64,000 bases of DNA, taken from the NCBI GenBank assembly GCA_964361095.1, contig CAYHZA010000003.1:31773-95772 (forward strand), given 5' to 3'. This stretch comes from an uncultured Candidatus Saccharibacteria bacterium (GTDB lineage: Bacteria; Patescibacteriota; Minisyncoccia; UBA6257; 2-01-FULL-56-20). A program made the position numbers and the translations under genes. Shown piece by piece: positions 1-64,000 of this stretch. The first letter of the stretch is position 1. Each line of letters starts with the position of its first letter. The notes beneath the pieces were generated by a model that worked only from the letters and a program-made list of their open reading frames with translations, made no database searches and was not told the DNA's origin.

Positions 1-342
1 TCAATAAGTTTATTGACAATGGCAACAATCGCCTCGCGAATTTCCGGATTCTCAACACTCCGCGATCGGTTTCCATGTTGGGGCTTCAGATTAATCATGG
101 AATCAAACTCTATCCACTCATCCTCTTTCTTTTCCTGATACAGATTGATTCCCCATGTATGCTCGCGTTTCGATTGGCACTGTTCGGTAAGCACCGTTTC
201 TTCGTCGGCATGAAGTTCACCTCCGATTGCCATAACACCCTGCGATATATCCACTACTGCCTTTACAAAATTTCCGAATCCCGCTTGAGCAATACGAGTT
301 AATTCTTCCCGTGTGACGGGTTCCTTGATGAGAATAATTTCC
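1..342 (-). CDS. hypothetical protein (DUF5674-like), partial: open frame continues past window start
   Basis: Minus-strand ATG at 342 opens a frame (MEIILIKEPVTREELTRIAQAGFGNFVKAVVDISQGVMAIGGELHADEE...) with no stop down to position 1. It is absent from the ORF track because it is edge-truncated. Confidence 0.45.
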
Positions 343-437
343 ATAGCAACTACATTGTAGCAGATACCGTCTAACTATCTATTGGCCATTACCTAATCCC
401 GCCGGAGGTTAAGAGAAGTTTCATTAGATTTTTCGAA

Positions 438-827
438 TCATTTTTTCACTTTTTTTGCATGCTTTTTGAGCCATGAGGCGACAATCGGCACGTCGAGCTT
501 CTGCGTCACCACGCGGAGTGTGAATTCTTCTACTTGCTTATTCCCCGCCATAAATTCGTATCCATTAACAAACAAAAATCGCACTGCAGCGGCGAATGCC
601 GTGCGTTTATTGCCATCCACAAAAACGTGATGTTTCGCGAAGGAGTCAAAATACGCAGCGGCTTTATGGAACACATCGGGATAAAGCTCCTCTCCGCCGT
701 AACGTGCCTTGGGGCGTTCAATGGCCGAGAGAAAAAGGCCGACATCCCGTATGCCATGCGCGCCGCCAGTCTTTTCAATAATTTCGTTGTGGATCTCCAA
801 AATATCCTCGCCAGCAAGATACCGCAT
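438..827 (-). CDS. doc: Doc (death-on-curing) / Fic-family toxin
   Basis: 129 aa with the Fic/Doc core motif HVFVDGNKRTAF. It sits directly downstream of a small AbrB/MazE-fold gene, the standard phd-doc order. Confidence 0.8.
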   Translation of the reverse strand: MRYLAGEDILEIHNEIIEKTGGAHGIRDVGLFLSAIERPKARYGGEELYPDVFHKAAAYFDSFAKHHVFVDGNKRTAFAAAVRFLFVNGYEFMAGNKQVEEFTLRVVTQKLDVPIVASWLKKHAKKVKK

Positions 828-833
828 GCGATG

Positions 834-1067
834 CTATTTTTTAGCAAGCGCCTCAAGTGCGGGGCGGTAACGCTCGATAAACTTCTCCGTCCAGCCGACA
901 AGCTCCTTGTCCGATACTCGTGTAATCGGCCGAATCGAAACCACGCGTTTTTGCCTGTCTACTTTGACTATTACGCGATCGCCGATCTTCAGCCCCAACT
1001 CCTTCAAGGATTCTTTGGGAATCGTAACCGCCGCCGAGGTTCCTACTTTTAATACTTTTTGCGTCAT
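834..1067 (-). CDS. AbrB/MazE/SpoVT-family antitoxin (Phd-like partner of Doc)
   Basis: 77 aa, MTQKVLKVGTSAAVTIPKESLKELGLKIGDRVIVKV, a swapped-hairpin DNA-binding fold. It lies 6 nt upstream of doc. Confidence 0.7.
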   Translation of the reverse strand: MTQKVLKVGTSAAVTIPKESLKELGLKIGDRVIVKVDRQKRVVSIRPITRVSDKELVGWTEKFIERYRPALEALAKK

Positions 1068-1204
1068 ATGTTGATTATAATCGTATTATAATGCCTGTCA
1101 AATGCCTTACTCTCTAAGTTTTAATGTCTAGACCCTAACACCTACTACCTAATTTCTAGCTAACTACCGACTTCCTACCCACCAACCCCTAATGGCTAAT
1201 CCAT

Positions 1205-1245
1205 CGGAGCATGGTTTGAAAAAAAAGCCCCAACATTCCTGTTGG
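1205..1245 (-). terminator. rho-independent terminator
   Basis: On the minus strand, GCCCCAACAGGAATGTTGGGGC followed by TTTTTTTT, just downstream of the 1274..1489 gene. Confidence 0.6.
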
Positions 1246-1273
1246 GGCCTGTATCTCTAGAGGGCGTTCCCGA

Positions 1274-1489
1274 TCATGCATCGGCAAAGGCGCAGTCATT
1301 CGAACAGTACACTGCAACATGTGCCGGAGGGATGGGGTTACCGCATCCCTGGTACTCGCATGTTCTTCCAAATGGATGATTCTTGGGAGTGAGCCATCCC
1401 CTGTCTTTGCATGCTGAGCACCCATAGCCGCCACACATGTCACACTGAACGGAATCAGCCGGGTAGTTCTTGTCTTTCGGGATATCCAC
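1274..1489 (-). CDS. small Cys-rich protein (8 Cys, putative zinc-binding), unknown function
   Basis: 71 aa: ...QCDMCGGYGCSACKDRGW...CEYQGCGNP...CSNDCAFADA. GTG start preceded by an AAGGAGG RBS. Apparently co-transcribed with the 1505..1831 ORF. Confidence 0.4.
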   Translation of the reverse strand: MDIPKDKNYPADSVQCDMCGGYGCSACKDRGWLTPKNHPFGRTCEYQGCGNPIPPAHVAVYCSNDCAFADA

Positions 1490-1504
1490 GATTTCCTCCT
1501 TCCG

Positions 1505-1831
1505 TTAGGAAATTGACCACCCGGCATATATGCCAGCGTTCTCACGCTCCATAACCACAATGTCGTGGCCCACCTCCGGTGAAGCAGCTCCATGAAACGG
1601 CCCATTCACGACATTGAGCACGGTCAAGGTGAGGGTCATGGTATCGTCCTTCACAACCTTCTCTTTCACCCTGACTTTGATGTGAGCTCCGTCTTCACAG
1701 TAGTACCGCTCTTCTCCAACTTCGACAAGATCACCTTGAAACATTTTCTCCTCCCGCGGCAAAGCCGCTTTCATGATAAAACCCAAACGAATTGCTGCAG
1801 GTACGATGGCATATAAAATGTTATTCGTCAA
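1505..1831 (-). CDS. hypothetical protein
   Basis: 108-aa ORF directly upstream of the Cys-rich gene. No recognisable motif. Confidence 0.35.
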   Translation of the reverse strand: MTNNILYAIVPAAIRLGFIMKAALPREEKMFQGDLVEVGEERYYCEDGAHIKVRVKEKVVKDDTMTLTLTVLNVVNGPFHGAASPEVGHDIVVMERENAGIYAGWSIS

Positions 1832-2083
1832 GTGCTCCTATCAGTCCGCTCACAAGGACCTGGTGGAAATATTCCAGGCGGTGCTACGACACAACTCGTT
1901 GACCTCCTGACCGCAAAGACCGCCCGTGATCTCGGCATCGATCTTGCCGTAACGAGTGCAAACAAAACCAAGGGGAAACTACAGTAAGAATCTCCCCGCT
2001 CACGAAGAGGCTTATAGACAATTCATCGTCTGTAAGCCTCTTTTTATTTTCTAAAATATTTTTCCTATCCTTTAAAAACCCCA

Positions 2084-2107
2084 ATAAAAAAAGACCGTTC
2101 TCGGTCA
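2084..2107 (-). terminator. rho-independent terminator
   Basis: Minus strand GACCGAGAACGGTC followed by a T-run, downstream of the 2134..2349 gene. Confidence 0.5.
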
Positions 2108-2133
2108 GCGAGCTCATATAGAGCATTGAAGGG

Positions 2134-2349
2134 CTACTCCTTTTCTCTCTCGTTGCGCAACCTTTGATATTCCTTGTCTGCCAGTTGAAGCGCCATGTCG
2201 AGCTGAAACGCGGTAATGGCTGATTTCGTTTTCAGGCCGCGTTCAAATCCTCTGAGCTCCCCTTCCGCCTGCGGCCACAGTTCGAGAATCTGCTCTTTAG
2301 TCCAGATCTCCTTTCTCTGCCCTTTCTTGTCTACTATTGCCATATACAC
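2134..2349 (-). CDS. hypothetical small protein
   Basis: 71-aa charged, helical ORF. Confidence 0.3.
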   Translation of the reverse strand: MYMAIVDKKGQRKEIWTKEQILELWPQAEGELRGFERGLKTKSAITAFQLDMALQLADKEYQRLRNEREKE

Positions 2350-2520
2350 TCCTCCTATGCGTGTCGATCAGTGAATTGATAAAATCTTTCTAAACCTATC
2401 CTCCCACCTTTCCTACTGCATGGCAAGCTATCAAAAAACCAAAAGACTGGAAATTTCTCTTCTCATAATAAAAAAGTGCAGACCAATGAGGCCTGCACTG
2501 TGATAATGTCGAAAGCTTCT

Positions 2521-2892
2521 TCAGCTTTCGAGTAGTTCGTACGTTCCCGGTTCGAAAACGTACATGTCGAGAGCGTGCGGAGAAATTTCGCGAAGTAGCA
2601 CGGCTGCCTCATTTTTTCCGGCTTGTTCGAGCACCTCGATGACCTCGTCCGCGTACGCGAGGCGCGTACCCGGAGGCATATCGGCAAAACCCTCACCGAG
2701 ATCTTTGCTCTCGAAGATGACCGGAATTTTCATTCCGACCAGCGCTTCGCGAATCACGAGAGGAGTTTTCTCATCGGGGTCCAGTGTAATCACGCGCACC
2801 TTCTCGTGCTTTCCTTTCATGAACGATCCGGGCATTCCGAATGGAGCAAAAACACGTCCCTCGGAACCGACGATCGCTATCGTTGGGATCAT
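2521..2892 (-). CDS. hypothetical protein
   Basis: 123-aa ORF upstream of the sigma factor gene. No motif recognised. Confidence 0.35.
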   Translation of the reverse strand: MIPTIAIVGSEGRVFAPFGMPGSFMKGKHEKVRVITLDPDEKTPLVIREALVGMKIPVIFESKDLGEGFADMPPGTRLAYADEVIEVLEQAGKNEAAVLLREISPHALDMYVFEPGTYELLES

Positions 2893-2923
2893 CTTATTAC
2901 CTCCTTTTTATGGTAATCGTGAT

Positions 2924-4024
2924 TTACGTAAAAAATTTCACAAGATCGGCGTAATGGCCGTGACGCTTTTTCACCACGCGCTTCAACTTCTGAAGCGCCT
3001 CCTCGTAAATCTGGCGAACACGTTCCCTGCAGAGACCATGCACGATCCCGATCTCATTCAGAGTCTGTCGCGGAACATAATCACCAAAACCCAAAAAACG
3101 TTCCACGACATCCCTTTGCCTGGCATCCAGGCAAGATAGAAGTTCCGTTACCAATCCGCGCATTTCGTTTTCTGCGCAGATATCTTCGGGAGAAGGAGTA
3201 CGATGGTCACTCAAGACCATGAAAAGATCGCTCCCATTTTCCGTGTGACTCGATAAACGCGCGTTAATTGACTTCGGCTCCTGAGCTAGAATCATCAGCT
3301 GGGAAACTTTCTTTTCAGAAAGGTCCATGTCCTTCGCCACAGCAGAGTCAAGATCTTCAGCCGCAACTCCTCTCGTAAACAATTCCCCGCGGCGGCGACT
3401 GATCTTATTAACCTGCTCTGCAATCTTCGACGGAAGACGAATGGTACGTTTTTGTTCGTTCATTCCTTCCAATATCCTTCTGCGGATCCAAGGAAAGGCG
3501 TGTGTGGAGAACTTGTTGTTGTAGCGATAATCATATCGCTCGACCGCGTCGACAAGACCGATGTTGCCGTCCTGTAGGATATCGGCAGAACTATAGACCT
3601 CGTCACCGTAGTAACTCCTCGCCACCTTGAATACCAGCCCGATATTCGCATGATACAAGAGCGAATACGCGCTCATATAGCGCGCCCGCTCCAAATCCGC
3701 TTCATGCGCGAGCTCCCTCAATACTCTGCCCCGTTTTTTCTTGGCGTATTCCGTGAGTTTTCCGCAAAGATGCCAGATCTCTTCAAAACCGAACACTTTC
3801 GACTTGCGAGACTTCTCCCGGTCTTCGGGCATCACGAAAGCGCGGCAATCCTCGGGCAAGCGTCGGACCATGGCCTTGAGCGCTTCTCTTGCCTCTGCCA
3901 TGTCGCGGCCCAGCTCTTTCTCTTTTTCTTCGGTCAACAATCCCCGATCCTTGGATTTACCTCTGTCTTTGGGAAATTGCTGTTCTGCTTCGAAAAAGAT
4001 TTCGGCTATCGGCTTTGGATTCAC
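2924..4024 (-). CDS. RNA polymerase sigma factor, sigma-70 family (alternative sigma)
   Basis: Region 2 (ADILQDGNIGLVDAVERYDYRYNNKFSTHAFPWIRRRI) and region 4 (QTLNEIGIVHGLCRERVRQIYEEALQKL) are both present. Confidence 0.8.
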   Translation of the reverse strand: MNPKPIAEIFFEAEQQFPKDRGKSKDRGLLTEEKEKELGRDMAEAREALKAMVRRLPEDCRAFVMPEDREKSRKSKVFGFEEIWHLCGKLTEYAKKKRGRVLRELAHEADLERARYMSAYSLLYHANIGLVFKVARSYYGDEVYSSADILQDGNIGLVDAVERYDYRYNNKFSTHAFPWIRRRILEGMNEQKRTIRLPSKIAEQVNKISRRRGELFTRGVAAEDLDSAVAKDMDLSEKKVSQLMILAQEPKSINARLSSHTENGSDLFMVLSDHRTPSPEDICAENEMRGLVTELLSCLDARQRDVVERFLGFGDYVPRQTLNEIGIVHGLCRERVRQIYEEALQKLKRVVKKRHGHYADLVKFFT

Positions 4025-4201
4025 GTCATCTCTCCTATCGTTTGTAATTCGTTAAATATTCTATCGAATATTCGGTTGTCAAAAACCAAGTGCTCAAATG
4101 AACAGCCGGTAAAACTTTTCATACTTTACCACGATAAACTATTTTTGGCAATAGCTCGCATAATACCAGCCATTTTTTATTCTTTCGACATTTTTTCGCA
4201 C

Positions 4202-4230
4202 AAAAAAAGGGCCTGGCGGAAGCCAAGCCC
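4202..4230 (-). terminator. rho-independent terminator
   Basis: Minus strand GGGCTTGGCTTCCGCCAGGCCC followed by TTTTTTT. Confidence 0.5.
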
Positions 4231-4262
4231 AGTATTGGTGTTGAGAAACCGACGAATGAGCG

Positions 4263-4644
4263 CTAGAGAAGACCGCGCTCCTTCATGAGATCGTAGGTGA
4301 TGCGTTCGTTCGAGTCGATCGGCGGGGATTCGTAGAGAGAGTCTGATGCCTCGTCATTGACGTCGGCCGCGATTGCAGCTCTCCTCGGCTCGGCAGCGCG
4401 CTCGTAGGCTGCACGAAGCTCGCCATTCGAGAGTACCGCGAGTTCCTTCTTGCGCTTCCGGTACCAAGCTTCTGCCTGAAAGCCCTCGGGGGAAGGAACA
4501 CCAGATGTCGCTGATGACCTCCCTAAGCGGCTTCTCCGCTTCAAGAAGCTCCGAGATCTCACCGTCGGTCAGCGCGGCATACTTCTTGAGAAGCAATGAA
4601 AACAGCTCGCGGATCTTCTCTTCGCTCAACGTCTCAGTTGTCAA
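4263..4644 (-). pseudogene. GC-rich hypothetical gene interrupted by a +1 frameshift in a C5 tract (either a pseudogene or a sequencing/phase-variable site)
   Basis: ORFs 4354..4644 and 4263..4562 overlap in different frames. Removing one C from CTTCCCCCGAG (about 4495..4505) fuses MTTETLSEEKIRELF...EVISDIWCSFP to EGFQAEAWYRKRKKELAVLSNGELRAAYERAA... Confidence 0.4.
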
Positions 4645-4842
4645 GGCTTTTTCCTCCTCTGCAATGAAATGGAATGAAAAAATATCTATCCATGTTTTAC
4701 ATCAGGAAGCATTGGGAAGTCAAGCCGATGTACTCGTCTCATACAAAAAATTGACAGAATGGCGCATATACCCTATGAATTAACATAGCATCTATTGAAA
4801 GGAGAGGTGCGCAGAAATCCTAATGGAGGGAGGTGATACACA

Positions 4843-4992
4843 ATGACTGGTCCCAAGGACGACGATTCGTGCGACAAGGGTGATTCCACCCAAACCGTCG
4901 GCGAGTATGTCTCGAATCCCGCAAGTGCCTTCGATGGGCTCTTCAGTGGCGGATCAAGCTCCGACGATTCGGAGTGCGAGGAAGACGAGTAG
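4843..4992 (+). CDS. small acidic peptide ORF (49 aa), unknown
   Basis: GGAGGGAGG RBS 8 nt upstream of the ATG. MTGPKDDDSCDKGDSTQTVGEYVSNPASAFDGLFSGGSSSDDSECEEDE. Followed by two hairpins and a T-run. Not in the ORF track because it is under 60 aa. Confidence 0.3.
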   Translation: MTGPKDDDSCDKGDSTQTVGEYVSNPASAFDGLFSGGSSSDDSECEEDE

Positions 4993-5135
4993 TTCCATCT
5001 AACCCGAACCAGACAACCTGAAATCGCTCAGCGCCACGCACTGGAACGTCAACCGCAACACGCTCTGCGGCAATCCAACCGCACCATCTTTCAATAACTA
5101 TTTTCCCTCGTGGTGATTACACCCACGAGGCAATG

Positions 5136-5176
5136 CCCCGCTCACGATTTTTTGTGCAGCGGGGTTTGTGTTTTTA
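5136..5176 (+). terminator. rho-independent terminator (second of a tandem hairpin pair)
   Basis: CCCCGCTCACGATTTTTTGTGCAGCGGGG followed by TTTGTGTTTTT. A CCTCGTGG...CCACGAGG hairpin precedes it at 5105-5130. Confidence 0.55.
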
Positions 5177-5294
5177 AAGTAACTATAAAGAACAGCGCGG
5201 CCACTTTGGTCACGCTTCAATTTTACAAAATAGAGATACACCTTGCGGAATACGGAAAAACCGTATAGAATCACAAGGTATTTTCACATTCACT

Positions 5295-6035
5295 ATGGAA
5301 GAAAACCAAGAACTCACCAAACAGGAACGTCGGCTCTTACGGCAAGACGAAAAGGAAGCCGCCCGCGAAAAAACAAAGCGAGCACGCCTCATGAAACGCC
5401 TCACCCTTTGGACGCTTCTTTTTTTGGGCATCGGCGGAGCTATGTTCGGCCTCGTGCGCATGAGCGGCGAAGGAACCGGCCAAACCGCGACGCTTCTTAA
5501 TACCATCTCCGCGACCAGCTGGGTCAAGGGAAACGCGGAGGCAAAGGTAACCCTTATTGAATACAGCGACTTCCAATGTCCCGCCTGCGGAACATATTAC
5601 CCTATCGTAAAAAAATTATTGGAAGATTATGGCGATCGCATCCGCTTCGTTTATCGCCACTTCCCTTTGCGCCAGATACACAAAAATGCCGACATCGCCG
5701 CTCAAGCTGCGGAGGCAGCCGGAGTTCAGGGAAAGTTCTGGGAGATGCATAATGCAATCTTCGAACATCAGCGCGACTGGTCGGAATCCTCGGACGCCAA
5801 AAAAATGTTTATTGAATATGCGACGACAATCGGTCTTGACGAAGATCAATTCTTGAAAGACTTAGGGAACAAAACAGCGAAAGAAAAAATTGACGAAGAC
5901 CTCCAAAGCGGCCTCTCAGCCGGAGTGAACGCTACACCAAGCTTTTTCTTAAACGGTCAAAAAATGCCCCAGCCGAAAGGCCTTGACGACTTCAAACGAC
6001 AACTTGATGCCGCCCTCCTCATCGCCAATTCCTAA
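5295..6035 (+). CDS. dsbA: DsbA-family thiol:disulfide oxidoreductase, membrane-anchored
   Basis: N-terminal TM helix, then a thioredoxin fold with the CPAC active site (YSDFQCPACGTYYP). Confidence 0.8.
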   Translation: MEENQELTKQERRLLRQDEKEAAREKTKRARLMKRLTLWTLLFLGIGGAMFGLVRMSGEGTGQTATLLNTISATSWVKGNAEAKVTLIEYSDFQCPACGTYYPIVKKLLEDYGDRIRFVYRHFPLRQIHKNADIAAQAAEAAGVQGKFWEMHNAIFEHQRDWSESSDAKKMFIEYATTIGLDEDQFLKDLGNKTAKEKIDEDLQSGLSAGVNATPSFFLNGQKMPQPKGLDDFKRQLDAALLIANS

Positions 6036-6468
6036 GTGGATTCTCTTCGGCCTGCTCGGCTTCGCGCTTTTTGGATTTGCTGACGCCGCATACCTCACCG
6101 CGGAGCATTATATCGGAGCGATTCCTCCATGCTCAATCGTAAAGGGATGTGAACAGGTACTCACGAGTTCTTATGCCACGATAGCGGGTTTCCCTACCGC
6201 TCTCTTCGGCACACTTTTTTATCTTGCCGCGTTTCTTCTCGTCATTATGTACAAAGAAACAGGCAATATAAAATTTTTTAATATCCTCTTCGCGTTCTCC
6301 TTCGCCGCGTTCCTTGCTTCGCTTGGATTCGTCTATATACAACTTTTTGTCTTGAAGGCGATCTGCCTCTACTGCATGGGATCGGCAGTAACCTCAACGC
6401 TTATTTTTCTTTTCGCATCCGTGGCAATTTGGAAAAGCCGTGCGAAAAACCTATCAATTATAGCGTAG
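6007..6468 (+). CDS. vitamin K epoxide reductase (VKOR) family protein
   Basis: Multi-TM protein with CxxC (AICLYCMGSAV) and an upstream Cys pair (PPCSIVKGCEQ). Its start overlaps the 3' end of dsbA. Confidence 0.7.
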   Translation: MPPSSSPIPKWILFGLLGFALFGFADAAYLTAEHYIGAIPPCSIVKGCEQVLTSSYATIAGFPTALFGTLFYLAAFLLVIMYKETGNIKFFNILFAFSFAAFLASLGFVYIQLFVLKAICLYCMGSAVTSTLIFLFASVAIWKSRAKNLSIIA

Positions 6469-6499
6469 TAAAACGGCACCACAGTATTTTCGGAAAAAA

Positions 6500-6541
6500 C
6501 TATTTTAAAAAAGAAGCCATGTCCCAAAAAAAAGACATGGC
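6500..6541 (-). terminator. hairpin terminator
   Basis: AGCCATGTC / GACATGGCT stem with an A8/T8 loop and flanking T-run. Confidence 0.45.
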
Positions 6542-6567
6542 TATGTATAGAAAAACCTTACACGTGG

Positions 6568-6915
6568 TTAGGCTACGGCAGCTCTCTGCAAGGAAAAGTC
6601 AGAGGAAACAGGAAAGACATACTCGCGGTGAACGGGAACCGGCACAGCGAGGATCGTAATCGTAAGATCATACAACCCGTCCGCATTGAGAAGTCGCTTC
6701 TCGACAATCCGCCGCGCCGCCATACGCGCCGCCTGTTCCGTGGAAGCGTCAACCGCATCGTTCCGCCAGATAATTCCTGAGCGCTTGCCATGAGGTCCAC
6801 AGAGATACGAAACGGTTGCCGTACAAAGAAACGTCATAGCTCCCCCAAGGATAAGGTGATTCGTGAATTCGTACTGTATCAAAAAAAGAAGCGGTTTGCA
6901 ATTATCCCAAACCAA
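6568..6915 (-). CDS. hypothetical protein
   Basis: 115-aa ORF; an alternative start at MTFLC would give 92 aa. No motif recognised. Confidence 0.3.
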   Translation of the reverse strand: MVWDNCKPLLFLIQYEFTNHLILGGAMTFLCTATVSYLCGPHGKRSGIIWRNDAVDASTEQAARMAARRIVEKRLLNADGLYDLTITILAVPVPVHREYVFPVSSDFSLQRAAVA

Positions 6916-6976
6916 AAAAACGAGTTTGCCCCTAGGTGGTCACTGAAAATTTTTTAAAAACTACGTGAACTTTTTC

Positions 6977-7741
6977 TTATTTCGCCGGAGGCAAAAAAAT
7001 AAAGGTCATCTGCATATGGCTATTCAAGCCGAAGTCCCCGGGAATCGCTCCGTGCGCTACGCCGTCGCTCTGATACATAAGCGCGATAAGTGACACTGTT
7101 GTCTTTGTACTCAATTCGAGAGGAGTCGTACTTATCACAACCGAACCGTTACCACTCTTATCCGATTTGAATGAATTTTGCGAACCGTCGCCTGCGCCGC
7201 AAGGTTTATCGGAAACATTCACATTCGGAGGAAATGTAAGCCGCGAACACCAAAGGGTATATGTTGCATTCGGCACAAGCTTGGAAAACGAGAGTTTTAA
7301 TTCCGCGGTATTTCCCGAAACAATGTACGTCCCGCCTCCCGTTGCCGCGGACCACTGCTTCAGCGTCAAACCGAGAGACTTGCCTTTCGCGAATGGTCCT
7401 ACGGGATTCGTTCCTATCTTGAAGATATCATGCGGAACGGCGGTAGCTGCGACATAGAGCATCTTTGCCTGCGTCGTTGTTTTTTTCGCTTCGGCGCCCT
7501 CAATGCGGATCACCTTTGTCTTATCCGTAGGATGTTCAACAAAAACATCCTGTTCGGGAAGCCCCATCGCGATATAACCCAAAAACTTCACGTCGGTACT
7601 CAAAGCTTTCGCCTCTTTCCAAGAATTAACCGAAGATTCGTCGGTGAGTGAGGGACCCATACGTATAAGAGGAAAAAGAACCGCGGCAAGAACAGCCAAA
7701 GCGATAATGAAGATGATCAATACGATAGTTTTTTTATTCAT
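6977..7741 (-). CDS. hypothetical exported/membrane-anchored protein
   Basis: N-terminal hydrophobic helix (IVLIIFIIALAVLAAVLF) followed by a Gly/Ser/Thr-rich beta-type domain. Confidence 0.4.
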   Translation of the reverse strand: MNKKTIVLIIFIIALAVLAAVLFPLIRMGPSLTDESSVNSWKEAKALSTDVKFLGYIAMGLPEQDVFVEHPTDKTKVIRIEGAEAKKTTTQAKMLYVAATAVPHDIFKIGTNPVGPFAKGKSLGLTLKQWSAATGGGTYIVSGNTAELKLSFSKLVPNATYTLWCSRLTFPPNVNVSDKPCGAGDGSQNSFKSDKSGNGSVVISTTPLELSTKTTVSLIALMYQSDGVAHGAIPGDFGLNSHMQMTFIFLPPAK

Positions 7742-7873
7742 TGATAAATTATTATATAAGACCTTATGTAATTCAGTATAGCAAATCCGAGAACAATTTC
7801 TACCTACGCACTACGCAAATAAAAAAACGCCGTGCCACCGGGGAAAACAGATCCCCTATGACACGGCTAATGT

Positions 7874-8389
7874 TTAGTGAGTGAAAGCGCTCTCGATGTC
7901 AACGCAGAAATCAAACACTGTTGCGGGACTTGCGCAGGCAACGAGGGTCGCAAGAACCACTAGGAGGTCAACCTCGGCTTTGAGCGAAATATTAACCTTG
8001 CAATTGTTCTGAGCACACTCCCCCATCCACGAGTCGAGGATATTTCGCGCTCGATTGCAATGCTCCGGGCCCAACGTAACGACTTCTCCGCGATGGCGGA
8101 TGCGGCTCATCCGATTGACAAGCTGAGCCATAATGCGAAGCAAGGCGCGCTCGGCATTCTCCTCTATGGCGACATGGTAGTGCTTCGTCCTGCACGCGGT
8201 AAGCCATCCCCTGAAACGCTTCTCCGCTTTTCCCAAATCTTCGCTTGTAAAGATCACCGACACCTCCTCCCTCTTAAAACATGCTAAATTATTTCTACCA
8301 TAGATTCCGCATGTGTCAAGACAATCGTAAAAATATCCTTCTGCGTTATACTCATAGAAACAAAAGTCGAAAAAATAAAAAACAATCAT
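7874..8389 (-). CDS. hypothetical protein
   Basis: 171-aa ORF. No confident motif. Confidence 0.3.
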   Translation of the reverse strand: MIVFYFFDFCFYEYNAEGYFYDCLDTCGIYGRNNLACFKREEVSVIFTSEDLGKAEKRFRGWLTACRTKHYHVAIEENAERALLRIMAQLVNRMSRIRHRGEVVTLGPEHCNRARNILDSWMGECAQNNCKVNISLKAEVDLLVVLATLVACASPATVFDFCVDIESAFTH

Positions 8390-8786
8390 GGTAAAAGTTC
8401 TTAGTGTTGATCATATAAAAATTTCCGTAAGCGATTACAAAAAATCGAAGGCGTTCTACACGCGCCTTATGAAGCTTTTGGGATTTAAGCGCTTCATGGA
8501 GGGGAAAAATTATATCGGCTGGAAAAATCAGGCGACGAGATTTTTCATCGCGCAAGCGAACTCAAAGTACAAAAAGGCGCGTTTTCACGAGGGAATGATC
8601 GGGTACCATCACGTATCCTTCACCGTGCGAAACCGAAAAGACGTAGACGCGGTAGGCGCGTTTTTGAAACGGAACAAAGTGGAAATCATCGATCCCCCGA
8701 TGGAGCACTACGGCGGTCCGATGTACGCCACGTTCTTTCGCGATCCGGACGGCATGAAAATTGAGGTGATGTACTGGGGAAAGTAA
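8388..8786 (+). CDS. VOC (glyoxalase/bleomycin-resistance/dioxygenase) family protein
   Basis: 132 aa. LSVDHIKISVSDYKKSKAFY...GYHHVSF...DPDGMKIEV is the paired beta-alpha-beta-beta-beta module signature. Confidence 0.65.
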   Translation: MVKVLSVDHIKISVSDYKKSKAFYTRLMKLLGFKRFMEGKNYIGWKNQATRFFIAQANSKYKKARFHEGMIGYHHVSFTVRNRKDVDAVGAFLKRNKVEIIDPPMEHYGGPMYATFFRDPDGMKIEVMYWGK

Positions 8787-8835
8787 AAAACAAGGCTCGG
8801 TGAGGAGCCTTGGAATATGGTGCATAGAAGACAAA

Positions 8836-9282
8836 TCACTCTTCGAACGCGACGGTGATGTCGGAGTCTTCCCTGCCAGGCGAGTGAAAATCGAAGACAT
8901 GGAAAAAACGCAGAACATCGCCTGATTCGAGCGAACAGTGGGTACCGATGTGTTCTTCTACGCCATTCCAACCGATGGCAAAGATCGCACCGTTCCGCAC
9001 GAGGCACGTCTCCATCCCGAGGGAGATTCTCCAGATTTTACCCGCACGCCAGAGATCACCTACATGCCAACTGCCGAGTTTCACAGGAACCTTCCCCTTC
9101 GTGATTCTTTCAACCGCAAGAAGTGGTTTGCCACCGAGCATGAGAACGAGCGGCTGGTTCAGCACCGATGGAGCTTCGATATCCTCCCGAACACGCCTGA
9201 ACAATTTCAGCATTACAACCTCCTCATAAAATTGAATTGTGCTTGCTATTCGCATTAAAAACGAAAACCCACCGAAAAGCAA
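8836..9282 (-). CDS. hypothetical protein (beta-barrel, cupin/dUTPase-like guess)
   Basis: 148-aa ORF; the probable start is the internal MLKLF. Assignment is weak. Confidence 0.3.
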   Translation of the reverse strand: MLFGGFSFLMRIASTIQFYEEVVMLKLFRRVREDIEAPSVLNQPLVLMLGGKPLLAVERITKGKVPVKLGSWHVGDLWRAGKIWRISLGMETCLVRNGAIFAIGWNGVEEHIGTHCSLESGDVLRFFHVFDFHSPGREDSDITVAFEE

Positions 9283-9326
9283 GGAGAAGCTTCAATTTAT
9301 CAGGAAATGGCGCTAAAATTAACTCA

Positions 9327-12104
9327 ATGCCAGAAACTCTCGAACCCCATTACGACCACCTGAAGACCGAAGAAAAAATCTACCGACTCTGGGAAGGGTC
9401 GGGGTACTTTTCACCGGACAAACTTCCGTCAAAGAAAACCGCAAAGCCGTTTACGGTCATGATGCCCCCGCCGAACGCGAACGGCTCACTCCATATCGGA
9501 CATGCGGTGGGCATCACTCTTCAAGACGTTATGGCGCGCTTCGCGCGTATGCGCGGGAAAAAGACTCTTTGGCTTCCCGGCGCCGATCATGCCGGATTTG
9601 AAACACAGGTTGTATTCGATAAAAAACTCGAGAAGGAAGGACGCAACTCCGACGCGTTGCACGGTCGGAGCTCCGACACCGAAGGTCGTCGGAGCCGCTT
9701 CACGATGAGCCGCGAAGAATTATGGAAAGAAATTTGGGACTTTACGCAGACAAATAAAAAAGTGATGGAAAACCAGCTCCGCAAGCTTGGCGCTTCCTGC
9801 GACTGGTCCCGCGAGAAATTCACGCTCGATCCGGACATCATAAAAACCGTCTACGAAACATTCGAGAGGCTCTACAAGGACGGACTCGCCTATCGTGACC
9901 TCCGCGTCGTGAATTGGTGCCCTAAACATCGCACGGCTCTTTCGGACTTGGAGGTAAAATATATTGAACGCGAAGATCCCCTCTATTACATAAAATATGG
10001 ACCACTCACGCTCGCGACCGTCCGACCCGAAACAAAATTCGGGGACACCGCGCTCGCGGTAAATCCGAAAGACAAGCGGTATCAAAAATATATTGGGAAA
10101 GTTATCGAAGCGCGGGGTATTTTGGGACCTTTGAAATTCAAGGTGATTGCAGACGACGCGATAGACCCAAAGTTCGGCACGGGAGTGGTCAAGGTAACTC
10201 CCGCGCACGACCCTCTGGACTTTGAGATTTGGCAACGACACAAGAACGAAATCTCGGGACCAAAAGTTATCATAGACGAATCCGGCCGCTTAACCGGCGA
10301 GGTTGGCGAATTCAAAGGGCTCAAAGTTTCCGAGGCGCGACAAAAAGTTTCGGAAGCAATGGAAAAAATTGGCATCTTGGAAAAAACGGATTCGCACTAC
10401 AAACACCAAGTGGCAACGTGCTACAAGTGCGGAAATATATTAGAACCGCTTCCTAAGCCGCAGTGGTTCATTCGGATGACGGAGAAACCGAGACAAGTAT
10501 CAAGTGACAAGCGTCAAGCTTCAGGAAAGTCGCTTCGCGACCTCGGAATTGATGCTGTAAAGAGCGGAAAAATAAAGATTTATCCGAAAAGAACCGAGAA
10601 GGTATATATGCACTGGCTCAAGAATATCCGCGACTGGAACATCTCGCGGCAGATCGTCTGGGGCATCCGGATTCCGGCGTGGTTTAGAGAAATATCAAAT
10701 ATCAAAGATCAAAGATCAAAGATATGGGACTTGAAAATTTACGATGGAAGGAAAACGTTTGAGGCACTAAAGAACGGTAAAAAACGCGTTGAGACTCGCG
10801 CCGGGAAACCCCAAGGAGCAGAAAAAGACTGGCGAAGTTTTAAGATAGGAGATGTAATTAACTTTTCGCTTGTTGAAGAGGGAACGGAACGCATTTTGTC
10901 TAACGAAGTTATTACGAAAGAAATAGTTTCTATTCACCATTTCCGAACGATTGACGAGTTACTATCAAAATTTGATGTAAATGAAATCCATCCCTATCAT
11001 CCGACCGAATATCGCAGCTGGTGGGAAAGCCGTCCTATCTTTAAAAAACGTATAAAAAAATATGGCATCTGGGCATTTGAACTCCAAGACGTCAATGAAA
11101 AAACTCAAGAAATATATGTCGGCATAGCTCCTCCTTCCGGCGAGGGTTGGGTTCAAGACCCCGACGTCTTCGACACGTGGTTCTCTTCGGGCCAGTGGCC
11201 GTTTGCTACTCTTCTTGCGAACAAGAAGGGTGACACGAGACATGTGACACGAGACATGAGAAGAAAATCAGATTTTGAGGAATTCTATCCAACCGACGTG
11301 ATGGCAACCGGCTACGATATCCTCTTCTTTTGGGTGGCGCGAATGGTGATGCTCGGCCTTTACCGCACCGACAAAGTCCCCTTTAAAAACGTCTATTTGC
11401 ACGGGCTTGTGCGCGACAAGGACCGGCAGAAAATGTCCAAATCAAAAGGGAACGTCGTGGATCCTTTGGGCGTTGCCGAAATGTATGGCGCAGACGCCCT
11501 ACGAATGGCGCTTGTGGTCGGAAACACGCCCGGAAACGACATCGCAATATCCGAAGACAAGATTCGCGGTTATCGAAATTTTGCGACCAAAATCTGGAAT
11601 GCAAGCCGGTTTGTGCTCATGAATCGGCCAAGCAAAATGCCAAAAATCATAAAACTCTCCGCCGAAGACAAAAAAAACATCGCAGGAGTGATAAAAGCGA
11701 AAGCGGCCGTCGCGAAATATATCGAGAAATTTGAATTTCATCTCGCCGCGGAAAAGGCGTACCACTATTTTTGGCACACGTTCGCGGATAAGATCATCGA
11801 AAGCTACAAGCCGCGGCTTCGAGGAGAAGAATTTTTTGCTTCTGGCGCGGCTATGAGGCCGAGCGGGCATGGTTTGCCGCAAAGCGGCGAGAGCGAGGCC
11901 GAATCGCCAGTGAACATCCACGCTAGGGATGTGAACGGTAGCCAAAAACAAAAAATTCTTGCCGACCAGCTTGCCGCTTATCATACCCTTGAAACAATCC
12001 TTCTCGAATCCTTGAAGATGCTCCACCCCTTTATGCCATTCGTAAGCGAAGAAATCTATGGGAAGCTCAACCCCGGGAAACTCCTCATTATCGAGAAGTG
12101 GTAA
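9327..12104 (+). CDS. valS: valine--tRNA ligase carrying an inserted ASCH domain and small GC-rich in-frame inserts
   Basis: HIGH motif (PPPNANGSLHIGHA) and KMSKS motif. Conserved segments RIPAWF and DVFDTWFSSGQWPF flank an insert of about 125 aa. The likely start is MPETLEPHYD at 9327; the ORF track begins at 9237. Confidence 0.9.
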   Translation: MPETLEPHYDHLKTEEKIYRLWEGSGYFSPDKLPSKKTAKPFTVMMPPPNANGSLHIGHAVGITLQDVMARFARMRGKKTLWLPGADHAGFETQVVFDKKLEKEGRNSDALHGRSSDTEGRRSRFTMSREELWKEIWDFTQTNKKVMENQLRKLGASCDWSREKFTLDPDIIKTVYETFERLYKDGLAYRDLRVVNWCPKHRTALSDLEVKYIEREDPLYYIKYGPLTLATVRPETKFGDTALAVNPKDKRYQKYIGKVIEARGILGPLKFKVIADDAIDPKFGTGVVKVTPAHDPLDFEIWQRHKNEISGPKVIIDESGRLTGEVGEFKGLKVSEARQKVSEAMEKIGILEKTDSHYKHQVATCYKCGNILEPLPKPQWFIRMTEKPRQVSSDKRQASGKSLRDLGIDAVKSGKIKIYPKRTEKVYMHWLKNIRDWNISRQIVWGIRIPAWFREISNIKDQRSKIWDLKIYDGRKTFEALKNGKKRVETRAGKPQGAEKDWRSFKIGDVINFSLVEEGTERILSNEVITKEIVSIHHFRTIDELLSKFDVNEIHPYHPTEYRSWWESRPIFKKRIKKYGIWAFELQDVNEKTQEIYVGIAPPSGEGWVQDPDVFDTWFSSGQWPFATLLANKKGDTRHVTRDMRRKSDFEEFYPTDVMATGYDILFFWVARMVMLGLYRTDKVPFKNVYLHGLVRDKDRQKMSKSKGNVVDPLGVAEMYGADALRMALVVGNTPGNDIAISEDKIRGYRNFATKIWNASRFVLMNRPSKMPKIIKLSAEDKKNIAGVIKAKAAVAKYIEKFEFHLAAEKAYHYFWHTFADKIIESYKPRLRGEEFFASGAAMRPSGHGLPQSGESEAESPVNIHARDVNGSQKQKILADQLAAYHTLETILLESLKMLHPFMPFVSEEIYGKLNPGKLLIIEKW
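10725..11093 (+). other. ASCH (YqfB-like, PUA-like) domain inserted in ValRS
   Basis: YDGRKTFEALKNGKKRVETR...FKIGDVINF...WAFELQDV. From memory, this aligns with E. coli YqfB (GRKTITIRDE...FKTGDVLRV...YVIEFKCL), including the GxKxxExR motif. Confidence 0.6.
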
Positions 12105-12130
12105 TGCGGAATTGGTATAATGAATAAGCG

Positions 12131-12832
12131 ATGAATATATTTACGCTTGTTCTTGCTTTTCTTCCGGGGTTCGCCTGGTTGTTTTTTTATCTCCAAGAAG
12201 ACCTTCACCCCGAACCGAAACGGCTCATTCTTAAAACATTTATTCTGGGCGGCATATTTGCACTTATAGCCCTCGTCACTGAACTACTCTTCGACTGTGG
12301 CGCAAACCAATTTCAAAACTGCCTTACCCAAAAAACGGACATTCGAAACGTCATTCTCCCTTCGCTTATTATTTTTTCATTGATAGAAGAATTTTTTAAA
12401 TTCGGCGCCGCGTATTTTTCGATACACAAAGATCCCGCTTTTAACGAGCCGGTAGATGCAATGATATACGCGATTGTTGCCGCTTTGGGATTCGCGACTG
12501 TGGAAAACTTAGGCGCGTTAAGTCTTGGGAACGGCGCCCAAACAGGACTTTTAAGTAACGCACTAGAGATTGCCTCGCTCCGTTTCGTGGGCGCGACACT
12601 GCTTCATTCCTTAACATCGGGCATCATCGGCTACTACTGGGCGGTGAGTATTCGCGACTTTGGAGAAAAACGGTTTATTGTTATGGGTATCGCCATCGCG
12701 ACCGGTTTGCACGCTTTCTTCAACTACCTTATAATAAATTACTGGAACGGGTTTTATCCGATTCTCCTCGTCGTCATTATAGGATTTTTCGTGTTGAACG
12801 ACTTCGAAAATCTCAAACGCAAAAAAATTTAA
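12131..12832 (+). CDS. PrsW-family intramembrane glutamic protease
   Basis: Multi-TM protein with EEFFKFG (the EExxK motif), FATVEN and HAFFN motifs. Confidence 0.65.
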   Translation: MNIFTLVLAFLPGFAWLFFYLQEDLHPEPKRLILKTFILGGIFALIALVTELLFDCGANQFQNCLTQKTDIRNVILPSLIIFSLIEEFFKFGAAYFSIHKDPAFNEPVDAMIYAIVAALGFATVENLGALSLGNGAQTGLLSNALEIASLRFVGATLLHSLTSGIIGYYWAVSIRDFGEKRFIVMGIAIATGLHAFFNYLIINYWNGFYPILLVVIIGFFVLNDFENLKRKKI

Positions 12833-12861
12833 AAAGGTCAAAGTAACTATATTAATTTATT

Positions 12862-13359
12862 ATGGAAAACTCGGAAGAAACATTTTTTGAAAAATTAGCC
12901 GACGAACGCCTGAATCCGAACCACGAAGATTATTTTAAGGTAGAACTCGCGAAAGCCGGTGGTAACGTCGTAAGTGAACCGAAAGTTAAGGCGCAGAGCA
13001 AGGCAGAGCAAGAAATCGAAAGCGAAGTAGAGGGACAGCTTACTGTTGACGTCTACCAAACGCCAAACGAAATTATCGTGGAATCGGCGGTGGCCGGCGT
13101 GGAACCGGAGAACATCGACATCAATGTCACGAACGACTCCATCGCCATAAAAGGCAAGCGTCATCGCGAGAAACAAGTTAAGGAAGAAGATTATTTCTAC
13201 CAGGAATGCTACTGGGGAAAATTTTCCCGCTCGGTAATACTCCCCCAAGAAGTAGACGCGGAAAACTCCTACGCCAGCTTCAAAAACGGGATTCTGGCGG
13301 TCCATATGCCAAAGCTAAATCGGCAAAAAACGAAAAAACTAAAAGTGAAGCTCGAATAG
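12862..13359 (+). CDS. Hsp20 / alpha-crystallin small heat-shock protein
   Basis: Alpha-crystallin domain: VDVYQTPNEIIVESAVAGVEPENIDINVTNDSIAIKGKR...GKFSRSVILP...ILAVHMPK. Confidence 0.85.
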   Translation: MENSEETFFEKLADERLNPNHEDYFKVELAKAGGNVVSEPKVKAQSKAEQEIESEVEGQLTVDVYQTPNEIIVESAVAGVEPENIDINVTNDSIAIKGKRHREKQVKEEDYFYQECYWGKFSRSVILPQEVDAENSYASFKNGILAVHMPKLNRQKTKKLKVKLE

Positions 13360-13417
13360 AGGTGCCTCAAAAAACGAATTGCAAAACAATTCGTTTTTTG
13401 TTATCATAAGAGCCATT

Positions 13418-13600
13418 ATGCGACAATGTAAAATCTGCGGGAAAGGTTCGATTATCCGAGGCAAACGCCGACTCCTGCGCGGACACTACAATCCGACATC
13501 CCAGTCAAGAAAATATCCCAACCTCCAGTGGGTTAAAATTAACGGCGTGCGAAAAATGGCTTGCACGGCGTGTATAAAAAACCGTGCTAAGAAAGCTTAG
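13418..13600 (+). CDS. rpmB: 50S ribosomal protein L28
   Basis: MRQCKICGKGSIIRGKRRLLRGHYNPTSQSRKYPNLQWVKINGVRKMACTACIK. Confidence 0.75.
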   Translation: MRQCKICGKGSIIRGKRRLLRGHYNPTSQSRKYPNLQWVKINGVRKMACTACIKNRAKKA

Positions 13601-13801
13601 CGATTCCCTGTTTCTTTTTATAATCAAAAATACTCAAGGTTTTGACGGGCTGTAGCCCCGACGCGCTAATTTTCATAGAATAATGAGGTCGGGGTCCCAA
13701 CCTTGGCGTCGGGATATACCGGTAGTACCCCAGTAGCAGAGCAAAGTTCGCTACGGGGCAGGCGCACTATTGGCCAAACACCAAATCGAGCACATTACAA
13801 T

Positions 13802-13872
13802 CGGGGTGTAGTATAGTGGTAGTACGCAAGGCTGGGGGTCTTGTAGTGGGAGTTCGATTCTCCCCACCCCGA
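13802..13872 (+). tRNA. tRNA-Pro (anticodon GGG)
   Basis: Manual fold. Acceptor CGGGGTG/CACCCCG; D-arm GTAT-AGTGGTA-GTAC; anticodon stem CAAGG/TCTTG with loop CUGGGGG; T-arm GGGAG-TTCGATT-CTCCC; discriminator A; no encoded CCA. Confidence 0.7.
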
Positions 13873-13879
13873 CTAATAC

Positions 13880-14110
13880 AACAGGTGCTCGATTGGTAGC
13901 GGGGTAAAGGTGCATGCCAGCCCAGTAGCGATCCGCCGGTTGGCGGATTTGTTACTGGGGTAGACCGGGTTCTCCGCCAGCTGGCGGACCGGCAGCCCGA
14001 CCAGCTTCAGTTTTCACTTCCCGAGAACCGCGGTCCGTCCGCTCCTGCGGCGGCCACCCGTTGCCTCCAACGGCTCCTTTGAATACCAAGCTCACAACGC
14101 CTCCGAGAGC
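13880..14110. other. GC-rich hairpin-dense non-coding region (candidate structured RNA, identity unknown)
   Basis: Many stable hairpins, including CCGCCGGTTGGCGG and CCGCCAGCTGGCGG. No protein-like ORF. No RNase P, SRP or tmRNA motifs found. Confidence 0.2.
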
Positions 14111-14365
14111 TTCTTGGGAAGCAAAAACTTACGCGACTAAACCAATAGAGAGTCGAAATTATCCTTAAAATAAGCCAATTTTTGTTGAACGCTTTTTAGC
14201 TCGGTTTCCATATTTTGGACAAAAGTTCGCGATGATTCGAAGCCATTTTATAGATGCCCCATAGGGCTTTTTATTTTGCGGCAAGCACTTGACTTGTGAC
14301 AGGAAATAAACTATAATATGAATAGGATTTATCGAACCTTGAAAACCTAGACTGGAGGTGATCAC

Positions 14366-15379
14366 GTGAAGCGAACTAAGACTCTGCTTCGAGTGTTGTT
14401 GTCCCTTCTCATCTTAGAGTCCGCGTTCGCAATTCACGAATACGGTCATCTAAGAGAGTTCCAGAAACGAGGCGTCCCTGTTAAAGAGTTTTCTCTGGGG
14501 ATTGGTCCTCGACTGTATCAATACCAAACCGATTCTTCGCTCACTATAAGTTTCCGGCTCATACCGATAATGGCGTATGTAGCACCAACGGAAGAGGGCG
14601 GAAACTTATTCAGGAAGCAAGGAACGCTTTGGGACAAAGTCGCTGTTGACGCAGCGGGAGTACGGAATAACTTCTTGGTTGGTTTGGCCATCGTGTTTTT
14701 TATGCAGGTTCTTGGTTGGAAAAAAGGAAATCTATCCATAAAGGAACTCACAGGAACAGCGGCGGTTACGCCTTTCAAGATTTTACTCCGCTTCATCGCG
14801 TTTCTCGTCGGCTGTGTAACATGGGGTCGCGTCAACCTGGCGGAGAGGTTTCTTCTTTCCACAGGGGGCATTGATCCGCCTAAACCGCTCAAGTCGTTCA
14901 TCCTTTGGAACTTGACGCTTGGTTTTCTCAACCTTGCACCAATTCCTCCCCTTGACGGCGGTCACGTACTAGAAGCTATCCTGTTCTCGATAGGAGCTAA
15001 CATCCACATACCAGAGATTCCGAAATTCGTGGGTGTCATCCTGTTTGCGGCATACTACGCGACTGCTGGCAATCAGGATATGCGCGTACTCGAGGTTGAG
15101 GTAAAAAAGAAATCTACTACTGTGTTCAACGTGAGTAAAAAAAGAAGCGAGTCGAGAGAGACGATTAGTCGTCGAGAAGAAGTCGAAACGCAGATTGCTT
15201 TTTGTCCTCTCATCTCGGCTCGAACCAACAACGTTCTCAATCGCGCCGGCATCTATACAATTGCCGACTTACGGAAATTCACCGCGGCACAGTTACTAGA
15301 AATCAAAGGTTTCGGTCCAAAATCTCTTGCGGAAGTTGAGACGCTTCTGTCTCAAAGAGATTTGCACCTAAAGCCGTAA
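14366..15379 (+). CDS. site-2 protease (M50 family) fused to an RNA polymerase alpha-CTD-like HhH domain
   Basis: HEYGH (HExxH) and LNLAPIPPLDGGH (LDG) motifs in a multi-TM body. The C-terminus (ARTNNVLNRAGIYTIADLRKFTAAQLLEIKGFGPKSLAEVETLL) resembles the alpha-CTD ([43 protein letters not shown]). Confidence 0.7.
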   Translation: MKRTKTLLRVLLSLLILESAFAIHEYGHLREFQKRGVPVKEFSLGIGPRLYQYQTDSSLTISFRLIPIMAYVAPTEEGGNLFRKQGTLWDKVAVDAAGVRNNFLVGLAIVFFMQVLGWKKGNLSIKELTGTAAVTPFKILLRFIAFLVGCVTWGRVNLAERFLLSTGGIDPPKPLKSFILWNLTLGFLNLAPIPPLDGGHVLEAILFSIGANIHIPEIPKFVGVILFAAYYATAGNQDMRVLEVEVKKKSTTVFNVSKKRSESRETISRREEVETQIAFCPLISARTNNVLNRAGIYTIADLRKFTAAQLLEIKGFGPKSLAEVETLLSQRDLHLKP

Positions 15380-15687
15380 GTACGATCATCCGAGTCCATT
15401 AGTTCAAAGGTATGTATAGAGAAATCTATACATACCTTTTTTCTTTTTAAAATATCGAAGAACCCGGACTCTGCATTTATTCAAAATCTAAACCAAACTA
15501 AAAATCGCCACGAGAAATGGCGATCTTTGGGATCTCGCTCAGATATCCCGGAAGTAAATCCAGGTGGGTGGGCTCAATCACGATCCCAAGGGACCGGATA
15601 ATTCGCCCTCCCAATTAAAATTATTTGATCCGAAATCTGAGGCGAGATCCCTTTTATGATACGAACTATCGAAAACTTGTGCAAATC

Positions 15688-16140
15688 CTACATCGTTATA
15701 GAAACCCTTCGAAATTGAAAGAGTTTCCTTGTGAATACAACAATTGAACCCCCCACAAAATCATTGAATAAATCCCCCATCGTATCGGCAAGTCCCTGTT
15801 GGGCGTACGCGAAAGGATGCTTTCCGGCGATGAAGACATCGAAGAGATACTCATAAAATTCCCAAAACACGCCGACAAGCATTACGAATCCAAGCGTAAG
15901 ACACACTACCATCAGAAATTGTTTTCTTGAACCGGCAGATGACGAAAATATTTTCCAATAATCTTCCGCGATATAGAAAAAAAGAAGCGCTACCCAAGCA
16001 CCTCCAAAAAGATGCAAGGGAATATCATACCACCACACCGAAACGTAAAGTCCTTCAAAAACACCTATAAGATGCGCGAGGATGATAAGTAACCAACTTG
16101 CAATGACAACACGAAACTTTGTGTTTACACGAAGGATCAT
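15688..16140 (-). CDS. hypothetical integral membrane protein
   Basis: 150 aa with about 4 TM helices. Confidence 0.4.
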   Translation of the reverse strand: MILRVNTKFRVVIASWLLIILAHLIGVFEGLYVSVWWYDIPLHLFGGAWVALLFFYIAEDYWKIFSSSAGSRKQFLMVVCLTLGFVMLVGVFWEFYEYLFDVFIAGKHPFAYAQQGLADTMGDLFNDFVGGSIVVFTRKLFQFRRVSITM

Positions 16141-16297
16141 AGGATAATAGTAACTCTCATCATCTCGCCCAGTAAGGCGCGATTTTTACTCTTTAAGACA
16201 AAAATCTATCGCTTCGCCCATTTTGGGTCGCGACTCTCGTCGCTCTTTAAAACCCATCGGTTTTAATATTTCCCTGCCTGACGGCCGGCAGGCGCAA

Positions 16298-16371
16298 CGG
16301 GAAAACTCCCGTTTTCCCGACCCTTTTCCCACCACAGTTGTGGCCAAACTAACGTTTGGCCCACTGTGGTG
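16298..16371 (+). repeat. REP-like hairpin element (GGGAAAACTCCCGTTTTCCC core) plus a 40-nt palindrome
   Basis: CGGGAAAACTCCCGTTTTCCCGACCCTTTTCCC also occurs, inverted, at 40808-40850. CACCACAGTTGTGGCCAAAC taac GTTTGGCCCACTGTGGTG is a near-perfect palindrome. Confidence 0.5.
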
Positions 16372-16807
16372 CCCTGCGGGCTTTTTTCAAACCATATTTC
16401 TTTCTTTCTACCATACGGGAATCCCGAGTCAAAAAACCAAGCTGACGGAGTCGCTTTTTAAATTCCGGTTCAACAATGGTAAGCGCTCGCGCAAGCCCGT
16501 GGCGTACCGCCTCGGCTTGAGCCATTACTCCTCCACCGCGAACTTGAGCGCTTACAGAAAATTTACCCTCGAGCTTTAGATCATCAATCGGTTGACGCGC
16601 AACATTGGACAATCTTCCCAAGGGAAAATAATCCTTTAAGGATTTCTCATTGACCACGAAATGGCTTCCGCCCGGTGTAATACGCACTCGCGCGACCGCG
16701 GTCTTTCGACCTCCCACCGCCTCAACATAACGACCGCCTGCCGTTTTGTGCTCTTTGTCCGCCAGCTGGCGGATTGAACTTTTTTCTTCCGATTGTTTTT
16801 TTACCAT
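16349..16807 (-). CDS. rpsI: 30S ribosomal protein S9
   Basis: GGGVMAQAEAVRHGLARAL...FLTRDSRMVERKKYGLKKARRAPQWAKR. The N-terminal extension contains the CCGCCAGCTGGCGG palindrome. Confidence 0.9.
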   Translation of the reverse strand: MVKKQSEEKSSIRQLADKEHKTAGGRYVEAVGGRKTAVARVRITPGGSHFVVNEKSLKDYFPLGRLSNVARQPIDDLKLEGKFSVSAQVRGGGVMAQAEAVRHGLARALTIVEPEFKKRLRQLGFLTRDSRMVERKKYGLKKARRAPQWAKR

Positions 16808-16819
16808 AGTGGGGTTGTA

Positions 16820-17173
16820 TTATTCCTTCGTGCTATTCACGAACACCAGTTTCTTTAAACGACGCTGATTCAAAAAATTCTTCGGCAACATACGGCGCAC
16901 GCTTTCCCGAAGCACACGCTTTGGATCCTTGGCAAACGCTTCCTCAAAACGGCGGGTCTTCAAATGCCCCATGTAACCGGTATGTCTATGATACAACTTT
17001 TCGGTAAATTTCCGCCCCGAAACCGTAATCTCTCCCACATTCGTGACAATAACTCTATCGATTCCAACTTCTTTGGGATCATAATGGGGGCTCTTCTTCC
17101 CCTGAAGAATATGGGCAATCTCGGTAGCCAAGCGCCCAAGTCTTTTATTTTTTGCATCAATGAGGTAATCCAT
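16820..17173 (-). CDS. rplM: 50S ribosomal protein L13
   Basis: MDYLIDAKNKRLGRLATEIAHILQGKKSPHYDPK...DRVIVTN. Confidence 0.9.
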   Translation of the reverse strand: MDYLIDAKNKRLGRLATEIAHILQGKKSPHYDPKEVGIDRVIVTNVGEITVSGRKFTEKLYHRHTGYMGHLKTRRFEEAFAKDPKRVLRESVRRMLPKNFLNQRRLKKLVFVNSTKE

Positions 17174-17175
17174 GA

Positions 17176-17532
17176 TTAACGGACAAATTCAATAACGGCG
17201 AGAGATGCGCCGCTTCTTTTTTGGGCTTTCATAGTCTTTATTATCCTTAAATATCCGCCATTCCGATCTTTGTAGCGAGGAGCTATCTCTTCATAAAGTT
17301 TATGTACCACCGTGGCGTTGTGAAGGCGCGCAAGTAACAATCGGCGACTTGCTAATGTTTGCTTCTTCGCATGCGTCACAAGACATTCCACGATAGGACG
17401 TATGGCTTTGGCGCGAGATTCGGTCGTTTCAATGCGCTCGGCCCGAATCAAATCGGATGCCAAGTTTCGTAAAAACGATCTGCGTCTCCCTGACGTTCTG
17501 TGAAATTTTTTTCCTTTCTTTGCGTGACGCAT
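17176..17532 (-). CDS. rplQ: 50S ribosomal protein L17
   Basis: MRHAKKGKKFHRTSGRRRSFLRNLASDLIRAERIETT...GGYLRIIK. Confidence 0.9.
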   Translation of the reverse strand: MRHAKKGKKFHRTSGRRRSFLRNLASDLIRAERIETTESRAKAIRPIVECLVTHAKKQTLASRRLLLARLHNATVVHKLYEEIAPRYKDRNGGYLRIIKTMKAQKRSGASLAVIEFVR

Positions 17533-17597
17533 GCCAGTGTTGTCTAAATATTCAAGCTACCGTGTGGCGAAGAACATTGAGCCACAACAGTGAGCAT

Positions 17598-17745
17598 CCA
17601 GCCCCACTTTTGAGAGAGGCGGTAAATCGACGTTTTAATTATAATGGCAGAAATTTTCATTGTTTTTATTTATCTACGATAACATAAAAAAGTGGGGCTG
17701 GGTAAGGTTTTGTTCATAAATTTCTTCAAAATTTATACAAAGCCC
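17598..17745. repeat. MITE-like inverted-repeat element, copy A
   Basis: CCAGCCCCACTTTT ... AAAAAGTGGGGCTGGGTAAGGTTTTGTTCATAAATTTCTTCAAAATTTATACAAAGCCC. A near-identical copy lies at 20136-20281. It sits in the rplQ-rpoA spacer. Confidence 0.55.
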
Positions 17746-18501
17746 TTATTTTTTCTTTTTTTTCTTGGGAGCAGCGCCTTCTTCCTTCGGGGATTCTTCA
17801 AACGCCTCAACCGTAACAACGCCTACCTTCTCAAAGTGATCCTTTAAGATATTCGCCGCTTTATGAAGCGCCGCCGAAGGACTCACGGTACCATCCGTCT
17901 CGATATCCAATCGTAAACGGTTGTAATCAGTCCGTTCGCCAACGCGCATATTTTCTACTACATAATTTACCTTGGTTACCGGCGAAAAATGCGCGTCAAT
18001 CGCGATTGCGCCAATGCCAAGCTTTTCGTTCGTGCGCGTTTCAACTGAGGCATATCCTAATCCTCTCTCAACAACGATTTCAACATCAAACTCGGCATTT
18101 TTTGCCGTTAACGTCGCAAGTACTACCTCCGGATTTATCACTTCAACCTCGGCATCTGTCTTTATGTGACCCGCCGTAACAACCTGAATTCCCTTGACCT
18201 TCAAAGTTAATATCTTTGGCTCGTCCGTATGCATACGAAAACGTATCGCTTTAAAATTCAAACTTACTTCAACCATGTCCTCTTTTATCCCTTCGGACGT
18301 GGCAAATTCGTGCGGTACCCCCTTGATCTTTAGTTGGGTAACCGCAGCCCCGGGGAGCGAGGAAAGAAGCGTCCTGCGGAGGGAATTTCCAAGGGTCAAT
18401 CCATATCCCGCATATAAGCCATCAACTTCAAACACGCCATGTTTCGCATCCTGCGAAACGGTTTTAATATTTACTGTTGAACTTAAATGTGTGTATTCCA
18501 T
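17746..18501 (-). CDS. rpoA: DNA-directed RNA polymerase subunit alpha, N-terminal domain only (no alpha-CTD)
   Basis: Alpha-NTD homology throughout. The protein ends ...VTVEAFEESPKEEGAAPKKKKKK at 251 aa, versus about 330 aa for full-length alpha. Confidence 0.85.
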   Translation of the reverse strand: MEYTHLSSTVNIKTVSQDAKHGVFEVDGLYAGYGLTLGNSLRRTLLSSLPGAAVTQLKIKGVPHEFATSEGIKEDMVEVSLNFKAIRFRMHTDEPKILTLKVKGIQVVTAGHIKTDAEVEVINPEVVLATLTAKNAEFDVEIVVERGLGYASVETRTNEKLGIGAIAIDAHFSPVTKVNYVVENMRVGERTDYNRLRLDIETDGTVSPSAALHKAANILKDHFEKVGVVTVEAFEESPKEEGAAPKKKKKK

Positions 18502-18627
18502 AAATGTAGTATTTTTTTAATAAGCATTTCTTCCCCTTTGAGCGCTCGACATTCTAACCGTCTCGCGGAATAAGGAAAGAATGAAAGTGTTCCTTATGAT
18601 ATCTAAAAAAGACAAAGAAGTAAAGGG

Positions 18628-19245
18628 TTATTTTGAGAATGATTCGACCAGCAAATTGACGTTAAAGGGCAGTGCGACATTGTCGGGAAGCGACAAAACT
18701 CGACCTTCCATTTTGTCTTTGTCCACAGAAAGCCATGCTGGTCCGTCATAATTCTTAAGACGCTCGGGCAACATTTTTACCGCGCCGAGATTTTTTGATT
18801 CCGGGCGGAATGACATAACATCCTTCACGCGCACCAAAAAGCCCGGCGAACGCGTGCGCTTTCCGTTCACGAGTACATGACCATGCACGATGAGCTGATG
18901 TGCCGCCGATCGAGACGGAGCAAATCCTATGCGGAAAAGTACGTTATCTAAACGACGCTCAAGGAGTTCGATAAGTCGAGCGGATGTTGAGCCGGAATAC
19001 TCGGCTGCTTTTTTAAAAATATTCCGAAGTTCCTTCTCGTCAACGCCATAGCTTACTTTAAATTTCTGCTTTTCTTTAAGCTGTTGACCGTATTCGGAAA
19101 GAGCTTTTCTCTGACGCTTGTGTCCGTGCACACCGGGGCGATATGGCTTTCGAACCAACGCGCACTTCGGCGAATTACAACGATCCCCCTTAATCTGGAG
19201 ATGCTCACCAAGTGAACGCTCTTTTTTTTCTTTTGCGCGAATCAT
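18628..19245 (-). CDS. rpsD: 30S ribosomal protein S4
   Basis: CNSPKCALVRKPYRPGVHG ... S4 domain RLDNVLFRIGFAPSRSAAHQLIVHGHVLVNGKR. Confidence 0.9.
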   Translation of the reverse strand: MIRAKEKKERSLGEHLQIKGDRCNSPKCALVRKPYRPGVHGHKRQRKALSEYGQQLKEKQKFKVSYGVDEKELRNIFKKAAEYSGSTSARLIELLERRLDNVLFRIGFAPSRSAAHQLIVHGHVLVNGKRTRSPGFLVRVKDVMSFRPESKNLGAVKMLPERLKNYDGPAWLSVDKDKMEGRVLSLPDNVALPFNVNLLVESFSK

Positions 19246-19254
19246 TGTATGTAG

Positions 19255-19707
19255 TTAAACTCTTCGTACTTTTCGAGGCCGAGGACCGTTATGCGGAATC
19301 GGAGTAACATCTTTAATAGAAAGCACGTTAAACCCGTGATTAATAATGGATCGAATGGCGGCATCACGCCCGCTACCGACGCCACTTACGATAATATCGA
19401 CATCAATCGGGCCACTCGCTTTAATCCGCTCGGCAATCGCGGCAATGATCTTAGAAGAAGCGAACGGTGTTGCTTTTTTTGGACCGGAAAATCCCAATGA
19501 TCCCGCCGATGCCCACGTAACCAAATTTCCCGTCATATCGGTAACACTCACCAAGGTATTGTTATACGATGCTTTAATATAAATCCTTCCATTCTGAATT
19601 TTCTTCCCTTTCTTCGAAACGCTCAAGGGAACTTCCTGCGCGACACTCGAGGATTTTTCCTTTACCACAACATCGGATTTTTTTTCGGCAACTTTTTTCT
19701 TTCCCAT
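19255..19707 (-). CDS. rpsK: 30S ribosomal protein S11
   Basis: GRIYIKASYNNTLVSVTDMTGNLVTWASAGSLGFSGPKKATPFA... Confidence 0.9.
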   Translation of the reverse strand: MGKKKVAEKKSDVVVKEKSSSVAQEVPLSVSKKGKKIQNGRIYIKASYNNTLVSVTDMTGNLVTWASAGSLGFSGPKKATPFASSKIIAAIAERIKASGPIDVDIIVSGVGSGRDAAIRSIINHGFNVLSIKDVTPIPHNGPRPRKVRRV

Positions 19708-19708
19708 G

Positions 19709-20092
19709 TTATTTCAATTCTGTTTTACGTTTTCCGCTACCGGCCGTTTTTCTCACATTCCCTCGCACAGTACGCGAGTTCGTTTTTGTGCGCTGTCCAC
19801 GAACAGGAAGACGCCGCATATGACGAGTGCCGCGATATACCTGTAATTCTTTGAGTCGCTGGATATTACGGCGAATAACCTGGCGCAAAGCACCTTCAAC
19901 TTGAAAATTTTTTTCGAGATGATTTTGAATTTTATTTACTTCTTCCGCGGTCAACGCCTGCGCTCGTTTATTCCCGTCAACCTTGACCGAATCCAAAACG
20001 CGGCGACTTAAAGAAATGCCAACACCGTACAAATACGTCAGCGCGACTTCTGTTCTTTTATTATCGGGAATGTTTACACCAAGAATACGCAT
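19709..20092 (-). CDS. rpsM: 30S ribosomal protein S13
   Basis: MRILGVNIPDNKRTEVALTYLYGVGIS... Confidence 0.9.
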   Translation of the reverse strand: MRILGVNIPDNKRTEVALTYLYGVGISLSRRVLDSVKVDGNKRAQALTAEEVNKIQNHLEKNFQVEGALRQVIRRNIQRLKELQVYRGTRHMRRLPVRGQRTKTNSRTVRGNVRKTAGSGKRKTELK

Positions 20093-20135
20093 GCCAATTT
20101 TATACGATGCGAAGCGAGTAGCTAAAATTGAGCAC

Positions 20136-20390
20136 CCAGCTCCACTTTTTATGAAGGCGCTCGAACGACCCTTTTGTGGTAATGGCGGAAATTTTCATGG
20201 TGTTATTGGATGGTGTCATGGTAAAAAGTGGGGCTGGGTAAGGTTTTGTTCATAAATTTCTTCGAAATTTATACAAAGCCCAGCTCCAGTTTTATACAGA
20301 TATAGTTTTCAGGATATATTACCATAAGGATGTAAGTTAGATGTTTCTTATATTCAACTCTTTTTGCAAAACTGGGGCTGGGCAAAGCCC
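20136..20390. repeat. MITE-like element copy B (20136-20281) plus a nested or partial second copy (20282-20390)
   Basis: Shares more than 90% of a roughly 60-nt terminal block with copy A. The second sub-element has CAGCTCCAGTTTT / AAAACTGGGGCTGG inverted termini. It fills the rpsM-rpmJ spacer. Confidence 0.55.
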
Positions 20391-20504
20391 TTATCCTTGC
20401 CGTTGTTTATGTTTCAGTGTTTTGCAAACGACATAAAGACGACCGCGCCGTTTTACGATTTTACAATGTTGGCAAATTTTTTTTATGGAACTTCGGACTT
20501 TCAT
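20391..20504 (-). CDS. rpmJ: 50S ribosomal protein L36
   Basis: Manual translation of the minus strand gives [37 protein letters not shown] (37 aa). The ORF track misses it because of its size. Confidence 0.85.
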
Positions 20505-20507
20505 ATA

Positions 20508-20729
20508 TTACAACCTTCGAACGATTCTCCCGCGACGGCGATCCGGACCCAACTCCACAAGCACCCGATCTCCCGGCAAAACTCGGATATAATGTAATTT
20601 AAGCTTTCCGGCGAGATGCGCCAATACCTCTTCTCCCGCGGCAAGCCGAACGCGAAATGTAAGAGCCGGTAGTGCCTCTTCGACAAACCCCTCTTCTCTT
20701 TGAGGAAGCGGTTTATGCGGAGTGTTCAT
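20508..20729 (-). CDS. infA: translation initiation factor IF-1
   Basis: [53 protein letters not shown], an S1-like fold. Confidence 0.85.
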
Positions 20730-20892
20730 GAAAACATGAGAAGAACAGCGCCGTTCGCCCTCGAGGAGGTTTTGAAAAAGATGGAATAATTGGTTACAGA
20801 AAACACGTTGTGAATTAAAAAAAGCCGCGGAAAACCAGCTAAAAAAGTATAAGGGATGGGCGCACCAAAGTCAACGGGCATCATTTCACCTC

Positions 20893-22581
20893 TTATTGCA
20901 CGGTAACGCTTATCCGCTTTGGGTCCATGGGAGCCCGGAGGAGCCACGTTGGCCAAAAAAGAACCTTGGCTTCTTTAAGTTCCGTGAGTTTGGCGAGTAA
21001 TGAGCGAATATCACTCATCTTCTTGCCGGTAATGTTTGTCGTGAAGTCATTAACATTAAGTACTGGGGCCAATACTCCTTTTGTATCTACAGAAAAACGT
21101 AATTCCCCTTTTTCGAAGTTAAGAACGATTTCCCTATAGTCAAAATCCAATGAACGAAACTGATGAGCCGGATATTTGTCATTACTCAACGATTCAAATA
21201 CGCGACGGAGGTCTTCCTCATGAAAACCGACGGCTCGAAGCGCGGCTTCTCCATACACCACAAAGTTTCCCTTTTCATCTACGTTCTTATTAGGCGAAAG
21301 TGTAGTGATTTTAAACTCGCGGGCGCCTTCGAGAATCATAAAATCTTTGGGAAGTTTGTTTAAAATATCGGTTTGGAAAGTTCCCTTGAGAACCGTATTA
21401 ATCTTCTCTTTTGCTTTTGCGATATCAAGATCGGTAACCGTCGGACGCTCGCCGAGAAAACCTCCCGTGGCGGGCTCTTTCATCGTCGCATAAAATCCTT
21501 CATACTTCGGAGATCCTTTGAGCCCGGGAATCGTGAGACGCTCCGCTGGCTGAACGTTATAGCTCGGACCGGGCGCGTCGGCGGTTACTAATGCTTCAAT
21601 ACTTGAAGAAGCTAATTTTCCATTTTGTTTTGTAGCGCCGGGAATAATCACCCCTGTATTCAATCGAAATATTTTACCGTCAGGGGTCATAAAACGCGTG
21701 GTCGCGACAAGTGATTGCGGGTCAGTTCCAAATTCATTAACAATCACGATTCGCACGGCCGCTTTCTGTGAAACGCTTTTCTTGACTCCCGTCGCGGGGA
21801 AGGGTTCAGCAATCGTACGTTTCTGACTAAAAACCTCCGCGGGAATCGTCGAGGATTGCGCGCTTGCCGCGCTTACTGTTTTTGAAGCCGTAATACTTTG
21901 AGTGGATTCCCATGGAGTCGTCTTAAATACAACCGTTACCTGCACACTGCCAAAAAACTTTGCTACAACCCATACACCGATTAGCCCAAGGACAATTATG
22001 CCGAAAAATCCCAGAACGATCGGCCGACGGAAGAATGGCTTTTTCCCCTCTTCGTGAACATCCGCCGAAGGTAGTATCGCCGAAGAATGATACTCGGGGC
22101 GATCGATCCTCTCAGGAGCCACATTCGCTTCGTGGCTATAAAAAGTCTGCGGATTGTACAATCGAGGTTTTTCTTCCTTGGGGAGCTCCACTTCAACTGT
22201 TTCGATTATTTCTTTTGGCTTCACTTTTTTTCCTTTCTTCGCAATGCTTTTTTCTTTAAGCGCGGCGGCAAATTCGTTCGGGGCCCCGCTTGCGACAATA
22301 TCCGATACTGCTCGTTCGGACCCGCTTCGGCGAAACAAAGGATGGATCGCCTCAATATCTGCCGCTTGCGAGAACGCGAGAATTTCTTCATCAACCGATT
22401 CAATAAGAATACTTTTCCCCGCGGCGGCGGCTTCGCGTTTTATAAGATGGAAGTTACTCATCGATTCTTTGACGAGCGCGGCGCGAGGAATAACAATAAC
22501 GACCTCTTCTTCCGCGGCCTTGATTATTTTCTCAATGATCGAAGCAATTTCTTCCGTTTTATCAATAAATAATTTGATCAT
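20893..22581 (-). CDS. hypothetical single-pass membrane protein, possibly pilus-assembly associated
   Basis: 562 aa: cytoplasmic N-domain, a TM helix (IVLGFFGIIVLGLIGVWVVAKFF) and a large C-domain. Last gene of the pilin operon. Confidence 0.35.
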   Translation of the reverse strand: MIKLFIDKTEEIASIIEKIIKAAEEEVVIVIPRAALVKESMSNFHLIKREAAAAGKSILIESVDEEILAFSQAADIEAIHPLFRRSGSERAVSDIVASGAPNEFAAALKEKSIAKKGKKVKPKEIIETVEVELPKEEKPRLYNPQTFYSHEANVAPERIDRPEYHSSAILPSADVHEEGKKPFFRRPIVLGFFGIIVLGLIGVWVVAKFFGSVQVTVVFKTTPWESTQSITASKTVSAASAQSSTIPAEVFSQKRTIAEPFPATGVKKSVSQKAAVRIVIVNEFGTDPQSLVATTRFMTPDGKIFRLNTGVIIPGATKQNGKLASSSIEALVTADAPGPSYNVQPAERLTIPGLKGSPKYEGFYATMKEPATGGFLGERPTVTDLDIAKAKEKINTVLKGTFQTDILNKLPKDFMILEGAREFKITTLSPNKNVDEKGNFVVYGEAALRAVGFHEEDLRRVFESLSNDKYPAHQFRSLDFDYREIVLNFEKGELRFSVDTKGVLAPVLNVNDFTTNITGKKMSDIRSLLAKLTELKEAKVLFWPTWLLRAPMDPKRISVTVQ

Positions 22582-22590
22582 AGGTATACC

Positions 22591-23781
22591 TTATGCATGC
22601 ACCGCGCCAAGCCAATGAAGCCGCCGGCGAAGCCAGTGGTTTACTTGGCTATCACTCTTATCCTTATCATAATAGAATTCGACGAAAGGCGCGAGTCTTC
22701 CAAAAAGCTCGTTCTGAGGAAAAGACCGCCCCTTTTCGTCAAAACGGAATCCAAGCTTGGTCATAAGAAGCTCGAGAGGCGGGGCATCAACATGAATGCC
22801 TTCGCGACGTTGAGGCAAAGGAAATGGGAAAGGCTCATCGCTATGGAGAAAAATAACTCCTTTCCCCGATTTCCATCTCTTTAAATGCCCAAAAAGCCCC
22901 TTAACGGCCGGCTGTATCATGCGGGAAACCACGTTCTCCGTAACGGAAGAAAGTTGTTTTTCGCGATACCGATTATATATTAACCTCGCAACCGCCTCGC
23001 TTATCCCCCATTCCGAACGAATCGCGTCGGTAAAAGACGTTGCCGACCATGCAAACTCCTTTTGTAAAAAGGCGTAACCTATCGGGGCTTGTGTAATTGT
23101 CGCAAAGAAAGAGCGCGCGGAGCGAAGGGCGGCAAACGAAACCGGAGCGTCGTGCACCCTCAAAAGAGCGGCGAACTCAGACCTCGTACTATCCGTAATA
23201 TAACAATCTTTTTTTTCGTCGAAAACAGGCCGAAGTTCTTCGTAAAGAGGACGTGCCACAAAGGTAAGTTCGATCATCCCCTGTACCGCCCGCGCGCGAA
23301 AACCGAGCGGATCGATCACGGCGTGGCCATCAATACGAAAGTGTTGAACGCGGCTCCCGACAAGCACGGCGTCCGTTTCACCGCACTCCAAAGAACGACT
23401 CGCGCTTTCGCGATACTGATTAAAGAGCTGGCTTACGGTTTTCCCTAAAAAGTTTTCAAGCTCCGCGGATTCAACCGGACTCCCCACGCTTCCCCGCTTC
23501 ATAGTAAAAGGAATGCGCGCGGTGAACGCAAGCGCGGGATCGAGAGAAACGATTGTGCGCCACCGACTCCGCGTCCGAAAAAATGCCGCGGCGTTCCTCG
23601 CTGAAAAAAAATCAGCGAGGCAGATCGTATTCCACGATTTGAGAAACCGCAATGTTTTATCCTCGTACAGCGCGAGAAGTAATCCTCGAACCGCGCGAGG
23701 AGTGACCTCAAGAAGAAAGAACTTTTCCTTTGGTTTTCTAAACGGAGAAAATTGCACGTATCCTAATTCTATCACAAACAC
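22591..23781 (-). CDS. hypothetical protein (PilM/FtsA-like actin-fold guess)
   Basis: 396 aa, immediately downstream of two pilin-like genes. The assignment rests on context and is weak. Confidence 0.3.
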   Translation of the reverse strand: MFVIELGYVQFSPFRKPKEKFFLLEVTPRAVRGLLLALYEDKTLRFLKSWNTICLADFFSARNAAAFFRTRSRWRTIVSLDPALAFTARIPFTMKRGSVGSPVESAELENFLGKTVSQLFNQYRESASRSLECGETDAVLVGSRVQHFRIDGHAVIDPLGFRARAVQGMIELTFVARPLYEELRPVFDEKKDCYITDSTRSEFAALLRVHDAPVSFAALRSARSFFATITQAPIGYAFLQKEFAWSATSFTDAIRSEWGISEAVARLIYNRYREKQLSSVTENVVSRMIQPAVKGLFGHLKRWKSGKGVIFLHSDEPFPFPLPQRREGIHVDAPPLELLMTKLGFRFDEKGRSFPQNELFGRLAPFVEFYYDKDKSDSQVNHWLRRRLHWLGAVHA

Positions 23782-23862
23782 GGATTATCCATGCCGAATA
23801 TCACCATGCACAAAAGCATAAATTATTTATATATTTTCGTTATAACCAAACAAAGAAAAAAG

Positions 23863-25455
23863 TTAATTCGGCAGAATAGCCACCCCGAGAATCGAAGAAA
23901 TTGCTGAACCGCTGAATGTCCACGACATTTGTGTCGTGGGGCCATTTTTCGTACTTCCACCACCCTTCGCGTTTGTGGCGGCATCAGACCACCGCGACAC
24001 TTGCCCGGAACCCGGTGATACCACGGAAACGCCCGAAACAACTACATCTTGTACGACCTCACCTGCATTGCTGGTAATACTAAGTATTAGCGAGGTGCCA
24101 CCACCGGTTGAAGCCTGAAAAAGTCCCCCAAGCGGAGTGGTTTGATTAACTCCACTCCATGACGTGGCGCCAGTCACAATAGACACAGCAGTCGACGCGG
24201 TAAATACAATATCATTCGTACCAACAACGGGGTTCACGAGATACCACAGCTCAACGCGATGATTGCCCGCATCATTTCTAAAACCTTTCTTCGTAAGAGG
24301 AACCCCTCCATACGTCATTGAGGTCACGGGGCTCCCAACGCTCGACATTGAAACCCCAACCATCAGAAGACGGTTGGTCCCATTTGAAATAGTATGTTGC
24401 CACGTAAGACTGGTCGCATCTATTGTTGTTTTCGCCGAGCTCGTCGTATCAAATACTATCCCGGCAACCGGAGCATTCACGGTAAATCCGCCGGGAAGCA
24501 TGCCGGGCGATCCTCCGGAATTTGTCACCACCACATCCCACGCGCCGGTTGCAGATCCCGCAAGGTTAAAGGACCCTCCGTTTATTGTCGTACCGTTCGC
24601 GACAGTAAACCCGGAACCGATAATATCAGTCTGGCCGGTTTTCGAAAGCTTTACACTCGCTCCGGATTGGAAATTAGAGCCGGTAATGGTCGTGATACTT
24701 ACCGTTCCGTTATTTGTTCCGATTGATGGAATAATCGTTGAAACAGTCGGTGTAGGAATGGTCACCGTAGACGACGGCCGCAACGATGTCGTAACAATCG
24801 TGAGATCAGTACCCGTTTCAAACACTCCGTCAAGAATACCTCCATCTTGTTTTACGATATCAATATATTTCTGAGATTCCATAGCGGCGGTAAATTCAAA
24901 AGAACCGCAGGTATAGGTGTAATAGAATCCTGACGCAAAGGTGTTCACCGGATCAAGCGGCAACTTCGTAAGAGGAGGCTGGACATTAATAGCCGATTGC
25001 CTTAGATCAACGGGAATCCAACCGGTACTGTCAACGTTCGCAGCCACGCTTTGAGGAACACGTACGATAGTCCACCCCGAAGGCGGTGTCGGTGTTGTCT
25101 CGCCATTATCCGAAGGAACCGAAACGAATAATCTTTTATTTGCCGGCACGTCATTGATACACGAATCAGTCTCGGCGCCAGTCGGAGGAGTGGGGTAACT
25201 TGGACCATCCAAATCCAAAGTGCCCCCTTGCGCCGTAATAATCGAGAATGCCCTTGCAAGCGTCTTTACGTCATACAGGCGGGTGCTGTCCCGCGCCTGG
25301 CGCAAAAGCTCCGCGGGATTCAAGGTCAAGATCACTACAACGGAGAGCACCGCGACAATGCCGATGACCACCAAAAGCTCGATCAACGTGAACCCTTTCA
25401 TATTTTTCTTAAAAAAGTTTTGGCTGATAGATTTTTTCTTTTTCATGTTTTTCAT
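23863..25455 (-). CDS. type IV pilin-like protein with a large C-terminal domain
   Basis: Prepilin leader and cleavage motif KG|FTLIELLVVIGIVAVLSVVVIL. The probable start is the internal MKGFTL near 25401. Confidence 0.7.
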   Translation of the reverse strand: MKNMKKKKSISQNFFKKNMKGFTLIELLVVIGIVAVLSVVVILTLNPAELLRQARDSTRLYDVKTLARAFSIITAQGGTLDLDGPSYPTPPTGAETDSCINDVPANKRLFVSVPSDNGETTPTPPSGWTIVRVPQSVAANVDSTGWIPVDLRQSAINVQPPLTKLPLDPVNTFASGFYYTYTCGSFEFTAAMESQKYIDIVKQDGGILDGVFETGTDLTIVTTSLRPSSTVTIPTPTVSTIIPSIGTNNGTVSITTITGSNFQSGASVKLSKTGQTDIIGSGFTVANGTTINGGSFNLAGSATGAWDVVVTNSGGSPGMLPGGFTVNAPVAGIVFDTTSSAKTTIDATSLTWQHTISNGTNRLLMVGVSMSSVGSPVTSMTYGGVPLTKKGFRNDAGNHRVELWYLVNPVVGTNDIVFTASTAVSIVTGATSWSGVNQTTPLGGLFQASTGGGTSLILSITSNAGEVVQDVVVSGVSVVSPGSGQVSRWSDAATNAKGGGSTKNGPTTQMSWTFSGSAISSILGVAILPN

Positions 25456-25460
25456 AAGGA

Positions 25461-26816
25461 TTACTTCGCTGCGTTATAAATCGCGGATACTTCGGCGGCG
25501 GTAAGGGCTCGGTTATATACGCGGAGCTCGTCAAATGTCGCATTGACTACCGGATTACCTCCGGAGATACGGTCTCCGATACTATACCCAAGGTTTGTTT
25601 CGGGAACTATGCTCGTTATTGATGTCGTACTAAAAACCAATCCGCCGTTATTGTACAAACTCGTCGTCTGACCATTCCAAACGACTGCAACATGCGTCCA
25701 TAACGGGGAAACAGCACCGAGCCCCGTTAGGGCTTTGTAGGAAGCAGAGTTGTGATAATACTGGACATTATCCGAATCGGTTCCAAACGCAAATCCGTGC
25801 TCGTTAAACGGAAGTGTCGAATAGTAATCACCGTAAATAAATCCGGCGGCAGAAGTTCGAACAACCCATAAACTCATACTTATGGAACTCGACGCGTAAA
25901 GAGATGGGCTGTTTGCAATTTGCGCGGCACACGACACTCCGCAACTCGCACCATTGAACCTCGCCGCGCCGCCGACTTTTCCCGTAACCCATGTCCACGT
26001 TGGCGTAGCCAAGAAAGCATGGTTGCTGTTCCCCGAAGTATCGGCAATCGTACTTCCGCTTCCGTCGTCAAACTTCCAATAACCGACCAGTCCCGTCGCT
26101 TGCGTCCATAAATTCACGCTGTTTCCGACTTCAAAACGGGTGGGATCGGTGCCCCCGTCGCCTGCCGAAGATAACTTAATAAATTTTGACGACTCAAGAA
26201 GCGCCGAGGCGATCACAAAACGCCCGTCGGCAACATAGCTGTAATAATATCCCGAAGTGGTGCTGTTTATCGGATCGATCGGTAGCGCGGAAAGCGGCGA
26301 TCCAGCCGAAAAGGTTTTGAAATTTATCGGCACCCACCCCGTACCATTAACACTCTGCAACGTTGAGGACGCGGTGCAGTGATATTTCCATCCCGGAGGA
26401 AGTGTCGAGGGTGACGGACCAACCCCAGTGCAATCGGTCCCCGCGGTCGTCGTGGCATTCGGATCAGCAATCGAAATATACACCGTCTGACTCAAGCCTA
26501 ACGACTGCTCCACACCATAGATTCCCAAGGCCTTACCCAAACTATTCATCTGCGCGAGGCGTTTCGTATCGCGCGTTTGGCGAAAAAGTTCAACGGGATC
26601 CAACACTAAAATAATGGCTACGGAGAGTACCGCGATAACGCCGATTACAATTAAAAGCTCAATCAGGGTAAACCCCGTTAGAGAATGATGATTTTCTTTA
26701 TTTTTCCGAAAGTATCGGGGTCTATCCCAGTACTCCAACTTCTCTAACGGGGTAAATCCCCTTTTTCGATTCCCCATGCCTCGCAAAGACAAAAATTGCA
26801 TAAATAGTATATTCAT
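25461..26816 (-). CDS. type IV pilin-like protein with a C-terminal LamG/ConA-like lectin domain
   Basis: TG|FTLIELLIVIGVIAVL prepilin motif. The C-terminus (RFNGASCGVSCAA...LWTHVAVVWNGQTTSLYNNG...FDELRVYNRALTAAEVSAIY) is a LamG signature. Confidence 0.7.
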   Translation of the reverse strand: MNILFMQFLSLRGMGNRKRGFTPLEKLEYWDRPRYFRKNKENHHSLTGFTLIELLIVIGVIAVLSVAIILVLDPVELFRQTRDTKRLAQMNSLGKALGIYGVEQSLGLSQTVYISIADPNATTTAGTDCTGVGPSPSTLPPGWKYHCTASSTLQSVNGTGWVPINFKTFSAGSPLSALPIDPINSTTSGYYYSYVADGRFVIASALLESSKFIKLSSAGDGGTDPTRFEVGNSVNLWTQATGLVGYWKFDDGSGSTIADTSGNSNHAFLATPTWTWVTGKVGGAARFNGASCGVSCAAQIANSPSLYASSSISMSLWVVRTSAAGFIYGDYYSTLPFNEHGFAFGTDSDNVQYYHNSASYKALTGLGAVSPLWTHVAVVWNGQTTSLYNNGGLVFSTTSITSIVPETNLGYSIGDRISGGNPVVNATFDELRVYNRALTAAEVSAIYNAAK

Positions 26817-26940
26817 TATACAATCTCGCAGAAATGTGGCAATGCGGACTTATGCCCTACTGAGCAGAGCCGTACACCGACTAAACTTCGACGCTCGAAA
26901 GAGCACGATTATAAACCCCTCATTCGTCTATTCTACCAAA

Positions 26941-28713
26941 TCAGGGAAAAACTATCCCCCGAATCCGCCGTGTTCCCGCGCCAACTGCCTCTTCTTTAAC
27001 AATTTTAAATTCTTGAATCTCTGAAGTTCGATTCACATGCGGCCCGCCGCAGAATTCCTTGCTCCACGCGTTTTGTATGTCTTTACCGATAAAATAAACA
27101 TTTACCTGATCGGGATACTTCTCCTTGAAAAAGAAGAGTGCTCCCGTTTTCTCGGCTTCCGATTTCGGCAGTACTACTTTTTGCATCGGCAAATCTTCCT
27201 TTATTTTTTGATTTACGATTTCCTCCACTTTTTTGATCTCCTCGGGCGTGAGCTTTCGCGGGAATGTAAAATCGAACCTTGTCCGTTCCACCGTAATGTC
27301 AGACCCCATCTGGCGCACCTCCGGCCCTAAGACTTCGCGGAGTGCCTGCTGGAGCATATGCGTTGCGGTATGAAGTCGAGTTACTTTTTTTAACTCCTCC
27401 TCGTTCGCGGCCTTCAACTCTCCCGTATCCAACAGAAGTCCATGCCCGCCAAATTTTTTCTCCTGTCCCGCGCGGGAGATTTCTTGATGCTTTTTGAATT
27501 CTTCGTCAAAGTCTTCACGATTTAAGTTTTTTGCTTTTTCACCTCCCAATTCCTTAACTACTTCATAAGGTAATCCGTAGCTTTGAAAAAGACTAAATGC
27601 CGATTGCGTATCAACCGATTCCATTTTTTTAAGTTCGCGAAGGCCATTATCCAATGTTTTCTGAAATTTCGTACTCTCCGCGTCAAACTCCTGAACCACA
27701 ACTTCCGCATCAAGTTCGGAATAAAAATCTCCGTAGTGCTTCACCACTGAACGAATAAGTTCTTGGATGTGCGCTCCGGGATTCAAATGCGCCTGCACAA
27801 TAATCCGCCGCATAAGGCGGCGGAGAATATATCCCGCTTCTTTATTCGACGGACGCACCCCATCCGAAATTAAAAAAACAATCCCCCGCGCGTGATCCAC
27901 GAAGATTCGCCGGCTCCGCTCCGAAAGTCCGGGCGGCAAAAATTCCATACACGGAGAAAACAAATCCGTCTCGAAAATATTATTTTTTTTCTGCACCACC
28001 ATCGCAAGCCGCTCCAAGCCCATACCTGTATCAATTCCGGGCGCTTCTAATTCTTCCAAACGTTTATCGGGATGCATATAAAATTCGTTAAAAACAATAT
28101 TCCAAATTTCGATTGACTTACCCTGCGCGTTCTTTACGTAAATTTCCGTGGTCCGCCCGCACGGCCCCTCGCTTCCCGTCGGTCCCCAAAAATTATCCTC
28201 GCGCCCCATCTTTTGAATATTCGTAACCCCAAGAGATTTCCAAATTTCTTCCGAAGATGTCCAGAGTCCTTCCGATCCGGTATCTGCGGGCACATCGGAA
28301 TCACCCTTAAAAACGCTTACATAGTCGATCGTAAGCCCCATCTCTTTTGCAATAAACTCATACCCATACTGGATAGCCTCTTTTTTAAAATAGCTTGCCC
28401 CGACCTTCCCCGAAGCGTCGGGGCCACCGAACGAAAAATTCCCTAACATCTCAAAAAACGTAAGGTGCGACTCGTCCCCTACTTCATCAATGTCGGATGT
28501 TCGAAACGACTTCTGAACCGAAGTGGTGTTTTTGCTCCCAAAATCCTTCATCGGATCAGCTTTCCCCGTAAAGTACGGCTTAAACTGTTGCATTCCGGCG
28601 GTCGTCAATAAGACCGACGGATCATCGGGTATGAGCGAACTCGACGGGACGATGGTATGGCCCCGTTCTTTAAAATATTCCAAGAATTTGCGGCGGATTT
28701 CAGCTGAATTCAT
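26941..28713 (-). CDS. alaS: alanine--tRNA ligase (short form, no C-Ala domain)
   Basis: Class II AlaRS catalytic core plus editing-domain motifs HTATHMLQQALREVLG and CGGPHV. 590 aa. Confidence 0.85.
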   Translation of the reverse strand: MNSAEIRRKFLEYFKERGHTIVPSSSLIPDDPSVLLTTAGMQQFKPYFTGKADPMKDFGSKNTTSVQKSFRTSDIDEVGDESHLTFFEMLGNFSFGGPDASGKVGASYFKKEAIQYGYEFIAKEMGLTIDYVSVFKGDSDVPADTGSEGLWTSSEEIWKSLGVTNIQKMGREDNFWGPTGSEGPCGRTTEIYVKNAQGKSIEIWNIVFNEFYMHPDKRLEELEAPGIDTGMGLERLAMVVQKKNNIFETDLFSPCMEFLPPGLSERSRRIFVDHARGIVFLISDGVRPSNKEAGYILRRLMRRIIVQAHLNPGAHIQELIRSVVKHYGDFYSELDAEVVVQEFDAESTKFQKTLDNGLRELKKMESVDTQSAFSLFQSYGLPYEVVKELGGEKAKNLNREDFDEEFKKHQEISRAGQEKKFGGHGLLLDTGELKAANEEELKKVTRLHTATHMLQQALREVLGPEVRQMGSDITVERTRFDFTFPRKLTPEEIKKVEEIVNQKIKEDLPMQKVVLPKSEAEKTGALFFFKEKYPDQVNVYFIGKDIQNAWSKEFCGGPHVNRTSEIQEFKIVKEEAVGAGTRRIRGIVFP

Positions 28714-28718
28714 CTTGA

Positions 28719-29918
28719 TTATTCTAGTTTAAAATCGGCATTTATTAAAGCTTCTATTGCCTTTTTTACTTTAAACCCCTTGCAATGCCCGAGAACACCG
28801 AAATACGACTGTACCGATTGCTCGAATGAATCTTTAGTAAGCGCACCGCGCACTATTTCTAATTTACTCTCTCTTATTTTCTTTAAAATTCTTCTTCTGG
28901 TTCTTGTACGCACGATTCGATAGTGCGGCAATATAACGTAACCAAGAAAATCTATGCCCTGCGAATATTTCCGCAGAAAAATCTTTTGCGGATGCAGCGC
29001 GAGCAAAAGCGAATCCCGAAGAAAATCGGTCAATGGCGATACAAGCCGTTTAAGATGGCTCTTGTCGTGGCTTACAATAATAAAATCATCGCAATAACGA
29101 ACATAGTGTTTTTCCTTGAGTGTGTGTTTCACAAATTGATCTAATTCATTCAGATAAATATTGGCAAAAAGCTGGCTCGTTACATTTCCGAGCGGCAGTC
29201 CTTTGTCGTCTGACTTCTCAAAACTTTTTATAATGCGGCGAATAAGCCATCGTGCGCCGTCATCGTCAACCTTTCTATCTATCAATTCTAAAAGAATATT
29301 ATGATCAATGGAGTCAAAAAACTTTCTAACGTCGCATTTCAAAGCAAAACAATGCGCCGCATAATTTTTGCTCACCTTTCGTAGAAACTGCTCGAGCCGT
29401 GTAACTCCCCGATGGGTACCCTTATGCATGCGACAGGAATACGAATCAAAAATAAAACTTCTATCAAAAACAGGGTATAATACTCTAAATATTGCCTGGT
29501 GCACCACTCGGTCGCGCACTACGGCCTTATGAATATGGCGCAGTTTCGGATCGCGGACATAAAATGCGTGATAGGAGTGGTGCGTGTACGTCCGATTCCG
29601 TAACTCTTCGTGAAGTTGGAAAAGATTGTCTTCCAAGTTAAATTCAAACTCTTGGACATCGGTTTTCCTTCTCTTTCCGCGCCGAAATTCGCGCCACGCC
29701 GAAAATAAATTTTCGAGACATATAATTTTTTCAAAAATAGTATTTCCATGAACCCCCCCCCGACGGAATAACGGTGCCGCTTGTGCATAAGATTGGTGAA
29801 TTGTATAAAACGCTTTATCTCTTAGGTAAAAAAATTCCGAAACGCGATCACTTCGGCATTCATCTGAAAATCGAACAGCTTTGTCTCGATATACTCGAGC
29901 TTTCAATCTCGGCGGCAT
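28719..29918 (-). CDS. diversity-generating retroelement (DGR) reverse transcriptase
   Basis: RT motifs including LPLGNVTSQLFANIYLNELD (the DGR-specific [IL]GxxxSQ variant of QGxxxSP) and VRYCDDFIIV (YxDD). The N-terminus has LENLFSAWREFRRGKRRK. Confidence 0.8.
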   Translation of the reverse strand: MPPRLKARVYRDKAVRFSDECRSDRVSEFFYLRDKAFYTIHQSYAQAAPLFRRGGVHGNTIFEKIICLENLFSAWREFRRGKRRKTDVQEFEFNLEDNLFQLHEELRNRTYTHHSYHAFYVRDPKLRHIHKAVVRDRVVHQAIFRVLYPVFDRSFIFDSYSCRMHKGTHRGVTRLEQFLRKVSKNYAAHCFALKCDVRKFFDSIDHNILLELIDRKVDDDGARWLIRRIIKSFEKSDDKGLPLGNVTSQLFANIYLNELDQFVKHTLKEKHYVRYCDDFIIVSHDKSHLKRLVSPLTDFLRDSLLLALHPQKIFLRKYSQGIDFLGYVILPHYRIVRTRTRRRILKKIRESKLEIVRGALTKDSFEQSVQSYFGVLGHCKGFKVKKAIEALINADFKLE

Positions 29919-30118
29919 TAGAAATCAAGGAAAAGAAATCGTTTTTGCTCTCTAACGCGCGGATCAAAAATGAGGTACTCAAGCGACTTCTGCGCAACGC
30001 CCGAGAACTTTCAATTATCCATGAAAGACAATATATCAATATTGAAAAAGAATTGATAGAAATATCAAAAATGATAAACGGCTGGCTGAAGTTTTTAAAT
30101 AACAAAGAGGGTGCATGA
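29774..30118 (+). CDS. avd: Avd-like four-helix-bundle accessory protein (23S rRNA IVS protein family)
   Basis: IGELYKTLYLLGKKIPKRDHFGIHLKIEQLCLDILELSISAA matches the FPKEExFGLxSQxRRAAVSIxSNIAEG pattern. GTG start. It is on the opposite strand to the RT and TR and overlaps the RT 5' end. Confidence 0.6.
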   Translation: MPLVHKIGELYKTLYLLGKKIPKRDHFGIHLKIEQLCLDILELSISAALEIKEKKSFLLSNARIKNEVLKRLLRNARELSIIHERQYINIEKELIEISKMINGWLKFLNNKEGA

Positions 30119-30136
30119 CCCTCTTTGGCGAAACTT

Positions 30137-30252
30137 CTGCACGGACGCGGATATTGTCGTTCCGATTGTCGGGATTGTACCAGTTGACGTTCAGGTTGTC
30201 GTCGTTCCAGTTCACGTTCGGCACGTTGTCATTCGGATTCCGCGAACCTGTG
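30137..30252 (-). repeat. DGR template repeat (TR)
   Basis: 116 bp homologous to 30540-30655. In minus-strand sense it is AAC/AAT-rich (...NVNWNDDNLNVNWYNPDNRNDNIRVRAE). 25 of 27 mismatches to the VR fall on TR adenines. Confidence 0.75.
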
Positions 30253-30478
30253 TATTATCTGATTCCATCCGAATCACTGGCATTCTTTGGAAAAAATGCC
30301 TGCGTGTCCGATCTTGATCGGCATCGTTTTGGGGCATCGCACTTAGCAAACCCCCACTAGAACCAGATAAGCAGTTCCCTTGAAATATTGGCAAACCGTT
30401 ATCAAGCACTGAGTTGTATATATGCCGACCGGTTGTATTAGCCAATTTTATTTTAACCTAAAGTGTGAAGTAAAAAAA

Positions 30479-30500
30479 TGGGTTCGGCATAGCCGAACCC
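30479..30500 (-). terminator. perfect hairpin downstream of the VR (target-gene terminator and DGR-associated stem-loop)
   Basis: GGGTTCGGC ata GCCGAACCC flanked by A/T runs, about 40 nt 3' of the VR. Confidence 0.55.
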
Positions 30501-30528
30501 AAAGGTTTCAAGTTGCAAGATACAAGCG

Positions 30529-31263
30529 TTAGGGAACCACTGGACGGACGCGGATACCGTCGCTCCGACTGTCGGGATCGCCCCAGCCGACGCTCAGGTC
30601 GCCGCCGCGCCAGTCCACGCCCGGCACGCAGGCACCCGGACCCCGCGAACCCGTGCAGAGCGTGATGTTCTTCAGGTCGAGGTGTTTCCCCGTCTCCATG
30701 AAGTACTTCAGTTCATAGAGGAGCCGCTCGGGGAGTGTGATGCCTACGACACCCCGTGCTTTCGTGTTGTTTGCCGAGAGGTTCTTCAGCTCCTCGTCGG
30801 CCTCGACACGGTCGCGCACCCAGATTGCGTAGTCGTGGTCCGGCTCGCGGTCGGATTTGATCTGGTCCAAGTCCTCCGTGTACCGCCACGCCGGGAAGAG
30901 CTCTTTGCACTTTGCGAAGAGCCGGTTCGGGGTCATGCCCGCGAGAACCACGATGAGGCGGTCGAAGCCGTCCTTGTGCGTTGGAATCGCAAGACTGTCG
31001 ACGAGGCTCGAGAAGTCCTTCTCGATGCCGAAGATGTCCCGGTAGAACTCCTGCCAGGGATCCAAGAGAAGGAGCTCGGGCACGGGATAAAAGCCACTCA
31101 CTTCACGGAGAATCTCCGAGACTTTCCTGGCCCACACGCGCTTCCTTCGAACGAGTTTCTGCATCTCGGCGAAACTCATGTCGGGAATCGCTTGGATCAA
31201 AGCCGCACTCACTTCCTTGAACTGGCCTTGTGTTGCCGGACGGACAGTTTCATGCCTATGCAT
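30529..31263 (-). CDS. DGR target (variable) protein, GC-rich, with the VR at its 3' end
   Basis: 244 aa. The C-terminus ...LCTGSRGPGACVPGVDWRGGDLSVGWGDPDSRSDGIRVRPVVP is encoded by the VR (30540-30655). AAGGAGG RBS. GC content is far above neighbouring genes. Confidence 0.7.
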   Translation of the reverse strand: MHRHETVRPATQGQFKEVSAALIQAIPDMSFAEMQKLVRRKRVWARKVSEILREVSGFYPVPELLLLDPWQEFYRDIFGIEKDFSSLVDSLAIPTHKDGFDRLIVVLAGMTPNRLFAKCKELFPAWRYTEDLDQIKSDREPDHDYAIWVRDRVEADEELKNLSANNTKARGVVGITLPERLLYELKYFMETGKHLDLKNITLCTGSRGPGACVPGVDWRGGDLSVGWGDPDSRSDGIRVRPVVP

Positions 31264-31608
31264 GAGCAGTTCCTCCTTGTTTCTTGTTAAAGGCGCAAAT
31301 CCACCATGGATTCGCTTCTGTTCTTATTATAGCATGCTTTATGCAGTTTTGTCAAATCACCTCATATTATTCCAATAACCGGCGGGTTTCATTTTGCGAC
31401 GACCATAAGTGACTTCCCCCACAACTTACTGCAGATCTCCTTTTGGGTAACCATAAGTGAAGGCGAAAAAGAAATAAACGAGCGCCGTGTAGATTTTTTG
31501 AAAATAAATTTGATGGTCGGAGGCACGACGGGTACCGTCAAATTTACTCAAAAAATCAAACAAAGCGAGCAATATTTCTCTCGCCGTAACGGGTTACCCA
31601 AAAGGAGA

Positions 31609-32820
31609 TCAAAGATTCTCGAATCCCTCGAGCGCCTCCGCGCTCCGATGCTCCCGAATCCTCTCCAAAGCCTTCGCTTCGATCTGCCGGATACGCTCGC
31701 GGGTTACGCCGAAGACTTTTCCCACTTCTTCCAAGGTATGGGTCACGCCATCTTCAAGCCCAAACCGCATCGTAAGAATTTTCCGTTCGCGTTCGGTAAG
31801 ATCGGCTAAAATATTTTGTATCAAATCACGCACCAAAGCACGCGCCGCAAGCTGTGAAGGCGTCGCGTTTTTTTCGTCGGCGATAAAATCCGAAAGCGTG
31901 GAATCCTCCTCGTCTCCCACCGGCGCTTCAATAGAAAGAACTTCCTGGGAGATCTTCTGGATCTGGCGCACCTTTTCGATCTTCATTTTCATCTCCACCG
32001 AAATTTCCTCCGGAAGCGGTTCTCGCCCCAATTCCTGTATCAATTGGCGGCGCACCTGCGTATATTTCGAAATCGTCTCCACCATATGAACCGGAATGCG
32101 GATTGTCCGCGAAAAATCCGCGAGGGCACGGGTAATCGCCTGACGTATCCACCATGTGGCGTACGTTGAAAATTTAAAACCCCTTCGGTAGTCGAACTTC
32201 TCGACCGCCCGTGAGAGACCGATATTTCCCTCTTGGATAAGATCAAGAATACTCAAATTCGGCGTGCGGTTAATGTAACGCTTCGCAATGGAAACAACGA
32301 GGCGTAAATTAGCCTTCATAAGTTTCTGCCGCGCCTCCTCGTCGCTTTTTTCGGCGCGCTTCGCGAGCTCCCGCTCTTCGTCTTTCGTAAGAAGCGCCGT
32401 CCGGCCGATTTCTTTCAAATAAACCTGCACCGCGTCCGGAAGGTCGCCGTCAAAATTCAAAGCTCCCTCAAGCTCCGCCTGGCTTATCTCGTCTTCTTTC
32501 GGAATCTCGATAAGTCCGCTTGTTTCGATAACTTTGATATTCGCCTTTTCGAGCCGATTATAAATCTCCTCGAGGAACTGAACGTCTTCCTCTATCTTCG
32601 GAAAATAATACAAAATCTCGCTATCCGTCACAAAACCGCGTGGGCGTCCCTTTTCGATCAGTTCGGCAAGCGCGTCTTCGTTGATCGCGAGATGGCTCTT
32701 CGCTTTTTGCGTCTTATCTTTTTTTATCTTCTTTTTTACTTCTTTCCGATGAGACGCTTTTTTTACCAGAGTTTTTTTACGGGCATGCAGCCCTTTTTTT
32801 AAAGAGATTTTTTTCTTCAT
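31609..32820 (-). CDS. rpoD: RNA polymerase primary sigma factor
   Basis: Regions 1.2 through 4: [41 protein letters not shown]...[24 protein letters not shown]. Confidence 0.9.
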
Positions 32821-32835
32821 AAAAAACGTGAAATA

Positions 32836-34584
32836 TTATGACTGCTTATTGAATTCCTGGAGCGCGAGGAGGATCGAAGCTTCGTCCCCTTGCGCCTCGG
32901 CTTTTTTTACCGCAGCGGTAAGTTCTTGCCGTTTTCCTTTCGCATGCTCCTCGGCCAAAAATTTTTTTACATCGGCAATCTCGTCGTCTTTGACTTCGCC
33001 CGCGCGAAGCAGGATAAGATTCATCAAACCGTCAACTTCTTTATCCTCGCTTGATTGTATTCCCTTTCGAAGGAGGGCGAGGATCTCCCGATATTCCTCC
33101 ATAAGGTAAGGAACCGAGTCCTCGATGATCGAGAAGTCATTGCGCGCAATGCACGACGCAAGAAGAAATTGACAGAGAAGCTCCGCGCGAGAAAATACTC
33201 TTTTCTCTTCGTTTTCTGTTTCTTTTGCGGCTTCCCGAGAAATAACGCTCGGAGAAACAATCGCCGTGAGCTTATCGGTTTCTTCGTGTAACGTGCGCTC
33301 ATCGATACCAAGACGATCCGCGAACTCTTTTATCCACGCGCCCTGCATTACCGGGCTCGTGATATTTTTTATTTTTCCCAAAACTACCCTAAGGTTCCTC
33401 GTAAACCCCGTCTGCCGATGAAGTTCGTGCGGGGGGAGATTGGTAAAATCCTTGAGGTATCGCTCAAAGTAAAATTCGGGAGCCGGTCGAGCTTCGGCAA
33501 ACGCTTTTTTGAAAGCGGCCAGATTGTTTTGAATTGCTTCGGCCGGGTCCTTGGCACTGCCAAGGGCTACTACCCTTACATTAAAGTCATTTTTTTCCGC
33601 TAAGTCAATTGCCCGCTCTCCCGCCGCGAGTCCAGCCTCGTCGTTATCGAAACTCAAGACCATCTGATCGGTAAGCCTGCGGAGCGTTCGAAGGTGGTCT
33701 TCGGTCAACGCCGTTCCCGAACTTGCCACGCCATTTTTCACTCCCACCTGATAACTCATCAAAAAATCCATTTGGCCCTCAACCAAAAACACCGAACCCG
33801 TTTCGCGGATTGAATTTTTGCTCCGCCAGAAACCGTAGAGGAGCTTCGATTTGTTAAAAATCGGCGTTTCGGGGCTGTTCACATACTTGGCAAAAGCCAA
33901 CCCTGAGCCTGTCGAAGGATTCCCCATCTTCCCGTCATCAAACTGCGGCAAGACTCGCCCCGTAAACCCCACGACTTTCCCAAGGTGATTATGGATCGGA
34001 AACATAATCCGCCCGCGAAAACGATCGAGCTGAAGCCCCCGCTCGCTCTTAAACGCCATGCCCGCGCGCACGATATCGTCGGGATAAAAATTGCGCTCAA
34101 TAAGATAGAGATTCAGCGCATCGGATTGATCCGGCGCCCAGCCAATCTCGAATTCTTCGATCGTTTCCTTGCTCAATCCCCGCTCCGCGAGATATTTTTT
34201 TGCCGCGTCGGAACGTTCAAGTTCTTTCCGAAAAAAGTTTTTCGCTTCGTTGTTTATCTCGTAGAGCAATCCAGAATATTTGTAATCGGGTGAATTCGCG
34301 TACTTCAACTCTATGCCCGCCTTCTCCGCGAGCATCTTTAAGGCGTCACCGAACTCCACGTTCTCGTATCGCATCAAGAATGCGAAAGCATCGCCCCCCA
34401 GCGCGCACCCGAAACAGTGCCAACTCTGCCGGTCGGGCGAGATCATAAACGAGGGCGTCTTTTCGTGATGAAAGGGACAGAGCGCCTTAAAATTCTTTCC
34501 GGCCGGTTGTAGCGTTAAATAGCCTTTTAGAAATTCAACGATATCGAGCTTTTCTTTTATGAGTTCAACGTTCGAACCGGCCAT
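32836..34584 (-). CDS. dnaG: DNA primase
   Basis: CHC2 zinc finger (KALCPFHHEKTPSFMISPDRQSWHCFGCALGGDAFAF) and a Toprim domain. Immediately upstream of rpoD. Confidence 0.9.
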   Translation of the reverse strand: MAGSNVELIKEKLDIVEFLKGYLTLQPAGKNFKALCPFHHEKTPSFMISPDRQSWHCFGCALGGDAFAFLMRYENVEFGDALKMLAEKAGIELKYANSPDYKYSGLLYEINNEAKNFFRKELERSDAAKKYLAERGLSKETIEEFEIGWAPDQSDALNLYLIERNFYPDDIVRAGMAFKSERGLQLDRFRGRIMFPIHNHLGKVVGFTGRVLPQFDDGKMGNPSTGSGLAFAKYVNSPETPIFNKSKLLYGFWRSKNSIRETGSVFLVEGQMDFLMSYQVGVKNGVASSGTALTEDHLRTLRRLTDQMVLSFDNDEAGLAAGERAIDLAEKNDFNVRVVALGSAKDPAEAIQNNLAAFKKAFAEARPAPEFYFERYLKDFTNLPPHELHRQTGFTRNLRVVLGKIKNITSPVMQGAWIKEFADRLGIDERTLHEETDKLTAIVSPSVISREAAKETENEEKRVFSRAELLCQFLLASCIARNDFSIIEDSVPYLMEEYREILALLRKGIQSSEDKEVDGLMNLILLRAGEVKDDEIADVKKFLAEEHAKGKRQELTAAVKKAEAQGDEASILLALQEFNKQS

Positions 34585-34724
34585 AATGTAAAGATTCTAT
34601 GCTAAAAAGACAACGCAGGCAAAATTGACAAAACCACGAATCCGAAGGACTATAACAATCAGCACACGAAGAAAAACGGGCAAAAAAACCAGTAAAACAT
34701 TCAGAGGCAGAAAAGGAGGAGAGC

Positions 34725-35135
34725 GTGGAGAAAAAGGATATCTATTGGACAAAACCTTTACCGGTCGGAAAAGGACCGCGAACAATCAGGGAATTCGTCA
34801 TGGGGTTGGATCACGGTCCCGGAAGCCAGCCCATCATCCTCGAATGCGCCGACATGAGCGATCCCCATGAACAGATGGATCCGAAGATACCCATCCGACT
34901 CACGAGCGTTGCCCTCCTTGCGAAAGGAAAAGATCACCTCGATTTCACAGGGTGGATTCCCGGAGATACAGCCCACGGAGAGGCGGAGGTGTCCCAACTC
35001 GTGCAGGGACAGTTCTCCCCCTCAACACAACGCGGCAAGCTTTTTCTGGGACGTACCGCGCTCAAATTCGATGAGGAGAACATCGATGACGACATCGACT
35101 TCGTGATGAGTAATATCCGAGATGCCAAGAAGTAA
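34725..35135 (+). CDS. hypothetical protein
   Basis: 136 aa. GTG start with AAAGGAGGA RBS. Confidence 0.4.
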   Translation: MEKKDIYWTKPLPVGKGPRTIREFVMGLDHGPGSQPIILECADMSDPHEQMDPKIPIRLTSVALLAKGKDHLDFTGWIPGDTAHGEAEVSQLVQGQFSPSTQRGKLFLGRTALKFDEENIDDDIDFVMSNIRDAKK

Positions 35136-35223
35136 CCATCCTTCACACAAAAAAGCCCTGCATCATTACGTGGGGCTTTTTCATTTCCCAAAAGTAAAAA
35201 ATCACGATAGAATCTAAATAGTA

Positions 35224-35940
35224 ATGAATACGATTCTTACGGTAAAAAATCTTACGGTTCAATTCGACGGCGAACCTGTCATCGAAGACGTAAATTTTGA
35301 GCTGAACGAAGGAGAAAATCTAACCGTCATCGGACCGAACGGTTCCGGAAAAACCGTGCTTTTGAAAGCGCTCATGAACACGATCCCTTCGCGCGGGGAA
35401 ATTACCTGGGCGCCGAATGTCCGCCTTGGCTACGTTCCCCAAAAAATTGAGGTGGACAAACATCTTCCCTTGAACGCGAAATCACTCTTTGCCGCGAAGG
35501 CAAAAATTTTGAAAACTTCAATCAAGGACATAACTACCGTCGCAAAAACGATGGGGCTCTCACCCGATATTCTCGAAACGCCCATCGGCCACCTCTCGGG
35601 CGGACAATTTCAGAAATGCCTTATCACCTTCGCGTTAATCGGCAAACCGAACGTACTCCTTTTCGACGAACCAACGTCAAGCATCGACCGCCCACGCGAA
35701 GAGCAAATCTATGAAACGCTTCACCGCTTACAAGATGAACTTGGTCTGACCCTGATTCTTGTCTCGCACGATTTAAGCTTGGTCTACCGCTACGCGACAA
35801 AGGTTCTCTGTCTCAATAAATACGGCCTCTGCTTCGGCGTCCCCTCGGAAGTTCTCACGACGAAAGTTCTTGAAGAACTCTATGGAGCTCCCCACCGTTA
35901 CTATCACCACCTCCACGAGCATAACGGCCATGAACATTAA
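35224..35940 (+). CDS. ABC transporter ATP-binding protein (ZnuC/metal-type) with a His-rich tail
   Basis: Walker A (GPNGSGKT), signature (LSGGQFQK) and Walker B (LLFDEPTSSID). C-terminus HRYYHHLHEHNGHEH. Confidence 0.8.
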   Translation: MNTILTVKNLTVQFDGEPVIEDVNFELNEGENLTVIGPNGSGKTVLLKALMNTIPSRGEITWAPNVRLGYVPQKIEVDKHLPLNAKSLFAAKAKILKTSIKDITTVAKTMGLSPDILETPIGHLSGGQFQKCLITFALIGKPNVLLFDEPTSSIDRPREEQIYETLHRLQDELGLTLILVSHDLSLVYRYATKVLCLNKYGLCFGVPSEVLTTKVLEELYGAPHRYYHHLHEHNGHEH

Positions 35941-36697
35941 CGAAATTTATTTCTTGATACTCGCGCTCATAAGCGCGGTTGCCACCGGACTCGTGGGCAG
36001 TTTTGCCCTCATGAAGCGGATGACCCTCGCGGGCGACGCCTTCTCGCATGTTGCCCTTCCCGGTCTGGGACTTGGCATTCTCTTCGGAATAAATCCGCTC
36101 TTGGGCGGTGCCGCGACGCTCGTTCTCGGCGCGCTCATCGTCTGGCACCTCGAAAAAAGGAGCGGGCTCGCGACGGAAACGACGATTGGTGTCGTATTTT
36201 CCGCGTCCCTCGCGATCGGCGCGCTGATTACGCCGAGTGAAGATCTTATTGAGGCACTTTTTGGCAACTTCGCGCCCCTTTCGTTGGAACATTTTTTGAT
36301 CGGCCTTACGGCGTCTTTCCTTATTATTCTTTTTATTTTGAAATTCAAAGATCAACTGGTAATCGCGCTCTTTTCGCCCGAGCTTGCCTCGTCAAGCGGA
36401 ATAAATTTAAGCCGCCTGAATCTCCTGTATCTTCTTATTTTTACGCTCACGATTATTCTCGGCCTCCGTTTCTTGGGCGCGCTCCTCGTGGGATCGCTCA
36501 TTATTATTCCCGCCGCCGCGAGCCGCCAGCTCACCCACCAGTTAAACAGCTTCCTTATCACCTCGTCGCTGTTAAGCGCCGCATCGGTCGCTATCGGAAT
36601 TTTTATCTCTCGCTCTTATGCCGTTGCCTTTAGCCCCGCCGTAGTAAGCGTAAGCGCCGTAATCTTCGCAGCAAGTTTATTGAAGAAGAAAAGGTAA
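35930..36697 (+). CDS. metal ABC transporter permease (ZnuB/MntB-like)
   Basis: Multi-TM protein. Its ATG overlaps the stop codon of the ATPase gene. ABC-3 family sequence style. Confidence 0.75.
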   Translation: MNINEIYFLILALISAVATGLVGSFALMKRMTLAGDAFSHVALPGLGLGILFGINPLLGGAATLVLGALIVWHLEKRSGLATETTIGVVFSASLAIGALITPSEDLIEALFGNFAPLSLEHFLIGLTASFLIILFILKFKDQLVIALFSPELASSSGINLSRLNLLYLLIFTLTIILGLRFLGALLVGSLIIIPAAASRQLTHQLNSFLITSSLLSAASVAIGIFISRSYAVAFSPAVVSVSAVIFAASLLKKKR

Positions 36698-36747
36698 ACG
36701 AAGCTTTGCCCATAAAAATTTTAGAAAAACTGACTTCACTTTACTTA

Positions 36748-36821
36748 TGGAGGGGGATACGAGAATCGAACTCGCGTCTCAACCTTGGGAAGGTCACGTA
36801 CTACCACTGTACTAATCCCCC
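36748..36821 (-). tRNA. tRNA-Gly (anticodon CCC)
   Basis: Manual fold of the minus strand. GGGGGAT/ATCCCCC acceptor; D-arm GTAC-AGTGGTA-GTAC; anticodon stem TGACC/GGTTG with loop UUCCCAA; T-arm GCGAG-TTCGATT-CTCGT; discriminator U; CCA encoded. Confidence 0.7.
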
Positions 36822-36849
36822 GTTATTCAACTATTTTTTTGTTTGGTGC

Positions 36850-36886
36850 GAGATTGCGATTTGTCTAAAAATTCTACGCGCGCTTG
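36850..36886. terminator. perfect 12-bp inverted repeat (bidirectional terminator-like)
   Basis: GTCTAAAAATTC tacgcgcgct TGAATTTTTAGAC, between the permease gene (+) and tRNA-Gly (-). Confidence 0.4.
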
Positions 36887-37112
36887 AATTTTTAGACAAA
36901 TCGAGAAGAAGGTTCCGCCTACTGGCGGATACTGCCACTGTACTACTCTCGCAAAATGAACGGGATTGCGTTTTGTAACTTCGCTCCGCCTCAGACAAAA
37001 CGGGAAGAAGGTCGCGTTCTGCCACTGAACCATACCCGCCTGCGCTCGCCGTAGCGAGCTTTGGTGAACAAACCCGCTTGATTGCAAGGGCAAGAAGCTT
37101 CTTGATGGTATT

Positions 37113-37784
37113 CTACTTACTTTTAATTAAAGGCACAAACACAAATCCGGCATACTCTTTCTTTATAAACACATCATCAGCGTGCTTGTCAAAGGTAAAA
37201 ATACTCTTTCCGATAGGAGCAACGATGCGGCCGCCGACTTCGAGTTGCTTCTTCCACGCAAGGGGAATACCTTTTGGGGAAGACGCGGCGGCAATAATCT
37301 TATTAAACTTGCCCGGGGAAAGCATCTCGGGTGGAACTCCCTGTGTCGCGTCACCGAGAAGAACTTCCACGATCCCACGCCCGATAAAACCGTACTTCTC
37401 GATATTTTCTTCGGCTATTGCTTTAAGTTCGGGAACGATTTCCAATCCAAAAACCTTCGCGTGAATTACTTCCTGATCCGTCGATGAAGGATTTTTACTA
37501 ACCATATAAGCAAGAAGGGATGTTTGCCAACCGGATCCCACGCCGACATCAAGCACTTTCTCGTCCGGCCGCGGATCCAAAAGCTCAAGCATAAACGCGA
37601 CCGTGAGGGGCTGGGAAATCGTCTGCCCAAACCCGATCGGCAATGCTTTGTTATCATAGGCGCGATTTTCGAGCTCACGCGGAACAAAATCTTTCCGATC
37701 GATCGCGTTCAACGCTTCAGTGAGAAGCGGAGATTTTAAATACCCGTCCCGAATTAATTCTTGGATAAGCGCTTCTTTCGTCAT
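37113..37784 (-). CDS. pcm: protein-L-isoaspartate O-methyltransferase
   Basis: TISQPLTVAFMLELL ... VLDVGVGSGWQTSLLA is the SAM methyltransferase motif I. Confidence 0.85.
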   Translation of the reverse strand: MTKEALIQELIRDGYLKSPLLTEALNAIDRKDFVPRELENRAYDNKALPIGFGQTISQPLTVAFMLELLDPRPDEKVLDVGVGSGWQTSLLAYMVSKNPSSTDQEVIHAKVFGLEIVPELKAIAEENIEKYGFIGRGIVEVLLGDATQGVPPEMLSPGKFNKIIAAASSPKGIPLAWKKQLEVGGRIVAPIGKSIFTFDKHADDVFIKKEYAGFVFVPLIKSK

Positions 37785-38377
37785 TGCTTTCGCTCCTCCT
37801 TCGGATCACGAAGTTTTACTTGTCCCTCTTCCCAAATAAAATCTCCCGAGAAAATCTTTACTGTGCTTTCTTTCCTCGCGGCCGTGAGCCACTCATCAAT
37901 TTTTTCTCCTCGCAGAATAAGCCGAGCAGTCAAAAGATCCTTTTCCGCCTGTGGGATAAGTATTCCTCGCTTAAAATCTTCGAAGTCTAATCCATAAAGC
38001 GTTTCCGCACCGCGTTGAAATTCTAAATCATCGTTAAATCGGTCAATTTTACCGGCCAAAAGTCGATCGAACTCTTTGCCCAATTCCTGCCGCGCCGCTT
38101 TTCCAATTACCATAGTATCCACCAATTGATTAAGAACGGAAAGCTGAAGATTCATCACGGTTATATCGGTATTCTCCGAAAAAAGAGCCGGCTTATACGC
38201 CTTTATGTTCGTATAATACGAAAAATTCGCGCGATAATCTTTTCTAAATTGACGGCTGGTAATAAATGATCCGTTCACGGACCCTATCGGATAATATCCG
38301 GCGGAAAAAATAAAAAACGAGAGAAGCCCCAAAGAAATCATACCCAAGAAAATTCCGAAAAAACGATAATCCTTCAT
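37781..38377 (-). CDS. hypothetical membrane-anchored protein
   Basis: 198 aa with an N-terminal TM helix. Overlaps the pcm start by 4 nt. Confidence 0.4.
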   Translation of the reverse strand: MKDYRFFGIFLGMISLGLLSFFIFSAGYYPIGSVNGSFITSRQFRKDYRANFSYYTNIKAYKPALFSENTDITVMNLQLSVLNQLVDTMVIGKAARQELGKEFDRLLAGKIDRFNDDLEFQRGAETLYGLDFEDFKRGILIPQAEKDLLTARLILRGEKIDEWLTAARKESTVKIFSGDFIWEEGQVKLRDPKEERKQ

Positions 38378-38391
38378 ATACGGCGAAAGCC

Positions 38392-38688
38392 CTATGGATT
38401 CGTTGAGGTCGCGGTCGATGAGCCCGCGTAAGGCACGGTGATAATTAATTTTTCTCCCGGTTTGCGATAGTTGAAACGCTCCCGAATTGCCTTTTCGAGA
38501 TTCGCCGGTTGGCTATAGTACCGAAGATCCGATTTAAGCTTAGCTTCGTCACTCTCCGCTTTTTGTAGTTCCTTCTCCATACTTTGCAATTCTTGCCGCA
38601 CTTCATTGCGGCGCGTGAACGAAGAATAAATCTGCGCTCCAATGAGTGCCGAGAAAAGAAGAATACCGATAACGCCTATGACGCGCAT
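38392..38688 (-). CDS. septum formation initiator (FtsB/DivIC-like)
   Basis: N-terminal TM helix followed by a coiled coil (RRNEVRQELQSMEKELQKAESDEAKLKSDL). Confidence 0.55.
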   Translation of the reverse strand: MRVIGVIGILLFSALIGAQIYSSFTRRNEVRQELQSMEKELQKAESDEAKLKSDLRYYSQPANLEKAIRERFNYRKPGEKLIITVPYAGSSTATSTNP

Positions 38689-38764
38689 ATGCCCTTAGGA
38701 TAACGTGCGAAAAACGGAAAAGCAAAAACGATACAATGGCGTAATACAAAACCAAGTTCTTTCT

Positions 38765-39000
38765 GCGCGGCTATGAAGCCGAACGGGTATGGTGTCCCGC
38801 CTCGTATGTCCTTCGACACCGGGCGTCCACGTGCTCCGGCGGCACATGGCGCCCTACGCTCTCGGTATTCGGAATTCCTACGGAATACCGAGCTCCGAAT
38901 GCCTCCGAGAGTTGTCTCAAGACATACGAGGCGGGACGAGAGAGGCCGAATGCCAATGAGAACTCACGCCGGGAGTTCGAGTGGTAGCAGAAAGAACTGG
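38765..39000. repeat. GC-rich, highly structured palindromic element E1 (RPE-like; alternatively a small ncRNA)
   Basis: A 17-bp long-range helix (GTCCCGCCTCGTATGTC ... GACATACGAGGCGGGAC) and nested hairpins. Both termini are homologous to an in-frame segment of valS (11848-11945). Overlapping ORFs give low-complexity, R-rich translations. Confidence 0.45.
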
Positions 39001-39025
39001 GTTTTTCAAACAACCTCACTCAATG

Positions 39026-40798
39026 CTACTTTTTCAGTATTGCCCGAAACACCTCAACGGGAAGGTTTACACGCGCGGTTTCCTTAAGGCGTTCTTTCCC
39101 TCGCTTCTGTTTTTTCCATAATTTCATCTTTCGGCTACGATCTCCCCCATAGAGGTATCCGGTAACATCCTTGCGAAGCGCCGCGATCGTCTCGCGCGCG
39201 ATAATTTTTCCTCCGGTTCTCGCTTGAATGGCTTGGGTGAATTGTTGTTTCGGCAAAAGTTCTTTTAACTTTTCCGCCGTTGTCCTCGCCTCCCGCTCTA
39301 TGTCCTTACGCGGGACCACTCGCGTGAGCGCCTCCACGACATCCCCCGCGATAAGAATCTCAAGCTTTTGAACCTCGGCAAGCGATTCACCGTCAAGTTC
39401 GTAGTTAAAAGAAGCGTACCCCGCCGTAATGGACTTCAGGTAGTCGTCGAAATCGCGCAAGAGTTCCGCAAGCGGCATGCGCGCGACCATAAGAACATTT
39501 TCACCTAAATTTTTTATATCAATCACCTCAAAACTAAAAAGGGTTTTCGCTCCGACCACCTGATTCACGTAGGATGACGGCGTTAAAATTTCGAGCTTAA
39601 TGATCGGTTGGAATACCTGATCTGGATGCTCCGGAAAATCTTTTGCCTGTTTTACCGTATACTCCCGTCCCCCGTCTTTCACGCGATACGCAACCGAAGG
39701 AAAGCTCGTAATAAAGTCGAGGCCGAATTCGTCACGAAGACGACTCGCGGTAATTTCAAAGTGGAGCTGCCCCAAGAAACCGATTTTTAGTCCACGCCCG
39801 AGCGCTTCGTTCGACTCCGGCTCAACGTCAAGCGCGGGATCGCTCAAGCGAAGTTTCGAAAGCGAAGAGAGAAGAACTTCGAATTCGGTATCGCCGTCGG
39901 GATAAAAAGAAATAAACACAACAGGAGCCGGATCTCGATACCCCGTAAGAGATGCCGTTGTAGAATCCTTCGCGACCGTATCCCCGATCTTCACCAAATC
40001 GGTTTCCTTAAGACCCGTTGCGATATACCCGATTTCCCCCGCAGAGAGACTGGGAATTGTTTTGAGTTGCGGCATAAAACTGCCGACTTCTTTTATTTTG
40101 AATCGCGTGTGGCTCGCGCGCAGATACACCTCCTCACCCGCGCGAAGAGAACCGCTAAAAAGACGTACGAACGCGATAATGCCTTTATGTTCATCGTAAA
40201 GAGAATCAAAGATAAGCGCTGTCGTCTCTTTTTTTGAACCCGTGGGTGCGGGCACGTCGCGAATTACCGCGCGAAGAAGTTCCGTGACGCCGCTCCCTGT
40301 TTTCGCTGATACTTTGAAAATTTCCTCCGTCGTAACGTCTAAAAGTTCCGCGACCGACTCAATAACTTTTTGAAGATTCGGAAGGAGAAGATCTATTTTA
40401 TTGACGGCGCCGATAATCTTAAGACCTGCCTTCCGCGCGGAACGGAGATTAGAAAGGGTTTGCGCCTGAATTCCCTTCGCTCCGTCAACCAAAAGAATCG
40501 CGCCCTCAACGGCCGCCAAAGCCCGAGAAACTTCATAGGAAAAATCCGAATGTCCGGGCGTATCGATAAGATTCAACATATACGGCTCCCCGTCCTGCAC
40601 ATACGACATCCGAACAGGAGCCATCTTAATCGTAATCCCCCGCTCGCGCTCGAGTTCGAGCTGATCCAGATACTGCGGCCGCATCCGCCGCGCTTCAACC
40701 GTACCGGTCACCTCCAAAAGCCGGTCCGCAAGCGTGGACTTACCGTGGTCAATGTGGGCGATTATTACGAAGTTACGGATATTCTTAGTGTTTTCCAT
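39026..40798 (-). CDS. lepA: elongation factor 4
   Basis: MENTKNIRNFVIIAHIDHGKSTLADRLLE... GTPase. The ORF track extends it 5' to 40945 through a duplicated pseudo-start region. Confidence 0.9.
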   Translation of the reverse strand: MENTKNIRNFVIIAHIDHGKSTLADRLLEVTGTVEARRMRPQYLDQLELERERGITIKMAPVRMSYVQDGEPYMLNLIDTPGHSDFSYEVSRALAAVEGAILLVDGAKGIQAQTLSNLRSARKAGLKIIGAVNKIDLLLPNLQKVIESVAELLDVTTEEIFKVSAKTGSGVTELLRAVIRDVPAPTGSKKETTALIFDSLYDEHKGIIAFVRLFSGSLRAGEEVYLRASHTRFKIKEVGSFMPQLKTIPSLSAGEIGYIATGLKETDLVKIGDTVAKDSTTASLTGYRDPAPVVFISFYPDGDTEFEVLLSSLSKLRLSDPALDVEPESNEALGRGLKIGFLGQLHFEITASRLRDEFGLDFITSFPSVAYRVKDGGREYTVKQAKDFPEHPDQVFQPIIKLEILTPSSYVNQVVGAKTLFSFEVIDIKNLGENVLMVARMPLAELLRDFDDYLKSITAGYASFNYELDGESLAEVQKLEILIAGDVVEALTRVVPRKDIEREARTTAEKLKELLPKQQFTQAIQARTGGKIIARETIAALRKDVTGYLYGGDRSRKMKLWKKQKRGKERLKETARVNLPVEVFRAILKK

Positions 40799-40807
40799 AT
40801 TTAAAAA

Positions 40808-40979
40808 ATTGCCCACATTGATCGGGAAAGGGGTCGGGAAAACGGGAGTTTTCCCGTATAGGAAAGTTGCTGAAAACCGAGAGGTTGTCAGGGAGCGAGT
40901 TGCTGTATAGCGACTCGCGACGGTCGATATGCGCAATAATAACAAAATTCCGGATATTTTCAGCCGTTTTTTCGTTCAT
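40808..40979 (-). repeat. REP-like hairpin element plus a roughly 55-nt duplication of the lepA 5' end (a second MNEKTAENIRNFVIIAHID start)
   Basis: The minus strand reads ATGAACGAAAAAACGGCTGAAAATATCCGGAATTTTGTTATTATTGCGCATATCGAC, then the element CGTCGCGAGTCGCTATACAGCAACTCGCTCCCTGACAACC...GGGAAAACTCCCGTTTTCCC, then the real lepA ATG. Confidence 0.5.
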
Positions 40980-41042
40980 AAGTACGCCTAACTATATCCG
41001 AATGCTTCATTATTGGCCAATCCGTTAACCAACGGATAAATT

Positions 41043-43235
41043 CTATCCTCGAATCTTCTCCAACGTTAAATCAAGAATGACACGCCCATCCGGATCATCC
41101 GACGAGTACTCAAACGTCGGCAATCCATTTTCCTGCCAGCGAAATCCATAGGGCGCGTTAATTTCAAACATATAAGTGCTTTGCACTCCGGGCTGTTTAT
41201 CGAATACGAAACGATATGCTTGGCCCGCCTTCGGCGACGCGAGAAGCTTGTAGGTATAGTCGAAAACCGCATCACGCTTCTCTCCAAGTGGGACCTTCAT
41301 CCACGTCGCGAAAACGCTCCGATCATACTCCTCAAAAAGACGCACCGCGGGATAGTTCAAGTGAGCTCTCCCGGTCGCCTCCACGCGCGCAACTGCTTCA
41401 TCAACCGCATATTGTTCTTTCGCATACTGCGCCCGCGGAATAATCTTTTTTTCTACACCGCCGCTCGCATTGGTAAGCTTCGCGGTTGGTGGAGCGAATA
41501 TTTTAAGATACGCGACATGCGGCGCTCGATGCCAAGCATCGACGCTTTTTTTACCTTGATGTTCTTTGCTCACCACTAAGTGATTATTCACCGTCCCATC
41601 GTCTTCTATTTGGCTCTGGAGAAACACTTTTTGTTTCACGTAAAGATCTGTTTTTTCTCCTCCGATATTCGACGTCACTACGGCAAGGTAGTCACCCATG
41701 GAATCCTTGGGAATCGAATAGATACTTCCGGTCCAATTATAATAGTTGAAAAATCTTTGAAAATTTTGATCTTTAAAGTAAAAAACAAGATCCTTCTTAT
41801 CAAGCCATGTGCGGAAAAGAGAGAAAAGCTTGTCCTGGTCGTCTTCGCTTATGCGCGATAGCTTCTCGAGAAGTAAGAGCGTTACTTTTTTGAGAATTAC
41901 TTTCGGTTCGGATGACCCCGCGCCGCGCTTCTCTTGTATAATCCTTTGGAGCTCTTGGAGAAAATTGTCCTTGGTGAGCGTCGTACGGTATTCGGGAATC
42001 TCTATTGGACCGGAGAGCGCGAGAATATCCTGGGCTACCCTTCCCGAAATCCCCGCCGCGCCGTCGAAGCGTATCGTATCCCCATATAATTTAGATGCTT
42101 CCAAGAACGAAAGAACCTTTGAAGCCGAATCTGAAAAATCAAAAAACCAATTGGCATCGGCAGCCCGCCAACGGGTCACGAGCGCCTGAAGCGGTTCGGG
42201 CGGAACAACTTTGAGATCCAAAAGACGGTCGGCGTCGCTGATGTCATGCACTTCGATATTTTCTATATTGCCGTTCCTTATCGAAAGATCGGCGTAGCTT
42301 CCGATAAATCCTCCGCTTGGGCGCATCTCGGAAGGATTCTCAAAAAATACGGCGAAATGCCGCGGAGCATCGGAAGATTTGAGCCACCCCGTGAATGCTC
42401 CAAGAAAATCATGGAATCGCTTTATCTCGACCTGAAACGGAAGATATTCATCAAACGCGACTGGGAGAACTCCTTTGAATTTCCCCGCCGTCGCGGAAAG
42501 ATCGGACGTTTCTTTTAATATCGCTCCTAACGCGCCCTGCGCCTTTTCAAGATGGCCGATAAATTCGCCGCCTTGCTGCTTGAAAAGAAAATCCTTCGAG
42601 CTTTTTTTCGCCGCTTCGAGTTCTTGACCCAAGAGAAGCGCCTGGCCCCCTAAACTTTGGAATGCCGCAAATGTCTTCCCTCCCTCCTGAATTAACGGCA
42701 CAAAATTACCCACCAGCGTGCGTAAATCCGAAAACAAGGACTCATTTCCTGTGTTTGTGTTTTTTCTTACTTCAGAAGAACCCCTGGCTCCCTCTCCCGC
42801 GTCCGTCTGCCCCAAAAAATCAAGGCGCGAAACCGCAGATTGGAACTGTTCAAAACTTACCGAAGCGGAGTTCAAAAGCTTGCGTTCGGAATGATAAAAA
42901 AAAGTAGCGGCAACTGCGCCGCCTACGATAAGCACAAGGGTAATCGCAAGCGCCATTTCCCCGAGCCGCCGATTCTTTCGCGGGGCATGATCCATGGCAT
43001 ATCCTCGTAGCACGGTTTTCGTCGTTTCCGGTTTTGAAAAAATGCCCGGAGCTTTTGTCGAATCAATTGGTGGCTCATCGAAGACAGCTTCTTCGATCGG
43101 CACTTCGGACACAACGTGATGCGGATGCCGAACGTCGGAAATATGGCGTGAAATATTTTTTCTGGAAACGTGTTTCATCGCTTCAATTATTGTACCACCC
43201 GAACGAACCTCGCGAAAGCCGCGTGCGGCGGCCAA
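41043..43235 (-). CDS. DUF4012-like membrane-anchored protein
   Basis: 730 aa. TM near residue 95. FENPSEMRPSGGFIGSYADLSI motif. Assigned from memory of the family. Confidence 0.45.
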   Translation of the reverse strand: MAAARGFREVRSGGTIIEAMKHVSRKNISRHISDVRHPHHVVSEVPIEEAVFDEPPIDSTKAPGIFSKPETTKTVLRGYAMDHAPRKNRRLGEMALAITLVLIVGGAVAATFFYHSERKLLNSASVSFEQFQSAVSRLDFLGQTDAGEGARGSSEVRKNTNTGNESLFSDLRTLVGNFVPLIQEGGKTFAAFQSLGGQALLLGQELEAAKKSSKDFLFKQQGGEFIGHLEKAQGALGAILKETSDLSATAGKFKGVLPVAFDEYLPFQVEIKRFHDFLGAFTGWLKSSDAPRHFAVFFENPSEMRPSGGFIGSYADLSIRNGNIENIEVHDISDADRLLDLKVVPPEPLQALVTRWRAADANWFFDFSDSASKVLSFLEASKLYGDTIRFDGAAGISGRVAQDILALSGPIEIPEYRTTLTKDNFLQELQRIIQEKRGAGSSEPKVILKKVTLLLLEKLSRISEDDQDKLFSLFRTWLDKKDLVFYFKDQNFQRFFNYYNWTGSIYSIPKDSMGDYLAVVTSNIGGEKTDLYVKQKVFLQSQIEDDGTVNNHLVVSKEHQGKKSVDAWHRAPHVAYLKIFAPPTAKLTNASGGVEKKIIPRAQYAKEQYAVDEAVARVEATGRAHLNYPAVRLFEEYDRSVFATWMKVPLGEKRDAVFDYTYKLLASPKAGQAYRFVFDKQPGVQSTYMFEINAPYGFRWQENGLPTFEYSSDDPDGRVILDLTLEKIRG

Positions 43236-43243
43236 AATAAAAA

Positions 43244-44077
43244 TTACTTATAATATGTCCGATGAGGAACTCGAAAATCCACGTATTCAAGTTTTTGAAA
43301 CTCACCCTCCCTCTTCAACGCTTGAACCACTTCACGGCTCTCATCGGCAGGAAATCGCAGAGAAAAATAGAGTGTCGGACCGTCGTAGGTAGCAATCTCA
43401 ATCTCTTCTTTGTCCAGATCTTTAAGCATAATGTTTTTAATCGCCACACCGCTGGCCTTCATCGTCGGGAATAAAGAAAAAAGCGCCGGAAGCATTCGCT
43501 CAGGGAGCACCGGAGAAAGGAGCGGGAGCGGATCATGCGAGTAGTCATGCACAACCGTAAGCAGGCTTCCTTCAGCTTCAAATGTTTTCTCAAAAATTAT
43601 TCCCTCATCGTCAAACCAAAAACATTCAACGGGGCTCTCTTTATTAAAACACCAAACACCGAGGGGCAAACGCTCTTCAACGTATACCGCGAGCGTGTCA
43701 TCCCAGTATTTTTTCTGAAGCGTAACGCGCTTGAGTTGGGGAATAAATTTCAAATCTTTTTCCTCCAGCACGTTCGGCCACGCGAGAAAATTCTCAATCG
43801 GTAGCCACCCACGGCCGTTTTTGAGCATCGTTCCCCGCAAAAGGTCAATAACTTGCGCGTCGGAGGTGCGTCGATCGAACGATACTTCTCCCGCGCGTAA
43901 TGCGTTCGGAATAATCGCAATGGTGCTAAATCTTAAAAAAGGAGCCCGGAAGAGAAACCACGCACTCACGAGGAGAACGGCAAAAACGACTCCTATGAGC
44001 ACTCCAATCCGAACATAGCGCCGTCGGCGTTCCTTTTTTTCTTGAACGTCAAAAATATAGTTTCCGACATCAGACAT
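43244..44077 (-). CDS. FtsQ/DivIB-like membrane protein (guess)
   Basis: 277 aa, N-terminal TM helix, POTRA-like region. Weak. Confidence 0.35.
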   Translation of the reverse strand: MSDVGNYIFDVQEKKERRRRYVRIGVLIGVVFAVLLVSAWFLFRAPFLRFSTIAIIPNALRAGEVSFDRRTSDAQVIDLLRGTMLKNGRGWLPIENFLAWPNVLEEKDLKFIPQLKRVTLQKKYWDDTLAVYVEERLPLGVWCFNKESPVECFWFDDEGIIFEKTFEAEGSLLTVVHDYSHDPLPLLSPVLPERMLPALFSLFPTMKASGVAIKNIMLKDLDKEEIEIATYDGPTLYFSLRFPADESREVVQALKREGEFQKLEYVDFRVPHRTYYK

Positions 44078-44177
44078 GTCATTAGTTTACCTCGTTAGAT
44101 CCCAAAAGCTCCAGTCTTCAAAACGGAACACGGGGTCAGAAAAAAGACCGCTCGTAAAAAACTCGGCATCATAGAAC

Positions 44178-45359
44178 TCACACCACAATCCGTTCCATAA
44201 GCGGATTAAGACGGGTCAGAAATTCATAGTGCGTCGTACCCGACTGCGCGGCGATCCCCTCCGCCGTTATCTCTGCCCCCCTGTCGCGCCCGATTAGGGT
44301 TGCACGATCTCCGATACGACATCCGATCCCCGTAACATCAAGAACTATGAGGTCCATAGAAACTCTCCCTAATACCTTCGCGCGCCGGCCATTTACAAGG
44401 GCAAAACCGATGCCCGAAAGCGATCGAGGAAATCCGTGCCAATAACCGATGGGTAGAATAGCCATTTTTGTGGGGCGCGTGACACGTTCCGTCAGGTCAT
44501 ACCCGACATAATCCCCTACCTTGAGATTTTTTATCTCTCCAATAAGCGCGTGCCAGCTTAAAACCGGAGACAAGGCATAACGCTTACCCGGAGCGAAAAG
44601 CGACTGCGTTTCGAGCTCTTTTGAAGGATACAAGCCGTACATTCCGATGCCGACTCTCACCGCGTCTTCATGATAGCGCTTATCAATCATCATGCCGCCC
44701 GTTGCCGCGCAATGTTTTATAAGAGAACGAAAGCCGGATGCTTCGAACATCTTGATCGCTTTTCTAAATTTTCGAAATTGTTCTTCGGTATACGTTGGAT
44801 AATTAATATCCTTCGCGGACGCAAAGTGAGTAAAAAGACCGCGAAGCTCCGGACGCGCCTTTTGGACGGCGCGTATGACCTTGGGAATTTCTTCGATATA
44901 AAACCCCTGCCGATGCATTCCCGTGTCCACCTTCACGTGAAAAAGCGGCGGATGCTTGAGGCGCGCGAGTTCTTGTAGCGCGTTAAAATTCGAAACGCTT
45001 ACCGTCACGTTCGCCTCTCTCGCTTCCCCTAAAAGCGCGGGCAAGGTATGCCCCAACACAAGAAGCGGTTTTTTTATTCCTACGCGCCGAAGCGCCAACG
45101 CCTCTACGAGACTATCAACGCAAAACCCGTCAATGCCGAATCCCTGGAGCAACGAGCTCCACGCAAAAAGTCCGTGCCCATACGCGTTTGATTTTACTAC
45201 CGCCCAAAGTTTTACACGGGGAGCGATGAATGAACGGAAAACATTATAATTTTTTCTTGCCGCTTGGGCATTCAACTCCACCCACGTGCGCACGCCCGCC
45301 AATTTTTTTTTCTTCAAAACGGCGGAAGACGAGTTACCCAATGATCTCTTGACCGACAT
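44178..45359 (-). CDS. alr: alanine racemase
   Basis: PLP site AVVKSNAYGHG. The likely start is MSVKRS; the ORF track extends to 45458 into serS. Confidence 0.8.
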   Translation of the reverse strand: MSVKRSLGNSSSAVLKKKKLAGVRTWVELNAQAARKNYNVFRSFIAPRVKLWAVVKSNAYGHGLFAWSSLLQGFGIDGFCVDSLVEALALRRVGIKKPLLVLGHTLPALLGEAREANVTVSVSNFNALQELARLKHPPLFHVKVDTGMHRQGFYIEEIPKVIRAVQKARPELRGLFTHFASAKDINYPTYTEEQFRKFRKAIKMFEASGFRSLIKHCAATGGMMIDKRYHEDAVRVGIGMYGLYPSKELETQSLFAPGKRYALSPVLSWHALIGEIKNLKVGDYVGYDLTERVTRPTKMAILPIGYWHGFPRSLSGIGFALVNGRRAKVLGRVSMDLIVLDVTGIGCRIGDRATLIGRDRGAEITAEGIAAQSGTTHYEFLTRLNPLMERIVV

Positions 45360-46590
45360 ATCGTTGCAACACCGCGGGAACCCTAATGCTCCCTTCTTTG
45401 GTTTGATAGTTCTCAAAAATCGCGATGAGTACGCGGCCGATGGCAAACGCGGTGCCATTTAACATATGAAGATAATCAGTTTTCCCTTCGCTATTACAAT
45501 ATTTCGCATTGATGCCCCGTGCTTGAAAATCGGCGGTATTGGAGCATGAGTGTGTCTCCCGATATTTCCCCCATCCTGAGCCTGTCGAATGGGCCTGCCC
45601 CGGCATCCACGCTTCGATATCGTATTGCCGCGCGTCGGTCCAACCCATATCCCCAGTGCAAATTTCAAGAACACGATAAGGAAGCTTTAACTTATCCATT
45701 AACTTTTCTTGAAGCGAAAGAAAAAACTCGTGCTCTTTTTCGGAGTCTTCGGGCTTCACGAATGAGAACATCTCAACCTTATCGAACTGGTGAACACGCA
45801 AAATTCCCTTGGTATCTTTTCCATAACTTCCCGCCTCGCGCCTAAAACACGTAGAAAACGAGACATAACGCTTCGGGAGATCCTTTTCTAAGAGAACATC
45901 ATTAAAGTGGAGAGGACCAACGGTATGCTCAGAACTTCCTACGAGATAAAGATCATCCTTCTCGAAATAATACCGCTCCTCTTTCTGGTCGCCCGCGAGC
46001 CGTCCCATGCCACGATACACCTCCGGACGGATCATAACCGGCGGCACAATCGGAATAAATCCTTCAGGAAGAAGAGTTTCAAACGCGAGTTGTATCAGCG
46101 CGAATTCCAAAAGCACCGCTTGATTTTTAAGATATCCGAATCTGCTTCCCGAAACTTCCGCCGCTTTCGCGGTGTCTACCAAATCGAACTTCTCCGAAAG
46201 CGCCATATAATCCTCCACGGGAAATTGAAAAGGAGATACATCACCCACTTCGCGAAGCACTTTGTTCTCCGATTCGTCTTTCCCTTGCGGAACATCACGA
46301 AACGGAAGATTGGGCAGACGATCCAAAATTTCGTCGCGTTCTTTTTCTAAGTTTTTCAGTTCAGCTTCTTTGTCTTGAACCTCGGATTTGAGCTTCTTCC
46401 CTTTTTCGATATCCCGCGCCTCGCTCGCTTTTTTCTGTTCGCTCCGCATCGCTTCAATTTCCTGCGTAAGCTCTCGCCACGCGGAGTCCACGCCCAAGAA
46501 CTGGTCTACCAGTTTCGGATCAACGCCCTTCTTTTCTATACCACGTTTCACGAGGTCAGGATTTTCGCGGATGAGCTTTATGTCGAGCAT
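45334..46590 (-). CDS. serS: serine--tRNA ligase
   Basis: N-terminal coiled-coil arm followed by a class II core (MLDIKLIRENPDLVKRGIEKKG...). Confidence 0.9.
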   Translation of the reverse strand: MLDIKLIRENPDLVKRGIEKKGVDPKLVDQFLGVDSAWRELTQEIEAMRSEQKKASEARDIEKGKKLKSEVQDKEAELKNLEKERDEILDRLPNLPFRDVPQGKDESENKVLREVGDVSPFQFPVEDYMALSEKFDLVDTAKAAEVSGSRFGYLKNQAVLLEFALIQLAFETLLPEGFIPIVPPVMIRPEVYRGMGRLAGDQKEERYYFEKDDLYLVGSSEHTVGPLHFNDVLLEKDLPKRYVSFSTCFRREAGSYGKDTKGILRVHQFDKVEMFSFVKPEDSEKEHEFFLSLQEKLMDKLKLPYRVLEICTGDMGWTDARQYDIEAWMPGQAHSTGSGWGKYRETHSCSNTADFQARGINAKYCNSEGKTDYLHMLNGTAFAIGRVLIAIFENYQTKEGSIRVPAVLQRYVGQEIIG

Positions 46591-46695
46591 TTTATAGTAA
46601 GTATATCGAACTATGTTATTTATGATACCACCCTTGAAACAACGGGTGAAGTAGCGTAGATTTCTGGGTAGTTCCTACTTTAAAGGAGGTTCAAT

Positions 46696-46893
46696 ATGAC
46701 GTTCTATGCTGGGCTGTTTTTAGTGGTTGGAATTCTCCTCGCGACTCTTGGGATTATTCTCAATGAGCCATCCCAAGACAAGATTTCGGCGGAAAGAAAA
46801 GAAAAAACGGCGAAAATAGGATTTGCACTCGCGATTTTGGGATTAGTTATCATCACGGTCGCAATCCTAACTCTCCTTTGGATTCTACCCTGA
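46696..46893 (+). CDS. small membrane protein
   Basis: 65 aa, two TM helices, GGAGG RBS. Confidence 0.4.
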   Translation: MTFYAGLFLVVGILLATLGIILNEPSQDKISAERKEKTAKIGFALAILGLVIITVAILTLLWILP

Positions 46894-46936
46894 GATTACG
46901 TGTTCTAATCGGAAACTCGACAACGAGGAGGTTCTG

Positions 46937-47332
46937 ATGGATAGAGTTCTTGCTTACGGTGGAGTCTTGTTGATGATACTCGCGCTCATTATTATGTGGC
47001 GCTCCCTACATTCCTCTCGAATAACTACACGAAGCGTCGTGGCAGTCTGCGCACTCGGAGGAGTGGCATGCGTCGGCTTAATCGCCGGGCATACGATGAC
47101 GTACGCAACGATTCATCAAACTCCCCCTAAGGAGGTGGCTCTCGAAAAAACCAAGGGATGCTGTCTCATCTGCAACTGCGGCCTACAGCTCCAAGCGTGT
47201 TGCGACGGATGTAAGCACCTGAAACCCATCCCCGACCCTTCAAAAAAAGAGTCGAGAATAGCGCAAACCGCCCGCTCTCTCTGCAAAAACTGTTGCGATT
47301 ACAAACGGAAAAGCGAAGAAAAAAAGCCGTAA
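46937..47332 (+). CDS. membrane protein with a Cys-rich C-terminal tail
   Basis: Two TM helices, then GCCLICNCGLQLQACCDGCKHL...CKNCCDYK. Confidence 0.4.
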   Translation: MDRVLAYGGVLLMILALIIMWRSLHSSRITTRSVVAVCALGGVACVGLIAGHTMTYATIHQTPPKEVALEKTKGCCLICNCGLQLQACCDGCKHLKPIPDPSKKESRIAQTARSLCKNCCDYKRKSEEKKP

Positions 47333-47363
47333 GAACGCGCTATGTATTGCAAAATCCAGAATA

Positions 47364-47398
47364 AAAAGGCTCCGCATCATAACGGAGCCGTTTCTTTT
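47364..47398 (+). terminator. rho-independent terminator
   Basis: GGCTCCG catcataa CGGAGCC followed by TTTCTTTT. Confidence 0.55.
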
Positions 47399-47430
47399 CA
47401 AAAAACATCCAATGGCGTAAAATAGTAAGC

Positions 47431-49194
47431 ATGGATTCAAATATAAAAAATATCCGCCACTCACTCGCGCACCTGCTCGCCATGGCAGTCCTCAAAAAAT
47501 TCCCCAAGGCAAAATTGGCAATCGGCCCGACCATAGAGAACGGGTTTTATTATGACTTTGAACTTCCGCGAACGCTCACGCCCGACGATCTTAAAGAATT
47601 CGAAAGAACGATGCGCGAGCTCATAAAAGCGCATCTTAATTTTAGCGGAGAAAAACTGACGGCGGTGGCGGCGAAAAAGATATTCAAAGATCAGCCGTTC
47701 AAATTGGAGCTGATAAAAGAATTTTCAAAGGACAAACAACAACTCACCCTCTATAAAACCGGGGATATATTCCAAGACCTCTGCCGCGGCGGACATGTAA
47801 AGAACACAAAAGAAATAAACCCCGAAGCATTCATGCTCACAAAAATCGCGGGCGCCTACTGGAGAGGCGACGAAAAAAATCCCCAGCTCCAGCGTATCTA
47901 CGGCTTGGCATTCGAAACGAAAGAAGAACTTGAGGCTCACCTCACGATGCTTGCGGAGGCGGAAAAACGCGACCATAGGAAACTCGGCAAAGCGCTGAAA
48001 CTTTTTACCATCATCGATGAGATAGGCCCCGGTTTGCCTCTTTTCTATCCAAAGGGAGCAATCTTAAGGCGCCTCTTGGAAGATTTCATTACCGAAACAC
48101 AAGAAGCAAAAGGTTATGTGCCGATTTGGATTCCTCACATCACCAGAGGTGAACTGTACAAAATTTCCGGCCATCTTGATAAATTTGACGCGCTCTATCC
48201 CCCCATGAAACTGAAAGGAGAGACCGATTATTATTTGAAGCCGATGAATTGCCCCCATTTCATGATGCTTTATAAAAGCGAACTGCGCTCGTATCGGGAT
48301 CTCCCGATCCGATGGACCGCAACCACGACGAATTATCGCTATGAAAAAAGCGGGGAGCTTTCCGGACTTACGCGTGTCCGCGCGTTAACCCAAGACGACT
48401 GTCATGTATTTTGTAGAACCGATCAAATCGAAGAGGAAATTAAACTCATGCTTGATATGATACATGATGCCTACAAAGCATTTGGGCTTACCGACTTCCG
48501 TGTTCGCATATCAACGCACGACCCGGAGGAAAAAGAAAAATATATCGGCGAACCCAAAACGTGGAAAATTTCAGAAGCGGTTCTCACTTCATTAGTTAAA
48601 TCTCGCGGATGGAACTATGAGATCGGCGTTGGGGAAGCCGCATTTTATGGACCGAAACTCGATTTCATTTTTAAAGACGTTCTCGGGAGAGAATGGCAAT
48701 TATCCACGATTCAACTTGATATGAATCTTCCGACAAGATTTGGGCTCCACTACGCGTCCCAAGGAGACTCCGAAAATACAAAAGCGGCTTTAGCCGAGCC
48801 TGTCGTTATTCACCGAGCCATCCTCGGGTCAACGGAACGTTTTCTTGGTATTCTTATCGAACATTACGCGGGCGCATTTCCGTTGTGGCTCGCGCCGATT
48901 CAAGCAACAGTACTCCCCGTAAGCGAAAAGTTTTCTTCCTATGGAGAAAAAGTTTCGAAAGAACTCCGCGAGTCGGGAGTACGCGTAACACTCGACGACG
49001 CGAACGAAACCCTGGGCAAACGTATCCGTGAGTCGGAACTCCAAAAAATCCCCTACGTGTTAGTCGTCGGTGAAAAAGAAGAAACAAACGGAACTATAAA
49101 CATCCGCCACTACCGGCGCGGGCAAGAGGGCGAAATCGGCATTCATAGCCTCGTAGAAAAAATAAAAGAGGAGATAGAAAAGAAAACAATTTAA
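47431..49194 (+). CDS. thrS: threonine--tRNA ligase (no TGS domain)
   Basis: N2-domain HxxxH (RHSLAHLLAMAV), class II catalytic core and a C-terminal anticodon-binding domain. 587 aa. Confidence 0.9.
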   Translation: MDSNIKNIRHSLAHLLAMAVLKKFPKAKLAIGPTIENGFYYDFELPRTLTPDDLKEFERTMRELIKAHLNFSGEKLTAVAAKKIFKDQPFKLELIKEFSKDKQQLTLYKTGDIFQDLCRGGHVKNTKEINPEAFMLTKIAGAYWRGDEKNPQLQRIYGLAFETKEELEAHLTMLAEAEKRDHRKLGKALKLFTIIDEIGPGLPLFYPKGAILRRLLEDFITETQEAKGYVPIWIPHITRGELYKISGHLDKFDALYPPMKLKGETDYYLKPMNCPHFMMLYKSELRSYRDLPIRWTATTTNYRYEKSGELSGLTRVRALTQDDCHVFCRTDQIEEEIKLMLDMIHDAYKAFGLTDFRVRISTHDPEEKEKYIGEPKTWKISEAVLTSLVKSRGWNYEIGVGEAAFYGPKLDFIFKDVLGREWQLSTIQLDMNLPTRFGLHYASQGDSENTKAALAEPVVIHRAILGSTERFLGILIEHYAGAFPLWLAPIQATVLPVSEKFSSYGEKVSKELRESGVRVTLDDANETLGKRIRESELQKIPYVLVVGEKEETNGTINIRHYRRGQEGEIGIHSLVEKIKEEIEKKTI

Positions 49195-49204
49195 AAAGCC
49201 CGAA

Positions 49205-49417
49205 CTATTTCTCGCTCGGGCTTGTGATACTTTGCTCGCCCTTTTTGGGGCAACACCGCGGGCACATCTCAACAACCGGATTGCTTCGCTCCTGCCACCG
49301 CCGTGGCGCAATACTAAATTTGTACTTTTCCTGTCGCCCGGTAAACACGAGCTTCTTGCCGTTACAAGTCGGACAGAGACTTTCTTTGTTCTCTTGCTTA
49401 TCCGCAGGCATCAACAC
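49205..49417 (-). CDS. zinc-ribbon small protein
   Basis: CPTCNGKK ... CPRCCPKK, two CxxC pairs. Confidence 0.4.
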   Translation of the reverse strand: MLMPADKQENKESLCPTCNGKKLVFTGRQEKYKFSIAPRRWQERSNPVVEMCPRCCPKKGEQSITSPSEK

Positions 49418-49700
49418 TCCTCCTCAGTAATTTCTTTCGTGCTAAGCCCATAGTACCATAAACAAGAACGCAATAATCCAGAATAAGTAAGGGCTCCTAT
49501 AAATAGGAGCCCCGTATCGGACGCAAGGAAGCGGATTCTAGGGATTCAGCCTCGAGACTCTTTCATGAGCTCGATAGCCTCCTCCCGCGTGACGAAGTAG
49601 AGCACCCCATTCACGACGAAAAGCATTTTCACCGAAATCCACCTCCTCTCGCTTTTTCAGGTTACTTGCTACCTTTAATTATACCACACAAACAACTAAA

Positions 49701-50711
49701 ATGTCAAGTAACTCGCAAACCCCAAAAATCCTCGTGATTCTGGGTCCTACGGCGAGTGGGAAATCCAAACTTGCGGTAGAACTGGCAAAGCAATACAACG
49801 GCGAAATAATCTCCGCGGATTCCCGACAGGTGTATAGGGGGCTGGATATAGGCTCAGGGAAAGTGCCCCGCGACAATTTAAAGATCAAAGATCAAAGATC
49901 AAAATTACAAAGCAAAATTAAAAATAATGGGGAAGGTTATTTTCATGGGGGCATTAAGCACCATCTACTTGATGTCGCAAGCCCTAAGTGGACCTTCACC
50001 GTGACGCAATATCAGAAACTGGCGAGAGCGGCGATCAATAAAATTTTAAAGAAAGGAAAAACGCCCATCATTGTCGGAGGCACGGGATTTTATATTGACG
50101 CGGTGCTCCATGGCTGGGAACTCCCCGCGGTAAAACCGAATCTGATATTGCGCAAAAAACTTGAGAAGCTCTCTCCGGAAAAATTATTTGCGGAACTTAA
50201 AAGGCGCGACCCTCGCCGCGCTCGAACGATTGACCGGCACAACAAGCGCCGGCTCATCCGCGCGCTCGAAATCATAACGGCGACAAAAAATCCCGTGCCG
50301 CCGCTTGCGGAAAGAAATTCTTACTCCAATGTTCTTGAGAACATTGGAGTAAGAACCGGCAAGAATATTTTAAAAATCGGCATACGGCTTCCCGATGAGG
50401 AACTCAAAAAACGCATCCACAATCGCCTTCTCGGCTGGCTTCGAGAGGGGCTTCTTGGGGAAATTAAAAAACTCCGCGCGGAAGGAGTAAGCTGGAAACG
50501 GCTGGACGGTTTCGGATTAGAGTATCGGCAGGCAAGCCGATATCTGCGTCACCTTATTACAAAAACAGAGATGATCGAAAAATCGGAAACCGAAATCCGA
50601 CGCTACGCCAAGCGGCAAATGACATGGTGGAAACGCGACAAAGAAATCGCGTGGCTCAAAAATGAAAAAGAAATCTTTCAAGCAGTGCGGCGATTTGTTG
50701 CTTTATCGTGA
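49701..50711 (+). CDS. miaA: tRNA dimethylallyltransferase with an in-frame insertion of about 25 aa
   Basis: P-loop GPTASGKS and DSRQVYRGLDIGSGK. An insert (NLKIKDQRSKLQSKIKNNGEGYF) precedes the conserved HHLLDV. Confidence 0.85.
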   Translation: MSSNSQTPKILVILGPTASGKSKLAVELAKQYNGEIISADSRQVYRGLDIGSGKVPRDNLKIKDQRSKLQSKIKNNGEGYFHGGIKHHLLDVASPKWTFTVTQYQKLARAAINKILKKGKTPIIVGGTGFYIDAVLHGWELPAVKPNLILRKKLEKLSPEKLFAELKRRDPRRARTIDRHNKRRLIRALEIITATKNPVPPLAERNSYSNVLENIGVRTGKNILKIGIRLPDEELKKRIHNRLLGWLREGLLGEIKKLRAEGVSWKRLDGFGLEYRQASRYLRHLITKTEMIEKSETEIRRYAKRQMTWWKRDKEIAWLKNEKEIFQAVRRFVALS

Positions 50712-51029
50712 AACTATTGCCGTGTCGCAGAAGCCCGAGATACGACGCGACAGTTTCGGGTGCAGGGTGCGCGACGATTCTCTTCATCATCCCTTGAGAC
50801 TTCAAATGAACTCAGTCGAAGTTATACTCTTGGGATTGTATCGAATTCGGAATCTGTAATTCCTTAACTTCTTGCACCAAGTAGCAACAGTATAAAGCGC
50901 ATAACACCGCGCACCGAAAACAGACATGTCCGCTCTCGTTCCGGCAAATGCCATCGCAGAATTCGACCGCACACAACCGTAGCCGTATACGCAACGTCTA
51001 CTATCCGTAATCATGGTATCACAATATGC

Positions 51030-51070
51030 AAAAGGCTCCGACGACATGATGTCGAAGGAGCCTTTTTGTG
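51030..51070. terminator. bidirectional rho-independent terminator
   Basis: AAAGGCTCC ... GGAGCCTTT hairpin flanked by A5 and T5 runs. Confidence 0.5.
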
Positions 51071-51141
51071 AAAGAGTCCAAGTGACTAAGGTTCAAATCA
51101 AAAACCAAAGTCACAAGACCCAAAGTTGCTACTTGCCCGCC

Positions 51142-51777
51142 TTAGGCGGGCTTACTGGAGATCGCCAGACGCCCGCGCCGATCCAAGTGAGTGCCGAGCC
51201 AGTACCAACGCAGGTACCACTGCGTGCTGCCCTGAGAGAGGCATGGGACGAACCGGTAGCCGTTCTCGTTCACCACGACCAGTCCAGAGAAGTCGATGTA
51301 GATCTTCCCGAGAAGAGCCATAAAGTCCGGGAATTCGTCTTGGTGCTCCACGAGCCAGACGGCCTGCTGATAGCCCAGACAGAGATCGAGCTTCGAGGCG
51401 ATACGGCACTCGTACTCGGTGCCGTTTATCCTGTTCTCGTCGGGACGCAGGACGGTCGCGAGTGCGAGCGTAGTCACTTCGATCGGCGAAGTGTCCCGCT
51501 CGATGGACTTGATCCACGAAAACTTCGCCTGGAGTTCCCAGAGTGTCGGCCGCGGGAGTGCGGGAATTTGGAGCGTGAGTTCGTCCGTCTCGCGGAAGAA
51601 ATCGCCGATCTGCATCCGGAAGCCGTTCCGGACAAAAGCAGTGAATTCGCTTCCCGCACGCTTGGCCTCACTAATACCCACCTGAACCTGCTCGACTGTG
51701 AGCGAGTCCCAATCGGCATTCTCGCCGAGTTTGGCAAGAAGCGAGAGACATTGCTTCGCGGAAATCTTGCTCATCAC
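51142..51777 (-). CDS. hypothetical protein encoded in a GC-rich island
   Basis: 211-aa protein-like translation on the minus strand. The overlapping plus-strand 328-aa ORF is V/R/L-rich shadow sequence. GC is well above neighbouring genes. Confidence 0.5.
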   Translation of the reverse strand: MMSKISAKQCLSLLAKLGENADWDSLTVEQVQVGISEAKRAGSEFTAFVRNGFRMQIGDFFRETDELTLQIPALPRPTLWELQAKFSWIKSIERDTSPIEVTTLALATVLRPDENRINGTEYECRIASKLDLCLGYQQAVWLVEHQDEFPDFMALLGKIYIDFSGLVVVNENGYRFVPCLSQGSTQWYLRWYWLGTHLDRRGRLAISSKPA

Positions 51778-51840
51778 GTCCTCCTGTGCCGCGGGGATTT
51801 AAACACGTCGCATTATGCGAGCGTTTGGTCCTCTCGTTTC

Positions 51841-51941
51841 GCCGCAGCGCTTAACGCATATGAACGCCCTAAGCGCTGCGGCAAATTCGCAAGTAGATTA
51901 ATTTATAAAAGTGCTATTATCAGTGATAATTTTAGCACTAT
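51841..51941. promoter_or_regulatory. two palindromes in the upstream region of the 51142-51777 gene
   Basis: GCCGCAGCGCTTA...TAAGCGCTGCGGC (13-bp arms) and AGTGCTA ttatcagtgataa tt TAGCACT (nested). Confidence 0.3.
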
Positions 51942-51976
51942 TTATACTATTTTGTCAACCCCCACACCAAACGAGT

Positions 51977-52234
51977 TCAAGTGGCCAGAGATTTCTTGAT
52001 GCGCCCGAGGAGCTGCTTCATCGCTTTAGCTCTTAGCTTCAAATTATGTTCCCTGTGCCTCGCATCCTCTTCTACTGCATATGCCTCCGCGTACACCAGT
52101 TTGAAGGGCCTACGGTATTTGGTGGATATTACAAATCCGGAGTTATGTTCTTTTATTCTCTTTGCAAGATTTCCGGTAAAACCAATATAAAATCTGCCAT
52201 CTTTCAAGCTTTTCAAAATATATACCGAGAACAT
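51977..52234 (-). CDS. stand-alone GIY-YIG nuclease-domain protein
   Basis: VYILKSLKDGRFYIGFTGNLAKRIKEHN, 85 aa. Confidence 0.7.
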   Translation of the reverse strand: MFSVYILKSLKDGRFYIGFTGNLAKRIKEHNSGFVISTKYRRPFKLVYAEAYAVEEDARHREHNLKLRAKAMKQLLGRIKKSLAT

Positions 52235-52248
52235 AACTCAAGAACTCG

Positions 52249-53724
52249 TTATGGTGTGGGGGTCAAATGTTTCAAAAAAAGCTCCTTCAAAACCTCGGGG
52301 CTCCCCCGCCCCTTCAATTTTGCCATTGCCTTTCCAATCAGAAACTGCACGCTCGCTTCCTTCCCTTTTTTATAATCGGCAACCGCCGCCGGATTGTCCG
52401 CGATGATTTCTCTTACGGTCGTTTCGAGTTCGCTCGAATCAGAAACGGTATGAAGACCTTCGTTCTCAAGAATCTCTTCCGGATCGGAACCGTCGTCAAA
52501 CATCTTCCGCAAAATATCTTTTGCCTGCCGGCTCATAATTTTCCCGTCCGCGATCAAATCCACAAGATGCGCAAGATGCTCGGGAGTGACTTTTACGGCC
52601 GAGAACGGGGTTCCCGTTTCGTTCACAAGCCCCAAGAGGTCGCTCGTTAAATAATTAAAAAGCAGATCGCGCGGTTTTTTGTCTATCCGCGAAGTATTTT
52701 TTTCATCCCGCGCGGCAAGTTCGCTCGCGGCCGCCTCAAAAAAATCGGAGAGTTTTTTGTCTTCCACCAAGAGCGCCGCCTGCTCCTCCGAAAGAGCGTA
52801 TTCCTTCCCCAAGCGGACAAATTTTGCCGCCGGCAATTCGGGCATCTTGTTTTTCAAATGCCAAAGGTCGAAGCTTTTTGTTTCAAACGGCGGCAGATCC
52901 GGCTCGGGAAAATAACGATAATCGTGCGCCTCTTCTTTTGAACGCTGGCTGACGGTAATTTTTTTCACATCATCCCAGCCTCGAGTTTCCTGTTTTACCT
53001 TTTCGCCCCTCTTTAATACGCCCTCCTGCCGCTTTAACTCGTACTCAATGGCATCGTGTACGGCCCTGAACGAGTTAATATTCTTTACCTCTACCTTTGT
53101 CCCCCATTTCCAATTACCCTTAAACCATTTACCCAAACTTACGTTCGCCTCAACGCGCATCTGACCCCTGTCCATATCCGCGTCGGAAGCCCCCAGATAA
53201 CGCAAAATGAGCTGGAGGTTTTTCGCGAATTCCACCGCTTCATCCGAAGTTTTAAAATCCGGATCGGTAACAAGCTCCATGAGCGGTAACCCCGCGCGAT
53301 TGTAATCAACCAGCGTCCCCGTCTCCGAATGTTGTAAACGTCCGGCATCTTCCTCTAGATGCACGCGGGTTACTTTAATCGTCGTGCCGGCTTTCCTTAA
53401 TGCCATCGTTCCGCCCGCAACGATTGGTTCGTCAAATTGCGAGATTTGATATCCCTTGGGCAAGTCGGGATAAAAATAATTTTTGCGGTCAAATTTTGTA
53501 ACGGCCGCGATCTTCCCGCCCAATGCGAGGCCAACTTTTATGGTTGCCTCTACTGCCTGTTTATTGATAACCGGCAATGTTCCGGGGTGCCCGAGACAAA
53601 CGGGGCAAACATTCACGTTCGGACGCTTCTCGTCCGGATCATTCAAGGAATCACAAAACATCTTGGTTTTGGTCTTAAGTTCCGCGTGTATTTCTAACCC
53701 AATGGTAGGAACGTACTTACTCAT
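52249..53724 (-). CDS. gatB: Asp-tRNA(Asn)/Glu-tRNA(Gln) amidotransferase subunit B
   Basis: PTIGLEIHAELKTKTKMFC...CPVCLGHPGTLP and a C-terminal YqeY-like domain. The likely start is MSKYVP. Confidence 0.9.
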   Translation of the reverse strand: MSKYVPTIGLEIHAELKTKTKMFCDSLNDPDEKRPNVNVCPVCLGHPGTLPVINKQAVEATIKVGLALGGKIAAVTKFDRKNYFYPDLPKGYQISQFDEPIVAGGTMALRKAGTTIKVTRVHLEEDAGRLQHSETGTLVDYNRAGLPLMELVTDPDFKTSDEAVEFAKNLQLILRYLGASDADMDRGQMRVEANVSLGKWFKGNWKWGTKVEVKNINSFRAVHDAIEYELKRQEGVLKRGEKVKQETRGWDDVKKITVSQRSKEEAHDYRYFPEPDLPPFETKSFDLWHLKNKMPELPAAKFVRLGKEYALSEEQAALLVEDKKLSDFFEAAASELAARDEKNTSRIDKKPRDLLFNYLTSDLLGLVNETGTPFSAVKVTPEHLAHLVDLIADGKIMSRQAKDILRKMFDDGSDPEEILENEGLHTVSDSSELETTVREIIADNPAAVADYKKGKEASVQFLIGKAMAKLKGRGSPEVLKELFLKHLTPTP

Positions 53725-53820
53725 GAGCGTGCCTGCCCGCCGCAGTTTTAACGAAGACGGGTATTTCAAGGCCTATCGTCGGAATATATTTCATATAGAG
53801 TTATGATAGAAGAAAAAAGC

Positions 53821-54432
53821 CTACGGGAAAAGCGCAATGGTCTTTGTTTTGATCTCGTTGAACACTTTGAGAATCGGCTGATCGCCATCCACGATGTGCA
53901 TATTCACAAACTTCTCCGGCAATTTTTGATAGGTTTCCCATACTTTCTTCAACACTTCCAATTTCTCAAAAAGTTTGATGTCCCCCTTGCGCGCGTAAAT
54001 CCGTTCTATGCAACGTTCCGGCAAAACTTCAAGAATAAACGTAAGATCGGGAGTTGGGAATTCGGCGTTCAAGCCGATAAGCCAATCCAAATCGCACCCG
54101 GTCGCACCAAACGCAAGAGACGAAAAAAAATAGCGATCGGAAATCACTATCTTCCCGTCTTTGAGCGCGGGCAGAATTAACGTATCGAGATGCGTTCTGC
54201 GGTCCTCCGTGAAAAGCTCCTGAAGTTCCTGCGGAGAGCGCGTCTCCTCGTGCGCAAGAATCTTCTTGATGATCATCCCTGCGTTGCTTTCTTCGGTAGG
54301 CTCTTTCGTAAAAACAACTTCCTTCTCTTGGGATTTAAAAAACTTCGCCAAAAGCTCCGCTTGGGTCGTTTTTCCGGATCCGTCGAGACCCTCGAACACA
54401 ATAAATTTTCCGGGACGTGTATTGTTTTCCAT
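53821..54432 (-). CDS. tmk: thymidylate kinase
   Basis: P-loop FIVFEGLDGSGKTTQ and a DRYFFSSLAFG lid. Confidence 0.85.
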   Translation of the reverse strand: MENNTRPGKFIVFEGLDGSGKTTQAELLAKFFKSQEKEVVFTKEPTEESNAGMIIKKILAHEETRSPQELQELFTEDRRTHLDTLILPALKDGKIVISDRYFFSSLAFGATGCDLDWLIGLNAEFPTPDLTFILEVLPERCIERIYARKGDIKLFEKLEVLKKVWETYQKLPEKFVNMHIVDGDQPILKVFNEIKTKTIALFP

Positions 54433-54523
54433 AGCTAAAACAGCTCTTGCTCATTGTAGCAGAAGCCCTTTCCGAAAAAAAATGAAATTCGATCCTATCC
54501 TTCAATCGTAATTCCCACTCTTC

Positions 54524-54640
54524 GTCGTGAGTCGCTTCCGCCAACTGGCGGACAGCAACTCACTCCCTGAGAACCCTCGGTTCTCAGCTACTCTCCTATA
54601 CGGGAGGAACCTCATACTTTCCTCCCGACCCCTCCTTCGG
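54524..54640 (+). repeat. REP-like element (same family as 40808-40925), carrying the CCGCCAACTGGCGG hairpin
   Basis: CGTCGTGAGTCGCT...CAGCAACTCACTCCCTGAGAACCCTCGGTTCTCAG...CCTATACGGGAGGAA is about 80% identical to the lepA-upstream element. Base changes in the two hairpins are compensatory. Confidence 0.5.
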
Positions 54641-54651
54641 AAGCATGGAAA

Positions 54652-55074
54652 TCACTCAACTGTGATTCCCATGCTCCTCGCTGTGCCTTCAATAATCTTC
54701 TCCGCGGCTTCAATGCTGTTCGCGTTCAAGTCAACCAATTTTTTCTCCGCAATCTTCCGGATATCGGCTTTGGTAACTTTTCCTATCTTATTTTTAAGCG
54801 GATTCGCCGAACCTTTTGCGATGCCTGCCGCTTTTTTGAGCATATCGGACGCGGGAGGCGTTTTAAGCTTAAACGTAAAACTCCGGTCTTCAAAAATCGT
54901 TATTTCCGCAGGCACCACATCACCCGTCATTTCTTTCGTGGCCTCGTTAAACTGCTTGCAGAAATCCATAATATTGATGCCGTGGGGCCCGAGCGCGGTG
55001 CCAACCGGAGGAGCCGGATTTGCTTTTCCGGCATCAAGTTGAATTTTGAGAATTGTCTTTATTTTTTTTGCCAT
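54652..55074 (-). CDS. rplK: 50S ribosomal protein L11
   Basis: [43 protein letters not shown]. Confidence 0.9.
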
Positions 55075-55217
55075 GCCAATGTTGTTTAAATTTATGAGCT
55101 CAATGCGAAGTAAATTTTACTACAACATTGAGCACCGAGCACATAAGAAACTTATGTGCTCGGTCAGATTACGGTAGTGAAAAATTCTAATACATATATT
55201 TGAATTTTTCAACCGAA

Positions 55218-55787
55218 TCAGACCTTTTTTACTTGTAATGAATCGAGCTCTACAGCCGTATCTCGGCCGAATACGGGAACCAATACTTTAACCTTTCCCT
55301 TCTCCTCGTCAACCTCGGACACTTTCGCGTCGTAATCCTTGAAGGGGCCGTCGGTAATCTTTACGAGATCGCCGACCGCAAGATCAATAGTCATCTTTCC
55401 CTCATCCCGATCCGTGCGCGCGAGAAGCGACTCCACCTCTTCCTTGGAAAGCGGCGTCGGCTTTGTGCTGTCGGCTCCCACAAAACCGGTGACGCGTGGA
55501 GTGTTGCGCACTACATACCAGGAATCGTCCGTCATCGCCATCTCAACAAGCACATAGCCCGGATATGTTTTTTCTTCAACGGTATGCCGCCGACCGCCTT
55601 TGATTCTTACGATTTTTTCCTTCGGCACCACCACGTTGAAAATTTTGTCTCCCATAGAGAGGGACTCAACGCGTTGTTTTAGATAGCGCGCGACGGCTTC
55701 TTCGTAGCCGGAATAGGTGTGAACCGCGTACCACTGCCGTTCCTCTTTTTGATTCTGCGTGCTACTCGATGGTTTTTCGTGTTCCAT
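55218..55787 (-). CDS. nusG: transcription termination/antitermination factor NusG
   Basis: NGN domain (WYAVHTYSGYEEAV...GYVLVEM) and KOW (GDLVKITDGPFKDYDAKV). Confidence 0.9.
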   Translation of the reverse strand: MEHEKPSSSTQNQKEERQWYAVHTYSGYEEAVARYLKQRVESLSMGDKIFNVVVPKEKIVRIKGGRRHTVEEKTYPGYVLVEMAMTDDSWYVVRNTPRVTGFVGADSTKPTPLSKEEVESLLARTDRDEGKMTIDLAVGDLVKITDGPFKDYDAKVSEVDEEKGKVKVLVPVFGRDTAVELDSLQVKKV

Positions 55788-55792
55788 AAAAT

Positions 55793-55978
55793 TTATGAGA
55801 TAAGAGCTTCAAGCGCTTCAAGAAAAATATAATCGAACGCGCCCAAAAATACCGCGAGAATCAACGAAAGTCCGACAACCACCGCCGTAAGATACATCGC
55901 CTCTTGTCGGGTCGGCCAATTCACATGCCGCCACTCTTGGCGCGCTTCCTCCAGAAAATTCTTTATTTTTTTTATCAT
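55793..55978 (-). CDS. secE: preprotein translocase subunit SecE
   Basis: 61 aa: EARQEWRHVNWPTRQEAMYLTAVVVGLSLILAVFLGAFDYIF. Confidence 0.8.
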   Translation of the reverse strand: MIKKIKNFLEEARQEWRHVNWPTRQEAMYLTAVVVGLSLILAVFLGAFDYIFLEALEALIS

Positions 55979-56120
55979 ACGTCTCTCTTAATTTAAAAAG
56001 CCCCCCATTGGGTACTTTTTCTTACAGCCCTATCTTACCAAAACATGAGTCCGCTGTCCAGCAGTGTAGGGCGATACAGGAACAACCCAAAACCAGAGCT
56101 CAAATGCACCACCCCAAAAC

Positions 56121-58079
56121 CTATATGTCCAAATTCTTGACTCCCGAAGCGTGTGCCTGAATAAACTGGCGACGGGGCGCCACTTCATCCCCCATGAGGA
56201 TATCAAAGAGACGATCGGCTTCGAGTGCGTCGTCCACCACCACGCGCTTTAAAAGCCTACGCGCGGGATCCATTGTAGTCTCCCATAATTGTGACGGATT
56301 CATCTCGCCCAATCCTTTGTATCGTTGGATATTTGGATTTACCCCTTTGAGACCTTTTACTATCTTTTCCTTATCCACGTCGGTGTACGCGTAATGAACC
56401 TCTTTGCCGGACTGAATCCGATAAAGCGGAGGTTGGGCAATATAAAGGTACCCACTCTCAATAATTTTCGGGAAATAGCGGTAGAAGAGAGTTAAAAGAA
56501 GCGTTCGGATGTGCGCGCCGTCCACGTCCGCATCGCTCATCAAAACAATCTTGTGATAACGGATGTTCTCGATATTGAACTCGTCGGCAATCGCGGTCCC
56601 GATCGCAATGACAAGCGTTCTAATTTCTTGATTCGCAAGCATCTTGTCGAGCCGGGCTTTTTCAACATTTAAAGGTTTCCCCCGCAAGGGCAGAATCGCC
56701 TGGGTCATCCGGTCTCTTCCTTGTTTTGCCGAACCGCCTGCCGAATCACCCTCCACGATAAAAAGTTCCGAATCGGCGGGGCTCCGCGAACTGCAGTCGG
56801 CAAGCTTTCCCGGAAGCGTCAGTCCTCCGAAGACACCCTTCCGAAGTACCGTATCTTTCGCGGCTTTTGCCGCCTTCCTTGCCTTCGCGGCAAGAAGAAC
56901 TTTTTCAATTACCCGCCGCCCTTCTTGCGGCCGCTTCTCAAAAAATTCTTTGAGCGCTTCGTTTACCACGCTCTCCACCGCGGTGCGCGCTTCAGTGTTG
57001 CCGAGACGAGCCTTCGTTTGCCCCTCGAACTGCGGTTCACGGATCTTTACGGAAACAACGACCACCAATCCCTCGCGCACGTCATCACTTGTGATATTCT
57101 CGTCCTTTTCTTTGAGGTATCCTTCGGCGCGCGCGTAGGTGTTCAACGTCCGCGTGAGCGCGGAACGAAACCCCGTCAAATGCATGCCGCCGTCCGGCGT
57201 GTAAATATTGTTCGCGAAACTTAACTCTTTTGTTTCAAAATCCTGCAGATAGGTAAACGCAGTCTCAACTTCTACATTCTCGCTGTTTTTGTTGACGTAA
57301 AAAATTTCTTCCTGAAGAGATTTCTCTCCATGACTTAAATATTTAATGAATGATAAAATTCCGCCTTCAAAATAAAATCCGTGAAAATGCGGCGGCGCTT
57401 TACGACGATCGAAAAAGTTGATCCGTACGCCTTTGGTAAGATACGCCTGTTGGCGCAAGTGATCGAAGATACGCTTCGCGTCGAACTCGATCTTCGAAAA
57501 CACAGTACTGTCGGGAATAAACGTAACCTTCGTGCCGATGCGGTCGGTACTCCCGATCTTTTTTACCTTCGCCTCCGGAGCGCCTCGCTTATACTCCTGC
57601 ATATAAACGCTTCCTCCGCGATACACTTGCACCTCGAGCCACTCGGAGAGCGCGTTCACGACGGAAACACCCACGCCGTGAAGTCCTCCGGCAACTTTGT
57701 ATGATTCTCCACCGAATTTTCCTCCCGCGTGAAGCGTGGTAAGCACCGTCTCCAGGGCGGACTTCTTTGTTTGTGGATGGATGTCAACCGGAATGCCGCG
57801 TCCATCATCGGTTACGATAACTTTATTGCCGGGCAACAATTCAACGGTGATTACCTTGGCGTACCCCGCCATCGCTTCGTCAATGGAGTTGTCCACGACT
57901 TCCCAGACAAGGTGGTGTAACCCATCCGGTCCCGTTGAACCGATATACATTCCCGGCCGCTTTCTTACCGGTTCAAGCCCTTCAAGAACATAAATATCCT
58001 TCGCTTCGTACGAAGGCTCACGGGAAACTTCGGCTTCTGGGATTGTTTTTGGTTTTTCTTCTTTTTGTTTTTTAGGCAT
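56121..58079 (-). CDS. gyrB: DNA gyrase subunit B
   Basis: GHKL ATPase (LHHLVWEVVDNSIDEAMAGY), Toprim (EGDSAGGSAKQGRDR) and PLRGK motifs. Confidence 0.9.
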   Translation of the reverse strand: MPKKQKEEKPKTIPEAEVSREPSYEAKDIYVLEGLEPVRKRPGMYIGSTGPDGLHHLVWEVVDNSIDEAMAGYAKVITVELLPGNKVIVTDDGRGIPVDIHPQTKKSALETVLTTLHAGGKFGGESYKVAGGLHGVGVSVVNALSEWLEVQVYRGGSVYMQEYKRGAPEAKVKKIGSTDRIGTKVTFIPDSTVFSKIEFDAKRIFDHLRQQAYLTKGVRINFFDRRKAPPHFHGFYFEGGILSFIKYLSHGEKSLQEEIFYVNKNSENVEVETAFTYLQDFETKELSFANNIYTPDGGMHLTGFRSALTRTLNTYARAEGYLKEKDENITSDDVREGLVVVVSVKIREPQFEGQTKARLGNTEARTAVESVVNEALKEFFEKRPQEGRRVIEKVLLAAKARKAAKAAKDTVLRKGVFGGLTLPGKLADCSSRSPADSELFIVEGDSAGGSAKQGRDRMTQAILPLRGKPLNVEKARLDKMLANQEIRTLVIAIGTAIADEFNIENIRYHKIVLMSDADVDGAHIRTLLLTLFYRYFPKIIESGYLYIAQPPLYRIQSGKEVHYAYTDVDKEKIVKGLKGVNPNIQRYKGLGEMNPSQLWETTMDPARRLLKRVVVDDALEADRLFDILMGDEVAPRRQFIQAHASGVKNLDI

Positions 58080-58232
58080 TTTTGATACTCAAAAAAATAG
58101 CTCTGTCTAACGGTTGATTTCCCGCAGGAGAGCAAACTTGCCACTAGGCGAGCACGCCAGATAACGTATTTATCTTATCACAAAAAAAGCCACTTTGAAA
58201 TGGCCTTTTTCCATTGAAAATAGCGGGTAAAA

Positions 58233-61200
58233 TTACCGCACCACACATCTGAACCCTGTCTTCTCGTCAGCCGTACCCACAGGAGTAATGCGCAAAGCCA
58301 AACGTCCTGATTTTTCTTCACCTTGGAAACTACCACCCCGCAAGTATCCATAAGGACCACCTCCCGTATCAACCGTAAGATAGTCGGCATGGAGTGTTGG
58401 GCTTACGGCGGTCGTAAGGGGTAAACCTGTTGTTTCATCCACGGTACCGATATAATCCGATGAAACAAATGGGAGAGAATTTATAGTTCCCAAAGTCCAT
58501 TCGGGAAGATTCCCGATCATGTCATAAGCACCAAAGAGAGAGCGGCAGAGAGATGCGGTACCGCTCTTGATGAAACCCCCGTTGAACCAAATAGTAGGGG
58601 TACTTGTACTTGTCTGAAACGTAGCACCAAGAGGAGAGCGGCCAAATCCTGTTTCTGGATCATTCCATGCCATACAGGGTTCGTTGCGGTAACCGGGATC
58701 ACTGTCATAGGGGTCAGGTGTGCCGATAGAAGCTAAATACCACTCGGCTTCAGTGGGAAGACGCTTGCCGTTTGTGACACAAGCCGCTTGTGCCTGTGCT
58801 TGAAAACGATTGATTGAGGGATTCTGGTTTGGGCGGGAAACTGCTCGTCCTGAAGGAAGAATGCTCGCTTCATACTTATCAACACAGAACGCGCCCGGAG
58901 AAGGCACCCAAACCATTCCTTCGGGACAAAGACCGCCAGAGTCGGGAATGATGGTTAATAAACTTCCTACTTCATAGAGACCGTTGTCCCCGCCGTCGTT
59001 CAAGGGAGGAGTTTGTTTCACGAGTGTGGGAGCAGAAGGTGCGACAACGGCGGCTCCGGTACAACTTCCCGTCGTAATCTGACAACCTGCATTACACGTA
59101 AGATTGCCTCCGGAAAAACCAAAGTTGCTACACGAAGCAGTTCCGAAGTCCGCACTATCACACTGTTCACTGACTTGGTTCTTCACGCCATCGCCGCATG
59201 AAGGACCGCCTCCCAAAGAAAGCGTCATCGCGTTCGAGGTTCCCGACTGCGAAACATTGGGAGGTGTCGCTCCGTCTTCGGCAGTCACATAGTAATAGTA
59301 GGTCGTGTTCGAAGTGAGCGCGGTATCGGTGGCGTTGCGAGGGGAAGTAATAGAAACTGTCGCGAATTGAAGGAAGGGACCGAGAGTTGATGTGGAGCGA
59401 AAAACTTTATAGCGTTGGACTCCGGTTGTTGGAAAACCAAGAAGATCATGACTTGGATCCCATGAGATAGATATGGTGGAAGTAGTAATGTTGGTCAACA
59501 AGGGATCACCGGGATTAGAAGGTGGGGTAACATCATTATTCTGGACGGTAACCGAAGACAAAGCCGCAGCAGTATTCCCCGCCGCATCCCGCGCGACTGC
59601 GGAAATCGTATACGTGCCATCAGAAGCAGCCGTTGAATCCCATGTTGGAAGTTCATAAGGAAAGACGGTATCCTCCACTCCGAGATTCGCGCCGTCAAGT
59701 TTGAACTGGACTCCGAAGACTCCTACGAGATCCGAGGCGCTCGCGGAAACAGTAACGGCGTTCCCGGAAACAACAGCGCCAGGCGACGGGAGGATCATGG
59801 AGACCGAGGGTGGAGTGGTGTCCACCACACAACTTCCCGTTCCAATATCGGCAACAACCGCCGCGATCGCCGTGTCGTCAACGGCGTCGCGCGGAAGAGC
59901 GCCCACGGTATCGAGGAGCGGATTGCATCCCAAAGGCTTACGAAGTTCCGCCGTAGTGTTTTCCGTAATTGCGGGAGCGGAACCTATCGGAGAAGCGGCT
60001 GTTCCTATCGTGTTGATATTCGCCTGGGGTGCATCATTTCCATTTACATAAACGGAACCAACACCGGTATCCATCCATAACGATTGACTCGGACTTAATG
60101 TAGAAGAATAAACATTTTTTACCAAATTTCCGCGCGCTTGATAACGCAATCGCGTTCCAAATCCCCCGCTTCCCCAGCTATGTACAATATTATTTCTAAA
60201 ATCAAATGTCGGCTTATTAAGCGTCACTCCCGTTGTGTCCCCCAAGATTGAAGGGTTGCGTTCAAAATTCTTCGTAAGTACATTGTGATGCACCGTCACG
60301 CGATCGGGAATATCTCCGGTTCCAGGACCGGAAATATTCATAGCTTCGGGACTCGGATCAGTGATACCCTTCGCGTCATAAATAATGGAATTCGATATAG
60401 TAACATCACTCACCGATCCATACGTTACTATGGAATCATCACTATGCTGAGAAAGAGACACGTGGTCAATCCAAATATTGCCGCATGCCGCCGTCCCGGC
60501 TTGCGCTCCGCAATACACTTGTATGCCGGGAGCATTTTCGATAGGAGGACCGGTGAGATTGCGTACACGCAGGTGCCGAACTATCACATTATTTGATCCA
60601 CGAATTTCAAACTCAGGAGTGCCTGACGTTATGCTATTGCCGGATCCGTTTATGGTAATCCCAGGTGAAGGTGCGGTTGAGCCATCAATAGTCACGTTAC
60701 TCTTGCCTGATAAACTTAATTTCCCTGAAGTAAGATTGATTGTCCCGCCTGTCGAGAAATAAATACGCGCGCCGCTTGCCCCGACACCGCTCAATGCCGA
60801 TCGCAAACTTCCCGCGCCGGAATCATTGAGATTAGTGACACAAATAATCGACTGACCCGCTCCTCCCGTTGTTCCCGAACCGAAACCTTCCGGATTTCCC
60901 GAAGCCGGCGTATTGCCGCACGAACTCGCCGCTGGCGTTCCCGATGCCTGCGCGGAATTGCCCGAAGTATTTAATGCCGCATCATAAGCGTTCACGACAT
61001 AATAATATGTAGTCCCCGTTGTAAGACCTGTGTTTGAATAATTACTAAGCGTCGTGCTCGCGATTCCGGTATAGGGACCGCCCGAGACCGTGGAACGATA
61101 GACACTGTAACCGGTAACGCCAACGACATCGGTACTGTCGGGCCAATCGAGATCGAGTTGTGTTCCGGATATGGGAGTAACCGAGATAGTTCCGGGAATG

Positions 61201-64000
61201 GAAGGCGGCGTGGTGTCGCCACCGCCACCATTATTCACCGTTACGTTCACTGCGACCGATGTCTGCATGTTAGCGTTCGGCGATGCATCAGTCGCAACCG
61301 CAGTTAGGACATATGGTCCGTCCGATACGAGAGTAGTATTCCAACTCACGCCATAGGGAGATGTCGTATCAACGCCGAGACTCGTAAGCCCTCGGAAAAA
61401 TTCCACTTGCTGGATGCCACTTGCATCCGATGCGGTCGCGGAAACGGGAACGCTTGCCCCCAAAACAGTCGCTCCACTCGCCGGAGCAGTTACGGAAACA
61501 GTCGGAGCGATAGTATCACCACCCGCTCCGGCGGAATACGTAATGGCGAGGGATGGATGAAACGAAACACTTGGCTCCTCGCTTGATCCCATTGCTTTAT
61601 TGCTATCAGAAAGCGCTTCGCTGTTATTTTTCAAAAGCAATCCTTGGTTTGTCCACGTGCCTCCAAACCAATTTTGCACCGCAGTCGTAATATCTAACGT
61701 TGCCGTAACGGGGCTCGCGGCGGAGCAAGTCCCAATACCCGCCGTTGAGGCCAGTGCGGTTGTCGCGGCATCGGTAGAAGCACTCGCTCCTGCGGAACCC
61801 CACGAAGAACCGGTGTCAAAAAGATTCCACGTCGCCGTATTTTCCACCCATGTGCGAAGCGAACGATAAGCCGAAACAACATAACTCGTCGAACCGTTTG
61901 AAGAAAGACATTTGAGCGTAAGTTGTGCTTGAGTAATCGTATCCCCAGAGAAAATTCCGGCATTTGAAAAATCAAAACGAATCAATCCTCGCAACCTTCT
62001 CCCTGATCCGCCAAAATTCCCAATACGCATCTTATCGTCAGTCCCATAATTATTACCAACACTTTCTTCTCTCATTTCTGTGTCATACGTTCCCGTATAC
62101 CCATCTCGACCCTGCTGAAGCGTTACGGTTGCCGACCCCAAAGTTGCCAAAGGAACAATATTGCTGTCCGCGCTCTCATTTCCGGAATAATCGCGCGCGC
62201 TTACCACATACTCATAACTCGTATTCAAAAATGCCGTAATATCGGTACTCGATGGAGAAGCGCTCATCGTACTTGACGCAAGGACGACAATAGAGCTAAA
62301 CGCTCCCGCGCCAGTTCGACGCTTGAGGACATATTCCCTAAGACCGCTCGCCACATCCGTACTAACGGTCCACACAAGCCGAGGCTTGCCTAAAATCAAT
62401 GATCCCGAAAGGGTCGGTATCGAAGGCGGAGTGACATCAAATATTCCAACATTAAGAGTTGCCGTATCGCTTCCGGTACGTCCGGTATTGTCGGTTGCGG
62501 TGAGTGTGAGCATATACGTCCCCTGCGTCGAACAGTTCACGGTTGCCGTTCTCGTGGTTTGCCCGGAACTATAACCTCCTGGAGTTAAGGTGCAACTGCC
62601 CGGAGGAATACTCCATACCATATTACTTACACTTCCATCGTCTTGGGCAATGCCGTTAAAAACAGCATTTGCACCTGTCTGGCCATTTTGATCAACTCCT
62701 GCGTTCGAAACCGGATCCTCATTAACAGAAGCACCCCCAACGCTAAATCGGTAATAGTGATCGCTCCAAGCGCCATTGAGCGTAGGAAAGCTGGCAAGTT
62801 CACTTTTAAATCTCACTCGTGCGTAATAATTGCCGGACGGCAATGTTACGGTAGATTGACAAGTCGTTGCGCTGCTGGAGTTGGGAGGACCTGAATCGTA
62901 GAGAGGAATACCTATCCCTTGGCTATCGAATGTATTCGTATTATCTATTTGACATTGAAATCCTGGTTGGGTTGAAAAACCGAACGGAGAATCTATATTA
63001 ATATTGGCCAGATTATTATTCCCCCAATCAAGTGTCGGTTGCGAACTTGCCGTATTTTCGCGAAGTTCAAAGTCATATGGCCACGACCCTGCGCCAACCT
63101 CATATGCTCCAATATCGGATCTCGAACCACCCCCTAGAGGAATGGAAAGATCTGGGGCTCCGGCATTAATAAGACGGCTGCCTGCGTTGGGTACATAGGT
63201 GGTCGTATTAAAATCGATGGTATTCGTTTGATAGTTAGTTGCTCCCGGCGTTGATGTTGCAACCGTTACACAAGATTGACCACCATATGCCGTTGAATTG
63301 TAAAAAGCGTTATATTCAATCCGATAGTTTACTGGGCAGCTCGTACTGACGATGCCTTCACTGTTAGCCTGGTTAAATCCTACAAAAAGATTATTGCGGA
63401 CACTGGCATATCGAGTGTATGAGTCAAAACGGATTCCTTCCCCCTCATCTGGGGCTCCCGTGTAATCAAAGACATTATTTTCTATGATTGCCGACGGAGG
63501 AGGCTTGCCAGCGTCCGTAGCACGTATCCCTAAAAATTTCCTCGTTCCCGGAGCCCACATCTGAGGAACCTGGAGAACATTGTAGCGGAAAATACTTCCC
63601 CCGGAATTGTAAAATTGAACGCACCCCTCATCGGATTGGCAGGTCATATTGGTAATTTTGTTAAACTCAACTGTTGTCCCCGTTCCGAATCTGCCGAAAG
63701 CTAGTACGTCTTTTGCGGTAATATTTCTTACGACATTATTAGCCCCGAGCGCAACGACAACACATCCTTGCCCCCTCGTACCTCCATTCAAATCATTGTC
63801 AATTACTATATCCTCAATAAGCGTACGATTGTCTCCAAGATAAGCGCTTCCTTCCCAATTTCCAGCCGTAATAACGAATGCAGTACAAGCTAATGACGTA
63901 GGGGGAAAATTGATCGAATGAACTTCAATATCTCGTATAACAAGTCGAGCCGTATACCCGTTATATGACGCATGAGCTCCCCCAAAAATTCCAAATTGTG
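58233..64000 (-). CDS. giant multidomain surface protein (over 1,920 aa, 5' partial) with beta-helix, FN3, Ig-like and Cys-rich regions and a C-terminal FGE/C-type-lectin domain of DGR-target type
   Basis: The frame stays open on the minus strand beyond 63791 to the window end. Pectate-lyase-type repeats (NNVFDYTG...VRNNLFVGFNQ). FN3 (TTPPSIPGTISVTP...YSVYRS...TTYYYVVNAYD). The C-terminus has RLPTEAEWYLAS...YLRGGSFQGEEKSGRLALRITPVGTADEKTGFRCVVR. Confidence 0.8.
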   Translation of the reverse strand, partial: QFGIFGGAHASYNGYTARLVIRDIEVHSINFPPTSLACTAFVITAGNWEGSAYLGDNRTLIEDIVIDNDLNGGTRGQGCVVVALGANNVVRNITAKDVLAFGRFGTGTTVEFNKITNMTCQSDEGCVQFYNSGGSIFRYNVLQVPQMWAPGTRKFLGIRATDAGKPPPSAIIENNVFDYTGAPDEGEGIRFDSYTRYASVRNNLFVGFNQANSEGIVSTSCPVNYRIEYNAFYNSTAYGGQSCVTVATSTPGATNYQTNTIDFNTTTYVPNAGSRLINAGAPDLSIPLGGGSRSDIGAYEVGAGSWPYDFELRENTASSQPTLDWGNNNLANINIDSPFGFSTQPGFQCQIDNTNTFDSQGIGIPLYDSGPPNSSSATTCQSTVTLPSGNYYARVRFKSELASFPTLNGAWSDHYYRFSVGGASVNEDPVSNAGVDQNGQTGANAVFNGIAQDDGSVSNMVWSIPPGSCTLTPGGYSSGQTTRTATVNCSTQGTYMLTLTATDNTGRTGSDTATLNVGIFDVTPPSIPTLSGSLILGKPRLVWTVSTDVASGLREYVLKRRTGAGAFSSIVVLASSTMSASPSSTDITAFLNTSYEYVVSARDYSGNESADSNIVPLATLGSATVTLQQGRDGYTGTYDTEMREESVGNNYGTDDKMRIGNFGGSGRRLRGLIRFDFSNAGIFSGDTITQAQLTLKCLSSNGSTSYVVSAYRSLRTWVENTATWNLFDTGSSWGSAGASASTDAATTALASTAGIGTCSAASPVTATLDITTAVQNWFGGTWTNQGLLLKNNSEALSDSNKAMGSSEEPSVSFHPSLAITYSAGAGGDTIAPTVSVTAPASGATVLGASVPVSATASDASGIQQVEFFRGLTSLGVDTTSPYGVSWNTTLVSDGPYVLTAVATDASPNANMQTSVAVNVTVNNGGGGDTTPPSIPGTISVTPISGTQLDLDWPDSTDVVGVTGYSVYRSTVSGGPYTGIASTTLSNYSNTGLTTGTTYYYVVNAYDAALNTSGNSAQASGTPAASSCGNTPASGNPEGFGSGTTGGAGQSIICVTNLNDSGAGSLRSALSGVGASGARIYFSTGGTINLTSGKLSLSGKSNVTIDGSTAPSPGITINGSGNSITSGTPEFEIRGSNNVIVRHLRVRNLTGPPIENAPGIQVYCGAQAGTAACGNIWIDHVSLSQHSDDSIVTYGSVSDVTISNSIIYDAKGITDPSPEAMNISGPGTGDIPDRVTVHHNVLTKNFERNPSILGDTTGVTLNKPTFDFRNNIVHSWGSGGFGTRLRYQARGNLVKNVYSSTLSPSQSLWMDTGVGSVYVNGNDAPQANINTIGTAASPIGSAPAITENTTAELRKPLGCNPLLDTVGALPRDAVDDTAIAAVVADIGTGSCVVDTTPPSVSMILPSPGAVVSGNAVTVSASASDLVGVFGVQFKLDGANLGVEDTVFPYELPTWDSTAASDGTYTISAVARDAAGNTAAALSSVTVQNNDVTPPSNPGDPLLTNITTSTISISWDPSHDLLGFPTTGVQRYKVFRSTSTLGPFLQFATVSITSPRNATDTALTSNTTYYYYVTAEDGATPPNVSQSGTSNAMTLSLGGGPSCGDGVKNQVSEQCDSADFGTASCSNFGFSGGNLTCNAGCQITTGSCTGAAVVAPSAPTLVKQTPPLNDGGDNGLYEVGSLLTIIPDSGGLCPEGMVWVPSPGAFCVDKYEASILPSGRAVSRPNQNPSINRFQAQAQAACVTNGKRLPTEAEWYLASIGTPDPYDSDPGYRNEPCMAWNDPETGFGRSPLGATFQTSTSTPTIWFNGGFIKSGTASLCRSLFGAYDMIGNLPEWTLGTINSLPFVSSDYIGTVDETTGLPLTTAVSPTLHADYLTVDTGGGPYGYLRGGSFQGEEKSGRLALRITPVGTADEKTGFRCVVR

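Follow-up and report, generated by a model that had tools for sequence, protein, structure and literature searches.

C-terminal FGE/CLec tails are often flagged as candidate targets in surveys of DGRs. The nearest relatives of the C-terminal module characterized here are pilin-like FGE proteins of Paceibacteria, ~450-490 aa in length, which match it with 43-47% identity at 86-91% query cover and combine N_methyl with FGE-sulfatase (P0019, P0003 and P0005). These proteins are demonstrably DGR-diversified targets. At one locus (L004), RT and bAvd lie immediately downstream of the P0019 gene, whose VR is matched by a TR at ~7285-7385 with 10 A mismatches and no non-A mismatch per 60 nt. A second contig (L009) shows the same gene order (target, RT, bAvd) and ends just past bAvd. 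When allele pairs of the pilin-FGE proteins are compared, 0-8 differences occur in the 408 residues outside the last 45 and 9-14 inside them.

We analyzed a giant gene whose product ends in a related domain and which lies in a 64-kb window (the whole stretch of DNA that was analyzed) carrying a DGR of its own. The giant protein has in common with the Paceibacteria family a ~45-aa linker (NDGGDNGLYE.GS.LT..PDSGGLCP.GMV) and an end of the form ...LRGG.[WF]...GR.AL...P...GFRC..R, but the two differ in most other respects. The pilin-FGE proteins have a prepilin N-terminus and a length of ~480 aa, whereas the giant protein has a signal/anchor, a multi-domain stalk and 2,077 aa, and the prepilin N-terminal methylation motif (N_methyl, PF07963) had no match on its full sequence. 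A Cys-containing loop of the family (TKPDGT.CSSNCP) is missing from the giant protein. Moreover, the pilin-FGE genes are accompanied by an adjacent RT-bAvd-TR and vary between alleles in the VR only, in contrast to the giant gene, which has no TR within ~73 kb and a normal adenine content. In a phylogeny, its module falls on a long branch that is sister to the pilin-FGE clade as a whole rather than nested within it. The reading that we prefer, with a probability of roughly 0.75, is that the tail is a paralogue of DGR targets that serves as a fixed ligand-binding domain, carried on a probably secreted stalk and not currently diversified.

The giant gene and its C-terminal module

The C-terminus quoted in the first-pass annotation was confirmed by translation to be encoded by a minus-strand ORF ending at 58233 (Table 1). 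This ORF (58233..63791 in the ORF list) is open up to the window edge, and translation of 58233-63998 yields 1,921 residues with the end ...RLPTEAEWYLAS...YLRGGSFQGEEKSGRLALRITPVGTADEKTGFRCVVR*. The length of >1,920 aa given earlier holds for the part inside the window, but not as a full figure: the complete gene occupies L006:3614-9847 on the source contig, encodes 2,077 aa and starts at the equivalent of window position 64466, past the window edge. The NCBI record of the protein (MEK7193372.1, 'Ig-like domain-containing protein') belongs to a Patescibacteria MAG from groundwater. The protein is present in two assemblies, a pair that is 100% identical over all 2,077 aa and carries no information on variation, and a search with its N-terminal 700 aa as query returned the giant protein itself as the sole match.

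Table 1. Features of the giant gene and of the DGR in the same window (window coordinates)
Feature	Position	Strand	Basis or remark
Giant gene, 3' part (5.77 kb)	58233..64000	-	ORF list, translation; whole gene 2,077 codons
Cys-rich linker (…PSCGDGVKNQVSEQCDSADFGTASCSNFGFSGGNLTCNAGCQITTGSCTG…), last fn3/Ig block to FGE module	59055..59213 (approximate)	-	Read from translation
C-terminal module: linker PPLNDGGDNGLYEVGSLLTIIPDSGGLCPEGMVWVP plus FGE/CLec domain, residues ~1820-2077	58236..59009	-	Homologues, AF2, Foldseek
Pfam FGE-sulfatase (PF03781) match, residues 1891-2075	58242..58796	-	HMM
Last 38 codons (GYLRGGSFQGEEKSGRLALRITPVGTADEKTGFRCVVR), counterpart of relatives' VR; no VR signature	58236..58349	-	Alignment with relatives' VRs
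DGR reverse transcriptase ORF	28719-29918	-	Pfam RVT_1, E 1.9e-21; NCBI product 305 aa
bAvd accessory gene	29774-30118	+	Pfam bAvd, E 3.8e-13
TR of the window's DGR	30132..30252	-	Direct repeat with 30535-30655, 76% identity; all differences at TR adenines
VR1, 3' end of 244-aa target gene (30529-31263, minus strand)	30535..30655	-	Sole target of the local TR

Since the N-terminus contains a hydrophobic signal/anchor (MNSLSARVKLSLLIPVGTFMALAGLIFFAPQTQA, read from L006), the giant protein is probably secreted or surface-bound. In agreement with the multi-domain secreted or surface protein proposed in the first-pass annotation, the Pfam domains downstream of this segment are of extracellular type and comprise PKD, a DNRLRE/Disaggregatase repeat, two Big_7 and two fn3 domains ahead of FGE-sulfatase, with an additional match to a pectate-lyase-like beta-helix that falls below the curated cut-offs. 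No family match was obtained for the Cys-rich linker, which may resemble CxxGDG…ExCD repeats. The TALE-repeat proteins that dominated a first PDB sequence search (E ~1e-10) were found to be an artefact of summation, in which a single 37-aa linker segment had contributed 14-17 very weak matches with individual E values >100.

The tail is an FGE-subtype C-type-lectin fold domain, as had been proposed from the sequence. When the domain HMM suggested at that time was run on the C-terminal 299 aa, PF03781 matched with 46.8 bits (E 3.9e-12; gathering score, 23.3 bits) over profile positions 99-254 of 255, corresponding to the last ~190 aa, and the match to the whole protein (E 4e-10) was likewise above the gathering score. 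An AF2 model of the C-terminal module reached a pLDDT of 83, with values >90 over most of the domain, and a pTM of 0.81. With this model, the best PDB fold matches in Foldseek were Mtd (1yu0, E 1e-6), TaqVP (5vf4), EgtB and FGE, at a probability of 1.00 but with TM-scores of just 0.35-0.5.

A sulfatase-modifying-enzyme active site, named in the first-pass annotation as the mark of an enzyme rather than of a variable ligand-binding domain, was also looked for. The segment GGSYMC(336)HRSYC(341) of human FGE, whose catalytic positions are pinned by the mutant PDB entries 2aft (C336S) and 2afy (C341S), aligns to GGSFQGEEKSG of the giant protein. The tail lacks the catalytic Cys pair that characterizes formylglycine-generating enzymes and has no Cys between RGGSF and GFRC; the sole Cys of its last 38 residues is the one in GFRC. 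To judge from these residues, the domain is apparently not an enzyme. Its most likely role, that of a fixed ligand-binding tip, is inferred from fold and architecture.

Template search and codon composition of the tail

The DGR cassette of the window (28719-30252) lies 28 kb from the tail of the giant protein. In ~73 kb of contig, the only target of its TR was VR1, which served as the positive control of our adenine-tolerant scan with 0 non-A mismatches. The tail DNA showed no similarity to this TR when aligned, with a best ungapped identity of 0.43, in keeping with the lack of nucleotide homology reported earlier (for a TR placed at 30137-30252, here 30132-30252). No adenine-tolerant TR match for the tail was found in the 64-kb window or in 8.9 kb of flanks (4.8 kb on the start side and 4.1 kb past the end), which together make up about 73 kb of a contig of 100-110 kb. 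Within the window, the scan gave 10 non-A mismatches per 60 nt, compared with 8-11 in shuffled controls, and a degenerate 'VR base or A' pattern of the tail matched the tail itself only. The window is therefore without a cognate TR, as the first-pass annotation had stated, and the repeat of 58236-58350 with A-specific mismatches that it had proposed to seek elsewhere in the genome was likewise not found over the ~73 kb. On the 3' side of the giant gene's stop codon, a simple terminator scan found nothing; an A/T-rich hairpin followed by a T-run was seen by eye at ~58186-58215 and is not a GC-rich hairpin of the DGR type.

The tail and the VRs of P0019 and P0003 can be aligned column by column, a correspondence that is also found in non-DGR FGE proteins. 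Any adenine in a VR must have a mutable counterpart in the TR. The codons of the tail were compared with those of confirmed VRs. Third-position A occurs in 9 of the 38 codons of the tail vs. 4 of 114 in the confirmed VRs (Fisher p = 5.5e-4), the latter contributing 1/38, 2/38 and 1/38 singly and including VR1 of the window. The overall fraction of A is 0.22 in the tail vs. 0.08-0.13 in the confirmed VRs. Across the giant gene, third-position A amounts to 0.20, and both the adenine content and the third-position A of the tail equal the gene-wide values. Additionally, the tail contains three stop-capable codons (AAA, AAG, and AGA), whereas the confirmed VRs contain none, and its AGA is the codon of the family-invariant Arg of GFRC. 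We used the third-position-A statistic in preference to a strict rule by which AAY could never give rise to K, E or Q, because the L004 TR contains a single AAA codon and K/E are seen in a small number of alleles in the diversified family. For the same reason, an AAY-only design is not absolute in the pilin-FGE clade and the codon argument is a statistical one. What the tail lacks is mutagenesis-compatible coding as a whole, i.e., adenine-poor sequence with AAY-derived variable codons, an adenine-free scaffold and no stop-capable codons.

These observations bear on the description of the tail as a canonical DGR-target tail that fits the DGR variable-protein consensus, which we do not uphold. 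The RGGS...GFRC motif is present at the aligned positions of human FGE and is general to the FGE family rather than specific to DGRs, and the adenine-depleted, stop-free codons of a DGR target are missing from the tail.

Origin and role of the tail

Three options had been offered for the tail in the first-pass annotation, namely a target whose TR lies elsewhere in the genome, a VR fixed after the loss of its TR, or a paralogue of DGR targets. The last is favored by the DGR-diversified relatives and the sister-branch position, while the codon signature speaks against the first and the lack of any remaining trace against the second. According to the paralogue reading, the module would be a sister lineage of the Paceibacteria pilin-FGE family, in which the C-terminal 40 residues are DGR-diversified, and would form a germline-encoded tip carried by an extended stalk built from beta-helix (pectate-lyase-like), PKD, DNRLRE, Ig, and FN3 domains. 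The ligand of this tip is probably a carbohydrate or a surface molecule of a host or partner cell. The tail would not be diversified at present, having neither a template within ~73 kb nor a codon design compatible with mutagenesis.

It is conceivable, if unlikely, that the tail is a fossil VR, whose diversified ancestor was fused to the giant protein, lost its TR, froze, and then drifted. Such a history would agree with the sister relationship to a clade that shows widespread diversification, with the family-specific linker and domain module held in common, and with the retained position of the loops that are variable in relatives. However, adenine content and third-position A at gene-wide values leave no residual signature, and the scaffold has been altered relative to the diversified clade by W to F in GGxW, F to L in GRFAL and a 2-residue deletion. 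Conserved tails like that of the giant protein (e.g., NKEKAG...GFRC) are also present in the P0031 group, more distantly related FGE proteins of ~280 aa, and no RT was found within 10 kb of the P0031 group locus; an ancestry that was never diversified is therefore equally parsimonious. We are similarly doubtful of a broader scenario in which the pilin-family linker and FGE module moved onto a lineage-specific giant adhesin, there to be diversified still in trans by an unseen TR or to undergo the 'freeze' of a hypervariable site. If true, this would be a natural case of DGR-evolved specificity that was fixed and redeployed on another scaffold.

A considerably poorer prospect is active diversification of the tail as a second DGR target, from a TR elsewhere in the genome that is used by the RT of the window or by another RT. 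Remote targets are within the reach of DGRs, and the fold and extreme C-terminal position of the tail match DGR variable regions, its closest relatives are DGR targets, and a working-looking DGR is present in the same genome. In addition, the relative P0005 has no RT within 10 kb but an adenine-depleted, VR-like tail with third-position A in 2/38 codons, which suggests that remote targeting may occur in the family. Against this stand the about 73 kb of contig without a TR and the restriction of the local TR to VR1. We disfavor a remote TR because the tail has no adenine-depleted, stop-free codon signature: its third-position A sets it apart from the confirmed VRs, and a cognate TR would need adenines in stop-mutable AAA, AAG and AGA codons, including that of the invariant Arg of GFRC. 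Finally, a catalytic domain of the FGE/EgtB type, engaged in formylglycine generation or C-S bond formation rather than binding, is scarcely credible in spite of the Pfam FGE-sulfatase family match, profile matches to FGE enzymes at E 1e-16 and the NCBI label of the relatives ('SUMF1/EgtB/PvdO family nonheme iron enzyme'), as equivalents of Cys336/Cys341 are missing, the giant protein showed no DinB-type iron-binding N-domain, as known from EgtB/OvsA, alongside its FGE domain, and the domain is placed at the tip of an extracellular stalk.

If the tail is a fixed paralogue, the adhesin repertoire of this episymbiotic-type Patescibacteria genome gains one more large CLec-tipped surface protein. 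The tail also shows that RGGS...GFRC is not in itself diagnostic of DGR targets, and that static paralogues and true VRs in the same genome can be told apart by third-position A, stop-capable codons and adenines in scaffold codons. Active diversification of the related Paceibacteria pilin-FGE family is documented here as well. Neither result changes the current understanding of DGRs.

Comparison with other FGE-fold proteins

Among described DGR targets, Mtd of Bordetella phage (1YU0) and TaqVP of Thermus aquaticus (5VF4) have a C-terminal fold of the CLec/FGE type like that of the tail and are among its best fold matches, while TvpA of Treponema denticola (2Y3C), with an FGE-type CLec fold, was matched by the family profile at E 3e-7. 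Sequence identity to these DGR variable proteins is just 12-17%, at TM-scores of 0.35-0.5. All three have a cognate TR, whereas none was seen for the giant protein in ~73 kb. Human SUMF1/FGE and bacterial FGEs have the Pfam family, the fold and the motifs RLPTE(A/E)EW, GN(V/L).EW and GGS[YWF]...GFRC in common with the tail. The human protein, however, is a stand-alone enzyme with Cys336/Cys341, in contrast to the giant protein, whose domain is without this pair and is borne on an extracellular adhesin-like stalk. A further likeness is to the type IX secretion proteins PorK/GldK (9OTS, 9MZU), which the family profile matched at E ~1e-9 over profile positions 149-302, the tail included. As lipoprotein ring components of a secretion machine, PorK/GldK are unlike the giant protein in architecture, but they employ the FGE fold as a static structural or binding module that is both non-enzymatic and non-diversified.

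The giant protein and its C-terminal domain

The minus-strand translation of 58233-63998 gives 1,921 residues ending in ...RLPTEAEWYLAS...YLRGGSFQGEEKSGRLALRITPVGTADEKTGFRCVVR*, as in the first-pass annotation, and on the source contig the full-length gene comprises 2,077 codons (L006:3614-9847; product MEK7193372.1). The N-terminus is hydrophobic and resembles a signal or anchor segment (MNSLSARVKLSLLIPVGTFMALAGLIFFAPQTQA). Domain matches comprise PKD, a DNRLRE/Disaggregatase repeat, two Big_7, two fn3 and a C-terminal FGE-sulfatase domain (PF03781); a pectate-lyase-like beta-helix matched under curated cut-offs. Since the PF03781 match exceeds its cut-off (46.8 vs. 23.3 bits, E 3.9e-12) and extends to profile position 254 of 255, it is real rather than a chance hit, bearing out the FGE-type C-terminal domain proposed from the sequence. 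An apparent TALE-repeat homology of the 37-aa linker NDGGDNGLYEVGSLLTIIPDSGGLCPEGMVWVPSPG (58899-59009; summed E ~1e-10 in PDB) was rejected as an artefact because only summation of repeats gave significance, each repeat match having E >100.

No relatives of the N-terminal 700 aa could be detected in the protein collection; the FGE fusion is therefore lineage-specific. A homology search with the last 299 aa returned 53 proteins, none giant. The giant protein itself was missing because its 90%-identity cluster (P0060) is represented by a 447-aa N-terminal fragment; that cluster also holds unrelated 38-43-aa peptides.

Diversified relatives and the DGR of the window

The best matches were Paceibacterota/Parcubacteria proteins of 450-490 aa that combine a prepilin N_methyl motif with an FGE-sulfatase domain at the C-terminus (identity 36-46%, with 57-91% query coverage; in the domain alignment, 43-47%). 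Similarity already begins in a linker specific to the family (NDGGDNGLYE.GS.LT..PDSGGLCP.GMV), ~45 residues N-terminal of the Pfam domain. DGR-diversified CLec proteins are well known in CPR bacteria, and these pilin-FGE relatives are true DGR targets. At one locus (L004) the gene for protein P0019 is followed by RT and bAvd genes, and a TR at ~7285-7385 matches its last ~110 nt with 10 mismatches per 60 nt, all of them at TR adenines; variable positions are represented in this TR by AAC or AAT and, in one case, AAA. A second locus (L009, protein P0003) has target, RT and bAvd in the same order, the TR position lying beyond the contig end. Allele pairs differ at 9-14 positions within the last 45 residues vs. 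0-8 of 408 residues elsewhere, and the family follows the pattern LRSG[x]W[xx]GA[x]AGRFAL[x]L[xx]APS[x]T[xxx]IGFRC. [quoted passage not shown]

A further relative, P0005 (L001-L003:10001-11467), has a VR-like tail depleted of adenines and no RT or TR within 10 kb on either side; it is probably targeted by a remote DGR or was orphaned recently. More distant FGE proteins of ~280 aa (P0030-P0041) have conserved tails (e.g., GGYWNNKEKAG...PSFAGTGVGFRC); at the one locus covered, that of P0031, the gene neighbourhood shows no RT within 10 kb. In a neighbour-joining tree of the FGE domain with the tail columns left out, the window's module forms a long branch, sister to the whole pilin-FGE clade and not nested within it. 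The module and the pilin-tip domains diversified by DGRs in related Paceibacteria have a common ancestor.

The window also contains a genuine DGR, 28 kb from the giant protein's tail. Its layout (28719-31263) is unusual, with target gene, TR and RT on the minus strand and bAvd on the plus strand. Neither Pfam nor NCBIfam matched the 244-aa target, whose VR1 encodes ...CTGSRGPGACVPGVDWRGGDLSVGWGDPDSRSDGIRVRPVVP. Several pilin-like genes lie near the cassette and, upstream of the window, at L007:3070-4256; even apart from the FGE-tailed giant, the organism's repertoire of pilin-tip lectin-type proteins is sizeable. Beyond the window end, the two complete tandem genes carry weak Lcl_C/DUF1566-type C-terminal domains (E 1e-7 and 7e-6, under cut-off), another fold family frequently used by DGRs. 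The window TR did not match them, and ENA and NCBI assemblies differ by one T/A substitution in each, near residue 101-106 and not C-terminal. Elsewhere, two direct repeat blocks appear to cover two minus-strand genes at their 5′ ends, together with the DNA upstream; these genes may be paralogues with a conserved leader or promoter.

Features in and near the window (window positions)
Feature	Position	Strand	Remarks
Direct repeat blocks	17586-17745; 20124-20281		2.5 kb apart; 81 nt at 74%, 59 nt at 98% identity
Pilin-like genes	23863-26816		N_methyl; one with Laminin_G_3
RT (ORF)	28719-29918	-	Pfam RVT_1; NCBI call shorter, 305 aa
bAvd gene	29774-30118	+	overlaps 5′ end of long RT ORF
TR	30132-30252	-	matches VR1 with 0 non-A mismatches
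VR1	30535-30655	-	3′ end of 244-aa target gene
Giant gene (ORF)	58233..63791	-	open as far as window edge
Tandem genes	about 64833-67352 (L006:728-3247)		414 and 421 aa, third truncated; divergent from giant gene

Template search and codon signature of the tail

Templates were sought with an adenine-tolerant scan, which disregards mismatches at adenines of the putative TR; in the positive control, VR1 paired with its TR, all 16-19 mismatches per 60 nt fell on A and 0 on non-A bases. For 58233-58600, the best candidate in the whole window had 10 non-A mismatches per 60 nt (shuffled tails, 8-11), and none was found for the tail in the 4.1 kb past the window end or the 4.8 kb before its start. 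A degenerate "VR base or A" pattern of the tail matched only the tail itself, the best ungapped identity to the window TR was 0.43, and VR1 was the only target of that TR within about 73 kb. The first-pass observation that no cognate TR is present here therefore holds.

Because every A in a VR must have an A as its counterpart in the TR, real TRs keep scaffold codons and third positions free of adenines. Third-position adenines (A3) were compared over the 38 terminal codons of each gene.

Third-position adenines in terminal codons
Gene	Status	A3
L004 (P0019)	confirmed VR	1/38
L009 (P0003)	VR by gene context and alignment to P0019	2/38
Window VR1	confirmed VR	1/38
P0005	no RT within 10 kb	2/38
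Giant protein tail	under test	9/38

The tail differs from the pooled L004, L009 and VR1 tails (4/114; Fisher p = 5.5e-4) and is indistinguishable from its own gene-wide A3 of 0.20; gene-wide values are 0.19 and 0.26 for the L009 and L004 pilin-FGE genes, and just 0.09 for the VR1 gene. Its overall A fraction is 0.22 vs. 0.08-0.13 in those three tails. Codons convertible to stops by adenine changes are absent from all four comparison tails; the giant protein's tail has AAA, AAG and AGA, the last encoding the Arg of GFRC, invariant in 46/46 aligned family members. At positions variable in relatives, half of its codons end in A or G (CAA, AAA, ACG, GAG, AAG), and its scaffold shows W to F, F to L and two deleted residues. 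This codon argument against a VR is statistical rather than absolute: one AAA occurs in the L004 TR, and K or E is present in a few diversified-family alleles.

Neither the scans across ~73 kb nor the codon signature gave evidence of present-day diversification, and we consider the tail a static paralogue with a probability of roughly 75%. That it is instead a fossil VR, a reading that could draw on its kinship with diversified domains, is less probable. Still less probable is an active target of a remote DGR template: such a template could lie beyond the scanned DNA, and P0005 suggests that the low-A signature may mark remote targets too, a signature the tail lacks.

Fold, proposed role and known counterparts

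An AF2 model of the last 269 aa (pLDDT 83; >90 across most of the domain) predicts a CLec/FGE fold. Foldseek against PDB retrieved Mtd (1yu0, E 1e-6), TaqVP (5vf4), EgtB/OvsA and FGE enzymes with similar scores (TM 0.35-0.5), and does not tell DGR proteins from enzymes. The tail of human FGE aligns to the family tail in the family profile; RGGS[WF]...R.A.R...P...GFRC, initially read as a DGR consensus, is thus a family-wide motif. Where human FGE has its catalytic cysteines, located by the mutant chains C336S (2aft) and C341S (2afy), the giant protein reads GGSFQGEEKSG with no Cys ahead of GFRC, and the domain is therefore very probably not a formylglycine-generating enzyme; the sulfatase-modifying active site that would have spoken against a ligand-binding domain is absent.

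The giant protein is most likely exported or anchored via its N-terminal hydrophobic segment. Its beta-helix, PKD, DNRLRE, Ig and FN3 domains, with the Cys-rich linker, would form a stalk whose distal tip carries a fixed CLec/FGE domain for ligand binding. The domains themselves were detected in the sequence; surface location and a binding role are inferred. FGE/CLec tails on large surface proteins are well known, and the giant protein represents a kind already known. The family profile also matches PorK/GldK, where a static, non-enzymatic use of the FGE fold is known.
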